A DNA stretch of 64,000 nt from Pelomyxa schiedti (taxonomy: Eukaryota > Protista > Evosea). This document shows positions 1 to 64,000 of the stretch, in pieces. The position numbers and the translations under genes were made by a program. The number at the start of each line of letters is the position of its first letter. Position 1 is the stretch's first letter. The DNA lies in assembly GCA_020536535.1 (NCBI GenBank), contig JAHLWZ010000470.1, positions 1 to 64,000 of the forward strand, in the 5' to 3' direction. The notes beneath the pieces are model-generated. The model was not told the DNA's origin. It searched no databases and was given only the letters and a program-made list of their open reading frames with translations.

Positions 1-467
1 GTCCGCTACTGCCTCCGGTGTATCCATGACGACTTCTTGACTTGTTGCAATTTTTTTGGCGGATCTATACAGACAGCAGTGAAAGAATTAAATAAAAGTT
101 TTGTTTTTATAAAGGTGACAGGTCGAAGGGAAAAAGGGAGGAGTGCTGCAGGGAACTACCGTTCAAAAAGAAAAGAGATGCCAAACCGGGGATTGGCATA
201 TTTCTGACCTGACACCACAGCAGGGGGAAACGGGGTCATCAGATCTGAACTGAGACTGGGCTGGATCTGGTGAAGAGAAAACTAAATAAATAAAAAAAAG
301 AAAGAGGCGCAGGTGCCGGCGGGTCGTACCGCAGAGAATCTCGCTCGCAACTAGGCGCAACAACGACACGCAGATCACAGATCCGCACGCAACAAACAAA
401 CAAGCAAGCAAGCAACCAAAACCAACGCCCAAGCGACCTAACATACCAAAATCACGACACAGGGACG

Positions 468-2470
468 ATGACAGGAACGTACGGCGACGTGCGCAACGGA
501 GGGCGCGGCAGATCGCTCTCCATGTACGCGTACGACGACGGCAGCGCGACGTGGTCGTGGAGGCTGAGCAACAGGCTGGAGGTGAGGGACCAAATAATGG
601 CGCTCGTCGTCGCGGCGTCGGATAAAGCGCGACCTGCACCGGTCTACTACCAAGGCGCCACCCATCTGCGGGACGTGATCAGTAAATCCTTAGCGCCCAC
701 ATTTAACGCAATTCTCGAGTCTATTCTCCACCTTCCCTGCACTCCCGACATGTTCACAGTCACCGCTAAGGGCTGCATAACTGACGTGGGAGGAGGAATC
801 AAAATCAAAACCAGCGTCTTCGCAACCGTGGACATCGAGATCAACCCGTTCACTCTTGGCGTGAGCAGCGTGAGGGTGTCAGCGGCCTTACCTGGCGAGG
901 TGGTGATCGCTGTGCTGTCTCGCGAGTACTTCATGACAAAGAAGGGGCTCCCTGATGGTCGCGTCAGAATCCTCATCAGGAGGCGTGACGACGCTGATTG
1001 CCCTGTGGTGGCGCACTTTGCGGACCTGAGCCCAGACGAATACGTTTACGTGAGCAAAGAGCTCGTGGTGATTATGCAGCGCACAGAGAGGATCGTCGTC
1101 GTGTGGAGGTTGGTCAATGGCATTCCGTGTGGTGCTCCCGCTAAGCAAATACCATTCGAAGCTCTGGGGATACATGCAAATGTGAAGGTCGTCAAGGCCA
1201 ACCTGGTGGGAACCGTGTTTCTGGCGAGGTGCCAAGCCATGATGGGCGCGGGCGTCGGCGCCGAGTTCATTCAAAGAATCGAGCTGCAGGAAGACTCACA
1301 AGAAGGCTCCGTCAATCCGCACGTCGCGAACTCGTTTGACTTGAGCCCATATTCGAAAGTGCCGCCAACTCCTGCCAATGTCCGGAAAGAGCCGCCGCCG
1401 CCAAACAAGAATCCTGCAAAGGAACCACCACCACCANNNNNNNNNNNNNNNNNNNNNNNNNNNNNNNNNNNNNNNNNNNNNNNNNNNNNNNNNNNNNNNN
1501 NNNNNNNNNNNNNNNNNNNNNNNNNNNNNNNNNNNNTCCGCACGTCGCGAACTCGTTTGACTTGAGCCCATATTCGAAAGTGCCGCCAACTCCTGCCAAT
1601 GTCCGGAAAGAGCCGCCGCCGCCAAACAAGAATCCTGCAAAGGAACCACCACCACCACCACCACCACCACCACCACCATCAGGCAGACCACCGAGGCCAC
1701 CCGGCAAGTCAATGCATAGAGCCAACAGAGCCGGTGCGCCTCCTGTTCCTGCACTCTTTGACCCACCCGTGGCAATAACGACAGAGTACGTCAAGAAGGT
1801 GAAGACTGTGATGTTTGAGGGCAAACAAATCCCCAGGGAGGTGTATGGAGCCTTGTACCACATGCACGAGCTCGTTGGAAGAAGTGGACGTGGAAGAAGT
1901 GGTGGACGTGGAAGTGGAAGAAGTGGAAGTGGGGTGGACATCGGCAGCATCTCCCCGTTCAACACCCAAATTCACCTGAACTCAAACAAGTTTCTGACAG
2001 TTGCGACTGTTGATCAATTTCACGGCGCCATCCTTTCCAAGTGCCGCGGGAGATGGGACGTCCATCAGCCGGTGAACCTCTACGGCGCAAGCTCCAAGTC
2101 CCCCGTCGCGGAGAGTGAGACTTTTGTGCATCAGGACACAGCCGTCGGCGCTGACGGATCCGTCATCCCCAAGCCTCTCTTCTTCGTCAAGTTGGTCACG
2201 AGGATGGACTCCTCCTCCTCCCGTGGTGCGATGGTGAGGAGCAGCAGTACGGCGAAGACCCCGACCGCGACCGCGACCGCGACCGCAGAACCTGATGGTG
2301 CCCTCTTGGTGAGTGACATTGCAACCCTCAAGCTCATGGTGCTTCCTTCTTCCGCTGTGCCAGGCATGCATATATCCACGCTGCTCTCCCTCACTCTCGC
2401 TCTCTCTCTCTCTCTCTCTCTATATATATGTATATATATATATATATATATAAGATGCTTTTCTATTTGA
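468..2470 (+). CDS. Hypothetical protein with a central poly-Pro tract, split only by an assembly gap; possibly spliced on into the F-box/LRR gene
   Basis: ORFs 468..1565 and 1562..2470 overlap through a 121-bp duplication (1316-1436 = 1537-1657) flanking 100 Ns; collapsing it gives one ORF. N-terminal 'VRDQIMALVVAAS' resembles the RDQF motif of the 40506 and 59115 genes. Confidence 0.65.
1437..1536. other. Scaffold gap (100 N) with duplicated flanks at a (CCA)n repeat
   Basis: N run; the 121 bp before the gap are repeated immediately after it. Confidence 0.95.
2399..2452. repeat. (CT)n(TA)n microsatellite in an intron
   Basis: Directly visible. Confidence 0.85.
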
Positions 2471-2656
2471 TTTGTTCCACTCAAGCAAAACGCAGGTAAA
2501 CCCAGAGCAACGGCCTTTCATTCTTCTGGTCCCCCTCTCCCAAAACTCCCGAAGAAACCTCTCCTCGCTGGTGCGCCGAACGCGCAACAACAACAACAGC
2601 AACAACAACAACCACCACCAAGAACAGCAACATCAAGTGAAGGTGAAGATGTAGAC

Positions 2657-5600
2657 ATGGAAACTAGCACGAATCAATCCCGGCACAACTCCTCACCGAG
2701 ATGCGTTGATGAGAGAGTAGTTGCTATTGCAAAGAAGGAATCAATTGACACAATGACAAATGCCGAGTTATTGGCGCAGATGCAGGAGGCCGACAAGGTT
2801 CTTGTTGCCACATGTGACTTATCAAGAGCAATTGCTGAGAATGAAAAGCGGGAAGTTGAAGATGCAGCGGCAACCTATCCACAGTTGTTCCAGTAAGCAA
2901 AATTACAATTTCTAGTATCCCCCAACTCTTACATTCGTCCCAGAATTCTTTCTTACTTGGTGGACAGCTGCTCCATGTGCAAAGTGGCTCAGAAACCTTG
3001 CGTTCACATCTGTTCTGAAGAACTGATTTTCTTTTTGAGTCTACGCCTTGTGTGCAAGAAATTCAAGGTGATTGTGACGCACTGGTTATACAGTGGCCCT
3101 CAAATCTTCGTGTCTTGCTTTGGCTTTGGCTTTATGGTGCGTGCTCAGCCAAAAAAAGAGGACGTAGAACATCCGCTTACTATTCACACAGGAAAATGAG
3201 TTGGTTCAGGCAATGCTCGAAGGGGACAAGACTCACGACGGGCGTAACTGTAACTGCGCGAGCTTGCAATTTGCTCGTTTTCTGCTTGGCAAGTTTTCTC
3301 TTTGTATACTTCGTGATGGACTTGGCCAGAAGCGCAACAGGTTCTTTTTTTGACTGTTTGTTTGGCTTTGTTTGGTGTTCACCAACCAACCCTCAAATAG
3401 GTTTTTGGTGCACCCGTCTCTCTGAACACCCGTCTGTGTGCTCTCACAATGATTGGATTTCTTTCACACACCCCCATTTCACCAGCCCCCACAAAAAAAA
3501 TGTTGTTTGTAGTTTAGAAAAGCAAGAACAACAAAAAAAAAAAAAACAAACTTTCGTTGAAACGTTGCAGCTACATCATAGCGAAACTCTACTTACAGAA
3601 GCAAGATCTCACTGTGTGGTTGCTGACCCAGAGTAACATGTTATTATCCTCATCACAAGCAACAACCGATAATTTTTCCCCAACGCAACAAGTCGAGGAA
3701 GCAAGTACGGTTGGTTGTTTTGGCGCACGGTGTGGATGTGTGACTAAATGTGAAGTAGGAACACCAGCTTTTGAAATTGACAAAACTGTAAAATTCCACA
3801 ACAGGAACTGTTGTCGCTTGGGCATTATGATTGATTGGTTGATGCATTGACGTAGGTGAACCTTATACCCATCAACGAGAATGGATGTTTGTTTACCTTC
3901 ATGAAGTCTTTCTTTTTCTCTTGAACAAGCCAATTATGCACTCTCTACTTGGCTTTTAAGACTGTGTTCACTTTTTTGTCTTTGGTCAGTAAAAAAAAAT
4001 ATTATTTTTATCTCAAATGTGCCTAGGCTCCCTTAATGGAAGTACCATACTCGTACTCAGGTCTCAGCTTTCCCCTGATTAGTGGTTGTGATCACGTTAA
4101 TATTCCCCAGTTCTGTAATTGCTATTGCATCAACCTGAGGTTTTGTTGGCACCCTCCTCTTTTTCCCTGTTGCCCAACACAACTCCAGACTCACTTCCAG
4201 GCCGAGCGACTACTTCATATTTGGGTAGGGTACGTCACAGTCTCCCTTCATAACTCTCTTCTGAGTACAAAAGCTAGCTTGATCTGGAGAGCCAATAAGG
4301 TATACAATACATATCTGAGGCGGGCACTGCCTCCCCCAACCTGAATGTATGAAATTTACTTGTTTTTTCTTCCAGGCAGTGCCGCAATCCCAAAAACTCC
4401 ATTTTTAGTTCTTTGTACTTGTGCCTGCAAAGTAGGCCCCTTTGTATAGTAGTACACATGTAACCTAACAGACTGTAGACCTGAAAGATGTGAAGATTAG
4501 GTGACCCGCCCATCTGCCTTGCCTTTTTGCATTCTCACGAAGTTATTCGAGATGCACCAGATATTCAGACCTTGAATCAGAAAAATTAATCATCACGGCA
4601 TAGAATGAGAACTCTACAGGTGGACTTTACAGTTTATCGACCTCTTTCTTTAGGATTTATTTAAAATAGGGAGCAGCATAAATACCTACACCTTTGAGTT
4701 GTCCAAATACCCCTAAGTGTAAGCATGTCTCACAGAAAAGAATGGAAGATTAGATGCGAAGAGCGCTTTTGCAGTAGCACATAAAGCAGTTTCCAGTAAT
4801 GAATTTCTCTTGACTCAATAGATTGGCTTCTTGTTTATGCTGGACACAGTTGAAAAAAGAATCAAAAAGATGAGAAGTACTCTCTGGTTGACTTTAGCTT
4901 TTTATATTTGGGCCACACGTGCAAATTGAGCTTGATTTTATTTACTTGGACAAATCTTTCCATTTGAAATTGAAAACTAGCACTAAGACTACCTCTTGCA
5001 TAGGTTCATAAGCCACCCACCACTCTAGAATTTGGCATCTCCCATGCGTTTTCCGGGGAGCAGAATATATCAATCCCAGATTGGGTAAAGAATTTCTTTT
5101 CTTCTTTTTAAACATCAAAGGATCTCCGTAAATACAGTGACTTGGTGTTTTATTTGGGGAATATGGGAACTGTACCTCCAATTGTGAAACTACACTGGTC
5201 TTCCTGCCTTCTGTAGCGCAACCCAAGGTTTGTGTCCCTCCCTTTTCCTCATTTCTCAGCTGAACAAGGCGTGTCCAACCTCCTGATGGCAAACAAACAA
5301 ATGTATACTTTCAGTACTGAGGAATGTACATCGATTTTCTTCCAGGTAGTAAAAGGAAATGTCTTCTTATTACCTCTCGTGCCCACAAAGTAGACAAAAA
5401 ACCACTCTGACTGACCTGCAGTACATTCATATATTCTACAACAATGGGCAGATCATAAACTTACTTCACAAATCTCTCTGTCTCAGAGTGGTTTGTCAAG
5501 ATACCGAAAACTGCTTTTAACTTCAAGACGCCAATTACCGCATTCTGTGGTAGATTGGGTGGAAGAACTGGGGCTGTAATTTCCTTCTCACGGTGCGGAG

Positions 5601-6770
5601 TATTAATGCTACGTGGATTTAAGCAGGTGCTACCTTACAGATGCTTCCAAAACTACTGTCTCAAAGTTTCTCTTTCCGTTAAGTTGGATCTATCTTTCAG
5701 TTCTCTGAGGTGGAATACCTGATTCAATAAGCTATTAGCCTTATTTTTGCTATTTAGGACCGTGCCGGACTTGTCTGCTTTTACCGAGCTTCAAGAAGTT
5801 GAACTACGAGGAAATCAACTGCGTGAACTCAATGATACAAATAGGAACTTGGCCCATCCCTGAGGATTTTGAGTGCCTGCGATAACGGAATGGAAATCGT
5901 TAACGAACAACAGGCATCATCAGTTCGAAGGTAAACGATTTAAATTCTGCTTGGTAATGGTGCCAATTGGGAAGCCGCTATTAATTAATTAATACCTCAA
6001 AAAACTTGAACTTGGCAACCCAAGTAATAATTTCTTTTAATTTAATAATTCATTTGCCTGAAGAATTCATTCACCTTAATTAAGGTCCAAGTGCGAACTT
6101 CACGAACGTGACTGGCTTTGATTGATTAAAAAAACAAAATAACTCAATTATGCATCCTCTTGGATTGCATGCAACCTTGGTTCCCCAATGGGGTGCTGAC
6201 AATTCCTTCTTGTGTTATTATTGAGTATATCTATCAGTTGCACCAACTACCAGCTGGCATGGGACGATTGACTCACTCAGCCAAACTGAACCTCGTGGAT
6301 ACCCAATTGATTGACGGATTTACATCTATCTATCGGGTTGAAAACCTCAAAAAGCAAATAGCAGACAGTTACTGCAAAGGGGCTTTGTGAAATTCGCTCT
6401 GGAATTCAGGTTGCCCGGAATCTCCCCCTTCAGGATCCCGTCATGGTTGAGAGAGCAATTATTGGGGAAGGTCACCTTCTTGATATCTTGAGAGGAAACT
6501 TGTAAGTACAGTGTGATCTTATCTTCCTTGTATCCTAAATTGTGATGCGCAGTGGCAAACTATCCGTCACTCGATCCTCTACCTTTGAACGTAGACTTCG
6601 GGGAAGGCCTTCCTGTCAGCACACCTTACATGTAGGGCAGCAGTCCAAATGAGCAGTAGTGATCTCATCCGGAGATTAGCTGTACTTAGGTTCTATACGA
6701 TTAATTATTCCTGAACTGACATTCTGGCAGAAATGAGACCAGAGCAGCTTCCGATAGTATCTTAATAAAG
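2657..6770 (+). CDS. Multi-exon F-box / leucine-rich-repeat protein (3' end approximate)
   Basis: Splicing 2893/2894 (gtaagc) to cccag|2944 gives 'YPQLFQILSYL...FLSLRLVCKKF' (F-box-like). LRR exons: 'PDLSAFTELQEVELRGNQL' (~5765-5825) and 'LHQLPAGMGRLTHSAKLNLVDTQL' (~6238-6310). Intermediate exons not fully resolved. Confidence 0.55.
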
Positions 6771-7567
6771 TAAGAACCTCCAAGAGTAAAGTTAGGCACC
6801 AGTCTCACTGAAAACAGGAGCTGGCCACAATTAAACAAAGTGTGCCATTTGCAGATGTTAAACCCCCCATAACATTACATTACCGCATCTAGCTTGTTTA
6901 TTTTTTGTTTCACTAACAGAAGCATAGGATTCTCACCGCATCATTGAATCAAATTGATAACGCACTCCGGGCCATTGCAACCTCTCCCGGAATTGGAGCA
7001 CAAGTTCTATTCTATTGTGTTACCCGCGATTGCCCCAACGAGAGAACGAAGTTCTGAGCTTCGCTGGACTGTTATAATAATAATCCCTTCTTTTTTTCGG
7101 GCCCCCCTCACTGTATTGTTTCCTTTCGTTTTTTAGTCACCCGGGTGATTCTAGAATTCGTTGGAAGGTTGCCCAATGTGGTTGGTGTTTTTCTTGTGGG
7201 TGGAAGGTTGATAAGCGTCCGTCGGACCAGTGAAAAAATAAAACTGGGCGTGGGCCACCGTGCAGATTACCTGTCATCCGCGGATGACAGGCATAGTGTG
7301 GAGGAGGAATGGTTGTGGTGGTTTCGTGGCTGTTTTGCGATGGTTGGCAGGTGGTGTAGCGGTTGTTTTGCGCCGTTGTTTCGCGGTTGTTTGCCAGTGG
7401 TTTTGCGGTGGTTACATGGTGGGTTCGATGCAGTTTGGCAGAGGTTTGGTGCATTTGGTACTTGTGGGGCGTTGGCCAAGGTTTGGGACCATCTTTCACT
7501 GTTATCACAATTTGTGGAAAGCGAAGCAACGAAGAAAGAAAGGTTTGTGCCAAATTATTTGTACTAC

Positions 7568-7950
7568 TTAACTTTGTAAACAAATCCACTCATCCCTAGG
7601 AGTAGGGATACTTTTCGGTTTCACAGTAATTTTGTGTTCTTTTTGCATGTGCTCAATAAAGGCATATTCTCGTACATACTCAAACTTGTGTTTCCATTTT
7701 TCATGAGTTTGTTGTTTCTCCTCAGCAATATGTAAGCATTTCTTGCATTTCCACACCAACCTTGGCTTTTTAGAAGTGTTTTTATCTTTCAATTGTGTTT
7801 GTGGGGGCCTTTTTCTGGGAAGAGCTTCTTCATGCAAATGTGTATTTGACTGTAATATGTTACTGTTTGACTGACTAATATCTTTAGATGCAGAGACAAC
7901 AGAGGATGGTTTGCAATGAGATGCCTTAGGGCTTCATAACTTTGCTCAGA
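7568..7950 (-). CDS. Probable C-terminal segment of the transposase with a C2H2-like finger, in a shifted frame
   Basis: Frame opens at ~7950 (SPKASHCKPSSVV...LHEEALPRKRP...WKCKKC...YAFIEHMQKEH) and overlaps the end of the 816-aa ORF. Confidence 0.5.
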
Positions 7951-10239
7951 CTTGAATGGGGCTATTTGGTAGCAATGAGAGCCCTTCTCATCAACATAGT
8001 CACAAAAATATAGACACCCACTGCCAATATTATCCCGGAAGTGCATTTGTTGTATTGTGCGCCTATGGTTTGCACTGTTGTTGATGCATAGCTCTTCACA
8101 TTTCGCCAAACAGCTATTGTACTCTTGCATTTGCTCAACTGACATCTTTTCTTGTAGGACTCCATGTTTTTTACTTGGTGGATTGCCCATTGCCAATACA
8201 TCCTCCATTGTGTAATGCATGCCATGCTCAGCATAATTCAGGCTTGTGTGTCGTGGAGTTGGAATGATGCAATCACATGACTTCAGTGCCTCACAGATAT
8301 GTACTCTCTGCTTCATGTTCATGAATTGGCATACACTAAATACTTCTTGAATAGCACGTGCTTGACTGAAAGTATTCTCTAGAAACAATGTTGACAGAGG
8401 CTTCATATCATGGAGAATAATATTGTATTCATGTTGTAAGAGGGCAGCAATTTTCTCAAAGCCATTGATTGTCTTTTCTAAACAGAAAAAAGCTGCCTGT
8501 TTGTAAAACCTTTCTTTCCTCTCCTTTGGTTTCTTGGGGGTAACTTTTGTTACAGTCAAAGATTTGAAGTACTCTAGAGCTTCCCTGAGTTGTGGAATTT
8601 TTTCAGATACAGGCTGTTTGTCATCCACAAATAGTGTATGTACTTTACTCACACACTCGAAGTACTTTACTGCCTCTAAAGAGTCTTTTGTGGTGGCAAA
8701 ACTTCGGAATAGAGGAAGCAAGGCATAAATAAGTTCAATTTCCCCATTTGCTTGCTTGTTAGATGGGAATAATGTATCATAGGATGTCAAGCCTCTGGCT
8801 TTAAAGACTTCTTTCCTTGGAGCTACAATCTGATGCATAGACCGCATTGTGAAACATATATCCTTTTCCACATCAGTGCTTAGGTAGTAATTCAAGGTGT
8901 AATTCCGGAATAGCTTCTCCATGTGTGGCACATCATAAACAATTTGCAAGTTAGGTTCAATTTTTCTAAGCTTTTGTTCCAGTGGTGTTGTTTTTCCTTT
9001 GTTGAAGCCATCACTCACAAGCCACAGTGTTGGTATGTCAGCTTCCTTAAGCGCTTTTAACACTTTATTAATACATTTAGAGACAGTTTCATTGTTCATG
9101 CTTTTGATGGGAAACTCAAACAGACAGTGGCGTGCAGAACCATCCCAAGCAACCCAAGCTATTTGCAAGATTTCTTTTGCCAGTTTTTTAGGTATTTTTG
9201 TATATTTTTTCTCCATTTCCTGATTCTGAATATCTGAGATAGGGATTCCTCCCAGAGTTGTTCCTACAAGCATTTTGGAGGTAGTGTCTATGACAAGTCC
9301 CTTCTGGACTTCCACTCCATCAATACAGAGTCCGCCAGGCTTAATTTGATTTTTTAACCCTGTCTTCAGCACTTTTACCCTTTTCCAGATGGACTCCATA
9401 CCAATCCCAAAATCAGGGGAGATTATTCTTTTTTGCAAAGTTGAGACTGCTGGCAATGGTATCCCCATCTTTGTTTTTGATTCTACTAAGTGTCCACCAG
9501 CCTGCCCTCTTTGTTTTTGTGCCTCTGGAATCCCACGGATCAATTCATATCCTTTCTTGTGGCAGTATGTGTACAGTAGCTGAGCCCATTGTGTGATTTC
9601 TGGCATGTATTTGATTTGTCTTCTATCATCAACTCTCATGTACTCCAGAAGCGCCTTAATCAGAACTTCACTGAAAACCAACTTCCCATTCTTGTACTCT
9701 TCTTCCAGGCACACTTCCAAGTTTTGCATGAGGTTTTTCTTTTCTGTTGCCTGCATGCTTTCTAACTTCTTTTTCAGGCTTTCTATTTCCACTATCAACC
9801 GAGTTGATTGTTCTTCAAGATTTTTGCAGTATGTGAACTGGCTAGGTGTCAAGTGACTCTTTGCCACACTCACTCCTGTTTGTTTATAGTAACAGTGCCG
9901 GAGATGCAACAGGTCATATAAATTATTGCACTCTTCACACCTCTTATGCAGGCAGTTTTTCACTCTTATGCAATGAGGGTGAGGTTTCAAAAATGAAAAG
10001 TAAGTTTCTAATTTGTTGTTCAGGATTCCAACTGGTTTTGCCTTGGATATTGAATGCATATTTTCCACTACAGTACAGCCAAAATGTTCCCATGTGAACT
10101 GGAAAAGTTCTGGGGAATCTCTTTTGCATATTCCAGTACAGTAAATCAGGTTGGTTTCAGGTTGTGCCTCCTTTACACTTCTCAGATTCTTTGTATCATC
10201 ACAAGTGGGACAAGCAGCTTGTAAGTGCTGGGGAACCAA
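7789..10239 (-). CDS. P-element/THAP9-like DDE transposase (816-aa open frame; true start unresolved)
   Basis: Motifs in canonical order: LCIDGVEVQKGL (D1), LVSDG (D2), YDVPHMEKLFRN (D-x2-H of the P superfamily), LSTLFLENTFSQAR (catalytic E). Preceded by a coiled coil and a Cys/His-rich N-terminus. Confidence 0.85.
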   Translation of the reverse strand: MVPQHLQAACPTCDDTKNLRSVKEAQPETNLIYCTGICKRDSPELFQFTWEHFGCTVVENMHSISKAKPVGILNNKLETYFSFLKPHPHCIRVKNCLHKRCEECNNLYDLLHLRHCYYKQTGVSVAKSHLTPSQFTYCKNLEEQSTRLIVEIESLKKKLESMQATEKKNLMQNLEVCLEEEYKNGKLVFSEVLIKALLEYMRVDDRRQIKYMPEITQWAQLLYTYCHKKGYELIRGIPEAQKQRGQAGGHLVESKTKMGIPLPAVSTLQKRIISPDFGIGMESIWKRVKVLKTGLKNQIKPGGLCIDGVEVQKGLVIDTTSKMLVGTTLGGIPISDIQNQEMEKKYTKIPKKLAKEILQIAWVAWDGSARHCLFEFPIKSMNNETVSKCINKVLKALKEADIPTLWLVSDGFNKGKTTPLEQKLRKIEPNLQIVYDVPHMEKLFRNYTLNYYLSTDVEKDICFTMRSMHQIVAPRKEVFKARGLTSYDTLFPSNKQANGEIELIYALLPLFRSFATTKDSLEAVKYFECVSKVHTLFVDDKQPVSEKIPQLREALEYFKSLTVTKVTPKKPKERKERFYKQAAFFCLEKTINGFEKIAALLQHEYNIILHDMKPLSTLFLENTFSQARAIQEVFSVCQFMNMKQRVHICEALKSCDCIIPTPRHTSLNYAEHGMHYTMEDVLAMGNPPSKKHGVLQEKMSVEQMQEYNSCLAKCEELCINNSANHRRTIQQMHFRDNIGSGCLYFCDYVDEKGSHCYQIAPFKSEQSYEALRHLIANHPLLSLHLKILVSQTVTYYSQIHICMKKLFPEKGPHKHN

Positions 10240-10904
10240 TGTTGATGCTGAGAGAAGTCTGTGTGCATTAAAGGCATCACTTTTGGGTGAAATCCCACCA
10301 GGGGATGACCCCTGCTTTTGTGCAGTTCATGACCTGCATTGTCTGTGACCAACATAAACTTAAGATTACAAACCACCTTCCCTTTGGGCTGCACGTTCCT
10401 GAATCCTCCTCTGGTTAACACTGGGTGTGTTTAGTTGTGTGTGTATTGGCATTTGCTTTATTTTTTTCAAAAGCACTTCTGCCGAAGAATTTTTTTAGTC
10501 ACCCACCACATTGGGTAACCTTCCAACGAATTCTAGAAGCAGATCCGCCATCACCCGGTGACTAAAAATTCTTTTTAAAGAGAAACTTAATAGAGTGAGG
10601 GGGCCCACTTTTAACTTAAGTTAAAGAAGCAGCCAGAGTGTGAAGAGGTTTTAGCAGAAGGTTGTTGACTCACAATTCCATACCACCAAGGATACAGCCT
10701 AAACCCACAACCTTAATGAAGAATAACCTGCCTAATAAAAAGAGAAAACAACAACACCAACCTACATAAGTTTGGCGCAGCCATAACGGCCGCCAATGTT
10801 AATTGTTGGCACACAAAGCTTGCTAAAAAAAAGTCTATCCTGGTTTTGGGTGTGTGTGAGGGTTGTTGGCTTTGCCTGTTCTGCCTAAACTTTGTGGTTA
10901 ACCC

Positions 10905-11169
10905 CGGATCATCAATACACACTCTTCCAGTAAATCAACCAAATTTGAAGTCAGACCACACATGTTACTCGAGAAAACCTTCAAATTTGGTTGATTTACT
11001 GGAAGAGTGCGTAATATGATGATCGGAAAACTCTCTCACTGCTCCCCCAAATCGCCAAAAATGTACTCCGGTGATTGGTTTTGTGAGAAGATTTCGCTCT
11101 CGATTTGAGAATTGTGGGTTCGTCTAATTCTCTGAACTCTGGCACAGACTCAGAGTTTCCCGATCATCA
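10905..11169. repeat. Cluster of inverted repeats (MITE/foldback-like)
   Basis: Perfect 31-bp IR 10920-10950 / 10979-11009 with a 28-bp spacer; second IR 11017-11034 / 11152-11169 (1 mismatch); GATCATCA core occurs three times. Confidence 0.8.
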
Positions 11170-12061
11170 AAGTCACTCTGGCCTCGTTGTTGTTATTTTA
11201 TCTCTGTAGTGAAATGCACTGGGTGCGCCCAGTGGATAAACTTGTTTTTTGTTGGTTGTTTTTATTTTTCATTCATTATGCCGTTTTTTGACTGAAACGT
11301 CCAATAAAAAACCGGGCATTGCGTGTGATGGGTGTCGGCCGACACCCGTTAGCCAATTTTTACGGTTACCCTTGTTGTTGGGTGTTTGTGTGGCAGTTGT
11401 TTGTTGTCTGTCGCAATTTTGTTTTGGCCAACCAAAACCATTTCTCTGTTCGCTGATGGGTTGGTTGCTCGTGTTTTCTTGTTGGTGTGGTCAAGTGATG
11501 GTTGTTCATTTTTTGCCCAAGAAAACACAAGCAACAAACCCCCTGCACTGTTCTTTTTGTTCATTATTTGCTTTGTATGCTTCAACACCCAAATGCCTCT
11601 CACGAAACTGTTTGTAAGCAACAAAGTGAAAAAAGTGGTTGGGGACCAGTACGCGCGTTGTGGTTGTGTCAGTGGGTGGGGGTGTTGGTTGGGTGGTGCC
11701 AGCACTGTGCATTTACCTGTCTGTTTTTTCTGTGATATGGTTGGCATACCTGGTGTTCCCATTGCACCCCACCATGATTTCACTTCTTGAGGTATCTTAC
11801 CACAGCAGAGGACACCCTTATCACAAAAAGACCAGTTCCCCCTTTAGCAACACATTTGTTGGAGCAGGGTAACGGCGAGGCATATATCACCAAATCTGCT
11901 TGTAAGGAACGGCATTTTGAGATATTTTGTTCGATTTTGGAGATCTAGATGTTTCTCTCAAAGGAATCATCAGCCGCACTTGGACGAGAAAGTAGAGACA
12001 CAACTTTGCACGGGCTCCCCGTGAGAAGAGCAAGTGTACGTAATAAAAAGAAATATTTTTT

Positions 12062-15000
12062 TTAGACACCATTAGCTTTCACAGGGATAGAAGGAGCCTC
12101 AGTAGGGCAGAGTAGTGGGCCTTTGTTGCCGGTGTTGTATTGCTGCAGGAAGGTTGCCCACTCTGCCAAAGTGGGATAAAGAGGTAGATTCCAGTTATAA
12201 GGAGTGTAGGAATTGAAGAAGATAAGGGACTGAATCAAGGCATTGGTGACATCCACATCCGTAACTGCTGCTCCAGATTCGATGTTCAGCACGGCAGCAA
12301 TGTATTCCTGAGCCAAGGTGAAGTACATTCCATAAGATCCAGCTGGCTCGGTGTTCATAACTTCAAGCCACGTCATTTCGGATATGAAGAACTGTTTGAG
12401 AAGGTGCTGGCCCCAATGAGGGTCACTGTCCATGTTGTTCTTCCACCACTCCTGGGTGTGCGTGCATCCCAGGGCGCACAGGACGTCCACCTGAACGGTA
12501 ACGTTGTCACTCCAGGTAGTAAGGCCAGAGTCGACGGTCGTGGCGGAGATTTGGTCAACAACATCGAAGTGCCCGCAGTCGCACTTGAGAATGAGCGATT
12601 CGAAGCAATCTGTGAGTGGTGCCCCTGGGTCAGCCACGTCAACGCACTGGCCTGGGAGAGTCATGCTGACGCTGTCTATCACATCCACGAGAGATACGCA
12701 GGAATCAAGCTATATGGTAAATGGGTTAGTACAATGAAACCAGATGTGGCTACACACTGTGCTCAGAAGTGACCAGTTGTCTGGGAAGTCTCCGATGGAG
12801 CTAGTGGCAGTCCCACCTAAGAAGGTAGGATCCGTAACAACTGTAGCAGTTGCAACCTCATCATCGGCTGGAAGCGAAGACATGGACATTGTCCATGGGC
12901 AAGTTGCAATTGCACCAGGTATAAGCGTGTCCTGAGTGGAATACGGTTAGACGGAAATATGAAGTTACTGTGGAATGCACACTAAATCGCAAGGAGCTAG
13001 AGCACTTGTTCCACAGAATAGCACAGTAACAGAGTTAATAGTAGCGCTCTGATAAACATTGTTGTTCGTAACTTTCACTTCGCCATACACTGTGAAGTTG
13101 AAGTAATAAGGATCGGGATCCACTGTGTAGCAGTACTCCTCAGTATAACCCTCATTGATCGAGAGGGTCAGTTCTGGCACAGTAGCAACCTTGGTCACAG
13201 TCCACGAGTATCCCATGTAGTATTGTCCAAAAATCGTCAGAAGGATATCAGCTTCGCAAGGAACATTCACTGTAGTCGTAACCGCGTCAGTCGACAATTC
13301 ACTCTCGGTAGTGTTGCCCACAAGTCTGACGGTATTCAGGACATCAAACCGTTGGCACAGCATGTCCTCAGTGGAAATTTCTGTAGTGGTATCGAAGCTC
13401 CTGGACCCTGATGTGTAGCATTGTGGCGGAGCAAGTTCTCGATTGACTTGTTGACCGTTGAATGAAAGTTCGTCATTTATGTAGACACAGGGGTCAATCT
13501 AAAGGATCGGTTTTAAGTGTGGAAATAAGGGATGAATATATTACCTCTTGGTACATCTGCCAGTAAACAGGGCCACAGCTTGAACCAGCATAACTAATGA
13601 TGGGCTCCTCAATATAGATTGTAACGCTCAATAATGTATCTGCAGGCTGGGGTTCAGTGATGATTACATTAGCAAAGGAGCCGTAAAGGATATCTCCCGC
13701 ATGAAGAACGAGACCATTCTAGAAGTAGTCAGGAAAATTCTGGAAGAAGTGCATTGGGTTGGTACCACGGAGGTTTCATCACCACCAATTGTCCATGTGG
13801 GGGGAACTGTAATGCTGCCGTATTGTACAAGTACAGAAGACAGTGTGGCGCTAGACATTACGTTGGGATTGGAAATTGTAACCCCACCAGAGATCTGGTA
13901 TTCCTCATCGTTGGTTCCAGTTTGCGTGATAGTGATGTCATAGTGAATATGAGCAAAGGAATCGGGTTCAACGGTGATAGAGGAATCAGAGGCAGATTTC
14001 TCTACAAGCCACAAGTACCGCGTGTCATAGGTGCCAGTTACAGTGCAATCATAAGTCAAGGGGCATGGCACTTCAAATTGCACTTCAACAGTATTGCTGA
14101 TATATTGGTCCCCGCTGTCATTTGTAACACCAACCACATTGTCACGTATATCATGGTATCCGCATGTGCTTATGTCAACTTGGTAAATAAATTCATCAAA
14201 CAGGCACTCGTGCCAATCAAAGCATTTCTGTCCAAGAGGTATTTCAACAGGATCCAAGTTGGCACTGTCCTGAGTGATATCTTTGAGTTCAATGCACTCA
14301 TCCACCTGAGGGAAATTAAAACAATGAAGGTAGATGCGGAACTAACCAAGTTTTGCATCCAAATGGGAGTGTCGAGGGAACTGGAACCATGCACAGGGGA
14401 GCCAATTTGCGGCGTTACTACGACTTTGACTTGGGCAAACATGTTGTGGAAGTCATCTGGCAAAGGGAGTTTGTAATCGCACTTAATACTATCAGCAGCG
14501 CCAATTTCTACTAGTGTTGAAGGCTAGTATGTGGAAAAGTTAGAGAGAGATAATTAAGTGGAGAACAACCGAGTCGACGCAGCTTAAAGACAGTTGTTGT
14601 CCCTCAAAAACAGCATCCACAGTGACCCAAATGGACTCTGAAGGGTATGGATTCCTCAGTAAGATAGAACCAGACAGAGCAACGTTTTCTCTGTGTCCAC
14701 TCGGGGTCAAGTCCAACCTGTAGCTCAGGTCCAGTGGATTGCTACTTATTGGGAGTACGGGTTCCACAGGGGTGACACTCTTAGTGAGATTCCATGTAAC
14801 TACCCAGTCATAAGACCCAGACGCCAGTGAACATATGAGTACTCTGGGAAGGTAGCAGACACAGACGTGCTTGATTTCTGGTAGGTGACCGCCTTCATTG
14901 GGTGCAGTGTACATTTCTACATCGTCGAACTGTACGCCTCCTGGGCTGTAGCTGTGTACCCTGGCAGAGTTTTCTATCTTTGTGAGACAAGATGGAATGA

Positions 15001-15364
15001 TGAAGAGTAATTTCTACCTCCTTTTAGAATGACCGCAGAAACAGGGAACGAAGACGTAAAACCACTCAAATGTTGTTCGCCGAAAGACCCAAGTGAAAAC
15101 GTGCCTACTTCATCTATCGTGTAATCATTTTTCTCAGGGGGCCAATTGATCCTTTGAGCAACAATGAATGTATGGGGGGGAAAAAAAGCGTGCTTACAAA
15201 TATTGCAACAAAGGGGCACCACAGTCGGCATTGAAATCAACTTGTTGTTCAGATCTGGATAACGATATCAGGAGATAGTATGCAACACAAAGTACGAACC
15301 TCCCAGCGATTGCAGTACCCACGTAGAAATAAACAAGTCCAAAAATGAAAAGGCTGAAAGCCAT
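12062..15364 (-). CDS. Secreted multi-exon protein of prokaryote-type modules: VILKG...KHVCVCY domain, three 'W.v.K' beta-sandwich repeats and a C-terminal 'CTHTQEWWK...YIAAVLN' domain
   Basis: Signal peptide MAFSLFIFGLVYFYVGTAIAG from the ATG at 15364; exons splice in frame via GT-AG introns; stop at 12062. Confidence 0.75.
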
Positions 15365-15723
15365 AGTTTATACAAAAGTAGTTTTGGTGTCGAGTTTAAA
15401 AATAAAACAATTAAAACTGAATAATGATACCAAAAAACCAACGGATTTATAAATGCAGTGCAGGGCAATAGTGTCAATGTGTCACATTCCTTCTACGCCA
15501 CCCGTTGCGAAAAGATGTTTTGATGAAAAAATCCCTTCAATTTTTCTTTTTTCTTTGTTTATCGTCTGACAACATTCACCTGGCACCCTGTCAAGCACAA
15601 CCCATCTAAATGGTAGGTAACCCGTAGCAACAAGATTGGACGCGTGCTTCCCCACCAAATGATTGGGATCCTTAAACTTGGTATAAGATCCGCAATTGCC
15701 GTAGCAATCTACGCCGCTAGACC

Positions 15724-16797
15724 ATGTCGGTGAGTGCCCTGATGGCCGAACAACGCACAGTCCTCACTGTTCCTTTTTCCCTAAGTATAGAGAATTGTTG
15801 TCACCTGAGGGACTTCGTGTCGATGGAAGACGTGCAACCGAGTTGCGGCACATCGACTGCGCAATGGGGATTTTTACTCACACGGACGGTTCTGCCTTCT
15901 TCAAGATGGGCAATACACTAGCTTGTGCGTGTCCTCCTGTATTTTTGATGATTGCACTCGAAAATGCATGCTTGTGCCTGATTATATTATATTTAGTGGC
16001 TGCCGTTTACGGCCCGCGTGAACCGGCTCGCGGTAAGCCGTCTCACTCTCGAGCGTCTATCGAATGCAGCTTCACAATGGCAACATTCAGTACCCCAATG
16101 CGCAAGAAGACCACAAAGGACAGGTTCCTTTTTCCCTCTCGCTTGGGTGTTTTCATCGATGGCACTCTTTTAACTCATTTAGAAACACTACCGACGTTGC
16201 AGTAATGCTGAAACAGATATTCGAATCTGTTATTCTAACTTCTTTATATCCCGGCTCCGTTATCAGTGTATTTGTACAAATACTTCAATCCGATGGAGGT
16301 TTGTGCCTTCCATGCTGTTTCGCTTCTTCCAACCGGATTAGGAGTACGACCATGTGCGATTAATGCCGCTACCCTGGCTCTTGTCAATGCCGGCATTCCA
16401 ATGAAGGACTTGGTGTGCGCATGCTCTGCTGGTGCTGTTGATGGCACTCCTCTATTGGGTTTGTGAACCGGTTCGTTTTCTTCCCTTGGTATTCATCAAG
16501 ACCTCTAGATTTAAATAACATTGAGGAGTCAGCAGGTGGTGCGGAGTTACCAATAGCGCTCCTGCCTAAAACCAGCACAGTATCCCTGGTTCAGCTAACT
16601 TCAAAGCTTGCCCTGGCCCAGTTCAAGACGGTACTTTTCACTTCCGAGGTGGTTTTATTACCTACATTCTGCAGATAGTTGACCTTGCCAGCGACGGCTG
16701 CCGAGGAGTGCATACTGTGATGGTGGCGAAGATAAAAGAGCATGAAACAACAGAGCTGCAAGCACGGGGCTCTGCCTTCGCCAACTCTGTCCTCTAG
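15724..16797 (+). CDS. RRP41: Exosome complex component RRP41 (EXOSC4)
   Basis: Spliced MSYRELLSPEGLRVDGRRATELR..., DGSAFFKMGNT, VYGPRE, LYPGSVISVFVQILQSDGG, AINAATLALVNAGIPMKD and LDLNNIEE (RNase PH fold). Confidence 0.93.
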
Positions 16798-17029
16798 AAA
16801 CTACCTTACAGTCCATGTTGGGCCCAACTGATATGCACCAAAGCCCGAATAGGGTAACTTCAAAAAAATTACCGATTTTCAGAATGAACCATCGAACAAA
16901 CAAGAAAAAAAAAACAACAACAAAAGCCACGGGGTCTTTGGGGAGATCTACGTGCAACGAGAAAGCACCCACACCACACGTGGGAGTAGATCTGCATACC
17001 ATAATCTTGTCGAGTTAGATCGCGCGAAG

Positions 17030-17967
17030 ATGTATGTATACGTACCGCTGGTTTACAACCCGCCTCCGCCGCTGCCGCCTCCCCCTGCATCTCTGCCATT
17101 AACTGTTGACCAACACGCCGACGCCTCCCCTAGTGCCCCTTCGCCATCTCAAGGTTTTTTTTTTTTGTTTGTTTGTTTGTTTGTTTGTTTGTTTGTTTGT
17201 TGTTGCTGTTGTTATTCCGATGCATGATGACAATAATGAACTAAATCACAGGCCCTCCGGGATCGTGGGATGTATTTGGCTCACTTTCTAGAATATTGAA
17301 TTATTCGAGCGAGCTTTGTGAAAAAGGAATAGAGAAAGTCTCTTCTGAGGTTTTTTTAGAACTTTTCTTTGACACTGGAATAGCTAATTTTATCAAGGTA
17401 AAGCAAGCTGCTCATGCATACTCAGATAGTGTTTTTCGTTCGTATTTTAGATTACCTCCTGAGGAAGAGTTTCTTGGGGGTACGCGAAATGGAGATTAGT
17501 AAAAATGCACCCTAATGTGGAACAGAGTTCTGGTGCCGTGGAATCAGTGGGGGCCATATCATTACCGTAACCATTTTCCTATCTACCAACTATTTTGGTT
17601 TCCTTCTCGAACACCAGGGTCAAAAAGAGACTGTATGACAAGCAACATCCCTCAACTCTTATAATACAAAAAAAGGTGATGTTTCCAATGAGAAATATTG
17701 TCTCCTGGCAAAGGGCAGTTCAAACGCGACATCACAATGGATTACCCAATTTCGTTGTTGATACCTCAGCATCGAAATTTGACGCGATTCAGATATACAC
17801 TGATGACTTTAGGGTTCGAAATTCCCAGTGTGTGAATCAACTGAACCTCATTCTAGATGCACGTTTTTTATGGGTTCTACCACTTCACTAAATTCTGCCA
17901 AACTTTTGACAGTACCTGGCGGTTTGAACCACTTCCCTTCTTCCATCATTCATTGTTCATAGAGTAG
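17030..17967 (+). CDS. GRAM-domain protein (multi-exon; may continue into the 18090-19522 exon)
   Basis: FRSYFRLPPEEEFL, LSTNYFGF, VMFPMRNIVS, DAIQIYTDD and HVFYGF..F...W fit the GRAM/PH-like pattern. Confidence 0.65.
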
Positions 17968-18089
17968 CGAAACGGTTTAGTGGCTCCCTTACGCATCACC
18001 AGCATAGGAGATGCATTTCTGACTCTTCTTTTCAAGCATTAAAACTCAAAACGCAGGTGCCAAATACATAGAAAGGCATCCTTTTTCTA

Positions 18090-19522
18090 AAAAGAGATAC
18101 AAGGTACAGACCGAGCAAAGTCTCTCTTGCACTGATCCCAGTGATGATGGAAGTCTCTCTTCTTCTCACGGCAACCATACCAGTGATGCGGACACTGCTT
18201 TTCCAATTCATTCTGAGGGTGGCACTGTTCCTTCTGCCGCCGTAAACCTGCCCAACTCACCAGCCAGCGCTCGTCTCCTTGTGGCTGAACAATCTCATTC
18301 TCACATAAAACGGAAACTCCGTCTGGAGTGTGGAGTATCAGTAAGAAAGGACTCGAGTTACGCCTGTCACCCCAAAACAAACAACCACTCCTACCCAAAG
18401 CGAAGCCTCAGTGTTGATAGTGCCACCAGCACCCGTCCACAGGTATACAGACACAGGAAACACAGACGAACACACCAACAAACTCCATTAAATGTACCAC
18501 GTCATTCCCGGCAGCGCTGCAGGAACCTAACCTGCAGTAATGCCGAGAACAACACAGAACCCACCCCCACTTCTTCATCACCACCAACAATATCATCTCT
18601 AAACATTAATGCAAATATCATCACCACATATAGTGTCTACACCTTACAACCACCAGAGGCTAATCAACAAGCAGCAACTCCACAGCAACTTCAACAATTT
18701 AGACCTTCTGCAGATTGTAACTGCCCGAAGGATCTCATGGAATCTACTCGACACAATTCCAGAAAAACTAAAGGCAAATCAACAACCAAAACTGCACATG
18801 AAAAACTCCGGCCACATCCTTCTTGCTGTCAGCAACCCAGGCAATGCACATCTCCTATCAGGACCAAACGTTTATATCACAAACGATGGAGATGGAGAAC
18901 CCAAGAAAGTGGATGTCTGAGTGACGTGGAAGGGGCAGATGATGAATGGGAAGGGAGTGCTATGGGAAGGAGGCCCCATGAAAGTTCAGGCTCCACCAGT
19001 AGTGAAGCAAGTAAATGCAGTGGTGCCAGTGCAGATGTAAGCTCCTGTCAGTCCGGCAGTGATGACAGCAATGCAGAACGTGCCCACACTACCCCAAATC
19101 CAAGTGCCACATTACCCTCCCCTGAGAGTGGAGTTGATAAAAGCTCAAGTGTTCCTGCTTTAATGCCGAGTCCTACACCTTCTCAGGCAACGGACGCAAC
19201 AAACATTACTCAGTCTGTGTCGAAGCACATGCATTTGGTTGGATTCCTCCCAGACGTTCCCACTACTTTGCCGTCACTGGATGCATACCAGAAAGATAGC
19301 GAATCGGCTCCCCTAGAAACAATCACAGGTACAGGGACCGCAACACCACAAAAGTGCCCCGCTGAGTTGGAGGCCAAATCCAGAGGAAAATCAAAACGGA
19401 GAGCCACCACCGCACCACCAACCGGCTCTCAGCACCAACATCACATCAACAAGAATCACCACAAAGCCACACTACACAAAGCCAACCAGGAGCCCCACAC
19501 CACATCCCCTCCAAACTTGTAG
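18090..19522 (+). CDS. Long Ser/Thr/Pro/His-rich low-complexity exon, likely the C-terminus of the GRAM gene
   Basis: Frame open from ~18090 through ORF 18281..19522; no domain recognised. Confidence 0.55.
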
Positions 19523-19662
19523 TTTACAGTACTAGCACAGACACACTAACTTACCCCCCCGCTACCCCCACTCCCCCTATCTAACCCTAAGCAAAAACGA
19601 AAGAAAAGAAGCCGGCTTCTTCCCGCCACAGCTGGCCACCCAACAAGCCCGCGGCCCTCGCC

Positions 19663-20004
19663 CTAGGGCTTTATTGTAACCGTGTATTCTCTACAGCCAG
19701 AATAAGACACCATAGTGGCGTAGCCACTGACCATCACCCTGAAGGTGAAGGCTCCCGCCGCGGCGGGGGTGCCCTGCACCAGCACGGTCTTGTCCGACTC
19801 CTTCCACGCCAGGGCCAGGCCCGGGGGCAGCCCGCCCCTGTGGAGGTGGCACTCCCTGATGGCCCTCGTCTCCAGCTGGATGGTGCCGGTGTAGGGCGCG
19901 CCGACTTGGCCCGGCGGCAGCGGCCCAGACAGCCGTATGTTGTTGACTGCGTCGGGGTCGTCGTGGACAGTGTCGAAGTTTGTTGTCGTCAAAGCACCAC
20001 CCAT
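19663..20004 (-). CDS. Small intronless protein with one putative Ig (He_PIG-like) domain
   Basis: MGGALTT start at the ATG at 20004; LPPGQVGAPYTGTI...GGLPPGLAL...VQGTPAAAGAFTFRV pattern; GC-rich. Confidence 0.7.
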   Translation of the reverse strand: MGGALTTTNFDTVHDDPDAVNNIRLSGPLPPGQVGAPYTGTIQLETRAIRECHLHRGGLPPGLALAWKESDKTVLVQGTPAAAGAFTFRVMVSGYATMVSYSGCREYTVTIKP

Positions 20005-20073
20005 CACTCTGTAAGGCAGGTTTTTTTTTGACTTCTTGTTCGTCGTTGTTCTTTGGAATCGCGGCGAAACACG

Positions 20074-21665
20074 ATGAACGGGATGAGCGGGGGCGTGGTG
20101 GTGGTTATGAGGCACGGGCACAGCGTCGCCAACGAGAGGGGAGTGATCAACAGCAGCCCGGCGACGGCGACGCGGCCCGAGTGGGGGCTCACTGGTCTGG
20201 GGGCGCAGCAGGCCTCACGGTGTGAGCTACCTGCGCTGTTGACTGGTGCTTCTGCAGTGCGTGAGGCTAGATGTTCCAGACGAAACATTGTTTTTACTAA
20301 AATTTTATTTTGGTTTTTTTTTTTTTTTTTTTTCTTACTTGGGGATTCAGGTTGTTGTGTGCACCTCTGACTTTACAAGGGCTGTGGAAACTGCTGATAT
20401 TGTAATTGAAAGGCTGGGGGCCTTGGGGGTTACTGTCACAAAATTAGTTGAAATGGACCTGAGGGAGAGGAACTTTGGACCTCTGTTGGAGGGTGAACCA
20501 ACTTCAAGGTATCAACCTAGTAAGTTTTTTTTTTGACATTTTTACAATTGGGGAAAGGTATGAAGAAGTGTGGCAAAAGGACAAACTTGGCACAGATTTC
20601 GAAGGTGCTGAAAATGTGAATGCTGTGAGGGAACGAGCACTTGGCGTTTTGAGAAGGATTGAATCCACACACCCTGGATGCCCCATTGTGGTTGTGAGCC
20701 ATGGTGATGTGTTGCAAATACTACAGACGGCATTCGTAAACTTCCCTGCAACCCAGCACCGTTCAGTGCAACACCTGGAAAATGCACAACCCAGAATCGT
20801 GCAACAACCTTCACCAAGAACTGCAGCCCTTTCAGCTGCGGAGACTCCTGCGTGCCTCTCTATCCTACCACCCCCAATTGTGAAACTCACAACCTCGCAA
20901 GAATTAGCTACGGGGCGGTGGGTGAAGTTTTTCAAGACCAGTTATGTTGACGAAAACGATTCTGCCACAATACGTGTGAGAGAATTTCCCATTCCATCTA
21001 GCACGCCATTTAACATAGAAAGGAATGCGAGCACTTTGATCGTACAAACCGACCACCAGTGTCAGATGGAGTAGATATTCTACCAATCATCAAACAACGC
21101 GGAAAACCAAATTCCCTATTGCTTGTAACCCAATACCGTCCACCAGTGGGCACTCACTCCCTGGAATTCCCAGCAGGCAAGTATTTTTTCCGGAAATGCA
21201 TCCCTTCACTTACCAATACAAAATTAGGGCTGGTGGATAAAGGTGAGACGCCAGCACAGGCTGCTCTCAGAGAATTGAAGGAGGAAACTGGATTTCAGGG
21301 GAAGATTATTTCTGAGAGCCCTGTTATTTTCTATGATGTCTCTATCACAAGTGATAACGGAATTCTTTTTGTTGTGGAGGTAATTTACCCTTTTGCTTAT
21401 GCCCGTCTCCTCTTATAATTTTTGAGTTTACAGGTTGATGTTGACGATGAAGTGAACCAGAGCCCAAAGCAACATTTAGATGACGGGGAGCACATCCACA
21501 TACTAATAATACCCATTGGTCAACTCAGCAGCACCATGGAAGGTTTATTTCCTTTTTTCGTTTTATTTGGCCCTAATATTACTCGTAGAATTCTCCCGCA
21601 AGGGTTATGTCATTGACTCCAAAGTCCAAGCTGTGTGCATGGGATTGCAGTGGTCTTTGAGTTGA
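20074..21665 (+). CDS. Fusion of a histidine phosphatase (PGAM-like) and a NUDT5-like ADP-ribose pyrophosphatase
   Basis: RHG motif (VMRHGHS), SDFTRAVETA, LRERNFG and VSHGD; then, within one exon, ...KLTTSQELATGRWVKFFKTSYVD; Nudix box spliced as EFPAG|LVDKGETPAQAALRELKEETG; stop at 21665. Confidence 0.85.
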
Positions 21666-21962
21666 AGTTCCTGGCCGCCTTTTTGTAGATCAAGTTCCCT
21701 TCCTTCTTTGTGATCATTTGATGATCTATTGGGTTTCTCTTTTGGGAGCTTGGCAGCTGACGTCGGTTTGGGCCCAAAATCAAAACAGGCGCCAGGCAAC
21801 GGCGCAGGCACCTTTTTATTTTTCCAAACTTTTTTTCTGGGAAGATCGTTTCGATAAACAAAAACCTGTTGAACCAGCAAACAAACAAAACAAAAAAAAA
21901 ACCTCGACCAACCTTGAGGTCCGGAGGGTGTGTTCCTTGTTTTGTACCTGTTCCTACGTAGG

Positions 21963-22974
21963 ATGATAGCGGCATCAACATACGGTACTGTGAGATCTGT
22001 GTTTCGTTTCGTCTTTGAGATCTAACACGCGGTCAGACGTGAGACCCCTTTCCAGAATCCACACTATGCTCAGCTCGTTCTTTGGTTTTAAGCCCCAACA
22101 CCAAGCCATTGTTCCTCCCAGTCCTCGGTCTCAGGTCATTTTGTTGCCGCCACAAAATAGGTGTGTTTTAACACCAAGAAAACCACCCAATCTCCTAACT
22201 GATTTTGAAGGGCCCCCGGCCAGTGGAAGAAAACTCTTGTTCTTGATCTTGATGAGACGTTAATACACAGTTCGTTGGTGGTAAGTGCTCACTCTCTTAC
22301 TCTGTGTCAATCCTGGGTAATCGTTTGTTACTAGCCTGTTCCGAATACGGATTTTACCTTCACTTTGCAAGTTGAGGGTCAAACAGTCACTGTGTACGTC
22401 TCCAAGAGACCTGGAGTCGATCAATTCCTGCGAGAACTAAAAGAAAAATTCGAATTAGTAGTTTTCACTGCCAGCATACCTCAGGTAAACAAATCGACAC
22501 TGGCACTCTAAGAACACGCACCTGACGATCACAACAGACATATCCCACCATACATACAAACTTTTGGTGGTGTTGTAACTTGCTTCCAGTATGCTGATGC
22601 AGTACTGGACCTGCTCGATAGAGATAAACTTATCTCGGCCCGCATTTATCGAGAATCCTGCGTAGTTATCAACGGAATTTATGTGAAGGTTCCTTCCCCC
22701 CCCTTCTTGCCCTTTTCCCTCTCCAACTTCGAATCACTAGGACCTTCGAGGTTTAGGGAGGGACCTCAAGGACACCATCCTTCTCGACAACACTCCGGGA
22801 TCCTATCTGCTTCAACCGCAGAACGGCCTCGGAATCACATCCTGGACAGAGGATCAGCGCGACGCGGAGCTGAACAACCTTCTGCCGTTCCTAAGTGAAC
22901 TGGCAGTGTGCTCCGACGTGAGGATCAAGCTGTCAGAGATGGACTGGCAAGAAGGTGACGAAATCTTCTTGTAA
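21963..22974 (+). CDS. FCP1/SCP-family (CTDSP/Psr1-like) HAD phosphatase
   Basis: KTLVLDLDETLIHSS, VYVSKRPGVDQFL, FTASIPQYADAVLDLLD, RIYRESC and KDLRGLGRDLKDTILLDN. Confidence 0.9.
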
Positions 22975-23324
22975 CCACCACAACAGCAACAACCACCACA
23001 CACACGACGTGTACGACTGCCGGCGTAATGTACATATAGCGTTGGCGCAACGCTCTCCCACACCAACAAAAGGTGTTTTGGGCTTCATCATTACATGTAA
23101 AACGAAAATCAACACCAACCTTCCTTGCTTTCAGCTCTTCTTTTTGTTTCAAAAAAAACCGAATCTCGGCAATTTCGTCTCCTGCTCATATTTTTTCTTC
23201 CGGTAACACTTAAGTTCCCTAACCTTGTTACGGTAACCGTCTTTCAGCCACCTGATAAAGCAAACATACGTATCAACGAAATACAAATCAAAACAAACAA
23301 CAACTAAGGGGAGCAATCACGAGA

Positions 23325-25620
23325 ATGGGTGCTTGTATACACCGAGGGGTGTCCACAATTCACCCCGCGAGCACGTCGGCCTCCGCCGCCTGCGCTCATC
23401 CTCTTCCCATAATTGCAGCTCCGACCAACCCCCCGCACGAGTGCCTCCCTGCCATGCGGCCGGGCACGCCCCCGAGCCGCCACGACAGCCAGGTAGTGGC
23501 GGTTGGTTCGCCCGCGGCGGCGCCCCAGTACCGCTCAAACCTCACGCCGCCGCCCAGGCCCCGTCCCACAATGGTGGCTTCGGCTCCCCCCACTATGTCC
23601 GCGTCGCCAAGCTGGCCCCACGGCGCGGCGCCCACGTCGTACGTTTCGCCCTCAGTCTCCACCACAACCACGGCGAGCGACGACAGGCACTACCTCGGCG
23701 TCAACGCCGCGTCGCAGCCCCAGTCTCAGTCTCAGTCTCCCACCCAGACTCGCTCCAGATCTCAGTCTCAGTCTACTCAGCAGCAGCAGCATCCGCAGAA
23801 AGGAGGGCACCCGAGCAATGGGGGAGATTCGACTGAGAGGGGGAGACTTGCAAATGCAGTGCAGAGCAGATCTGATCCCACGTTGCTTTCCCACAGGGCA
23901 CTGCCGCACTGCAATCTAGGTTTGTAATTATGGGACCATGGTTTTGGTGTACCTTTGACAGGGGTTTTGATGAACCGGCGTTCGTACTTGTAGTGATCTT
24001 TCTCCTCCTTCTTCTTCTTACTCTCCCATCTTAAACAGACAGACACAACAGACAACGGGTAGTAATAGTGGGAGGTGGATTTGGAGGTGCCTTTGTTGCA
24101 AAGGAACTGGCAAAGAACTTCATGGCACTAGATGTTGTATTAATTGACACAAAGGAATATTTTGAGAACACATCAGCCATTTTCAAAACTTTTACAGACC
24201 CTGTTGGTAGAAAGTTAACCACTGCCTAACTTTTTCATGACTTCCACTTTAGAAACTCCCCCACAATGCCTGCAGGTAAAGCACGCGGCACATCTCCAAT
24301 ATGCAGAGTTTGTTCATGGAGAGGTGACTCCCAACAACATATTGTGATACCAACATTCTTTTCTAAGGTAGTGGACGCTGACTCTCAATCTGTGTGGGTA
24401 AATATTGATATGCAAACACAAATCCGAATTATGTATGACTTCTTGGTTATTGCCACAGGTGTAACGTAAGTTCTTGGGAGGAGTGTCACAGTAATGAGTT
24501 ATATCTCAGGTATCCTATTGTTAAAGAAAAAGGAGAGACACAGGAGTTTAGAGCTGAGTGGATGCTCAATGAAGCTAAAAAAATTGAAAAAGCCTCTTCT
24601 GTTATAATAGTTGGCGGTGGTAGGTTCCACGCACTTCCTTTGTACTTGGTAACCCTTACCCTTTGAAAGGAGCAACGGGGATCGAATTTGCAGCAAATAT
24701 GGCATCAAAGTGGCGTGGGCTGAATGTAAAAATCATAGAGCATCACCTTCTTTTACCTCGTTACCCACCATTAGTATATCGTCACTTAGTTATTCTGTAA
24801 TTTAGTTTTTCAGGTACGGGATTATGTTACACAAAACCTGCAGTCTGTTGGAGTCACAGTCTTATGTGGACATCACGTGGAATCAATTAATGCAATTCCC
24901 AATGGCAATGGTTTTTATGTAATAACTGATAAATCCCATCGCCTGGAGGTAAAACCACTCCCTTCCAAAAACTGCGCTCATGAAAAACAATTAATAAACT
25001 TCAAAGGCTGATTTGGTCTTTATGTGCACTGGTGGAATTCCCAATTCGGGTTTTATGGAGAGAAACTTTCCCCAGTGCCTAACCACAACTGGTCACCTTA
25101 TGGTATGGTCAATTACACCCTTCCCTTTATACAACTCACGGCTGTAAATACCAGGTTAACAACCACCTCCAATTGGAGAACTTCTCTCATATATTTGTTC
25201 TTGGTGATGTTTGTAACATTGATGAAGAGAAGATGGCAGAACGAGCTATGGACCAGGCAACGGTTGTAGCTAAAAATATCAAACGCCTCTCGAGGCAGAG
25301 GCCTCCAATTTCTACCTACCATCCCTACAAGAGGTACATACTGTGCCCAGTTTATTTAAAATGACGCACTCATAGTCCCATGATGGTACTCAGTCTTGGC
25401 CCCAACTGTGCAATTGCTTTTGCAGGTGGTCATCCAATTGCTGGTGGGGTGAGTGAGCGAATACACATCATTACCTCTAACAAGACTCTTTTCTAGGCTG
25501 TAGCAGCAACAATGAAGAGGTATATGGACATGATAACTCACAAGCTCTTTCCAGAAAGAGCCATTTTTCAATTGCCCATTCAACCCAAACTCAAGAATGT
25601 AGTGTCGATAAAGTCTTCTA
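23325..25620 (+). CDS. AIFM2/FSP1 (AMID)-like NAD(P)H oxidoreductase with a long Pro/Ser/Gln-rich N-terminal extension (3' end approximate)
   Basis: RVVIVGGGFGG (FAD), DFLVIATG, VIIVGGG (NAD), LVFMCTGGIPNSGF, NIFVLGDVCN and MVLSLGP; N-terminal MGAC. Confidence 0.8.
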
Positions 25621-25656
25621 AGTTATAATAATTATTAAAAGAGGCATGCTAGACCT

Positions 25657-28636
25657 ATGGTTGATGGTCACCCTGTGGACTCAAATTTGAGATCCGATCC
25701 ACTTTTCTGTGTATCTCATCTGCCACTTTTGTACCAAAATCTCAAGTACTTTTAGATAGGTTTAGTTAATTTTACAGAGTCCCGTGTTGGTGTCAAAGTG
25801 ACTAAACGGTTGATCCAGCTGAGAGTCCCATTACGCCTCTCCATGCATTCAATGGCAATAAGTAAGCAACTCTTTTCGCTCACAATAACTAACCACTTTA
25901 TAGAAGATGTAGCCAAAGTTTTGAGTAACCAGTCTTCTGACTTGGTTGATCTGTTGACATATGATTCTGCTCTTCCTGACCAAATTCGGACTTCAGTGAA
26001 AGGAATCAAAGTTATGATTTATGTTCTTAGGTCGGACAACGGTCTCTACATTTCTAAAACTCACAAGTGTGCTCACTCTAAGCTAGAAGATAAGGCGCTG
26101 GAGGAGATGGCGCTCTTCCTGCAATATGCTAAGTCCGGAGGAGTATCTCATATTATTTACATCAGAGAGGTATTCCCAATGACTAGAAACCAAAATTCTC
26201 ATTTGTTTTCCTAGCACTGTACCAATACCCACAACTACTGCAGGCATGTCCAGAATAGTTGTTAGCGTTTTTGACAAAGTCACCTCTCGTGCACAGATTG
26301 ACACTTCGAGGAGAAGACATGGTCTCAAATTCAACAATACCTTTTACCATTGTAAGACACGATAAAGAATTTAATAATCAGCTATTGCTTCAGAGTAAGC
26401 CACAAGTATTGCTTCAAAGGCTAGTCACAAACACATCTTTTACATCATTAACTATCATAGATGCCTAATGCTTCCTATTGAAAGTGAGCGCATCTCATGG
26501 CTTGACATAAACGATATTGCCGATGTATTAGATAGACTTTCCTCCAACGACTCTAATTATTTTTAGGCCGTAGTGAACATTGCTCTGAAACCCGACCTAC
26601 ACTCCGGACAGGTAAGTTCTTCATCATAGTACTTTACATCAAGGAATAGGTCTATGAGTTAAATGGCATTGAGTACTTAACTGGCCAAGATATTGCAAAA
26701 ATATTGTCCAATGTTTTACAAGAGCAGGTTGTTTTACACTTTTTTTTTTTGTAATCAAACATTCCCCTCAGGTCCGGTACCTGCCTATCCAACCAGAAAT
26801 TTCTGAAGCTAAAATGGTGTCTTCCCAACGACCAGTGAGGCACTTTTTCATATTTATTCCACCTGATTTTATTAGAGAGCTGACTGTGAGATGTTCCTTT
26901 GCACCCAGAGAAAGACTAGTCAATTGAATAACCTGCAACAGCTTATTGGACGCGAACCAAGTTTGTTTTAGCACTCAACTGCTTATATCACTAAATCATA
27001 GGTACTTTTTTGAGCTGGGTTACTTCAAAAGTCGGACTTTTGAGTAGGAGAAAATATCTCACATAATATAAATAACTCATGCTCTCTTTTTGAGAAGACG
27101 AGCACAGTGAAAATCAGCAACTTTGTGGAAGGGATATCGAACTATTGTTAAAAAATCCCTTGCGTGGAAATGAATCCTATATGGAGGTGAGTTCTCTAAA
27201 TCTATTTGTTTCTCTAAGATTGTCCTAGATTGACGCCCGGGAAATCATTCTTGGAGAGCAAGTAGGTTCTGCAGCACATGGAACAGTATACAAGTAGTGG
27301 ATGTGCAATATTGATTAATACTAAGTACCTGTAGGGCCTTATTCCAAAACACACCCACCGCCCTTAAGGTTTTTAATACTTCCGCCTACGAAAAGCAATT
27401 AGATTTTTTCAGAAAGGGTGCTAGTCTTGCTTGGTTTCTCTCTTATTCTTTCGGCATACTTTCTGAACCATTTTCAGTTTATTGCGGCATCCAAATTTAA
27501 TTGTTGCCATGGGGGCATGCACTCACTTGCCTACATTGTGTATTGTCTATGAGTGGATGCCACGTGGAAGGTTACAAACATTATAAGCACACTCCCTCTT
27601 ACCTTTTCCAGCCTTGAGACTTTACTATCTCAAGATACCACACCCCTTTCACTCTCTGTACAAGTGCGTATGGCACTTTGTATTGCCAAGGGACTTGCCT
27701 TTCTACATTCCGTTGGAGTTGTTCACCAAGGTTTGACATATTTTCCTCTCTCGTTCTTATCTCCTCAGATATCAAATGGTACAATGAATATCTTCAGAAT
27801 ACTTCTTACTTATTCTTAGCTCCAATTTGTTACTAACACAAGGAATGCAAGTTAAAATTGCTGGTAAAGTTTTAATGCAAATAGCAAGCCAATAACCTAT
27901 TTCTCAAAGATTATGGTACAGCTCTTCCAGTTAGATATCGTAAGGGCAAACTCTCTGGGTCACCTCAAGTAACATACCTCCTTTCACTCATCACCTGTAA
28001 CTTAAAACTAGTATATTGCACCAGAAGGTGATCTCAAAATATATGCTCTGGTCTAACGTTTTATAGTACTCACTGGTTCAAAGCCTTCAACATCTTCTGA
28101 TGTATATTCGTTTGGAATTGGTATGCCTGTGGGAAGGTAACTATTTCTAACAGGTATCAGTCCTGTGGCAAATTGCAACCAGGAAATCGCCTTGGAACGG
28201 CTGCAATAATCCCTTTGTAGTTATAGGTTTTGCCTCTCTTAATTTTTCTCTTTCCTATTTTTTTAACAAAACTACAGAAACAGTAGTGAGTGGCAAACGG
28301 TTACCTTTGGATAAAGAGCAACCCCTGTATCCTCTTATAATGTAGTGTTCCAATTCCGGGATAACAAAACAAGTTCTAATAGCCCCACAGGAGCTGCTGG
28401 GACCAACAAGCGCAAAACAGGCCCACGGCACATCAGGCACAAATGGTACTCGAAAGAATGAAAGTTCCATCAACTTCCCGGCCCACCTACACAACACCCA
28501 CCAATGCCGACAGACCCGACCTCATGAACAAGGTAAATTCCTTTCCGCTGATGGTTCCAATAACAATGCACAACACCAATCTACAATACAGCTGCTTTTC
28601 CGGGAGGCCGACACAACAACACAGTCTCACTTGTAA
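25657..28636 (+). CDS. Tyrosine-kinase-like (TKL) protein kinase with an unrecognised N-terminal region (ends approximate)
   Basis: Kinase exons at 27228-28480: IDAREIILGEQVGSAAHGTVYK, TALK, LRHPNL, HQDIKCSNLLL, KIADYG, YIAPE, DVYSFGI and SCWDQQAQNRPT. Confidence 0.75.
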
Positions 28637-28957
28637 GTACTGTATGTATCTGTATCAAAGTTTTGTTGGGAAAAGAAAGACAAGAAATTGCTTTCTATAT
28701 ACGACAACGTTTGATCGCTTTTTTCGTTGACCACTTCGTTTCTTTTGTGTCAAAAAAAAAAAGCCGAAATAGCAGAGAAGACAAAAAAAAACCCGCAGAT
28801 TTTAAAAAAAAAACCACAAAGAAAAAAGACGAGCGTTAGTGGCGGTGGACAAAAAAAGTCGCATCGCCGTAAACACGACACGTTTTCTTTTTTCGCACGC
28901 CGATCGTTTGTCGTTATATATACGTCGTTGTCGTTTCGTAGTTGCCGGTGTTGATCA

Positions 28958-31900
28958 ATGGCCTGCCTAGAGCCTTACATCAGAAAGGTGCGTTGATCGC
29001 ATTTTTCCCTTTGTTACACATCCTTATTGCATTGATCAGGATGAAGACCCTACAGCCGTGCTGACACTCGATTCAGTGATCGCTGAGGGCAGTTTTGGAA
29101 TAGTGTACAAGGTCCTCACACTCGGTTCTCCATTTCCACTTACGGTTCGGTGACAGGGGCGCCACACATCTTCCCAAGAAATTTTGGCTATAAAAATTAT
29201 CAAACTTGAAGAGGACGAAACATTTGATGACCTTGTTATTGAAATAGGCACCTCGTTTCCTAACGACTTTTCTCTCTGACTCGTCGCAGATGTTTTAAGT
29301 AAATGCAGCCACCCAAACATTGTTGGGTATTTTGGAAGCTGGAAAAGAAATGATGAATTATTTGTGTGTTGGGGCCAGTTTTTTATTTTATCTAACAAAC
29401 GCTTCTTCTTTCAGATTGCTATGGAATTATGTGACGGTGGCTCAGCAGCTGACGTTTATCAAGGTACAAGAAAATCCCAAAGCTTGATTGATTGACGGTT
29501 GTAAGAGCTGGGACAACCTTATCAAGAACCCATCATAGCCCTTATATGTAGGGAGTTTATTAAGGGCTTAGGATATTTACACGCTATGGGAATTATTCAC
29601 AGAGATATCAAGGGTATGGGAAATCCATTTTCTTTTCTCTCATGCCATCAATTTTCAGGCGCGAATATCCTTCTTACTAAAGAGGGCAAAGTAAAGCTTG
29701 GTAACGTTATTCCACTTCTCCTTCAGCCCATTCATTTGCAATAAATAGTCGATTTTGGAGTTAGTGGCAAGCTTACTGCAGCCCAACCAACTCGAAAAAC
29801 TTTTATCGGAACTCCTTACTGGTTTCCCAAATTTGAAATCAGTATTAAATTCACATTTTCACAGGATGGCACCCGAAGTTATTGGTATGAACTTCTCCCT
29901 TTTTACATAGTGATAGTTACCTGAAACACAAAAGAAAATAAGGGCTCCCCTGTTCCATACAACACTCGGGTGATTTCTTTTTTTCCCCTTTCTTCATCCA
30001 GTCCCCTTGTGTGTATTTAACATTTTTTTGCAGGCTGATATTTGGAGTGTTGGTATAACCATGCTAGAGTTTGCGCATGGAGAGCCCCCACTCTCTGACA
30101 TGCACCCAATGAGGGCACTGTTTCAAATTCCTTACAGAAAGCCCCCCACTCTCAACAAGCCGTCTGATTGGAGTCCTCAATTCCCAGACATTGTCGCCAG
30201 GTGCTTGGAGAGAGACCCGCGAAATCGTCCTGATGTTCCCGCAATACTAGAGGTTTGTCTAATAATGAGGCTTATCTCACTACTTCCTAGCACCCATTCT
30301 TCCTTCATTGTGCTGACCCTACTGCTCTTGGGGAGCTTGTTCAAAGGTTCTTGGGTGAACACTTGTAGATTATTTATTGTTCTCAGGTATGTTACTGTAA
30401 AGAAGGCAAACGAGACTGCTGAGGAAACAGCGGCGCCAGAAGGTGCAACACCAGAAGAAGATAAGGCTGCCGCATTTTTGCAGGAACTGGACAACGCACC
30501 TAAATTAGTACAATTCCATCTCTCAACCTTTTTTTATCGTTACTGTCTATTAGGTAACAAAGGCACCATCACCAGCTCCATCGCCATCTCCTGCTCCACT
30601 TTCAGCTTCATCACCAGAGGTAGTGAGTCACAATATCATCAAATCTAATCCACGTTCCTAGACACCACCCGCTATTCCGCCAGTTGCGTCTTCACCTTCG
30701 TTGTCTTCAAGTAACCTCTAATTCTAATATATATAAAACTAATTACTGGTAGCTTCTCGACCCGCCACCTCTGCAAAGACACGACCTTCTACAGTTCACA
30801 GGACTGCGGCTAAGCGAACCCTTGCCATCAAGCAGAAAATAAACCGCAAATTCATCAAACAACAGATTCAGGAGATTAAAAAACTGCAACGAAATCACCA
30901 AAAGGTTTGCATTTCTCGGTCTATGTCTTTTTTTTTGGTACAAAGTGCTGAGGCCCACCGTAGGAAATGGAGACTCTGGAAGCCAAACAAGGTGCTGACC
31001 GGCAAAAGCTTCTTCGAAACTTTCAGAATACACTGGAAAAAGAACAAAAGAAGTTCCAGCAGGAGGTAGAAGCGTTGTATGAATTTTCCCATTGAATAGT
31101 ACGCAGGAGGAGAAATTGCAACATAGGTCACAGCTGGAAAAAGATGATGAAACCAAACACCTTAAGAACGAAAAGGAAGAATTTTTACGACAGCAACAAA
31201 ATCGGTTCCGCAACTTCCAACGGGTTTTCGGACCAGATATGTTTACTTCTACTGAAGTTGTCCTCCCTTCTTTTTTTTAGGACATGATGAATTGGCATCG
31301 ATTACAAAAACGAGATTTTGATGTGTGCATGGGCAATAAGGAAAGGGATATGAGAGAAGTTCACAAAACCCTCGAAAAAGAGGAAGAAAAAAGACTGAGG
31401 TAAACACTCCAAAAAAAAAAAAGACATTCAACATCTTTACAGAGCCGCCGGCGAGTACGTATCAAAAAAATATATGAAGCAACTACAAATTGAGAACCAA
31501 GCAGTATTCTTGCAGCATCGGGCCAGTTGTGTTTTACTATTTACACAACAACAACAAATGCAAAGGTTGTGTGACGAACACAGAGAACAATTGTTGTACA
31601 AAGATGAAGTATTTTTTTTTTTGGATAGCAATTCCCTCTCAATGTTTTTAGTTTCTTCATAAATCCATGGAGCACCATGCCATAGCCCAGCACTCTGAAG
31701 AAGAAACTGTATCACAGACAGAAGAAAGAGAACTAACAGCTCTGGAAGCTGAGCAGAAATTTGTACTGGATTTTACTGTAAACCTACAGAAGTTTGAGAA
31801 GGTTTTTCACTATTTTTAAATACAATGAACTCATACCCAATCAGGAGTCCCAAGAAGCAGTGTTCGCGCTGCAAAGGGAGCAACTCAGGGGAAGGCAACT

Positions 31901-33105
31901 TCTTGAAACTCAGCAACATAAACGCCAGCAAGAATTGGAGGGAAAGGAACTTTTCAAAGAGTTCAAACTTGAAGAAAAGAAGAAAAAAGCGGTACGCCGC
32001 TTATTGTATCGTCTTCCACACCAACTCACATAGGAATTTGATGCCGAGTCACGTGATAAGCTGAAGCATGCTGATTCTGGGTCTCGCAAAATTGTTCGCG
32101 ATACCCTTGCAAAAGATAAGGCTAGCTTCCAACAAACTCTCACCACCGCGGAGAAAGACTTTACTGCCCAACAACGACAGCGTGAAGCAGAGGAAGATCA
32201 TAGCCTTTTGGAGGGACAACAGGAGCAAACCAAGCAACAACTTGCTTCACAGGCAGCTGAGCGTGCTGAGCTGGCTAAAAAGCATGAAGACGCTTTGGCA
32301 AAAATACACCAGGTAAGCAACCATTTTCTTGCGACGTCTCGTAACCTAGTATCAGATGCATTATGACAAAAAGGAAACAGTTATTAATCAGTTGTGTGAG
32401 AAGCGGCGTGAAGCACAATCCAAGTGCCATGGTGAACAAATTATGGTTTTCCTCTCATTTCTCTGTGAGACAGCTTACATCAATTAGACAATAACTCAAT
32501 TAAGAGCTGAAAGACGGGAGCAGTTCCTTCTGAAGTTCCTTCAGGAACAGAAAAAAATCCTGAAAGAACACCAGGTTGCCGCCGTCCAACAACTCACTGA
32601 ACAGCAGCACACTCATCTGGAGATAGTCAAGCAAAAACATCAGGTCCCACTTTCACATATTTATTCAGTGTATCCTTAACCAAAAACTTCAGTGTGCCAT
32701 CTTCGCCAAAGAAAAGGATCAAAGGAAACGCAAGCAACCCGTAGATACTGCGGCATTGGCAAAACAGCATTCTCTTGATATAGAAGCAATCCGAAATCGC
32801 CACCAGGAAGAGCTCTACACGCAAAACGAGCTTCACGTCCAACAAGAAACCACAATGCAAGAGGTATTTCCATTCCGAGGTCCGAAATCACTCCCCAACC
32901 AAAAAAAACCTTTTTGCAGACACACCAACGAATGCTGGAGGAAGATATCAATGACACTATTGCTTATGGAGAGGCACTCACTCGAGCTCAAGGTGACAAG
33001 GATGCCGAACTCAAGTGCGTAGTCCGATTTCGCGGTTTCTAAATAAATAACCCAAATACCAGACAAAAGCTCGAGGCTTTGAGGGAGCGCCTAAAGAGGA
33101 CCTAG
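28958..33105 (+). CDS. STE20/GCK-family Ser/Thr kinase with a long C-terminal coiled coil (SLK/LOK/TAO-like)
   Basis: [72 protein letters not shown]; Gln/Glu/Lys-rich heptad exons at 30830-33105. Confidence 0.9.
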
Positions 33106-33214
33106 AGCACAAAATTACATCTAAATTGTAACAAAAAAAAAAAAAGCCCATTGTTCCTGTAATTTCTGACCTTTTGTTTTCCAACAAAAGAAATTTTGGT
33201 TCTCAAGCTGTGCC

Positions 33215-34180
33215 ATGCACAGAACCAGCTCACACACAGCCGACGGAGTGCCACATACTTTCGCAGACGGAGGCAGGTACGAGGGTGAGTTGTGGCATGG
33301 CAAGAAGCACGGCCGAGGGCTGTGCACGTGGCCAGACCGCACGTCCTACGAAGGCGAGTGGTACAAGGACAAGATGGACGGGTGGGGGGTGCACCGTCAG
33401 CCCGACGGCGGCGAGATGTACGAGGGGCTGTGGAGAGACGACCGCAGGAGGAGGGGGAGGTGCCACCTCCCGAACGGGGAGGTATGCGACGGCGAGTGGA
33501 TGTGGAACGACGCCTCCCGGCACTATGAGATGCAGGGCTGGGGGATGCTGTGGAAGAGGTGCAAGCCATATGGAGGCACGCAGGGGCCATGTGTGATGAG
33601 GGTGGTGTATGTGGGCGAGTGGGAGAGCAACAAGTGGCACGGGTGGGGAATCTTGAGGGATCCAGAGACTGGCAGTATCTACTGCGGTGGGTTTGACCAT
33701 GGGGTCAAGAGTGACCTGGGGATGTACTTTGAATCAGGAGGAGGAGGAAGCTATGACGGAGGGTGGAAGGACAATGTCTTCCATGGAAAGGGTGTGAGGA
33801 CTTGTGGTGATGGCAAGTTAAGAATTAGTGTTTGGGAAATGGGTCGTTGTTTGAGAGGCAAGACCACAGACTTCGGGAAGATGAGAACTAAACTGCATGA
33901 GTTGAAAAATCAAACTCTAACTAACTTTTCTAATATTTATTTAGATAAGGACGACGAGACAATAAAGTTGCAAGGAGATATCAAGTTGAAAGAGGAACAA
34001 ATACAGAAAACCCAAATAGAGTGTGACCACACTTTGAAACATATTCAACAAGGAGTTTGGGTGAAATCACTAATGGCATCAAACACACAAGAGGAACACA
34101 GAAGTGAGTGTGTGATGAAAAAAGTTTCTGTCACATTTGATGAATGCGTTTGCTCCTTATGTCCTCTTGAAAAGGGTTAA
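33215..34180 (+). CDS. MORN-repeat protein followed by a coiled coil
   Basis: Repeated YEGEW...GxG units (for example YEGEWYKDKMDGWG and YVGEWESNKWHGWG). Confidence 0.85.
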   Translation: MHRTSSHTADGVPHTFADGGRYEGELWHGKKHGRGLCTWPDRTSYEGEWYKDKMDGWGVHRQPDGGEMYEGLWRDDRRRRGRCHLPNGEVCDGEWMWNDASRHYEMQGWGMLWKRCKPYGGTQGPCVMRVVYVGEWESNKWHGWGILRDPETGSIYCGGFDHGVKSDLGMYFESGGGGSYDGGWKDNVFHGKGVRTCGDGKLRISVWEMGRCLRGKTTDFGKMRTKLHELKNQTLTNFSNIYLDKDDETIKLQGDIKLKEEQIQKTQIECDHTLKHIQQGVWVKSLMASNTQEEHRSECVMKKVSVTFDECVCSLCPLEKG

Positions 34181-35440
34181 AAAATCCATTGTGTTTGACA
34201 CCAACCATAAAGCCAAGGTTGTGAAGATGGAAATTGGAAAGCGGCTTGGGTTGGATGAAAACCAACAGATTATCTCTTTTGTACCAAGTGTTCAAGGGAA
34301 CAAATGAAGAGACAGATAATATTACAACATAAATGTCCACAAGGCGTCCCAAACAAAGGCTCTTACACACTTATTGAGTTATCCTTCACAGTATTGCTCC
34401 CATGAATTCAGATCGTGTAACATATCCGACTTACTAAAATGCGCGAATCAACTTACAGCTGACGTACACAATAACTGCACGTTTCTACTGCGCAGCACAG
34501 ATAATGCTCTACACCTTGGAATGCGAAGCCATCTTGTAATACAATGTAACTTTCCTAACTGACGACACATACAGAACAGTACAATTGTGTACTACTTCTA
34601 CAGACCAACTGAATTACAAACATCGTGCAGCTATTATTCTTACATCTGCAAATACTTTTCGCTGCCCAAGAGATATGTCCACCCGGAAGACAATTCTGCA
34701 ATGCAATATCAGCAAGACCACCCTAACTACAGCACACGCTGCGTTTTGTCACGTACTACGGAAGTCGTACCTCAAATATATGTTAAACGCATACCTTTGC
34801 ACCAAACAAACTGTCATGACTGGTGCATTCTAATTGTGATGCTGCTTGTGCCATGGGATCACCGACATAAAGACGGCCTTTGGGAGGAACATTATCATGT
34901 CTGGTGTACGGAGACTGCGCCGACATTGTAGCACTCTGTAAACGATCGCATGATGGCTTTGCAGGAGACACATTCCAAAGCACAGAAGCAACTTGAGGAA
35001 CAGCAAGCAGGAAATGTTGATGCCTTCCGAACCATGAGGAAACAGAATTCAGTATGGGCAGCATGGCAGATCTACAAGAAGGTCTCATTGACTGGAGTTT
35101 TATATTACACCAACAAGATGAACTGCAAGACCTGGACCTGCGTGACACGGATGACGTCACGCCGACGATTTCATCAGCCAAGCATGTCATCTAATACAAG
35201 AATTTTGTGTACATGCAACAAGTACCGCAGAAAGCGAGTGCACGCATTCAGAAGTTCCCACTACAGCTTGTACCGAGATTATTGACAAACCCTTCATAAT
35301 TACGGATGAACCTCCTGCAATTGTTAAGTTACAAGCAGCAATGAAGCACGCTAACGACGCGGCGGAGGAGAAGTACCACGTTGCAGTGACCATGGCAGGT
35401 AGCTCTAAGAGGGGGAATGTGTGGGCGCACCCACTATGAC
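34180..35440 (+). pseudogene. Fragmented UBL-like and Cys-rich (RBR-like) segments and a coiled coil downstream of the MORN ORF
   Basis: Short frames: VKKSIVFDTNHKAKVVKMEIGKRLGLDENQQII, YPSQYCSHEF, FRCPRD...AFCHV, CCLCHGITDIK; broken by stops or frame changes not explained by clear introns. Confidence 0.35.
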
Positions 35441-35634
35441 TAGACTGAGGACCCAACCTGGCTCAAGAGATCTAACATCCAGAATAGCACGATAGCTGTG
35501 ACGTCAGTTAGCACCTGCAACGCGAACGATAAATGAAGAATAATAGATACCCAAGTTATCCCCCTTTACTGGTCAGAAGGCCCTGGATCGCTACAACTTA
35601 GTGGCGTCCAACTTCCAAAAAAAAAAACAAAAAA

Positions 35635-38109
35635 ATGGCAAGCACAAGTACCAGTACTGGTACCGCGACCTCCACTGCGTATGTTCCCTGTGCTTTCAAC
35701 GTGTTTAGACTCGTAACCATAATGATTTTTATTTTTATGCAGAAGGGATGACATTCTTGAAGTGGCGGCAATGGGCCGCAGGGGTATAGAAGTTGGGTAC
35801 TGCTACGATGCGCGAAGTGATAGGTTTTGGCGGGTTAGCTTGTGGAATACGTCGTCACTGGCCAGCCTCCGCCCTGTCCCTGAGGCAAGCCAGAAGGTGA
35901 AAGTCACAATTGAAAGAGACCTATCTGATCGCCTTGACGAACTTGATGTGTCTGCTGAGTTGAAGCTGTCTCTGTGTGCTGGGATGATTGATGTCTCAGG
36001 TTCTGCTCACTTTTTAAACAAGCAACTTGTCAGCACCAACACAGTGTGTTGAGCCCACACCTTGTTTCTTTTCCTCACAGTATCCAGGCACGAGTTGTGT
36101 TTACAATCAATGTGATAACCCACTGGATTGGATTGACAATGGACCAGCTTGGACAGGATAAAGATGGCAGGATGCTATTTGACCAGACCCAAGTCTTTGA
36201 CAATCAAGACCTCACCCACGTTGTGAGCCAGATCACTTATGGTGTGAATGGGCACTTCGTGTTTGATGTGGTCTCGAATGACTCCAAGGAAAGAAGGGAA
36301 ATCGAAGGGAAACTTGATGTCATGATCAAAAAGATACCACTGTGTGATATTTCTGGCAAAGCTTCATTGAACTTAACTGAAGAGGAGAGCACCCTCTCTG
36401 ACAGGATTTCTGTAGATTATGTTGGCGATCTCATCCTTGACGCACCTCCAACCACTTTTGAGGCTGCTTTGCATGCAGTGGGGCAGTTCACATCTGAAAA
36501 AATTCTCCATAGTGCAGTTCCATTGAAGGTGCAGCTCATGCCCCTTTCAAAGCTGATGCCAAATACTGTCCGCATCTGTCACAAAATCAGGAGTGACATA
36601 ATCCAAAGCTTGATGCAACTTCAGGGTGAAATTGAGCGAGTTATCGTCAACTTACATGCACTCAAGATGGATAATGCAGAGACTGTTCCCCCAGTAACAC
36701 AAGCATTAACAACCTTGGAATCTGCAGCAAAGGATCTGAAAGCACATTTGCAAGAACAGTTGCTTGCCAAGATTCCCCTCGTGAGGGGTGATGGAACAGG
36801 GAGGGAGGAGACTGCACTCCTTGATCTGTACACCTCTATTACTCAGTCCGCATTTCAACCTCATTACCTCCAGTCATATGCTGACAACCTCCATTACCAA
36901 GTGAAAGTATTAAACCAAGTCATTCAGGAAGCAAATGCCTCAAATTCTGAAGGGCAGCCTGACTTGCATATAATGAGTCTCCATGGTGTTAAGTCATCTG
37001 TTAGTGGGGATTTCATTGTTCTAAAACTGTCAGTTCCTTTTACCACAGATTACATGCAGCAGCTCTCTAAGAGGCCTCTCACATTCACAACCAAAATACC
37101 ACCAGATGCACCAATCCCATCGCCTGTCAAGTGGGAAGAAGATCCACCACTTTTAGCCAAGTTAGTGGAGTCATGCAAACTAGTTCACAGAGAAGCTGCC
37201 CAGTGTAAGTTGAAACCAATCTTCTGCTTGGAAAGTACAGATACTAGTCCCCACATTGAAGTGAGTTTTAGGAGGGGCATGACATGGAGGAGATTTGAGG
37301 AGCCCCCCACACCCAGAAACCTTGTAATCAGGCAGTGCAATGTTGGGTACCAGGTGACCTGGGACTCTGTCCCAGTGCAAACCCCCCCTTTGGGGGCTGT
37401 CTCATATAGGCTGGACGGAGCTCCATGGTCTTCTGCGTCTAATTTCCAACAATGGTACTTTGGCCCCAACTGCTCATACCTCCTCTACCGTGGACAAGTG
37501 CCTGCACACTCTAAACTTCGTTTGTGCTCTGTTATGCAAGCCACAGGTGAAGCCAGTGACTGGGTGTGTGCTGAGGTGGGTCAAATTCGCTTGGATCCAG
37601 CAAGTGCAAACAGGGGTGTTGTTCTTGAGCCTGATGGGTTGGGTTGCACTATACCTGGTACACCAGCAACTGTCGTGGCTGCCACTGAAGGTTTTATAAG
37701 TGGCTCACACTGCTGGGAATTCACACTTGAGGAAACTGAGCAATGGTGTCATGTTGGTGTCTGTTGTTCACCCTCCAGTGTCACCAGTGGGACTAACTTG
37801 GGAAGCATGTCATCAGGGTTTGCCATTATGGGCTGTTCAAACCGAGAGCAAGGGTCCATGTTTTTATGGCATAATGGCCAAGGCTTTGAGGATGGAATCC
37901 GAGTTTTCCTGCCAGGGGACAGGGTTAGGCTTACACTCGACTGTGCAAAGGGCACCTTGGAATACTGCATAAATGGCAACCTTATCTCTACTCTTGTGTT
38001 CCGGGGTAAGCTCAAGGAGTGTTGTGGGAGAGCACCACTTTTCCCTGCCTTTTCAAGTTACCGTGGTCCCCGGCCAACAAAATTCACCAAAATATCTTTT
38101 GACTGCTAA
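35635..38109 (+). CDS. Stonustoxin/neoverrucotoxin-like pore-forming protein (MACPF/CDC-like N-terminus, FN3-like segment, C-terminal B30.2/SPRY)
   Basis: EVAAMGRRGIEVGYCYDARSD, LDVSAELKLSLCAGMIDVSGSAHFL, THVVSQITYGVNGHFVFD, IEGKLDVMIKKIP..DISGKASL, PPTTFEAAL and AVPLKVQLMPL match SNTX-family blocks; SPRY motifs GFISGSHCWEF, GDRVRLTLDC, LFPAFS; two introns. Confidence 0.88.
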
Positions 38110-38379
38110 ACTCAATTCTTTGCCATAAACACTATTCTCTCGTTTGGACTTTTCCAATTTCGTTTCTCGATATCTCCAAAACGCGTATGAGTGCCACCAA
38201 GCCACCAGCCCTGGTTCCAAGACCACACCCAGCACAACAGGATCTTCTCAAGGCTACAAAAGATACATCTCCACCATCACCAACCGAAGAAAAAAAATGG
38301 TGGTGTTTGGTAGAGTGGGCCGTTTCTTCCCCATAAAAACAGCAACGGCAGAACTACATTCAATCCCAATAAGACTTCT

Positions 38380-40211
38380 TTATTCGTTTACAGGCTTATA
38401 ACCAGCTTTTCGTTTTTGAGCAAGAGCCCATACTGAGATGACGATGGTGGGGATGAGGATGGCTACCCCAAGACCTACACATACTACAATGATGGAAACA
38501 ATTTCAGAGGGTGCTGTGCCATGAATTAGGGACTGAAAGTGTGGGCTGGAATTGATTACCAGTGAGAGAGATGACGGCAATTTTGCCCTTTTCCTCATCC
38601 GCGTCGGGGGCGCCAACTAGAAGCACAAAATCTTTCACCAGAACAGAGGCACCAAAGCCAGGCTGATTATCAACTGTAACAGTTTTGGGACTCTTCCATT
38701 GAGAATCCTCCCACCCATAGGCCACAATTGATTGAGTTGAATTCGATGAGGCAACGAGTTTCTACAACAAAGTTAAAGATTGAAAAAAAAAAAACTTAAT
38801 AAAAAGCATACATTGGGGTAATCAACATTAAAGCCATTATAGCCTTCTGTGTCATCAGTACATAGTGTTCCCTCATGGGTCCATGTAGCACCTGGTTACG
38901 AAATGCCTTTCACATTAAATCCTATCCACTGCCTCCCAACCCCGTTGGATACTTCCCAAGAAAGTAGAAAGACACACCATTATTAGAGAGGCTGAATGTT
39001 ATTACACACTGAGGTGTGTCAGCAAGGGCAACGAGATACTTGATCCCATCGCAAAGCTATCCAACATTAAAGGAGCGAAAAAGTAGTAATAGTAAGACCT
39101 GAATTGCTGAGCCCATATTGGTAATCGATTTTCCATTTATAGTGAAATCACTGCCACACTTACGAGAAAGGAGAGTGGCAGAATTAGTCCTATTGGCAAA
39201 GACAGAGTATAGACTGATACAACCGCCCGAGCCAGCTGCGGGCTCCCCGACGGCAACATATGTTGTTCCTGTTCGCAGTTTAACCCCTATGTTATTAGAA
39301 GTGAGATACCTTTAACATCCCCAGAAACAGATACAGAGTGGCCAAACAAACTACTGGTCGTGGTTTGTTTAGTAGGAAGAAGAAGGCTATGAAGTGCTAG
39401 GGTATCGTTGATTGCGGTATAAAGTGTTACCGCCTGATGAGTATGAGTATGTTAGGTCGTTTTGAGAAAGAATCTTTTTACCCCGGAAGTGGCGGTATAA
39501 GGTGATACGTGTGAAGTAGGAGAACCAACAACTACAAGTGCATCACCAGATTCATCATCTTCTAAAGCTGCCATACTGGCTCCAAAAGCTAAAACTATGT
39601 TAAGTCCTCCAGAGGAACATGGAACTTACATCCAATTACTGTTGAGTTTATTACATCAGGAGTGGGAAGTAAAACGCCTGTGGCAGAGTTTTTCTTGAGA
39701 GTGTACAAAAACAAAGAGTTGTCTGCTGTGTTCGCATATCCACTTGGTGTTGGAATAGAGGCGAAGACTCGAGAGACTGAGATGGTAGACATTATTACAG
39801 TTGCGTTCTATCAATGATGGTGTTCTTAAGGTATAATGGCGGTAACACAAAATTTATCTACCGGGTAAATTGCAGAGACGTCCAATGTGAAAATTCGGGT
39901 GAAGAAAACTCCTTGTTCAGGGGCATCATAGCCATGCAGCAGTCCCCCAGTGCTGGTCACAAACCTTTCCCACAATTCAGTTAGCAACGCCAACATCGGG
40001 CAACGACGGCGAGTAAAGCAAACGAGATCCCGAATCACCTCAACGTGTTGTTGGAGCTCAAGTGCGCAAACTGCGATATGTAGCGGCCCATTCTCCCGCC
40101 CTCCGGAGCGGCCGATGGCGGCTTTACGTAACTCTCAACCAACCACGAGTCTACGGCAACAAGGCCGCACAATAGTACGCACAACAACCGACACACGGAC
40201 GACGCCACCAT
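38380..40211 (-). CDS. Type I membrane protein with FG-GAP-like propeller repeats
   Basis: Signal peptide MVASSVCRLLCVLLCGLVAVDS; FGASMAALEDDESGDALVVVGSP, FGHSVSVSGD, VAVGEP and FGASVLVKDFVLLVGAP; C-terminal TM helix and tail KRKAGYKPVNE. Confidence 0.75.
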
Positions 40212-40505
40212 GTCTCTCGCTGCCACCCCAAGATCCTCGAATTATTTTCTTTTAATGCCTCCAGTTTTCGGGATCAGCGAAGAAGGAAAAAGCGAAGCAG
40301 GGAACGAGGCTTGACGAAATTTCCCCCAGTTCCATGGGTGTTCACCGCTCCATTGTTAATCACAACAGAACCTCTCTCTGAGAACTCACCCTTCTCAGAC
40401 TCACAGTGGACAAGAAACATGGCAAGTGTGGCACCCCTTTTTTTTCGTCGGAAACCTGATCGATCATGAGTTTTTTGAGGTATCAAAAAAAAACAGCTGT
40501 TGACG

Positions 40506-42197
40506 TCAGTCACAACACAGGTACGAAAAAAGTGATGTGATCCTGTGGTGGTTGCGTTGGCCACAAGGCAACAGCATCGCTATCTTGGCACCAGGACCAC
40601 GGCCATCGGGAGAGTCATCAGTTACTGTGATGCTGTTGCCCCTCACATGGAACAAGAACCCAGAGTGCCCAAACACCAGCCCGCAGCATGCAGCAGAGTG
40701 GTCCACTATCCTCAGCGGCTGTGTTGGGTTGTCGCAGTCCCATATCGTAAGGGTGTTTGGGCACTGTGTCACACAATACTGCCTCTCGTTCATCTGGTCT
40801 AATGCCGGAAGCCCTTGCTCCTCGTCTCTGTGGAATCTGGCTATGCCCACTGCTTTTGGCCCTGCAGATGCCCTGAACTGCAGGATGACTTCGGTTTCGC
40901 GACTACATTCCACCTTCACTATGAAAGCAGGTTCTTTAGATTCAGTCTGAAGAACCAGAACCATTGAGATTGATCGGCACTGTGTGGTGCACACTGCTGG
41001 GAGTGAACACGTGGTGTAATTGACCGGCTCTGTAAGTGATTTTGTTCTGCAGAACGGTTCCAGATTTATAACAACCAGTTCAATTGACTCATAGTTCACG
41101 CCGTTGTAAACCAGCACAGCCTCGTCCTCATGCGTCTTTGTCATGAAAACAGCAATTGGTCTGAAGAAACCACCGTGGTGTTCTGGTAGAATAAGCGTCT
41201 CTGCTACGGATTGTGCATCCTCATCGAGGGCTGAAACCTGTGCCTGGATTTGCCAATCTCGCAGCCTGTCCAGATGTAACAAGTTTGAAACTGCCAGTTG
41301 GGATCCAGGCCCGCAGACTACGCACCACTTGTGGTTCATTGTGTACGGAAAGCGATATCCAGCGTCAGCTCGGTACACAAGCTGCACGTCATCCTTCCAA
41401 TCACAGGTTCTGATAAGTCTTCGAAGATGGCGTGGCAAGGGATCGCCCATGTCCTCGTCACCGCTCTGTGAGACAAATACGAGTTTCGTGCCATGGTCCT
41501 GACAGACACTGCTATCACCAATGCCTCTGTTGGCGACAGGGAACATCCCTGACAGGGCTGATGTCTTCCAACTGTGAAACACAGCATCTCCAAGCGTCCA
41601 GTTCCTGGCAACAAAGTGGGTCCGGTTTCCCCCAAGCAATCCAGATACCCCCGGACTGTCACAGTGAAGCCAGCAGCACCTGGTGCCGGAAACAATCCCA
41701 TGGGTAAGCATTGACACCCCAAACGTGAAGGCTGTGGACTTGAGGTTGCTCCATCGCCTGAGCCCAGACATGACTGATACACTGAAGAACCTCACAGTTC
41801 CAGGAAGTGTGACGAACTCCCACACGAGCCGCGCCGCCAACCCATAATTGTCGTTGCAGGGGCCGCTGATGCTGATTTGCCGCAACTCAGGCCGGGCCCA
41901 GCCGCACCTCGGGTGCGCCACGGTGCACAGGGCAGCGAATTGACGCGGCAGCCCGAGCGAGCGTACGACGGCCGCGCTGGATTTGGGGTCTCGTAGGCAT
42001 CGAGGACGAGTGTAGGCGCGCGTGCGCTTGTGGGGCGGATGCAATGGCTTGTTGTTGGACGATGTTGAGCCGTAGTCTCGGTCTATATCGGGGGCCGCTA
42101 CGACTGCAGTCTTAGTACAGGCCCCTGCAACGAAACTGTTGGTTCTTGGTCTTTTGGTATCGTTTCTTGTGGTGCTGTGCTCTTTTTGGTGCGCCAT
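40506..42197 (-). CDS. Intronless hypothetical protein of the 'RQF..HPRCG' family with a beta-rich C-terminal part
   Basis: 563-aa ATG-initiated ORF containing LPRQFAALCTVAHPRCG. Confidence 0.75.
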   Translation of the reverse strand: MAHQKEHSTTRNDTKRPRTNSFVAGACTKTAVVAAPDIDRDYGSTSSNNKPLHPPHKRTRAYTRPRCLRDPKSSAAVVRSLGLPRQFAALCTVAHPRCGWARPELRQISISGPCNDNYGLAARLVWEFVTLPGTVRFFSVSVMSGLRRWSNLKSTAFTFGVSMLTHGIVSGTRCCWLHCDSPGVSGLLGGNRTHFVARNWTLGDAVFHSWKTSALSGMFPVANRGIGDSSVCQDHGTKLVFVSQSGDEDMGDPLPRHLRRLIRTCDWKDDVQLVYRADAGYRFPYTMNHKWCVVCGPGSQLAVSNLLHLDRLRDWQIQAQVSALDEDAQSVAETLILPEHHGGFFRPIAVFMTKTHEDEAVLVYNGVNYESIELVVINLEPFCRTKSLTEPVNYTTCSLPAVCTTQCRSISMVLVLQTESKEPAFIVKVECSRETEVILQFRASAGPKAVGIARFHRDEEQGLPALDQMNERQYCVTQCPNTLTIWDCDNPTQPLRIVDHSAACCGLVFGHSGFLFHVRGNSITVTDDSPDGRGPGAKIAMLLPCGQRNHHRITSLFSYLCCD

Positions 42198-42240
42198 CCT
42201 CCGATAAAGTCAAAAAAAAGCTGTTTTGTGTTTTTAATTC

Positions 42241-44639
42241 ATGAGGAGAAGGATGAAGAGAGACAGGCAGCTGGTTTCACGGGGACTTAGGCGTTCTGAT
42301 CCTCCATCATCCATTAATCCCAGCTCCCCTCCCGTGCCTTCTTTCCTCGGAATCAATCCTTTTTTTGTTTCCTTTTGTTCCCCCCGGTCCCTAGATGCCC
42401 CGCGATTATGGGTTTTTTTTTTCCTCTTTCCTCAAAAAAAAGGTAGCGGTCGTGGTCGTGGATACGGAAGCGGGTAGCACCGAGGTCGGAACGTCGGGTG
42501 CCCGACGACTACGACGACGCAGGGTACTACGATGGGAACCAGTGTGAGGAGTCGCAGGACCAGGACGACGAATACGAAGAAGATGTGGACTGGGAATTCG
42601 TAAGCTTCGTGACTACAAGCAAAAGAATGGTGCTTGTTGAGCTAAAAGCCTTGGATTTTGATCCAGCAAAACTGGCTTCTATCTGTACCTTGGGTGATCT
42701 CAGAAAAGTTCAAGAACTACTGCAGCTACCAATTGTGTGGCAGGTTTTTTGTGTTGATTTTTGCTTATACTATTCAGGTGTGTGAAAAATCCAGTGACGG
42801 CTCGGTCCTACATCTAGCACAACAAATTTGCGAACTAGTATCAGAGAAAGCATGGAACGCAACTGACATGGATAAGGTGCAAGGGATCCTCTCGTACTAT
42901 AACAGCAGAGATTTCATTGGAAAATTCCTCCTGGCACTATCTGAGTGCAACAGCAATGCTCTGCAGCGCTTCAGCGCTGTTATTGAAGGTGCGAGCAAGT
43001 CTGGTGCCTTGGTGAGATCAATTGTCGACGAAATCCGCCATCGACAGGATGCTGCTACACTAATGGAAACTCTCAGGAGTATGTGCCCCCGTATCATTGA
43101 AGACTACGGCGCAGTAATCGCCCAGGCCATTACAGAACATAGGGGCACATGTCATACAGTTATCAGTTCGGCTGCTGACGGCCGTGGTAGGGTGTCACCA
43201 CCCCCACAGTCAACTTCCGCTTATGACTCATCACATAGACCTCGATGGGAGGTACTCAACGCAAATTCGGAGAACTCGTTTGCTGATTCAGGAGATAAGA
43301 TTGTTGCGGATATAATATGCAATTCACAGGTGTCACCAGATTTCGTGCAAGAAGTGTTGTTCCCATTCTTCCAAAACAATCCAGGTGCTCGCAGTGTCAG
43401 TGAAAACAGCTTCACTGAGTTTTTGCACAGCTGGTTCAACTCAGCCCCAACTGTCATTGAAGAAGCTGCCACTTCCTACCTCCAAATGTGTGTGAGGGAG
43501 GCCAAGAGCCTGGACATGCACAGAGATGCAATAAATGCCTGTCTCTCAAAGAAGTACATATATCCACTTTGCAGACAGTTCATAGAGCTGTGTGAGTGTT
43601 CTCACCTGCAAGCCCGGTACCAGAAGCTCAATTCAACTTGCCACTGCAACGCCTTCCTGAATCAGCTTCTCCAACTTTGTGGTGAGAAGTTGTGCGATTT
43701 TCTCATGAACTCCACATTGGCATTTGCTTCACGTGCTGGGAACTTGCCTGCTATCAAGGTTCTCATTAATGACCTTCATGCAAATCCGGCTGTAAACTGC
43801 ATTATATTGGATGCGTTGATTGGGTGCCCAGGGGGCAATGAGGACGCCTCAGAGGTTGTCAAATTCCTTGTTGAACACGGCGGATTAGATATGCTTTACA
43901 GGCACCCAGAACTACGTAGTTCCACTGATGTGCATGAGGCACAGCAGAAACTCAGGAGTGTTCTTCTTGTGGGTGGAGCACAACCCGTATCATGGCTAAC
44001 TTTAGAGCCGAAAGATGGATCCATCACACAAATAAGCATAACTGAAACAACCGGAAATGACGGCGACCACCCCCTCAATGTGCCACAACAGCAACCGGCA
44101 GAACCCCCACATGGTGTTTCATCAACTCCAGCAACACCAGCTTCCCAAGATGTTCAAGGTTCTAACAACACCAATCAACAGGAGTTCGCAGGCCGGAAAA
44201 GTTTGCAGTACTTTATCTCTAAAAACAATTCAAGAGTGGAAAAAATAATGAAAAGCGGCCAAACACTCCTTCAGGTTGTTTTGTGCAATGATCAGCCAGA
44301 GAAGCTGCTGGCCGTTTTACTTGGCTCCAAGTTTTGTGAATCTATTCTCTCCGGGCCACTCCCAATGGACCACATGGACACCATTGACCAGTTGATCGCC
44401 AAAGTGGTATGGCGTCACTCATCAGGCCTGAATGCCTTTTTTTCTTACGTTATTCTTTGCAGAAAAATGAAACACTAAAACAACGTGTAGCGTTAACGTT
44501 GGTGCTGGGGAGGCACGGCCGCAACAGCCCCGCTCGTATCCTCGACTGTGACACGCTTAAGATCGTGCTCGCCTACATACACACCCCTGCAAACAGAATA
44601 GAGTGGACCCCCTATGTCTCACACACACACGCTCTCTGA
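42241..44639 (+). CDS. Ankyrin-like repeat protein with a C-terminal 'GRHGRNSPARIL' motif (start approximate)
   Basis: 606-aa core ORF with LAFASRAGNLPAIKVLI and VVKFLVEHG; last exon LKQRVALTLVLGRHGRNSPARILDCDTLKIVLAY. Confidence 0.65.
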
Positions 44640-44760
44640 GGAAAAGGGTTTACCCACACACAAACACTCCTTTCCAAGAAGGTAGTTTGATGGAAAATCA
44701 TTGACTGGTCTGGGCTGCAGATTGTTTGCTGATTCGTCGGTTATACCAAAAGGAAGTAAA

Positions 44761-46034
44761 ATGGTGAAGTTTACAGCCGGGTTCGTGTCCAACTCGTCCT
44801 CCTCGTCTTACTTTGTGCTGTGGACGGACAAAACCCCCCATGAAGTACTCGAGGAGACGGACGACTGCCACTGCGGATCCGCCGCCTCCCTGGTCGACGA
44901 AATGGAGGGCTTCCCTCCCGACTGCCATCTAGTATTGCCCCAGAACCCCCACAAAACCAAAAAAAAAAAAAAGCACCCAGTCACTTACTGCTTGCTGTCT
45001 GACCCAACCCTCGCCAGGCGGCCACTACCTGCGGGATTCACACAGCTGCCTTTTGGGAGGACGACGACGAGATCGAGGCGGACCCGCCGCCCCAGAGGCC
45101 CAGCGGCGAGAAATACGTGTGCCACGAGTGCACCAAGAGGTCCGAGGATTGGCTGTCCGGGGTGGCTCCGTGGGCCAGGCGTCGGAGGGCCGCAGCTAAA
45201 TCATCTGGGGACCGCTCGGCGCGCTCTACTACGCATGGAACTCGTGTGGTATGTAAATGTTGTGAATATGTGGCGGGTGCGAGTGTGTGAAGGTGTGAAG
45301 GGAAACCTTGCCGTGAATGGCTTACAAGTGGGGAAACAGAGGTACGATGACATTATTGCTGCCCTTAATCCAACACCTCCGGCAACGCAATCACAAGTAT
45401 GCCTTGGGCAGCAGACACTGGTGTGGATTTTCAAGCACGTGCTAACCATTCGGGAACCTGAGAGTGATGACAGTGAGAGTGATGAGATTGCGACTCACCA
45501 TGGACTCCCTAAAAATGAGGACGATATTTTAAATGCCACCAAAACGTTGCTTTCTTTATCAACTGTTTGCAAGAGGTATGCTGACTATTCCTCAACTAAG
45601 TCTGATATTTTTGCGTGCAGCTGGAGGGAGGCAGCTTTAGATGATGATCTTTGGCGAGAGGTAGTGAAGAATAGTTGCGCCAAGGATTTTCTTCCTGGAA
45701 AGTTTGTGCAGTGAATCAAAGTGGAAATATATAACTGCATGATAGATACGATATGACAATACCTGGGCTAGACCTCGTGTCTACATGCAAGGAACTGGCT
45801 ATTCGGGTTTCCAAACAAGTTGTGGCTCAGAACACCCTTCATGTGAGATTCTTGGCACCAAACTTCTACACATTGCTGCGGCACCTGTCAAAGGAAGGTA
45901 TAGATGAGGCATTGGATTTCATTAGGGGTAATAAAACCGGGACAATTATCTGTGAGGAAGAATGTGATATCGGAGCAACCAATGACACTCTTGAGTACTG
46001 GAGGGACAAAGCCAAGCTCCTTGCATACCTGTAA
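44761..46034 (+). CDS. F-box-like protein with an N-terminal 'MVKFTAGFVSNSSSSSY' motif and Cys-rich segment
   Basis: ATG at 44761; four GT-AG introns give MVKFTAGFVSNSSSSSYFV...CHCG...CGIH...CHEC...LVWIFKHV...LLSLSTVCKSWREAALDDDLWR...; stop at 46034. Confidence 0.7.
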
Positions 46035-46410
46035 CAAGAGTCATAAATAAGAGCCCATTTGAAAATTGAAATGTAAGTTGTTGACTGCTCCTGGCATAGG
46101 GAACCTGCCAGGAACTCCATTGGTGAACTTCTTCCAGGTCCACACAGATTCTGTTTTGAGAATTGCCTCCCGGCTTCCCGTCCTTTTCTTCTTTCTTATT
46201 CCACGAACATTACCACAGAGTCTCGAATGTCAGAATAAATGACATTACCCTTGGCCTTGCTGTTTTACTACTGAAAACCCATCACCTAAATCAAACAAAA
46301 AAGTCTTTCTCTTTTCCCTGAAACGGCGTTGTCAACGTCGTCAGTTACCGGCGAAGAAAAACTGCAGGAAACACACAAGAAAAAAAAGAAAAAAAAACGC
46401 ACGAGAGGCG

Positions 46411-48281
46411 ATGGGGTGCTGTTGTTGCTGTTGTTCGGGAGGCAGAGATCGTCGTAACTTCCGCGGAAGTTACTACCACAAGAACGTGTGCTGCGGGAAA
46501 CGAACTGTCAAGAGGGGCGAGTGTTGCGCGACATGGAATTTTTCCGGCGAGTACTCGGTACACGAGGGTCCTGTGCGCCTGTGGATGTTTTGCAGGTTTT
46601 TTGGTTTTTTCTCTTTTTTTCCCTCTAAGCTTTGAAATTTGAGAATACCAAGGTCTAGCTTGAGACTAACGGTTTTTTTTTGTTAAGCGAGATAGCGTTT
46701 TTGGATAGGCACACTGCTGGTCCCAATCAGTACTTGATTGTAAAAAGGAGAGACGGTGTTCAAGAAAATATCCCTGGTCCCTACACAATGTTTATGTAAG
46801 AGATTCGTGAAAACTTTCTAGAGCTTATCTGTGGCTAGGGATCCTGTTATACACGTATCGGTGGAACTGAAGGATGCAATTGGTACTTACAATCAACTGT
46901 GATTTTACCTTGATGAAATCTCTTTCAACAATCCAGCACTGGATGCTTCTGAACTTTGTGTTATATACGTTCAACCAACTCCAGGCGAGGGAGCTGCTTC
47001 GGCATCCGCATCTAGTGCAGTGGAGATGACAGCTGCATCTGATCACAAAAAGCATAAGCATAAGCACAAGGACGATCATAAGGAAGACAACTTACCCCCA
47101 TCAGGTTGTAAAATGTTCACCTTTTGCAAAAGTTTACAACACAAAAGGGACAGGCTTGCGTCGTCTCATTCGAGGTCCTGATAACTTCATTCCTACAAGT
47201 ACAGAACGCGCACATCAATTTGAGTGGTCACCTGCCGACCCAGTTGCTAAGGGCAAAGTGACCTTCCAGAAACTTAAATTAATTGTACAAAGTCTGAAGT
47301 GCATAGTAGAGGGAGTCCGAACCACAGATAAAATTTTATTAGAAGTATGCTGTTCTTCAGCCTTCCTTGTCTTATGTTTATTACAGGTAGAAGTTATGAT
47401 TTTTTGGGACATTATCGATGTAGAACGTATGCTTGATAACACAAGCGACCCTGTTGGTGAAATTAGAGCTGCCGCCTCTGCGGATATAATATCTTTTGGC
47501 TCAAATCATAGGCACATTTCTAACCGAAAGACTAAAATAAGTCTGACTTTTTTTTTGTTAAGTTATGAGAGCTTGCTTTCCAATACACCTCAATTGAGTG
47601 AACTTGATCCTTATAAAATGTTGATGACCCGATCTTCTGCCTTTGGTGTTGCTATTCGCAAAGGTGAGCAGTTCCTGTGGCAGGAAAGAAGCTAACATTC
47701 TTCCACAAAACTACCAGTTATATACAACGGATACCGCGCAGAGTCGGGTGTGCAACGAGTTCATGATCAGGCGCTTGAAGCAAGAGCAAAGCTAAAAGCA
47801 GAACATGAGCATAATGAGCACGAGCAAGCACAAATTGATCTTAAGCTGAAACATGAATTCGAGCGAACAAAGAGAGAGGCGGAACATAATGCCCTTATGA
47901 GGGAAGAAGAAGCAATTCAAGAAAAGGTTTGCCAGAGCCTAGACAAAGAAACCGCACTAACGAAAACCACAGTTCAAGCTGGAAATGGAAAAGGTCAAGC
48001 ACTCCACAACACTGCAGCTACAGCAACAAGAAATCGAAGTGGAGCAGCTGTCACGCCAAAAGAAGCACGAAACCGACTTGCTGTTCTACAAAGAACTCGC
48101 CAGCATCGGCGTGGATGTCACGCAGTACCTCATAGCCACAAGCCAGAAGCCGGCCAACCAACTGGTCCGCATTGACCAGTCCTCCGACGGCCCGGGAACC
48201 CACGTCCACCTTCACGACCCACAATCTTCCACCAATTCCACGTCCTCGTCATCCCCACCAAAAGTTCCCAAGCGCAGCTAA
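46411..48281 (+). CDS. Major-vault-protein-related / SPFH-like protein with N-terminal MGCCCCCC
   Basis: Spliced reading: MGCCCCCC...HEGPVRLW...PNQYLIVKRRDGVQENIPGP...RRLIRGPDNFIP...HQFEWS...VRTTDKILLEVEVMIFWDIIDVERMLDNTSDPVGEI...VIYNGYRA...HDQALEARAKL, then a coiled coil, then GVDVTQYLIA. Confidence 0.75.
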
Positions 48282-48417
48282 ACCTCACACCCCTTGTATC
48301 TAACCAAATTTCCAATAAACAAAAAAAACCAAACCTATTTTTTCTTTCGTTCCACACCTGCTCTTTCACCGAAACTCACAACAAACAATAAAACAAAAAC
48401 AAACAAACGCGAGGAGG

Positions 48418-51400
48418 ATGCAGCAGCAAGGAGGCGGGATCTTGTCGTTTTCACTGGCAGCTAGGGAGTACGAGTCATACGTGGGGTCGCGGGAGTGCGT
48501 TGGGGAGGTGCTGGGGCCGCCGGGGCACAGGCTCGTGGAGGCGGTGTCCGCGGGGGGCCCGCTGCTGACGAGGTCGCAGCAAGCTGACCTCATAAAGGCA
48601 ACTGCTCCTTGTGTGGAAGAGGTTGTTTCAGTTTCGGTTTTTTTTTTGCTTTTTTTTTTAAGTATTAAAATTAAACAAAAGAAGTAATGGTCATAGCTAG
48701 GTTGCCAGGATCAATGAGCTAGTTTTTGTTATTGGGGGTCTGGATGCAAAATCCCGGGGATTGCTCTCCCAGCTGTTGTCACTATTGTGGCGTGCTTTAC
48801 ATCGCGTGGACAATTTCAGCCAAACGAACCTCCAGTCGTTCACACACAAACCAAAGCCCAATAAAAACGATACTGCTCTTTTCCGCAGGTTGCGAGAAAT
48901 TGTGTGTACCCACAATCCAATCTCTATGCAATATGCCTGACTTCTGTTAACAAGGAGTGTGCATTCGCTCCCGCACTTTTCTCTTCCGCTCCTGTTCACA
49001 GTGCCGAGCATGCCATTGGCGTTCTAATTGAAAACTATGATCTACTTCCCATGGAAGATCACTCACAATCTCCCTATGTGCTGCACCCCAGTTTTGCACT
49101 GGGAGGTGAGGAAGCAAGCGTTTATCTAGATGACGCTTGGTCTGACCTTGATGTAACTGCAAAAACTTTCACATAAATTACTGTTCTTTACTGACAATTT
49201 TTTTACTACCAATAGGTACAAGTGGACCAACAAGAAAAGGCACTAAAGCACGCAAACACCCTTCTTGTTAAAAATAAGTCAGCAAGGCACAACAGTGACC
49301 TTCATGAGATTCATACTGCTCTCGCATTTGCTTCGACCAAGTTGTCTGATGTCCGGGTAACTTGGAACGCTCTCAGAGACCACATGCTGAAGACTTCTAA
49401 TGGTACAAACATCGTGCCATACTTTTTTACTCACCTCTTTTAGACTACCGTAAGATTGTAATTAAGAGTCAAAAGGATATTGGCAATTTTTTGCAGAATT
49501 ATACCAGACAAGTCGAGCAACAGCAACATGTCTTTCAAGCCCAAATTGAGGTTTGTGAGCCCCCTGTGTGATTGCATATGAAATCTTTTCCACCAGGCAC
49601 ACCTGAACCATGAAAGGGAGCTACGACTAGCTTTAGAAAATGCAACTTCTCAACAGCTCTCTCCTCCAGTTTCTACTTGCCAAAATGAACATACACCTTC
49701 CAGTAGTCCTACTGAGTCAATAAGACGAGTTGCCTCACTGGAAAAGGATGCCAAATTCATGAAAGCTTCACTTCAGCACCACAAAACGAAACTCGAACAA
49801 ACAAAGAAGATAAACACGGACCTGAAAATCACACTCGCCAAACAGCACAAAATCATCAGGAAACTGCAGAGCCAAAGTGGAGTTCCTAAAGACGGTGGGC
49901 ATGGAAACAGAACGACGTCAGAGATCGGGGAATCTACCACTGGCAATCAACAGTCTGGTGCTCCCGACATACAAAATACCAAAGGCGACCACGCCGATTC
50001 TTACGGCAATGCTCTGGCACATCAGCTTGCACAATCTGAACAAGAGAAATCCACCATGTCAAAACAACTATCAGAGGTCACCTGCTCCCTTTCCACTGTA
50101 CTGTCACAGTTGAATGCTGCCAAAGACGCAATGAATGAAAAGGAACAAGTCATTCTCAATTCAATCAAAGATAAAGACGCATTGCTTACAAAATTATCAC
50201 ATATGCAAAAGGAAAACAATAAACTCTCCAAGCTACTGGAAGAGAGAACTGAAATTAACACTTCAGCTACCACTCTCAACAACAAGCTACAAAATGAAAT
50301 TACTTCTTTACAACGTGCACTCCGTGACGCGAAAGCGGAAGTCGTAGAGGCAACATCAGAACGCCAAAGCAATCTCCAGCAATTTTCTAAGCTCGAGTCA
50401 TACGCCCATAAACTTGAATCGCAAATTGAACAGGCTGATGCAGAGACAAAACATTATCAAACAGTACAACAACAACAACTTTCGCGGATACACCAACTTG
50501 AAACTGCTCTCTCTACTTCTCAAGCTGAAAAAAGTGACCTCACAGAATCTCTTCAGCAGCAGCAATCATCCGCACAAACTCTGCAAGACCATCTGGTAAT
50601 AGCAGAGCAAGCCCTTTCAGAGAAAGTCTCAACATTGCAAAATACTTCCGCAGAGTTGGAATCGGTCAAAGCTGAACTTCAGCAGACTCAAGACGAACTT
50701 GCAAGGGTAAAAGAAAAGCATCGTGCAGCTATTGAATATGGCAAACAAATGCGCATGATGTTACAAGAGCAGACCAACTACTTCCCTCGTGCTAATTCTG
50801 GGGACGGACAAGGAATGCCCAGTGGCTACCAAGAACCGCCGCTGGCAAAGTCAACACCCTTAGCGGATCGCTTTCACCAATGTAATAAAGATTACCAAGA
50901 AACAGAACAACAAATAGCTACCCTTAAAGAGACAATAAAACAGCTTCAGGAAGAGAAAAATGACCTGACTGCACAAGCCCAGGAGCAGCAACAACTGAAC
51001 ACTACCGCCACTGCTGAAACTGAAAAACTTTCCTTGCACCACAAGCAATCCAAAGAAAAATGGCAGCAATCACAACAAGAATTGCAGGCCCGATTTGAAG
51101 AGCAACAAATTTCTCACATGGCACAACTCCAAACTCTGCAAGCTGAGTTAGACAATAGCAAGTCAAAACTCACGGAATGCACAACAAAAATACGTAACTA
51201 CGAAGAACAACTTGCAAAACTTCAGGAGGAAATGTCCTCTTTCCAGATTTCTCGCAAAAACGAATACTCCTCTCAACAGCAGACAATAACCCAGTTACAA
51301 ACTCAACTCCGCGATCTCAAGCAACAATTTTCTGCCACTGTTACTCCTTTACAAGAGGAATTACAGGAGTACCAGTCTGCATATCAGCATGAGCACACTC

Positions 51401-52125
51401 GCTCACTCTGTTTGGACGCAGCTGTGGCACAGCTGCAGACCGAGTTGACACTAGTGAGGCAAAAACTTACGCAGTCTGAGTTGAACTTGACGGACACCCT
51501 GCGAACAAAAGAAGAAGAAACCAGAAACCTCCGATCGGAGTCTCAACAGAAATATAACGCCTTGAAGCTGCAGTTCCAATCTGTTCACACCAGAATGGAC
51601 CGCACTGTGAAACAGGAAATGGCTCAAAGAGAGAAAGCAGTCGCCTCCCTGGCTTCCCTGCACGGCATTGTAGAACAGTATGAAGGCAGGCTCAAAGTAC
51701 TGCAATCCCAACTCGAACAGCTCCATCTACAGTTATCCCTTCTCTCCGGGGGTGTGTTAAAGCTGGGTCCTCCCTCTTGTACACAAAGTACAACAACTGC
51801 CAATTCGGCACCAAGCGGAAATTCTCCCAATCCAACCGCACCCTCGCCCACCATCAAAATTCCATGTGATCCACCACAACAACCCATCACCCAGTCTCCG
51901 GATGTTGTTCTTGTACCTGAACCCATCATCACACAAACACCTGTAAAAACTGCCGCACTCCCTGCGTCCACAGACCAGACACAACTGTATAGCCTACACA
52001 CACAAATCAACCAAACGCTCCACGATGTAACCGATACAAGCAGCACCCTTCAAGCTATCAAAGACCAACTCCACACAGCACTTCTATCCTCCGATACAAA
52101 CCAGAGCGACGACGAGCTTGTATAA
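48418..52125 (+). CDS. Large coiled-coil protein (multi-exon)
   Basis: 788-aa terminal exon rich in Q/E/K/L heptads; upstream exons join by GT-AG introns from the ATG at 48418. Confidence 0.75.
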
Positions 52126-52204
52126 TTTTTTTTGGCCTGTCAAACCACACAAGGCAGAGCTGTAGGTTGTGAAAAAATGAAAAGTTTTTTTTTTTTGAGA
52201 ATCT

Positions 52205-54869
52205 CTAAGTGTGGTTTGGGTTCAGTTCTGGGTAGATACCCCCAGAGGCATTGCGAAAAGGTTGTTGTTGTGTGGGGGGATGGGGAGTGTAGAGTGGTGA
52301 GGGTGGAGGGAGGACTGTAGGGGGGGCATAAGTAGGTGGCTGGTAGGTTGTGGCGTAGTTTGCAGTGTTAGTGGTGTAGCCTTGTGTAGGGGGGTAGTTG
52401 GGTGGGGGTAGAACCGTTGGCGGCGGGTAGCTGTGTGGCGGGCCGTACTGTGTTGGGTAGGGCGTTGGCTGGTTTTGTGGGGGATAGGGTGGAGAGGGGT
52501 TTGTTTGTGGGTATTGGTAGCGCTGAGGTTGTTGTGGTTGCATCTGTATCTGCATCTGTGATTGCGGCGTCTGCGTGAACGAGGGGTTGAAGTTTGTACA
52601 GGGGTAACTGGAGGGATTTTGGTTGTATGAATGATTCTGTTGTGGTTGTTGCTGCAGGTGGCGCTGAGGGTTGGGGTTAAGGGGATTAATCCCGGTAGGC
52701 GGTGGAAGAATTTGATTATTTCCAGAGGGGCACCCGGTTGATGGCGGATAGAAAGAACCGCCGTGGGAAGGTGGTGGAGGAGTAATATTACAGGGTGGAG
52801 AAGAGTAGGTAGTTGAAGGCCATGTTGAAGTACATTGTGGATATCCTTGAAGGTTATGGGAATAAGCTGGCTGAGGTTGAGGCGACTGGAACGAGGATGG
52901 CATTGGCTGTGGTGGTTGCGTCTGGAACGATGATGTTATTTGCTGGGAATGTGGCTGGAACGAGGGTGGTAACGACTGAGAGTGGGGAGGTGGCAAAACA
53001 GGGGGTGCCTGTATCCCTTGAACGACGGGTGGTGTAATCCCTTTAACAGGCGGTGGTTCGTATTTTTGGTGATTTGGTTGGTGTCCCCCATTTCCATGCA
53101 GAGAGGTAACCTGTTGTGGATAACCTGAAGGAAGGGGTTTTTCCGTAGTATTTGCTTGTGAATGTTTGATTGGAAGAAATGACATAGGTGGATTTGGCAA
53201 TGGGTTTGGGTTGGTCGGGGGCAATGGGGTTGGTGGCATGGCATTTGGAAGGAGAGTTGGGGGAGGCATGGTTGTTTGGGACGAGTTAGGAGTGGATGGT
53301 GGATTCAAAGGTGATACTGGGTTTCCAGTTGGGAGAGATTTGAAGCTGAACTGAGGAGGGATGTTTTGTATAGAAGACGAAGTAGGGGTGTTTTGTATTG
53401 AAGATGAACTAGGGGTGTTTTGTATTGAAGATGAACTAGGGGTGTTTTGTATTGAAGATGAACTGTGGGAATTTGGAGGTACAATTGGAGTTGAATTGTG
53501 TGAGAGTGGAGGTGATTGATTTTGTGGAGGAGACTGGAACATATCACAAAGCCAAGAGTGCGTAAAAAAGGCAGTCCAAGACATCCTTTGTGTTGAGTCT
53601 TTCTGGTAATTTATGTGAGCTCGATATTCCAAACCAAGGATTAGAGACCTTCAAAAGACCAGAGATTAAAGAACAACATGTTTCAGATAAAGTGGGTGGG
53701 AAATCAACGGTCCCGACATTGATTTTATTAAGGAGTTCCATGAGTGACCTAGCATTAAATGGAGGATCCCCACAAACCATCTATGTAAGAAATTTGTTAA
53801 CATCCCCCAAGTCATCAGGGGTTAAACCTCATATAGAATTGCCCCTAAATTTTTGAGCTTAGAAAAAGTAATGTGGCATGTATATACCAACAGACCACAG
53901 GTCTGCAGAAGAATTGTAGGTACTTGTTTCTAAAACTTCTGGAGCCTAAAAAAAAATGAGGTAGCTAAGACATTGATACACTGATACCATGTAAAGAGGG
54001 CTTCCACAATAGGTATTGTGCATTGCATTTGGGTCTTCCATAATTTTAGCAAAACCTAGGAATAGTATTGGGAAGAGCAAATGGCAAGTGAATACTACCA
54101 AAATCTGCTATTTTCAGAATTAAATCACCTCTTTGCGTACTAAGAAGTAAATTTGCTGGCTTTCATATGTGAGAGAAGAAATTAACAAAGTGTAAACTCT
54201 CACCTTTAAATCTCTGTGGATGATTTTATGGGAATGAAGAATTTGGAGACCAGCAACTACTGTTGTGAGACGTGTGTTGGATGAAACATAATCTTTACCT
54301 AATTGCATCATAAAGTAATGAGCCCTCTCTTCTGTAAGGGGCCCATTTTTCATTTGGCCAGAGAGATCTCCAGCATCACAAAATTCCATAACAAGATAAA
54401 GGAACGGCTCTTCCTGTTACAGGAGGCATCATTCACAGTAAGTTAAAGGAAAAAATGGACGGTACCGTCGTGAACTCCACCAGCCTAACAATGTTGGGAT
54501 GTTGGAGAGCAAGCATGACAACTATTTCTCCATCTAAATGTTCTATCAGGTCTTTCTTGGCCCTACTTGTATCGACAGCTGCATCACTTCACTCAGAGAA
54601 AAAAAACACAGAAGTCGACCCACCTTTCACTGCTACAACTGTGCCATTACGGTCCCGTCCCTTGTACACAACTGCGAAAGTGCCGTGCCTGTCCACAGGA
54701 CAAGTTAATTGTGGGTGCACTACAACACGTTTTATCGTGTCATTTAATACGATACGGTAACTTTTTCTAAGTCATATAAAATACGAGGCTGACTATCATT
54801 ACGAACATACCCCAATGGGCTGATATCGAGGGTGTACCGCCCGCCAAGGATCTCACGACCAGACGCCAG
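52205..54869 (-). CDS. ULK/Atg1-like Ser/Thr kinase with a Pro/Gln/Tyr-rich C-terminal tail
   Basis: LGHGTFAVVYKG, VAVK, HPNIVRL, LYLVMEFCDAGDL, IIHRDLK, DFGFAK, YCGSPLYMAPE and GDPPFNA; no in-frame ATG found (CTG at 54869). Confidence 0.85.
53361..53464. repeat. Coding 27-bp tandem repeat (~3.8 copies; SSSSIQNTP)
   Basis: gtgttttgtattgaagatgaactaggg repeated. Confidence 0.85.
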
Positions 54870-54976
54870 TTTCTTTATTATTTATTAAATGTTCCGTCGT
54901 GTCCTGGTGTAAAGAGAGAAATCAAATTTTTATGAAAATTTTATTCGGCCAAGTTGACGATCAGTTTTTGTGCTTT

Positions 54977-57900
54977 TTAGAATGTAATGGCGATGGACCA
55001 CTGAGAAGAGGGAGATAGACGAGTGTTGTGAAGTTCCACAACGAGGGGTGTGTGAGTACCTGGAGGCAACTTGGGTTTGTTTGTGGATTGGAGGTTACTG
55101 AGTGAGGCTATAAATGGAGCACTGTTCCCACAAGTGAAGTCGATGTTCCGGCCCCCACTTGGTTGGGTTGTGGGGGGTGAACTTGGAATCGTGCAAAATT
55201 GTGAATCGGCGCAGGTGCCGGGGAGTGTTTGCTGAGGGTCTGCGGCTGGAATTATGGGTGTGTAGGACACTGATGCGGGGCATTTTGGCAGTCCGGCAAA
55301 TACAATGCGTTCAATGTGTGTATTGGCCCAGGGCTCACTTCTTATAGACTCAGTAGAATTTTCGGCACCAACAACGGTGCAGGTGAGAGTTCCCGCTGAG
55401 AATGAAAATTTACTGTATAGGCTTTTCCCCCTCTGGTAGGCAAATGTAGTCCCATCATCCAGGTACAAGCTTCCAGCTGCACTCTGTGATTCTCCAAGGG
55501 CAACTATGAGAGCTAGTTTTCCCTGCCCAAGTAGCATTTCGGAGTATGCGGACCTCCTGACACGTGCAGATACTGGGACTATAGTCCCACTCCGGTGCAA
55601 TACAACTGGGCCAACATCCATCTGAGAAGGGGCATTCACCCATGAGCCTCCACAGGCACCCCATGAATAGGTTGGGAATGTGTACCACGTGATACCGCCG
55701 CACCTTTTTGCGCACTTGGCAGAAGACGAGCTTGTGGAGGGGAGCGTATCCTCATTGCCACATGGGATTCTTATCATGGTACTGCGCTCCCCTGCTTTTG
55801 TCACAGGTTTCACAAGGAGTGCATCACCAACTATAAATGCTTCTTGTTCCAGGAAAATATCCTTGTCTTGCGGGAATTCCAGCCAGATGGGACGTAGCAG
55901 AGGTAATCCAGTTTTTGTGTGCTCAAAGAAATTTGTGTACCTTAGAACCTCCAAATTATTGAGGGTATAGAAATTTAACAGGAAATACCAATACGGAAGT
56001 AAAACGTAACGTTCTGCTATAGCTGTTTGAATGGCACTTAAAAACACACCATCGTAGAGGAAAGGTTCCCGTCTTCGGGAATCTATGTGCCCATGAGCCC
56101 TGAAAAACGGGTAGAATGCTCTAAAGGACGTGAGATCTTCGTGTAAGAAATCGATCCTGGTACCCTAAAACAATATTACAAAAGAAAAACGAAAGGGGAA
56201 ACCCACCTGCTTGATACCATCGAACTAAAAGTTCAGGCTCCGGGTTACCTTCAAAATTGTAAGTGCTTAGCGAGCAAAGACAAAGTTACCAAAAAAGCCA
56301 CCAATATCACACCCAACAAAAGGGATTCCTGCAACTGAGAGGGACAATAGCATTGAAGTTGTTGCTTTGAGATGACTTGCAAAGAATTAGAGATGAAAGC
56401 AGGAGGGGAGTCTGTTTAACCTCCATTCAGCTTTATTGTCTCCTGTCCACACGGCGGCATAACGTTGTGATGCTGCGAAGTGTGAACGAGTCAATATGAA
56501 GGGCCTTAGATTTTGCTTGTCCCTATGCAGAAGTCCATCTGTATTACAGGGTTTGTTTGTTTTACATTTCCCTTCAAAAAGGAAACTTACCATAAGTAGC
56601 CATCGTCATATAAAATCCATACACGTTATGAACATTCCTATGTTCCAGTGAGGTGTAGTGTAATGCATCGTTTGGCATTGTAGCCTAAGTGTGGACTGAA
56701 TCTATGGCATCAAATAAATTAAACCAACCTCTGCGTGGTCCATGACAGTTGGCTCATTCATATCATTCCAAGCATACAAGGATGAAGAGCTCCCTTGATA
56801 TGTCGAAAAAGAAAACAAATCTGTTTAGAATTGTTACTGAATTGCCTGCACACGACCACTTACCAGCCCACCACTTTCTGGCTCTAGGATTCAAGAAATC
56901 AATCCACGAACTCATGCCAGGCCAACAAGTTCCTTCCAGGATGTTCCCGTTGCAATCTTTAACATACCTGAATACTGTAAATCAGGGGCATCGTTACTGG
57001 ATTCACGAAAATTGGAAGACATAAAAATGCCTGCAGATTACATACACATTATCTTTCAAGGCCTTCTCGTGGACAAAATATCCCGATTCCTTCTTGATAT
57101 GAGGATCTATTGCCGCCACCATATAGCGTCCTTTTGTTTGAAGTGCTTTTTGCATTTCGAGTGGTTTTGGAAAGTGGATCTTATCCCAAGTGAAGTATTT
57201 CTTTCCATCAGTGTGCTCAATATCCAGCCTTTAGTAATTTTAATTTCTGATTTTGCGGTTGAAACTGACCATATGACATCAAGAGGGACAGACACATCGT
57301 CCATTCTCTTATCAACTTCCATTACTTCCGATTGTGATCTGTAGTTCCATTTAGACTGATGGTATCCAAGCGACCACAATGGAGGTAGGAAAGAGGTCCC
57401 AACGACGGCTGCAAACTGTTTGAAAATATCCCTTGGCTTTGGTCCAACCATCAACCATATATCAATGCAACCTGAGGCACTAAACCAGTGGGTGTTTATG
57501 CCACCACCTTTCCCAGATCTGTCTGAGATATCAACCCAAGTCTCAGCGGAATTAAACCAAAAGATTGCTGATGTATGGGTGGCAGAATGCCCAATCATAA
57601 AAGGTACACTTCCATACAGGGCCATAAGGTTATCGAGTTCATATTCAAAGACTGGGAGTAAGAATAAGTGAAGTGTCATTGGAGTACTTGAATACCATCA
57701 ACGTTGAAGAGGCGGTAGGGGTCTGAGTTCGCGGTCCTTTTGAGAACAAAATCACTTGCATGCTCGGGGATTCCAAAGACATTTTCGGACCCAATGAAAG
57801 AGATATCACACCCCTGGTGGTTTGAAATTACTTGCTAAACTGTGCAAATCAAGAAACAAACGACGTCCTGTGGGCCATTGGGTTTCGTATCTTCTTTTCC

Positions 57901-58890
57901 TCCAAATTTTTCCTCCCACTTTCCCTCAATAGTCTTCAATATTAATGAGGGAAAAATCAGTAAAAATGGGTACAAACAGGGTTTTTAATAAGAGGGGCTT
58001 CCCACAGTCCATCACTCTAAAGTTTAGATGTTAAATGGTAACAGAATTATATTTCTTATGAAACCGACTTCATCATCCCACAAGTCTGGTTTTGATGCAC
58101 TGGGGTCCTTAATATACAGTTCACCTTTACCATCACGAGTGTGCTCGAAATTGAAAAGACCCCTAGAATTTACATGAAAAGTTGGTCGGCCGTTTACGGA
58201 AAGCTCTGTATTTGGTTCTGTTAAACACTTGAGGGCAAATGGGACACTATACCAATTGAGAAGGGCTTGTAATGTAAAGCACCAGTGACAACGTCTCCAT
58301 CTGCAGTGCTAAAAGAGAAAACTGAAGACAAGCCAGAGGAATCAGTAATATTACTCCAAGAAGTAAAAGGGAGGGTCTCAAGGTCAGGTAGAATGACCTC
58401 CTGGGGTCCTTGGTATCTAAGAACTTTTAACACCTCTATATTGAACACTCAATAGAATTTTACGAAAATGTTCCTTCACCTTAGGTAACATAACAATAGT
58501 AAACTATTTATTTATGATTGGGTACCTTTTCTTGTGGTCCTCCCACACTTTAACTCTCAAAACTCCAGGGTGATATACTCGCATTGAAAATGGCAATTCC
58601 ACACCAATTTGACTGAGCACCCGACCCTCAAATCCCTCCCCTCTCGTCCCTTTCTCGCCCTTGTGCTCCTCCCCAGAGCGGATTGTGGGAGGCGCCCCCA
58701 CGGACGCCACAACTTCGACTGCGGACTGCGTCGTCGACGAAGACAGCTGCCTGCTTCTTGTACAGAACGAACTGTCCTTGCACGTCTTCCACTTGGCATG
58801 ATCAGCAGCCAGGGATCCTGGGACCGTTTCCAGCAGCCCCACAATCGCGCAAACCAACAACAACCCAGCCGCTGCGGCACTGCCCCTCAT
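54977..58890 (-). CDS. GANAB: Glucosidase II alpha subunit (GH31)
   Basis: Signal peptide followed by WKTCKDSSFCTR; LYGSVPFMIGH, THWFSASG, PPLWSLGYHQSKWNY, AWNDMNEP (nucleophile), AAVWTGDN and TGLPLLRPIWLEFP. Confidence 0.95.
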
Positions 58891-59114
58891 AAGCTTCAAC
58901 CAAAATAGGAGAAATCACAGAATTTTTTTTTTTTTCTCATGAAGAAGGTTACATTGCTTGGCACTGTTGTTGTGAGCGTTGTGTCGCTCCAAGGATTTTG
59001 GAGTATCCAGAAAATCGCAGGAGCTGCTGATTGTTTTGTTCAGAGTACACACCACAGACAAAGTTGCTGTCACGCACGAACAACTTGGCATGAATGCCGT
59101 ACCTCAAGTCATCA

Positions 59115-60536
59115 TCACCACCCCCTGAGCTCTATGTATTTCAAGCGCCTGACTCCCTCACCAACATCCCACAAATCAGCATGCACTTTGGTGAAGGTGC
59201 TTGGGTCAGTAAACATGTCTATGGCGACGCCATCCCCTGGTGCGACTTGGAAAACGGAATCTGTCATTTCTCGCAGTTGCGTGCCTTGTGTGAGATGCTT
59301 CAGTGTTCCGGTAGTCCCTTCCACAGAAAATATTGCATGGGGAGTATCGTAGGAGTCAGCTTTCAAACGGACTTCCACTATGAAAATCCTGCCACCATTC
59401 CTCTGGAAAATTACAGACTCTTCATATTTCCCTGGCAATGAACACCTTGTTTCACTCAGTACAACGAGCTCTCCAGTCTGGTGGGTTTTAGCCAAGTCAA
59501 TGACAACAAACGTGACTGTGGCACTGCTTTCACTTATTCCATTGTGGCTGTGACCATCGTTAATGACAACAACGTAGGCCTCGTCAATATTAACGTGGTT
59601 GAAGCCAATGTCAATGATGTGTCCCTCGGAAGGAAGAGTCACAACCCGGCGGGTCTTTTCTGGATTTATGTCAAAAAGGTTCTCGATGACCACAACCGCT
59701 GATTGGCCCTCTCCAGCATCCCATAGCCACCACTTATAATTTGTTCTCATATGTTGATTGCTGTCATCGCGGGCTTTAGCGTGTGTCAGGAGCTTCCTTC
59801 TATGCTTTTCGCGGTAGCTACCGTAAGGGTCTGGCTGATAATACTTGTTTTCAGTCCCATCTCTGTTGCTGTCATCATCAAAGAAATCCCTGGCCTTTCG
59901 CACGCGGCCAAATGGAAGCCACATATGCTCTTTCAAGTCTTCAGTAATCCCACCCAGGGCTTGTGATATTCCAAACGAGAAGAACAAGCGGGGGAACCAG
60001 GGCATACAGGCACCAACAGAGCTCCCTGGAGACACAACTATTGCAAACCTCTCTGCTGCCAGTTGCGAGAGAGTGCCTCGGCCCTTCACCCAAATGCCCC
60101 ACAGGTGTCTCAGCAACGAGATGTTTGTGCTCAGAATGCGTAGAGGGCTTCTCATTCCGCATCTTGTGTGCGTCGCCATGCAAAAAGCCAGAAATTGATC
60201 TTGAGCCTTCAAGGTTAGTTTGGAACACGGTTTTTCTACAGGTTTGTATCTACAGGAAGAATTGTCAGTGGATAATAATAGAAATAGAACAAACGCATAC
60301 GAAAGGAGCACACTCTCTTTTATTTCCTCCTCCTCTTTCTTCCACGTAGGATTGTGACTATCAGTGTCATCCTCGTCATCCTCGCCATCTTCCGCATCGC
60401 TCTCTTCCTCTTCCTCATCATCTTCATCTTCATCTTCTTCAATTTCATCGGCATCAGGTTCGTCAGTGGCATCGTTCCTTCCCATATCCATTGGCTCGTT
60501 GTCTTCCTTGTCGTCCTTGTCAGTATTACTTGTCAT
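59115..60536 (-). CDS. Hypothetical protein with an acidic N-terminus, of the 'QDQF..HTRCG..SP' family
   Basis: 473-aa ORF (probably with one in-frame intron) containing KAQDQFLAFCMATHTRCGMRSPLRIL; D/E-rich tract. Confidence 0.7.
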   Translation of the reverse strand: MTSNTDKDDKEDNEPMDMGRNDATDEPDADEIEEDEDEDDEEEEESDAEDGEDDEDDTDSHNPTWKKEEEEIKESVLLSYAFVLFLLLSTDNSSCRYKPVEKPCSKLTLKAQDQFLAFCMATHTRCGMRSPLRILSTNISLLRHLWGIWVKGRGTLSQLAAERFAIVVSPGSSVGACMPWFPRLFFSFGISQALGGITEDLKEHMWLPFGRVRKARDFFDDDSNRDGTENKYYQPDPYGSYREKHRRKLLTHAKARDDSNQHMRTNYKWWLWDAGEGQSAVVVIENLFDINPEKTRRVVTLPSEGHIIDIGFNHVNIDEAYVVVINDGHSHNGISESSATVTFVVIDLAKTHQTGELVVLSETRCSLPGKYEESVIFQRNGGRIFIVEVRLKADSYDTPHAIFSVEGTTGTLKHLTQGTQLREMTDSVFQVAPGDGVAIDMFTDPSTFTKVHADLWDVGEGVRRLKYIELRGW

Positions 60537-60995
60537 TTGTACAGAGTGGTTACAACGGAATAAAACAATATGAGTGAAGCGTGGGATCTAGATCTTGCGC
60601 TATTGAAATGTCTATGTTGTTGGAGGCTTTTTTGTTGCAGGAGTGGTACGAGTTAAGATCAGGAAAAACAAAAACAAATATGAAATGGCATGTTCCAACA
60701 GAATTTGCTTGATGCAGGGCAATAGTATATGTCAAAGAAAAAGTCAATGACAAGAGTGCAACTGCAGAAACCAAAGTCGGCAGAGACGCTGTGTTGGGGA
60801 AAGATTTGAGAAATGACAATAATCAAATTCAGGCCGTATAACTTGCCACATACCTTACATTTGAAAAAAAATTTGGGTACCAGGGATTTACGGCAACGGC
60901 TCCGCCTCCCGCAAAAAAATTTAACAAGAGCAATCTTTCCAACTTGTGCTTCTTCTGTCTATTTTTTTTTTCCAGTACCGGTTCCAAATGTCAGG

Positions 60996-61720
60996 TTATT
61001 TACGCTTCAGCTTCACACGGAGACGGAGGAGTAGAATTTCATCGTTAGTCCATCCAACTCCTTCCTGCCCATCATACTCGTCGGCTCCTCCACCAGGTGC
61101 TTAACGTTTCGTGGCATTGTACCTTTAATTATGGTTTCAGTATGAGGTAGTTTGAGGGTTTGTGCGTACTGTTCGTACACGTGGTTTGTGGAATCCCATC
61201 CAACGTAATTTTAAGTCACCAGGGAGGGATTGGCCTAAAGAGAGATAATTAGAAATAAGTTACTACAGGAAAATATGTCAATACAAGTGGGTACTCAATT
61301 TCTCTAAGTATCTCAATTATGAACCGCACATGAATTGAGGAAATCCAGGAAGCCACTTTATTGACGGAAGAAGGGATGCCGCTCGGGAATGATGTGAGGT
61401 CTAAATCTGTCAGCGTTGGCACAGCTAGAATAGGTGCGACTTGGTCCTGAGATTATATTGTTCATTATCTGGTCATCTGGAAGCTGCCACACCTCATAAA
61501 GCCCAGCCCATAACGGAAGGAAATTAGAGGGATAAAATTCAGTGCTTATATGTAGCCATAAAGTAGTCGTACCTGTGGAGAGATTGAGACATTTTTCTTG
61601 CGACCTCTTTGTTGGCCACACTGAAGGGCATTTACATATTGTGCCGGATGGGTGGTGACGATTGTCTATTGCCCTTGGCTTCCTTCGTGTAACGCGCGGA
61701 GCAACGCAGGGATTGTGTGC
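60996..61720 (-). pseudogene. Degenerate C-terminal fragment of a trehalase (GH37)
   Basis: TEFYPSNFLPLWAG, FPSGIPSSV and PGGGADEYDGQEGVGWTN (trehalase GGGGEY..Q.GFGWTN); frame changes; the QWD.PN.WAP motif has decayed to SGFLDFLNSCA. Confidence 0.6.
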
Positions 61721-62704
61721 AGTTGGTTCTACCAACAAGCGCTTATCTGTAATCAATCTTGAGTGTGGTGTGGTGCCTGTGCTGTGCGTTGTTTGTGTTG
61801 TGTAACACACGTGATAGATACGAAGTGATGTACGGTTACAGCCAATCCAAACGTGCCCACAGGAAATCTTCTGTGGCGCCTTCGGAGTCACGGACGAGCA
61901 AACCTTTTTACCTGAGCATCCAGTTGGTTAGAAAGCTGTGCAATAACTAAGAAGGACACACCGACGCTTGGAGGCAACAGGCATCACAGCATACGTCTGC
62001 GTGTTGTCTGGCTCCTGTGCCCGTTGTTGCACCGGTGTGGATTCAGGGTGCTGTGGCTTCTCGGTGTAACTCACGGGTGGGTTCGGGGTTCGTAGGTGCG
62101 TAAGTCCTCAACATGGGAGTGTGTTGTGGAGTCAACAGAGATCGCAGTGTTTTTGTTGAAGTCAAATTGTGCCACTCAACATCAAAAACATCAGTGCCGC
62201 CTTGCCGGCCTGGGTCGGCGGAGAAGCGATTACACCGGGAGAGAGGAAGGTCACTCCTTCGTCACAAAGAATGGAAAAATGACTGGGACTGCTGTATTGA
62301 GTTGTATAACAACCAGTGCGTGCCTTCATTGTAGTAATGCTCTTGCACTCAGCAAGCATATTCATGGCTGTAATTCCGCACGCCACAAAGAACTCCCGCT
62401 CTCGGCGCCGATATCCACACCAAAAACTAATAGTGCCCACTTTTGTACTCCGATTTTGCACTGTGGTTTGACTGAACCCCATTTGGCAAAGAGCTGCCTC
62501 CCAGTCTCACAAGTACAATGTCACGGTGTCTTACATGTTCACCACAGAAAACTTGCTTGAACAGATCTACCAAGTTGGGTGAATGATGGAGTACGCATTT
62601 CACTGTGTCATGCAACGACTTTTAGCATGTAAAAAAAAACACGCAACCAGTGTAGTGCCACAAGGCCGTGTTAATATTTTCTACTTCCAAAAAGTATTTG
62701 AGGA

Positions 62705-64000
62705 TTAGAACCTCAGTTTGGTGGTTGTTGTTGTTTTTCTGGGACTTGTCCTCCTGGTTGTTCTCGAAGCCGGTGTGCCACTCGTTGTATTGTCACTGGA
62801 ATGTACTTTCATAGTCGTTGGGTGTGCTGCATATCCGGAAGTATCAAAGTCCACCTTGCGGCACCCAAAGAGGCAGTCCATGGCCCACCGGTGGCTCACC
62901 ATTTTCAGGCCCAGCTTCTTGATCCTCTGCTTGACGTGGTGCTCGATCGTGATCAGCCCCGGGGTGCACAGGACCACGTCGATGTGGCCGTTGTCACTGA
63001 ACAGCCTTGAGACCGGGACTCCCCCGGCTGAGTGAACCAAGTCCTGCCATTCTGCCTGTGGAATTTGTTTTGGTTTTTGGTTTGCATAGTATTTTGTTGA
63101 TTGGGTGTGCATTTTGGTATTTGTATGTTGTAATTAGGTGTTTTGTTGGTTTTCCTTTGTACACACTGAATTAGGTCCTAGAACTTCAATTCGAAGCTTT
63201 TCAAATACGTTGAGTGGCTCGAAGGAAGTGTGGGTATCCCTAGTGATATTTGTGGTCTGTTATGCAAGAAAAAAGTTGAAGGGGAGAACGTACTGTGAAG
63301 GAGAAGAAGCACTGCGCGGTAAAAGGAATTTGTGTGGGCGAGCCAATGAACCCTAAAATCTTTTAGAATGTTGGTGATCTTGAGGAACTTTAATACTTTG
63401 GAAACCGACCGGAGTACCCAATTGTAATGCAGAATGGGTATTCCTTTTGCAAGAGCCAAGAGGTATTCAATTTCTTCGCTTGGGGCTGAAGCTAATAGGA
63501 CGGCATACGGAATTGCTGCAGCCAAGTGTGAACACAGCTACTCTCGAGATCACATACCAGTTTTTGAGGGAACATAATGGAGCTCCTTTAATGTTGGCAG
63601 AATTTGAGCACCGCACCGCTCTATGAGCGAGTGTACTCCTGTTTACTTCCGGTAAGTACACAAAAAAGGATAATACTCACTATACTCTCCGTGGCAGGAA
63701 GCATGCACTTTAAAAGTGACACAATTCTGATAGCCGAGAATAACATTTTTGAGATCTGGACATTATGCCAGTCTATTGGAGCCTAGAGGAAAGAAAAGGT
63801 CAAGCCAAAAAACAAGAGCTCGCTAGTGAACATTTTTCAAGGGATAAAAATCGTGCAAGTCATGGACCTTTTCATCACTGCAAATTATGAGAGGGTGAAA
63901 TACATGAGAAGTGGAATGACCTGTCACCTAATGTGGGACTCTGGTTCTTCCGTTAGAATTTTAATTGAAGGGTAATGTTACCTCGTGCTTCAGACACTTT
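62705..64000 (-). CDS. 3' part of a tandem-BRCT protein (53BP1/Rad9-like BRCT pair); runs off the window
   Basis: SLIERCGAQIL, EYLLALAKGIPILHYNWV, EWQDLVHSAGG and MVSHRWAMDCL. Confidence 0.7.

Follow-up and report, generated by a model that had tools for sequence, protein, structure and literature searches.

Stonustoxin (SNTX) and neoverrucotoxin of the stonefish are composed of alpha and beta subunits (4WVM), in which an N-terminal MACPF/CDC domain is followed by a FAT-like domain, a thioredoxin-like domain devoid of a CxxC motif and a C-terminal SPRY domain. A signal peptide is lacking across the whole SNTX family, venom toxins included (PMC6114736). An immune role has been supposed for the SNTX-like proteins of non-venomous fish (PMC12107551), and the SNTX-like proteins found outside venomous fish are mostly without known activity, their status as toxins being doubted by some authors (PMC10566576). 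In the literature that we searched, the stonustoxin-type pore formers under discussion all came from animals (venomous and non-venomous fish, platypus, annelids, nemerteans and cnidarians), and no link between stonustoxin and an amoeba was found. The pore-forming antibacterial effectors of Archamoebae considered in one archamoeba genome paper were the amoebapores and saposin-like proteins (PMC8136499).

Here we describe a gene of the archamoeba Pelomyxa schiedti, a host of cytosolic and vacuolar prokaryotes that probably eats bacteria (PMC10579272). The gene was localised in a window of 64,000 nucleotides (positions 1 to 64,000 of the forward strand of contig JAHLWZ010000470.1, assembly GCA_020536535.1), and its product is a member of a known family in an unexpected lineage. 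A first-pass annotation made from the nucleotide sequence had proposed an SNTX-type MACPF/CDC protein with FN3 and SPRY domains in this protist, and the sequence searches, the domain order and the predicted fold reported below all agreed with that proposal.

Gene structure and public record

The gene occupies positions 35635-38109 of the plus strand, from the ATG at 35635 to the end of the stop codon at 38109, and its three exons encode a product of 788 aa. Exon 1 (35635..35678, residues 1-15) starts with the ATG, encodes a Ser/Thr-rich leader and was matched at 100% when the GenBank protein (P0001) was used as a tblastn query. Exon 2 (35743..36043, residues 15-115) bears the first half of the MACPF/CDC domain, and exon 3 (36088..38109) encodes residues 116-788 plus the stop codon in a frame that was open throughout; its 673 stop-free codons, at roughly 47% GC, are far beyond chance. 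Intron 1 (35679..35742, 64 nt) and intron 2 (36044..36087, 44 nt) both have GT..AG borders, and both were found at the same positions in the paralogous gene of contig C885. An alternative intron 2 of 35 nt (36046-36080), which would add three residues to the product, was rejected; the 44-nt form aligned without gaps with the C885 paralogue and with a turtle homologue. The three exons, the GT..AG introns and the open frame corroborated the earlier description of an intact intron-containing gene with no internal stops.

The GenBank record of this P. schiedti product carries the name "NADPH oxidase 4". No Pfam match to the NADPH oxidase domains (ferric-reductase transmembrane, FAD-binding and NAD-binding) was obtained at E values up to 1, and neither a signal peptide nor a membrane-like segment was detected by hydropathy, the maximum 15-residue value in the first 60 residues being 0.63. 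The identification as an NADPH oxidase was rejected on the lack of both Pfam oxidase domains and a membrane segment, and, on the evidence of the sequence, the public name is wrong and unsupported. The protein, which the first-pass annotation thought might be uncharacterised, was already present in the databases, albeit under a wrong name. Two of its Pelomyxa paralogues had been automatically named 'Stonustoxin subunit alpha' there.

Sequence homology to stonustoxin

The product of exon 2 matched residues 3-97 of SNTX-beta (4WVM_B) with an E value of 3e-8, and that of exon 3 matched residues 127-371 of the same chain with an E value of 1e-26 (phmmer). A profile containing only Pelomyxa sequences matched 4WVM_A with an E value of 3e-35. 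The best full-length sequence relatives of P0001 were SNTX-like proteins of non-venom animals (E 1e-51, 29% identity over 437 residues), and its identity to animal proteins was 20-30%. Word-based protein searches yielded one outside match among the 8000 candidates listed, and when the FN3+SPRY tail alone was searched in this way, the query was its own sole match.

The Pfam model MACPF_SNTX (PF24674) reached 17 bits on exon 2, which is under the cut-off, gave no match with full-length P0001 or with the initial 204 residues encoded by exon 3, and reached 36 bits, above the cut-off, on the C414 paralogue. Because a genuine turtle homologue obtained only 37 bits, we attribute the missing match on P0001 to a weak Pfam model; judged by these scores, the model is too weak for detecting P0001. 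Conserved SNTX blocks had been noted in the first ~330 aa of the product. The homology was confirmed, and its extent was found to be longer, up to residue ~400 and more weakly up to residue ~517 through the thioredoxin-like domain.

Domain organisation and predicted fold

The domains of P0001 are arranged in the order MACPF/CDC, FAT-like helical, putative thioredoxin-like, FN3 and SPRY. A template-free AlphaFold (AF2) model was confident for residues 16-520, and structure comparison (VIA) of this model with 4wvm_B gave a Z of 23.7, a fold match that partly follows from the family alignment fed into the model. The MACPF/CDC-type pore-forming domain (35744..36588, spanning intron 2; residues ~16-282) was predicted with pLDDT >85. 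It matched cholesterol-dependent cytolysins with a Z of ~11 and an rmsd of 3.6-4.0 over ~215 residues of the model region 14-272, and MPEG-1, C8 and perforin with a Z of 7.5-9.2, Foldseek being in agreement.

The strands of the bent sheet were localised in the model at residues 60-71, 115-130, 159-177 and 223-228/259-267, flanked by two helical clusters. The TMH1-like cluster (35912..36040, residues ~72-114) comprised helices 75-81, 86-94 and 101-107, placed between sheet strands, and contained the strongest period-2 amphipathic peak of the whole protein (residues 80-86). The TMH2-like cluster (36274..36408, residues ~178-222) comprised helices 181-196 and 213-221, with period-2 amphipathic peaks at 184-187 and 201-202. 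The first-pass annotation had named the lack of a bent sheet and of TMH regions as a finding that would overturn its reading, and both elements were present in the predicted model.

The canonical MACPF signature is Y/W-G-T/S-H-F/Y-x6-G-G. The alignment showed that P0001 matches this motif incompletely, as stonustoxin does, and carries only the reduced SNTX-type form T-H-x7-G. This counterpart (T158-H159-x7-G167) was localised at 36214..36243 by means of a 68-row family alignment, in which G167 was invariant and T158, H159 and Y166 were at least 90% conserved.

The FAT-like helical domain (Stonustoxin_helical; 36589..36942, residues ~283-400) was recognised by Pfam PF21109 with 30.2 bits (cut-off, 27), and four long helices were found at residues 284-399 of the model. 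The putative thioredoxin-like third domain (36943..37293, residues ~401-517) has no CxxC motif; it was modelled as alternating strands and helices with pLDDT of ~75-95, lay within the span of the structural alignment with 4wvm_B and aligned with the Pfam Thioredoxin_11 region of the turtle protein P0003. Thioredoxin_11 was not called by Pfam in P0001 itself.

An FN3-like stretch had also been proposed, and we localised it at 37294..37578 (residues ~518-612). The Pfam fn3 model was not significant on P0001 itself, and the stretch matched column for column the Pfam-significant FN3 of the turtle SNTX-like P0003. When the tail was modelled on its own, with low confidence (pLDDT 60), seven strands were predicted in this part, and the best Foldseek match was the FN3+SPRY region of CRLF3 (6rpz; E 2e-8, 286 columns), so that the alignment and the tail model both backed the proposed domain. 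The last domain, SPRY (37579..38106, residues ~613-788, with a Pfam envelope of 656-773), is a putative target-recognition head. Its earlier assignment was confirmed by Pfam PF00622 (38-40 bits, the cut-off being 26.3), by phmmer matches to the SPRY domains of TRIM67 and TRIM9 (E 1e-4 to 5e-4) and by Foldseek, whose matches were SPRY structures. PRY (PF13765) was not detected by Pfam. The P. schiedti genome also encodes a B-box protein whose tail is 38% identical to the FN3+SPRY tail of P0001.

The paralogue family of P. schiedti

Four SNTX-type genes were found in the P. schiedti genome, on four contigs of 59-126 kb. The existence of a partner paralogue had been suggested as a point to be looked for, and a candidate was found on another contig, namely the C885 protein, which is 57% identical to P0001 and lacks SPRY. 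The other two paralogues (P0004 and P0005) carried a phage Tail Collar head instead of SPRY (Pfam E 5e-12 and 2e-12, respectively), and the tail of P0005, encoded on C414, was 40% identical to cyanophage tail-collar proteins (E 1e-20). No introns were present in the C590 paralogue, and the first ~55 codons of the C414 paralogue were in a different frame from the remainder. SNTX-GTPase fusions were not found in Pelomyxa, where only the same four SNTX-type loci and unrelated GTPase genes were recovered. The heads of phage tail-fibre type borne by two paralogues in place of SPRY suggest that this four-gene family is a putative pore-forming chassis with interchangeable targeting heads.

Phylogeny

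The four Pelomyxa paralogues formed one clade (99*) outside all labelled animal sequences, in a tree built without an outgroup and in which most rows carry no taxon. Beyond Pelomyxa the order was coral, then tardigrade/rotifer, lobster and vertebrates, that is, roughly as in the animal phylogeny. A recent transfer from vertebrates was rejected, the grouping of Pelomyxa with vertebrates having an AU p of 0.005 (this group was named after the tree was seen). When the 30 best-scoring clusters were looked up, the relatives that bore a name were all animals (fish, tuatara, frog, lizard, lobster, coral, tardigrade and rotifer), and none of the other 146 of the top-150 clusters grouped with Pelomyxa, with the exception, weakly, of two unidentified environmental proteins. 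SNTX-type clusters were listed in Ascomycota in the ESM Atlas, suggesting that the SNTX branch may predate animals. IMG/VR viral contigs were considered as a possible transfer vector, and no relative was found among them in a pattern-limited search.

Proposed mechanism and role

The best explanation of these results, to which we assign a probability of about 0.6, is that the locus is a native, intact P. schiedti gene for a leaderless, soluble member of the stonustoxin-type MACPF/CDC group, which would act through a pore mechanism and would have an antiprokaryotic role. According to this proposal, the C-terminal SPRY head would bind the target and the monomers would oligomerise through their MACPF/CDC domains, possibly forming a hetero-oligomer with the C885 paralogue on analogy with the alpha and beta subunits of stonustoxin. 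The two helical clusters would then unfold into amphipathic beta-hairpins and form a membrane pore. The protein may be a putative cytolysin or antibacterial effector, used in defence against, or in the killing or control of, the prokaryotes on which the amoeba feeds or which it houses. The lack of a signal peptide had been read as a hint of a role in the cytosol or facing the phagosome; this lack was confirmed by hydropathy, but since the entire family, including the venom toxins, is leaderless, the trait says little about cellular location or role.

Alternative explanations

The assembly derives from the amplified whole genomes of single cells, which were taken out of a culture with other eukaryotes (PMC8887013), and this, together with the exclusively animal named relatives, would fit a derivation of C470 and of the three other paralogue contigs from another eukaryote of the polyxenic, polyeukaryotic culture. 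We consider this very improbable, because C470 extends over 126 kb with uniform codon usage across neighbouring genes, which the codon usage and GC3 of the gene resemble, and bears a transposon with copies on other contigs of the assembly. Moreover, the four paralogues form a deep clade far from sampled animals, with identities of at most ~30%, and the assembly had undergone decontamination and contains few BUSCOs in duplicate (PMC8887013). No informative Pfam families for taxonomic placement were found among the neighbouring genes. A contaminant contig had been named in the first-pass annotation as grounds for abandoning its reading; codon usage, the shared transposon, the GT..AG introns placed as in the C885 paralogue, the tail similarity to a B-box protein of P. 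schiedti and the paralogue clade favour a gene native to this amoeba, a contaminant origin being unlikely. It is still harder to sustain that the gene is an intact-looking open reading frame in decay or no longer expressed, as the frame change in the C414 paralogue might indicate, in view of its 788 stop-free codons, its precise, frame-keeping GT..AG introns, the family-invariant residues retained in the 68-row alignment and the refinement of the public gene models with transcriptome data (PMC8887013). An exact-sequence look-up of P0001, aimed at a transcript contig, gave no record. A native gene may nevertheless have come to Pelomyxa through an old horizontal transfer, rather than by ancient descent within Amoebozoa; the donor would be an early-branching animal or a eukaryote as yet unsampled, and duplication and head swap would have followed. 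This origin, which we hold as a tentative but appreciable possibility, would account for the animal identity of the named relatives, for the mere two environmental proteins that group weakly with Pelomyxa within the top-150 clusters, for the domain order shared with vertebrate SNTX-like proteins and for the paucity of introns (two, and none in the C590 paralogue, where genes of this genome contain 7.4 on average; PMC8887013); among teleosts, horizontal movement of SNTX-like genes has been inferred (PMC12107551). However, in an unrooted tree a clade outside the labelled animals, with the remaining order approximating animal phylogeny, is also expected under vertical descent, and both the Ascomycota clusters and the low identity to animal proteins speak against a transfer.

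With fold and family unchanged, the protein could also be a non-lytic cytosolic sensor or scaffold, in which SPRY would serve for ligand recognition and the MACPF/CDC domain for assembly or signalling. Such a function is consistent with a SPRY tail whose nearest counterparts are a B-box (TRIM-like) protein encoded in this genome and, among solved structures, TRIM9 and TRIM67, as well as with a leaderless, soluble product; no lysis has been demonstrated for SNTX-like proteins of non-venomous species (PMC10566576), and there are non-lytic precedents among MACPF proteins, such as the astrotactins (astrotactin-2). In contrast, TMH1 and TMH2 have retained their length, hydrophobic residues alternate more strongly in these two clusters than elsewhere in the protein, the T-H-x7-G signature is conserved, and paralogue heads typical of bacterial-surface binding fit attack better than signalling. 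For these reasons a non-lytic function seems unlikely to us, and pore formation is the preferred reading.

Pore formation could be placed in a broader and rather speculative scheme, whose correctness we consider doubtful. Pelomyxa would use modular, leaderless SNTX-type pore formers, with a SPRY head, no head or a phage collar head, for cell-autonomous immunity or symbiont control against cytoplasmic and vacuolar bacteria and archaea; antimicrobial defence would be ancestral in the SNTX branch, older than animals and only later turned into fish venom. 

Independently of this scheme, the SNTX branch, a part of the perforin superfamily, is extended to Amoebozoa by the four intact genes of this anaerobic amoeba. 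Their products differ mainly by the targeting heads, two of which are of phage tail-fibre type, and the family bears on whether this branch is ancient or was spread by horizontal transfer. In P. schiedti, a unicellular organism known to be inhabited by prokaryotes, the ancestral and presumably antimicrobial SNTX role could be studied.

Comparison with known systems

Amoebapores and the other saposin-like pore formers of Entamoeba and Mastigamoeba could have an analogous ecological role; they differ in being small helical saposin-like peptides of unrelated fold, delivered to the phagosome and without homology to P0001. Perforin-2/MPEG-1, perforin, complement C6-C9 and the cholesterol-dependent cytolysins share the predicted bent sheet and the two hairpin-forming helical clusters (Z 7.5-11), and the antibacterial role of MPEG-1 parallels that proposed here. 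Nevertheless, these MACPF proteins and cytolysins have no significant sequence similarity to P0001 and possess other accessory domains, whereas P0001 is devoid of a signal peptide, of a membrane anchor and of the CDC domain 4.

The alpha and beta subunits of stonustoxin and neoverrucotoxin share with P0001 the MACPF/CDC, FAT-like and SPRY domains, the leaderless condition and, according to the predicted fold, the thioredoxin-like domain, and the divergence between paralogues is comparable (57% identity of the C885 protein to P0001 and about 50% between alpha and beta). They differ in that their identity to P0001 is only ~25-30%, in that P0001 contains an FN3 between the thioredoxin-like and SPRY domains, which is missing from stonefish SNTX and present in many SNTX-like proteins, and in that PRY was not detected in P0001. 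In addition, the putative partner of P0001 is encoded on another contig and lacks SPRY, and the host is an anaerobic amoeba without a venom apparatus.

The SNTX-like proteins of non-venom animals (the turtle 'stonustoxin subunit alpha-like' protein P0003 and those of lobster, coral, tardigrade and rotifer) have the same domain order, in which FN3 likewise follows the thioredoxin-like domain, and an immune function is presumed for them as well. The turtle protein differs in that FN3 occurs twice and SPRY is paired with PRY. The four Pelomyxa proteins branch outside the labelled animal sequences, and the SPRY tail of P0001 resembles that of the P. schiedti B-box protein more than the tails of the animal SNTX-like proteins.

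Gene model and homology to stonustoxin

The Pelomyxa schiedti contig C470 contains, at window positions 35635-38109 on the plus strand, a eukaryotic gene with two short introns, both having GT..AG borders. A word search with exon 3 retrieved the database record of the complete protein (P0001, 788 aa, P. schiedti, 126-kb contig), and tblastn of this record on the window recovered all three exons with 100% identity: exon 1 at 35635-35678, exon 2 at 35743-36043 and exon 3 at 36088-38109, all on the plus strand and the last one with 673 codons and no stop, confirming the intact, intron-containing gene described in the first-pass annotation. In the initial searches each exon of the spliced model was used separately, and the full-length analyses used P0001. 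Alternative boundaries of intron 2 (36046-36080), which would add three residues, were set aside in favour of the 44-nt intron, because the latter gave a gap-free alignment to the paralogue and the turtle homologue. Just downstream, on the opposite strand, a short ORF (38380-38616) encodes a hydrophobic stretch resembling a membrane span, with basic residues after it, and probably represents the final exon of a gene for a membrane protein.

The public name of P0001 is "NADPH oxidase 4". Neither ferric-reductase, FAD-binding and NAD-binding domains (Pfam) nor a membrane segment (hydropathy) were found in the protein, and therefore this identity was rejected and the name regarded as an annotation error. 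The resemblance to the stonefish toxin stonustoxin (SNTX) proposed from the sequence was, in turn, borne out: exon 2 matched residues 3-97 of the beta subunit (PDB 4WVM_B; E 3e-8), exon 3 matched residues 127-371 of the same subunit (E 1e-26) as well as the alpha subunit (E 9e-25), and a profile of four Pelomyxa proteins matched 4WVM_A with E 3e-35, in an alignment that also takes in about 40 residues of the toxin's thioredoxin domain. In P0001, T158-H159-x7-G167, the SNTX version of the MACPF signature, lies in columns that are invariant or nearly so across the family. Stonustoxin_helical (30 bits, cut-off 27) and SPRY (38 bits, cut-off 26) were above the Pfam thresholds, and MACPF_SNTX (PF24674) gave no match at all on the full protein. 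Since even a true SNTX-like protein from a turtle scored no more than 37 bits with this last model, we read the miss as a weakness of the model, and family counts based on PF24674 will understate the range of the SNTX branch.

Predicted structure and domain order

A template-free AlphaFold2 model of P0001, obtained from a 68-row family alignment, was confident over residues 16-520, with block means of about 70-97 that mostly exceeded 85, and gave a poor prediction of the tail. Foldseek placed 4wvm_B (E 4.5e-29) and 4wvm_A at the top, followed by the Toxoplasma PLP1 MACPF domain, perfringolysin O, pneumolysin, MPEG-1 and complement C8. With VIA-align, 502 residues over model positions 18-756 were aligned to 4wvm_B (Z 23.7), about 215 residues of positions 14-272 to many cholesterol-dependent cytolysins (Z about 11, rmsd 3.6-4.0 Å), and Z values of 7.5-9.2 were obtained for MPEG-1, C8, C9 and perforin. 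Two helical clusters (residues 72-114 and 178-222) flank the sheet strands of the model in the places of TMH1 and TMH2, which in the MACPF/CDC fold are able to refold into amphipathic hairpins; within residues 1-520, period-2 (beta-type) amphipathicity was strongest inside these clusters. Thus the bent sheet and the TMH regions, on which the first-pass annotation had made its pore-former claim depend, are both present in the predicted model.

For residues 401-517 the model confidently predicts strands that alternate with helices, and this region aligns with Thioredoxin_11 (Pfam) of the turtle "stonustoxin subunit alpha-like" protein P0003. The CxxC motif is absent from this region of P0001, and stonustoxin is not known to have one either. 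The stretch that follows (residues 518-612) is aligned with the first of the FN3 domains that Pfam places in P0003. The tail, when modelled separately, gave a low-confidence structure (pLDDT 60) of seven strands followed by a SPRY sandwich, whose best structural match was the FN3+SPRY region of CRLF3 (6rpz; E 2e-8, 286 columns), with many SPRY domains next; together with the SPRY score, these results support the FN3-like stretch and SPRY domain noticed earlier. PRY was not detected in P0001. The resulting order, MACPF/CDC, FAT-like, thioredoxin-like, FN3 and SPRY, is that of P0003, which has in addition a second FN3 and PRY. Hydropathy revealed no signal peptide, in agreement with the first reading; as a pointer to a cytosolic or phagosome-facing role it is weak, because the venom toxins of the SNTX family also lack one (PMC6114736) and the missing leader therefore says little about the location of P0001.

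Paralogues and possible exchange of heads

A six-frame search of the whole 52 Mb assembly located the pore-forming part at four loci. P0001 has the FN3+SPRY tail and two introns. P0002 (C885, 646 aa, publicly named Stonustoxin subunit alpha) ends in FN3 with no SPRY, has two introns at the same positions and is 57% identical to P0001 across the compared core; it is the candidate that the suggested search for a partner paralogue yielded. In P0004 (C590, also named Stonustoxin subunit alpha, no introns; locus L004, 1411-3318) and P0005 (C414, "hypothetical protein"; locus L007, 1504-3345) a Phage Tail Collar domain takes the place of FN3+SPRY (Pfam E 5e-12 and 2e-12, respectively), an arrangement restricted to these two among the 158 family proteins fetched. 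The tail of P0005 aligned with Synechococcus phage tail-collar proteins over 97% of its length (40% identity, E 1e-20) and was matched by 958 phage records. At C414 the first ~55 codons (L007, about 1380-1510), comprising the equivalent of the MACPF-start motif, are off-frame with respect to the long ORF, and the public model P0005 begins at an internal Met; the difference may come from a frameshift, an indel in the assembly or an unusual intron.

The closest relative of the FN3+SPRY tail of P0001 was the tail of a B-box, TRIM-like protein of the same genome (38% identity), and there was almost no similarity to the SPRY of turtle P0003, suggesting that this head may have been swapped within the Pelomyxa genome. 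The TRIM-like gene, encoding a B-box zinc finger, an FN3-like stretch and SPRY, is present in two nearly identical copies (L006, 31-2337, on C797 and L005, 327-1562, on C2200).

Relatives and origin

An exhaustive profile search gave 1106 clusters with E values not above 1e-3, of which 115 had values not above 1e-30, the four Pelomyxa proteins scoring above 600 bits and the next best single-copy ones about 150-160 bits. Among 30 clusters looked up, those with a name came only from animals (three fishes, tuatara, frog, lizard, lobster, soft coral, tardigrade and rotifer), the remainder being metagenomes or read-archive assemblies with no taxon; the ESM Atlas has SNTX-type clusters in Ascomycota too. 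Both FastTree (151 rows) and IQ-TREE (52 rows; PMSF mixture, quick search) united the four Pelomyxa proteins in one clade (99), attached outside all labelled animals. Their nearest neighbours in FastTree were, weakly (support 85), two MACPF-FAT-FN3-GTPase proteins, P0107 and P0128, which IQ-TREE puts as the first branch of the animal side. The succession of the other groups, from coral through tardigrade/rotifer and lobster to vertebrates, approximates animal phylogeny. P0107 (L010, Logan SRR6078209), P0128, P0012 and P0020 are environmental or eukaryotic proteins joining an SNTX-type MACPF-FAT(-THX)-FN3 core to an AIG1/septin-like GTPase, with DUF8206 also recorded in the first two. Grouping of Pelomyxa with the vertebrate-containing clade, a group defined post hoc from the tree, was rejected by the AU test (p 0.005).

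Since the trees had no outgroup and most rows no taxon, vertical descent and old horizontal transfer both fit them. The family may have reached Pelomyxa by such a transfer, as the few introns of its genes (two and none, against a genome mean of 7.4; PMC8887013) would indicate, but the attachment point of the clade and the fungal clusters favour antiquity. Contamination also had to be weighed, because the amplified DNA came from single cells of a polyxenic, polyeukaryotic culture (PMC8887013). That C470 comes from another organism seems very improbable, however: the contig is long (126 kb), codon usage and GC3 of the SNTX-like gene are like those of its neighbours, a transposon on it is copied on other contigs, the four copies of the family are deeply diverged and lie each on a different contig, a module is common to this gene and another gene family of the same assembly, and no protein of any sampled organism is more than about 30% identical. 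The neighbouring genes contained no useful Pfam families for taxonomic placement. The transposon is P-element-like, with a long ORF at window 7789-10239 and partial copies on C3651, C770 and C5096; judging from their 84-99% identity, the element family is active now or was recently in the Pelomyxa genome.

Discussion

Homology, domain order, a predicted TMH-bearing fold, a leaderless protein and a modular family are the demonstrated basis of the mechanism that we propose. The SPRY head would bind a target, the MACPF/CDC domains would oligomerise, perhaps together with P0002, and TMH1 and TMH2 would change into the beta-barrel of a pore. On the functional side, the main alternative is that P0001 acts as a non-lytic sensor or scaffold. 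The phage-type heads of P0004 and P0005 suggest a role against prokaryotes. Such a role would be in keeping with the biology of P. schiedti, whose cytoplasm harbours free Syntrophus and a methanogen, whose vacuoles contain a probably parasitic clostridial bacterium, and whose probable food is bacteria (PMC10579272). There is also a growing opinion that the SNTX-like proteins of non-venomous fish have an immune action (PMC12107551).

No paper linking stonustoxin with amoebae or any protist was found in the literature searched, and the Mastigamoeba genome paper mentions saposin-like amoebapores as the sole pore formers (PMC8136499). The sequences are already public and two paralogues had been automatically named after stonustoxin, so that the gene represents a known family in a lineage where it was not expected, to which the paralogues with collar heads add a new variant. 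This is notable for specialists in pore-forming proteins or protist immunity, the fold, the family and the likely mechanism being already known. The divergence between P0001 and P0002 (57% identity) resembles that between the alpha and beta subunits of stonustoxin, which are about 50% identical (PMC10566576).

Follow-up and report, generated by a model that had tools for sequence, protein, structure and literature searches.

A putative lipid-anchored SPFH protein with vault-type repeats in Pelomyxa schiedti belongs to a widespread and unstudied family

In the window, that is, the whole stretch of 64,000 nucleotides of Pelomyxa schiedti DNA that was analysed, a nine-exon gene encodes a protein of 481 amino acids, in which an acylation-type N-terminus, three repeats of the type known from the major vault protein (MVP), an SPFH domain and a long helix are very probably combined. 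We conclude that it is an SPFH-superfamily protein with MVP-type repeats, and that it represents a distinct, unnamed family rather than an orthologue of MVP. Vaults are abundant and conserved, their function is unknown, and their relation to the membrane-bound SPFH cages is under active discussion. The family described here, which is widespread and unstudied, links vaults to flotillin-like membrane scaffolds and bears on that relation. With MVP-type repeats, an SPFH domain, a cap-like helix and, in several of its branches, a predicted lipid or hydrophobic anchor at the N-terminus, the relation between vaults and SPFH cages would become directly testable, and structural biologists would be offered a smaller and simpler relative.

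The DNA of the window is eukaryotic, and its introns are very short. Past an upstream in-frame stop, the first ATG in frame begins at 46411, where the coding region starts, and the stop codon at 48279-48281 closes it; the span 46411-48281 given in the original prediction corresponds exactly to these two ends. Eight introns of 42-92 nt lie in between (Table 1). Four single-cell RNA-seq runs, all from one 'protist metagenome' study, contain the locus, and their contigs were placed on the positions 46100-48700. All of the eight intron joints are present in the RNA contigs at the modelled boundaries (three runs). Among them, the joints of introns 4, 5, 7 and 8 are seen at a depth of 10-49 in two to four runs, and those of introns 2 and 3 occur in the runs X1 and X3. 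The joint between exon 1 and exon 2 comes from run X1 only, in two contigs with a depth of about 4.5, which is thin support; by this joint the exon encoding MGCCCCCC is spliced to exon 2 and is part of the gene, as had been predicted. The gene is real and expressed. In addition, the gene of the nearest public protein (locus L001) has the same nine exons and the same intron phases, and therefore provides an independent check of the gene model.

Table 1. Coordinates of the gene and of the predicted protein parts in the window (pLDDT values refer to models of the homologue P0151).
Feature	Position	Strand	Basis
Complete coding region of 481 codons and a stop, in 9 exons	46411..48281	+	Frame-following and GT/GC-AG sites
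Exons 1-5	46411-46595, 46688-46795, 46839-46882, 46937-47104, 47148-47344	+	Gene model, joints in RNA contigs
Exons 6-9	47387-47511, 47563-47663, 47718-47926, 47973-48281	+	Gene model, joints in RNA contigs
Intron 6, GC-AG, 51 nt	47512..47562	+	Joint in X2 and X3; in X1 with one substituted letter
N-terminal MGCCCCCCSGG, predicted Gly2 N-myristoylation and S-palmitoylation of the six-Cys run	46411..46443	+	Sequence pattern; pLDDT below 50 in P0151 model
Basic linker RDRRNFRGSYY, from acylation motif to first beta unit	46444..46476	+	Conserved in subfamily P0083, P0042, P0018, P0114, P0070
Beta unit 1 (residues 23-66), interrupted by intron 1 and closing near HEGP	46477..46700	+	Strands with pLDDT above 95 in P0151 models; matches MVP repeats
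Beta unit 2 (residues 67-124) with IPGP, interrupted by introns 2 and 3	46701..46971	+	P0151 models; aligned with MVP repeats
Residues 125-171, interrupted by intron 4: short helix, then disordered insertion rich in Ala/Ser and His/Lys	46972..47155	+	pLDDT about 50
Beta unit 3, residues 172-212, contains IRGP	47156..47278	+	Corresponds to MVP R9 and to SPFH1 of canonical SPFH proteins
SPFH (shoulder-like) alpha/beta domain (residues 213-318), interrupted by introns 5, 6 and 7	47279..47743	+	Stomatin SPFH superposition
One long alpha-helix (residues 319-423, about 105 in all), interrupted by intron 8	47744..48104	+	DSSP helix 324-428 in P0151 model, pLDDT 82-98
C-terminal motif GVDVTQYLIAT, short helix past the long helix	48108..48140	+	Family consensus GVDLTxYLVA...PD
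Disordered Ser/Pro-rich C-terminal tail, starts ...LVRID (possible short strand)	48141..48278	+	pLDDT 46-63; poorly conserved relative to P0151

That nearest public protein is 'hypothetical protein Pelo_7456 [Pelomyxa schiedti]' (P0151, 483 aa), which begins with MGCCCC and shares 81.8% identity with the window protein over 468 aligned residues. A comparison of the two genes gave a pN of 0.11 and a pS of 0.73, the latter being saturated. For exon 1 alone, pN is 0.05 against a pS of 0.59, and therefore the N-terminal exon is under purifying selection and constrained as protein. Because the synonymous sites are saturated, the two genes are either old paralogues or copies from distant strains. 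No synteny was found between the window locus and the Pelo_7456 locus, where only the gene matches and the flanks share nothing. P0151, being full length and 82% identical, was used as a stand-in for the spliced 481-aa protein, and so was P0001, which is the window's own allele from residue 97 onward. Note that P0001 originates from a prokaryote-style call on a partly spliced RNA contig of 1434 nt; the call begins at a GTG, still contains intron 3 and reads its TGA as W.

The 481-aa protein begins with MGCCCCCCSGG and contains three GP motifs, namely HEGP (residues 51-54), IPGP (90-93) and IRGP (175-178), followed by an alpha/beta domain and a long helical stretch ending ...ELASIGVDVTQYL. All the features listed in the original prediction (MGCCCCCC, three GP units, an SPFH-like domain and a long helix running to GVDVTQYL) were found in the sequence at the positions given for them. 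In an alignment of about 100 relatives the three GP motifs form nearly invariant columns, and consequently they are not due to chance. Within beta unit 3, the residues R178, G183, P184, E193, H196, F198 and W200 (P0151 numbering) are nearly invariant as well. The insertion at residues 125-171 differs from that of P0151 in both sequence and length and is missing in most relatives in the alignment. Further cysteine pairs are present at residues 27-28 and 39-40.

An AlphaFold2 model, for which P0151 stood for the window protein, was made from an alignment of 123 sequences (mean pLDDT 84.7, pTM 0.67). In this model, the N-terminal half consists of a disordered segment (residues 1-20), strands (21-122), a short helix with a disordered insertion (123-176) and further strands (177-217). 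The C-terminal half is composed of an alpha/beta domain (218-323), one long helix (324-428), a short helix (433-440) formed by GV(D/N)VTQYL, and a disordered tail. When the whole model was compared with the PDB by Foldseek, the ranks 1-12 were all occupied by MVP (E 2e-12 to 4e-9), followed by erlin, stomatin, HflK/C, flotillin, prohibitin and QmcA (E about 1e-6 to 1e-4). By VIA-align, residues 27-444 of the model were placed on residues 272/322-771 of MVP, that is, from R6/R7 onward, with Z of 15.4-15.7, and the helix of about 105 residues, the equivalent of a cap helix or coiled coil, was aligned with the MVP cap helix. The fold in which tandem MVP repeats lead through a shoulder to a cap helix is present in the predicted model, and the structural similarity to both the MVP repeats and the SPFH fold that had been expected was found there.

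Then, could the protein be an ordinary SPFH scaffold of the stomatin or flotillin type, whose beta units are an elaborated SPFH1 and whose likeness to MVP reflects a generic beta-hairpin and not homology? The SPFH domain does superpose best on stomatin (Z 13.9-14.0, rmsd 1.8-2.2 A over 106-109 residues for the mouse and Pyrococcus proteins, VIA-align), and the helix 324-428 of the model could be aligned with those of prohibitin, HflK, erlin and flotillin. However, the match of canonical SPFH proteins to the model starts only at residue 107-109, so that two units have no counterpart in them; consequently, the protein has about two beta domains more than ordinary SPFH proteins. The beta region was also modelled separately (P0151 residues 12-222, pLDDT 86.7). 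In the Foldseek search with this region alone, MVP took all of the ranks 1-16, the crystal structures of R1-R7 among them, and the best match after these had an E of about 0.8. A Foldseek-independent search gave MVP R1-R3 as the sole match over all three units (133-141 residues), with Z of 6.9 and 6.7, which are modest values in a range where chance arrangements occur; the other matches covered one unit each with Z up to 5.5, and the resemblance of single units to cupin-like sheets, with Z of 4-5.5, is in favor of the generic explanation.

The sequence comparisons bear on the same question. Among 109 relatives searched with Pfam at E up to 0.01, Band_7 was found in 32, Vault_3 in five and MVP_shoulder in one (E 0.007). 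The excess of Band_7 over MVP_shoulder is what an ordinary SPFH family would give, but the Vault_3 matches argue against it. The best of the five (E 2.2e-11) belongs to P0144, a protein of 809 aa in which the repeat lies upstream of the shared core, and residues 377-791 of which correspond to the family core and the C-terminal motif. Vault_3 and Vault_4 also occur in the related clusters of the ESM Atlas. When the family profile was compared with the PDB sequences, the only related top matches were QmcA (E 0.011), MVP (0.1-0.27) and HflK (0.48), and the alignment with MVP is collinear through repeat and shoulder (MVP residues 348-602). Taken with the structural matches, we regard an ordinary SPFH scaffold as improbable.

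An HMM search with the profiles of the MVP repeats, the MVP shoulder and Band_7 had been proposed as a check, and it returned no MVP-type match for the exon pieces, P0001 or P0151. In P0001 and P0151, none of Vault (PF01505), Vault_2/3/4 and MVP_shoulder (PF11978) was detected by Pfam at E up to 1, and the flotillin family was absent from the results. Band_7 (PF01145) was matched below threshold, with 15.2-15.4 bits (E 0.02) against the curated cut-off of 23.6, which is exceeded by the relative P0006 with 27.2 bits. Pfam searches of the exon pieces at E up to 10 gave zero matches, Vault and MVP_shoulder included, because these pieces are too short and too divergent. Consequently, the description as a shortened MVP relative is borne out at the fold level, where MVP is the best match of the P0151 model, but not by sequence, where Pfam recognizes neither Vault nor MVP_shoulder. 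It is due to these Pfam results, with Band_7 appearing only below the threshold, that the protein is not considered an MVP orthologue.

Two candidate similarities were rejected. The match of the stop-free piece of exons 5-7 to a PCI domain, obtained with phmmer against the PDB sequences, ran through a translated intron and was due to chance. The idea that the C-terminal GVDLTxYL corresponds to the C-terminal end of flotillin-2 was dropped, since a profile of this motif retrieved no flotillin or MVP chain from the PDB sequences; the profile found no counterpart there, with chance RecA matches only, and the C-terminal part gave zero matches in the PDB by phmmer.

Since the window protein is read across introns, the stop-free piece at window:47150-47692 was used as the query of the family search; it takes in exons 5-7 and is translated across two short introns. 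HMMER was run exhaustively against 1.84 billion cluster representatives and gave 177 proteins at E up to 1e-3, including 16 at E up to 1e-10. A word-index protein search gave two matches with P0001 and three with the family alignment, probably because low-complexity words swamped the search. The named members are found in Mastigamoeba balamuthi, in P. schiedti itself as a second gene (Pelo_10232), in the green algae Cymbomonas and Dolichomastix, in Rhodelphis, in the choanoflagellate Salpingoeca kvevrii, in the dinoflagellate Polykrikos and in the euglenid Ploeotia. At its N-terminus, one branch has an MshEN domain or a sequence resembling it, and this points to bacterial members; therefore, the family probably includes bacteria. 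In the consensus of the family, three GP-centred units are followed by a very conserved core, …EWxHxFSWHG…VRTxDDAxLTVKLMIF…MLDxTxDP…, and the C-terminus reads GVDLTxYLVA…PD. All members are annotated as 'hypothetical' or 'Band 7 domain-containing'. No model of the family exists in NCBIfam or PHROGs and no curated name in Pfam, NCBIfam or PHROGs, and no literature was found on this family or on lipid-anchored short MVP-like proteins. Its neighbours in the ESM Atlas are clusters of 400-870 aa with Band_7, MVP_shoulder, Vault_3 and Vault_4, from eukaryotes, bacteria and phages.

The N-terminus was compared with the myristoylation pattern G-{EDRKHPFYW}-x-x-[STAGCN]-{P}. MGCCCCCC fits this pattern, with a small residue at position 3 and a small residue or Cys at position 6, and the six adjacent cysteines are candidate palmitoylation sites, which are followed by a basic stretch. 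Judging from this pattern and its recurrence in relatives, the N-terminus is probably acylated. Flotillin-2 is myristoylated at Gly2 and palmitoylated. Among the full-length cluster representatives of the family, the pattern is present in 11 of 96, eight of which have Cys at positions 3-10, and four of the 96 have a hydrophobic N-terminal segment instead. The other 81 have no obvious anchor, and therefore membrane tethering is not a family-wide property. The anchor motif is conserved in P0151 and in P0083 of Mastigamoeba. In a rough tree of the core, drawn without support values, acylation motifs are distributed over at least four places, among them the Archamoebae clade, which includes the window gene, P0151 and P0083, and a separate clade with the second Pelomyxa paralogue. 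It should be noted that what unites the SPFH cages is their attachment to the membrane by the N-terminus (PMC13100048).

The anchor is the point on which a soluble miniature vault would differ. According to this alternative, the protein forms a free, closed cage in the cytosol, where two short halves are joined at their N-terminal repeats, and the Cys run is unmodified, transiently acylated only, or has a redox or metal-binding function. In favor of it, no structure matches better than MVP, vaults have their N-termini meeting at the waist (PMC13100048), most relatives are anchorless, and there are extra Cys pairs at 27-28 and 39-40. However, the order MG-then-Cys is conserved across the Archamoebae and recurs in several branches, hydrophobic N-terminal segments occupy the same place in other members, and residues 1-20 are disordered and basic, like known acylated anchors. 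Thus, a soluble vault seems unlikely for the window protein.

Because an anchor signal, vault-type repeats, an SPFH domain and a long helix are found in one protein, a membrane-bound dome is probable. The whole proposal, in which a lipid-anchored scaffold uses its SPFH domain and long helix to form a ring or dome on the membrane and the three repeats make the walls longer, is somewhat better than an even bet. The N-terminus would be myristoylated co-translationally and then palmitoylated, which would fix it at the cytosolic face of the membrane. The chains would then pack side by side via the SPFH domain and the long helix into a ring or dome, as in solved SPFH proteins and MVP. All the N-termini would point toward the membrane, the C-termini would close the apex, and the three repeats would extend the wall. 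The outcome would be a short half-vault standing on a membrane patch, with the membrane in the place where the vault has its second half. The formation of a cage as such, which is argued by analogy with the solved SPFH and MVP proteins, is an evenly balanced proposition. The protein may bind the membrane, oligomerise and play a role in organising a membrane domain. A non-cage adaptor, that is, a membrane-tethered monomer or dimer that recruits partners by the long helix and the disordered tail, is very unlikely, for although the model has a long disordered insertion and a disordered tail, all solved proteins in which an SPFH domain is combined with a long helix assemble into large rings or cages (PMC13100048, PDB entries), and the motif behind the helix is strongly conserved, as expected of an assembly contact.

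The membrane-anchored half-vault proposed here has parts in common with two groups of well-studied proteins. MVP (PDB 4V60, 9BW5 and 9R86) shows the same succession of beta repeats, SPFH-like shoulder, long cap helix and short C-terminal element. However, MVP has nine repeats and about 850-900 aa, compared with three repeats and 481 aa in the window protein, and its helix has about 155 residues, compared with about 105. MVP is also without an anchor, and its N-terminal end joins the second half-vault, whereas the window protein has an acylation motif there. The other group is composed of flotillin-2/reggie-1, stomatin, prohibitin, erlin, HflK/C and QmcA, in which a long helix likewise comes after the SPFH domain, and whose structural matches to the model are significant (E about 1e-6, Z 12-14). 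In these cage proteins the membrane attachment is encoded N-terminal to the SPFH domain, as is predicted from the motif for the window protein. However, they do not have its two extra beta repeat domains, and the window protein does not have the C-terminal region of the flotillin type.

Could the family then be the missing intermediate between the membrane-anchored SPFH half-cages and the free vault, with its N-terminal repeats on the membrane as a lipid-anchored half-vault? This is a tentative suggestion, on the doubtful side. If true, the vault would have arisen from such a half-vault as the repeats multiplied, the anchor was lost and two halves came to pair head to head.

Shorter relatives of MVP have been described before. 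Two short MVP-like proteins of Naegleria gruberi, UniProt D2W0Z9 (530 aa) and D2V5B9 (559 aa), were reported by Daly et al. (2012, PMC3595041). Like the window protein, they are more than 300 residues shorter than MVP and have fewer repeats, a shoulder and helix, and an MVP-like predicted fold (PMC3595041). They are set apart by their description, in which they are annotated with Pfam MVP_shoulder and treated as candidate vault formers, with neither a lipid anchor nor a form bound to membranes discussed (PMC3595041). Bacterial MVP homologues with similarity to Band 7 were discussed in a 2019 preprint. The clusters of the ESM Atlas named 'SPFH domain / Band 7 family / Major Vault Protein Repeat domain-containing protein' are also similar, with 400-550 aa and TM of 0.47-0.54. 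They combine Band_7, Vault_3 and MVP_shoulder, come from eukaryotes and bacteria, and are known by automatic annotation alone; the window protein differs in being too divergent for the Pfam models that recognize them.

The homologous gene Pelo_7456 (protein P0151), located on another contig of P. schiedti, has nine exons with intron phases identical to those of the window gene, and the synonymous sites between the two genes are saturated. The genes that surround Pelo_7456 (Sdh_cyt, EF-hand, YEATS and B9-C2 genes) are wholly unlike the neighbours of the window gene. The two proteins also differ in the disordered insertion listed in the table below, whose length and sequence in the window protein are unlike those in P0151, and most of the other relatives are without the insertion found here.

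Coordinates of the features discussed in the text
Feature	Location	Description
Intron 6	47512-47562	GC-AG, 51 nt; seen from RNA contig joints
Disordered insertion	46972-47155	Between beta units 2 and 3; Ala/Ser-rich and His/Lys-rich, includes HKKHKHKHKDDHKED
Pelo_7456 gene	JAHLWZ010000590.1, 10001-11856 (L001)	

As for the transcripts, contigs from four single-cell RNA-seq runs of one study (X1-X4) were compared with the window. The joint left by removal of the GC-AG intron 6 is present in the RNA contigs of X2 and X3, as well as in X1 with one substituted letter. Partly spliced RNA is represented by a single X2 contig of 1434 nt, in which introns 4-8 are spliced out while introns 2 and 3 are retained (window 46657-47102). 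It was on this contig that the ORF of the public protein P0001 was called, in prokaryote style, with GTG as the start codon and the TGA of the retained intron 3 translated as W.

Mismatches between the RNA contigs and the window occur at 46996, 47790, 47881 and 48251; they may reflect different strains or alleles, or result from editing. Among them, the A to G change at 47790, which replaces Lys with Arg, is found in X1-X3, the runs that cover most of the gene, and the X4 RNA carries the letter of the window at this position. On the 5' side of the gene, an X3 contig over 46100-46250 shows seven mismatches in 151 nt, and may come from a paralogous or neighbouring transcript.

Among the neighbouring ESM Atlas clusters, several in which proteins 520-870 aa long carry MVP_shoulder, Vault_3 and Vault_4 domains have Uroviricota (tailed phages) as their main label. 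Six members of the family were compared with the PHROG families, and no match was obtained for any of them. In addition, five relatives outside the window (P0004, P0035, P0046, P0065 and P0072) form a monophyletic branch in a tree computed without support values. In this branch, the repeats and the SPFH core are preceded by an MshEN domain or an MshEN-like N-terminus, and the MshEN domain, of the c-di-GMP-binding type, was confirmed by Pfam in three of the members. The branch is probably bacterial, and one ESM Atlas cluster of this kind comes mostly from Planctomycetota.
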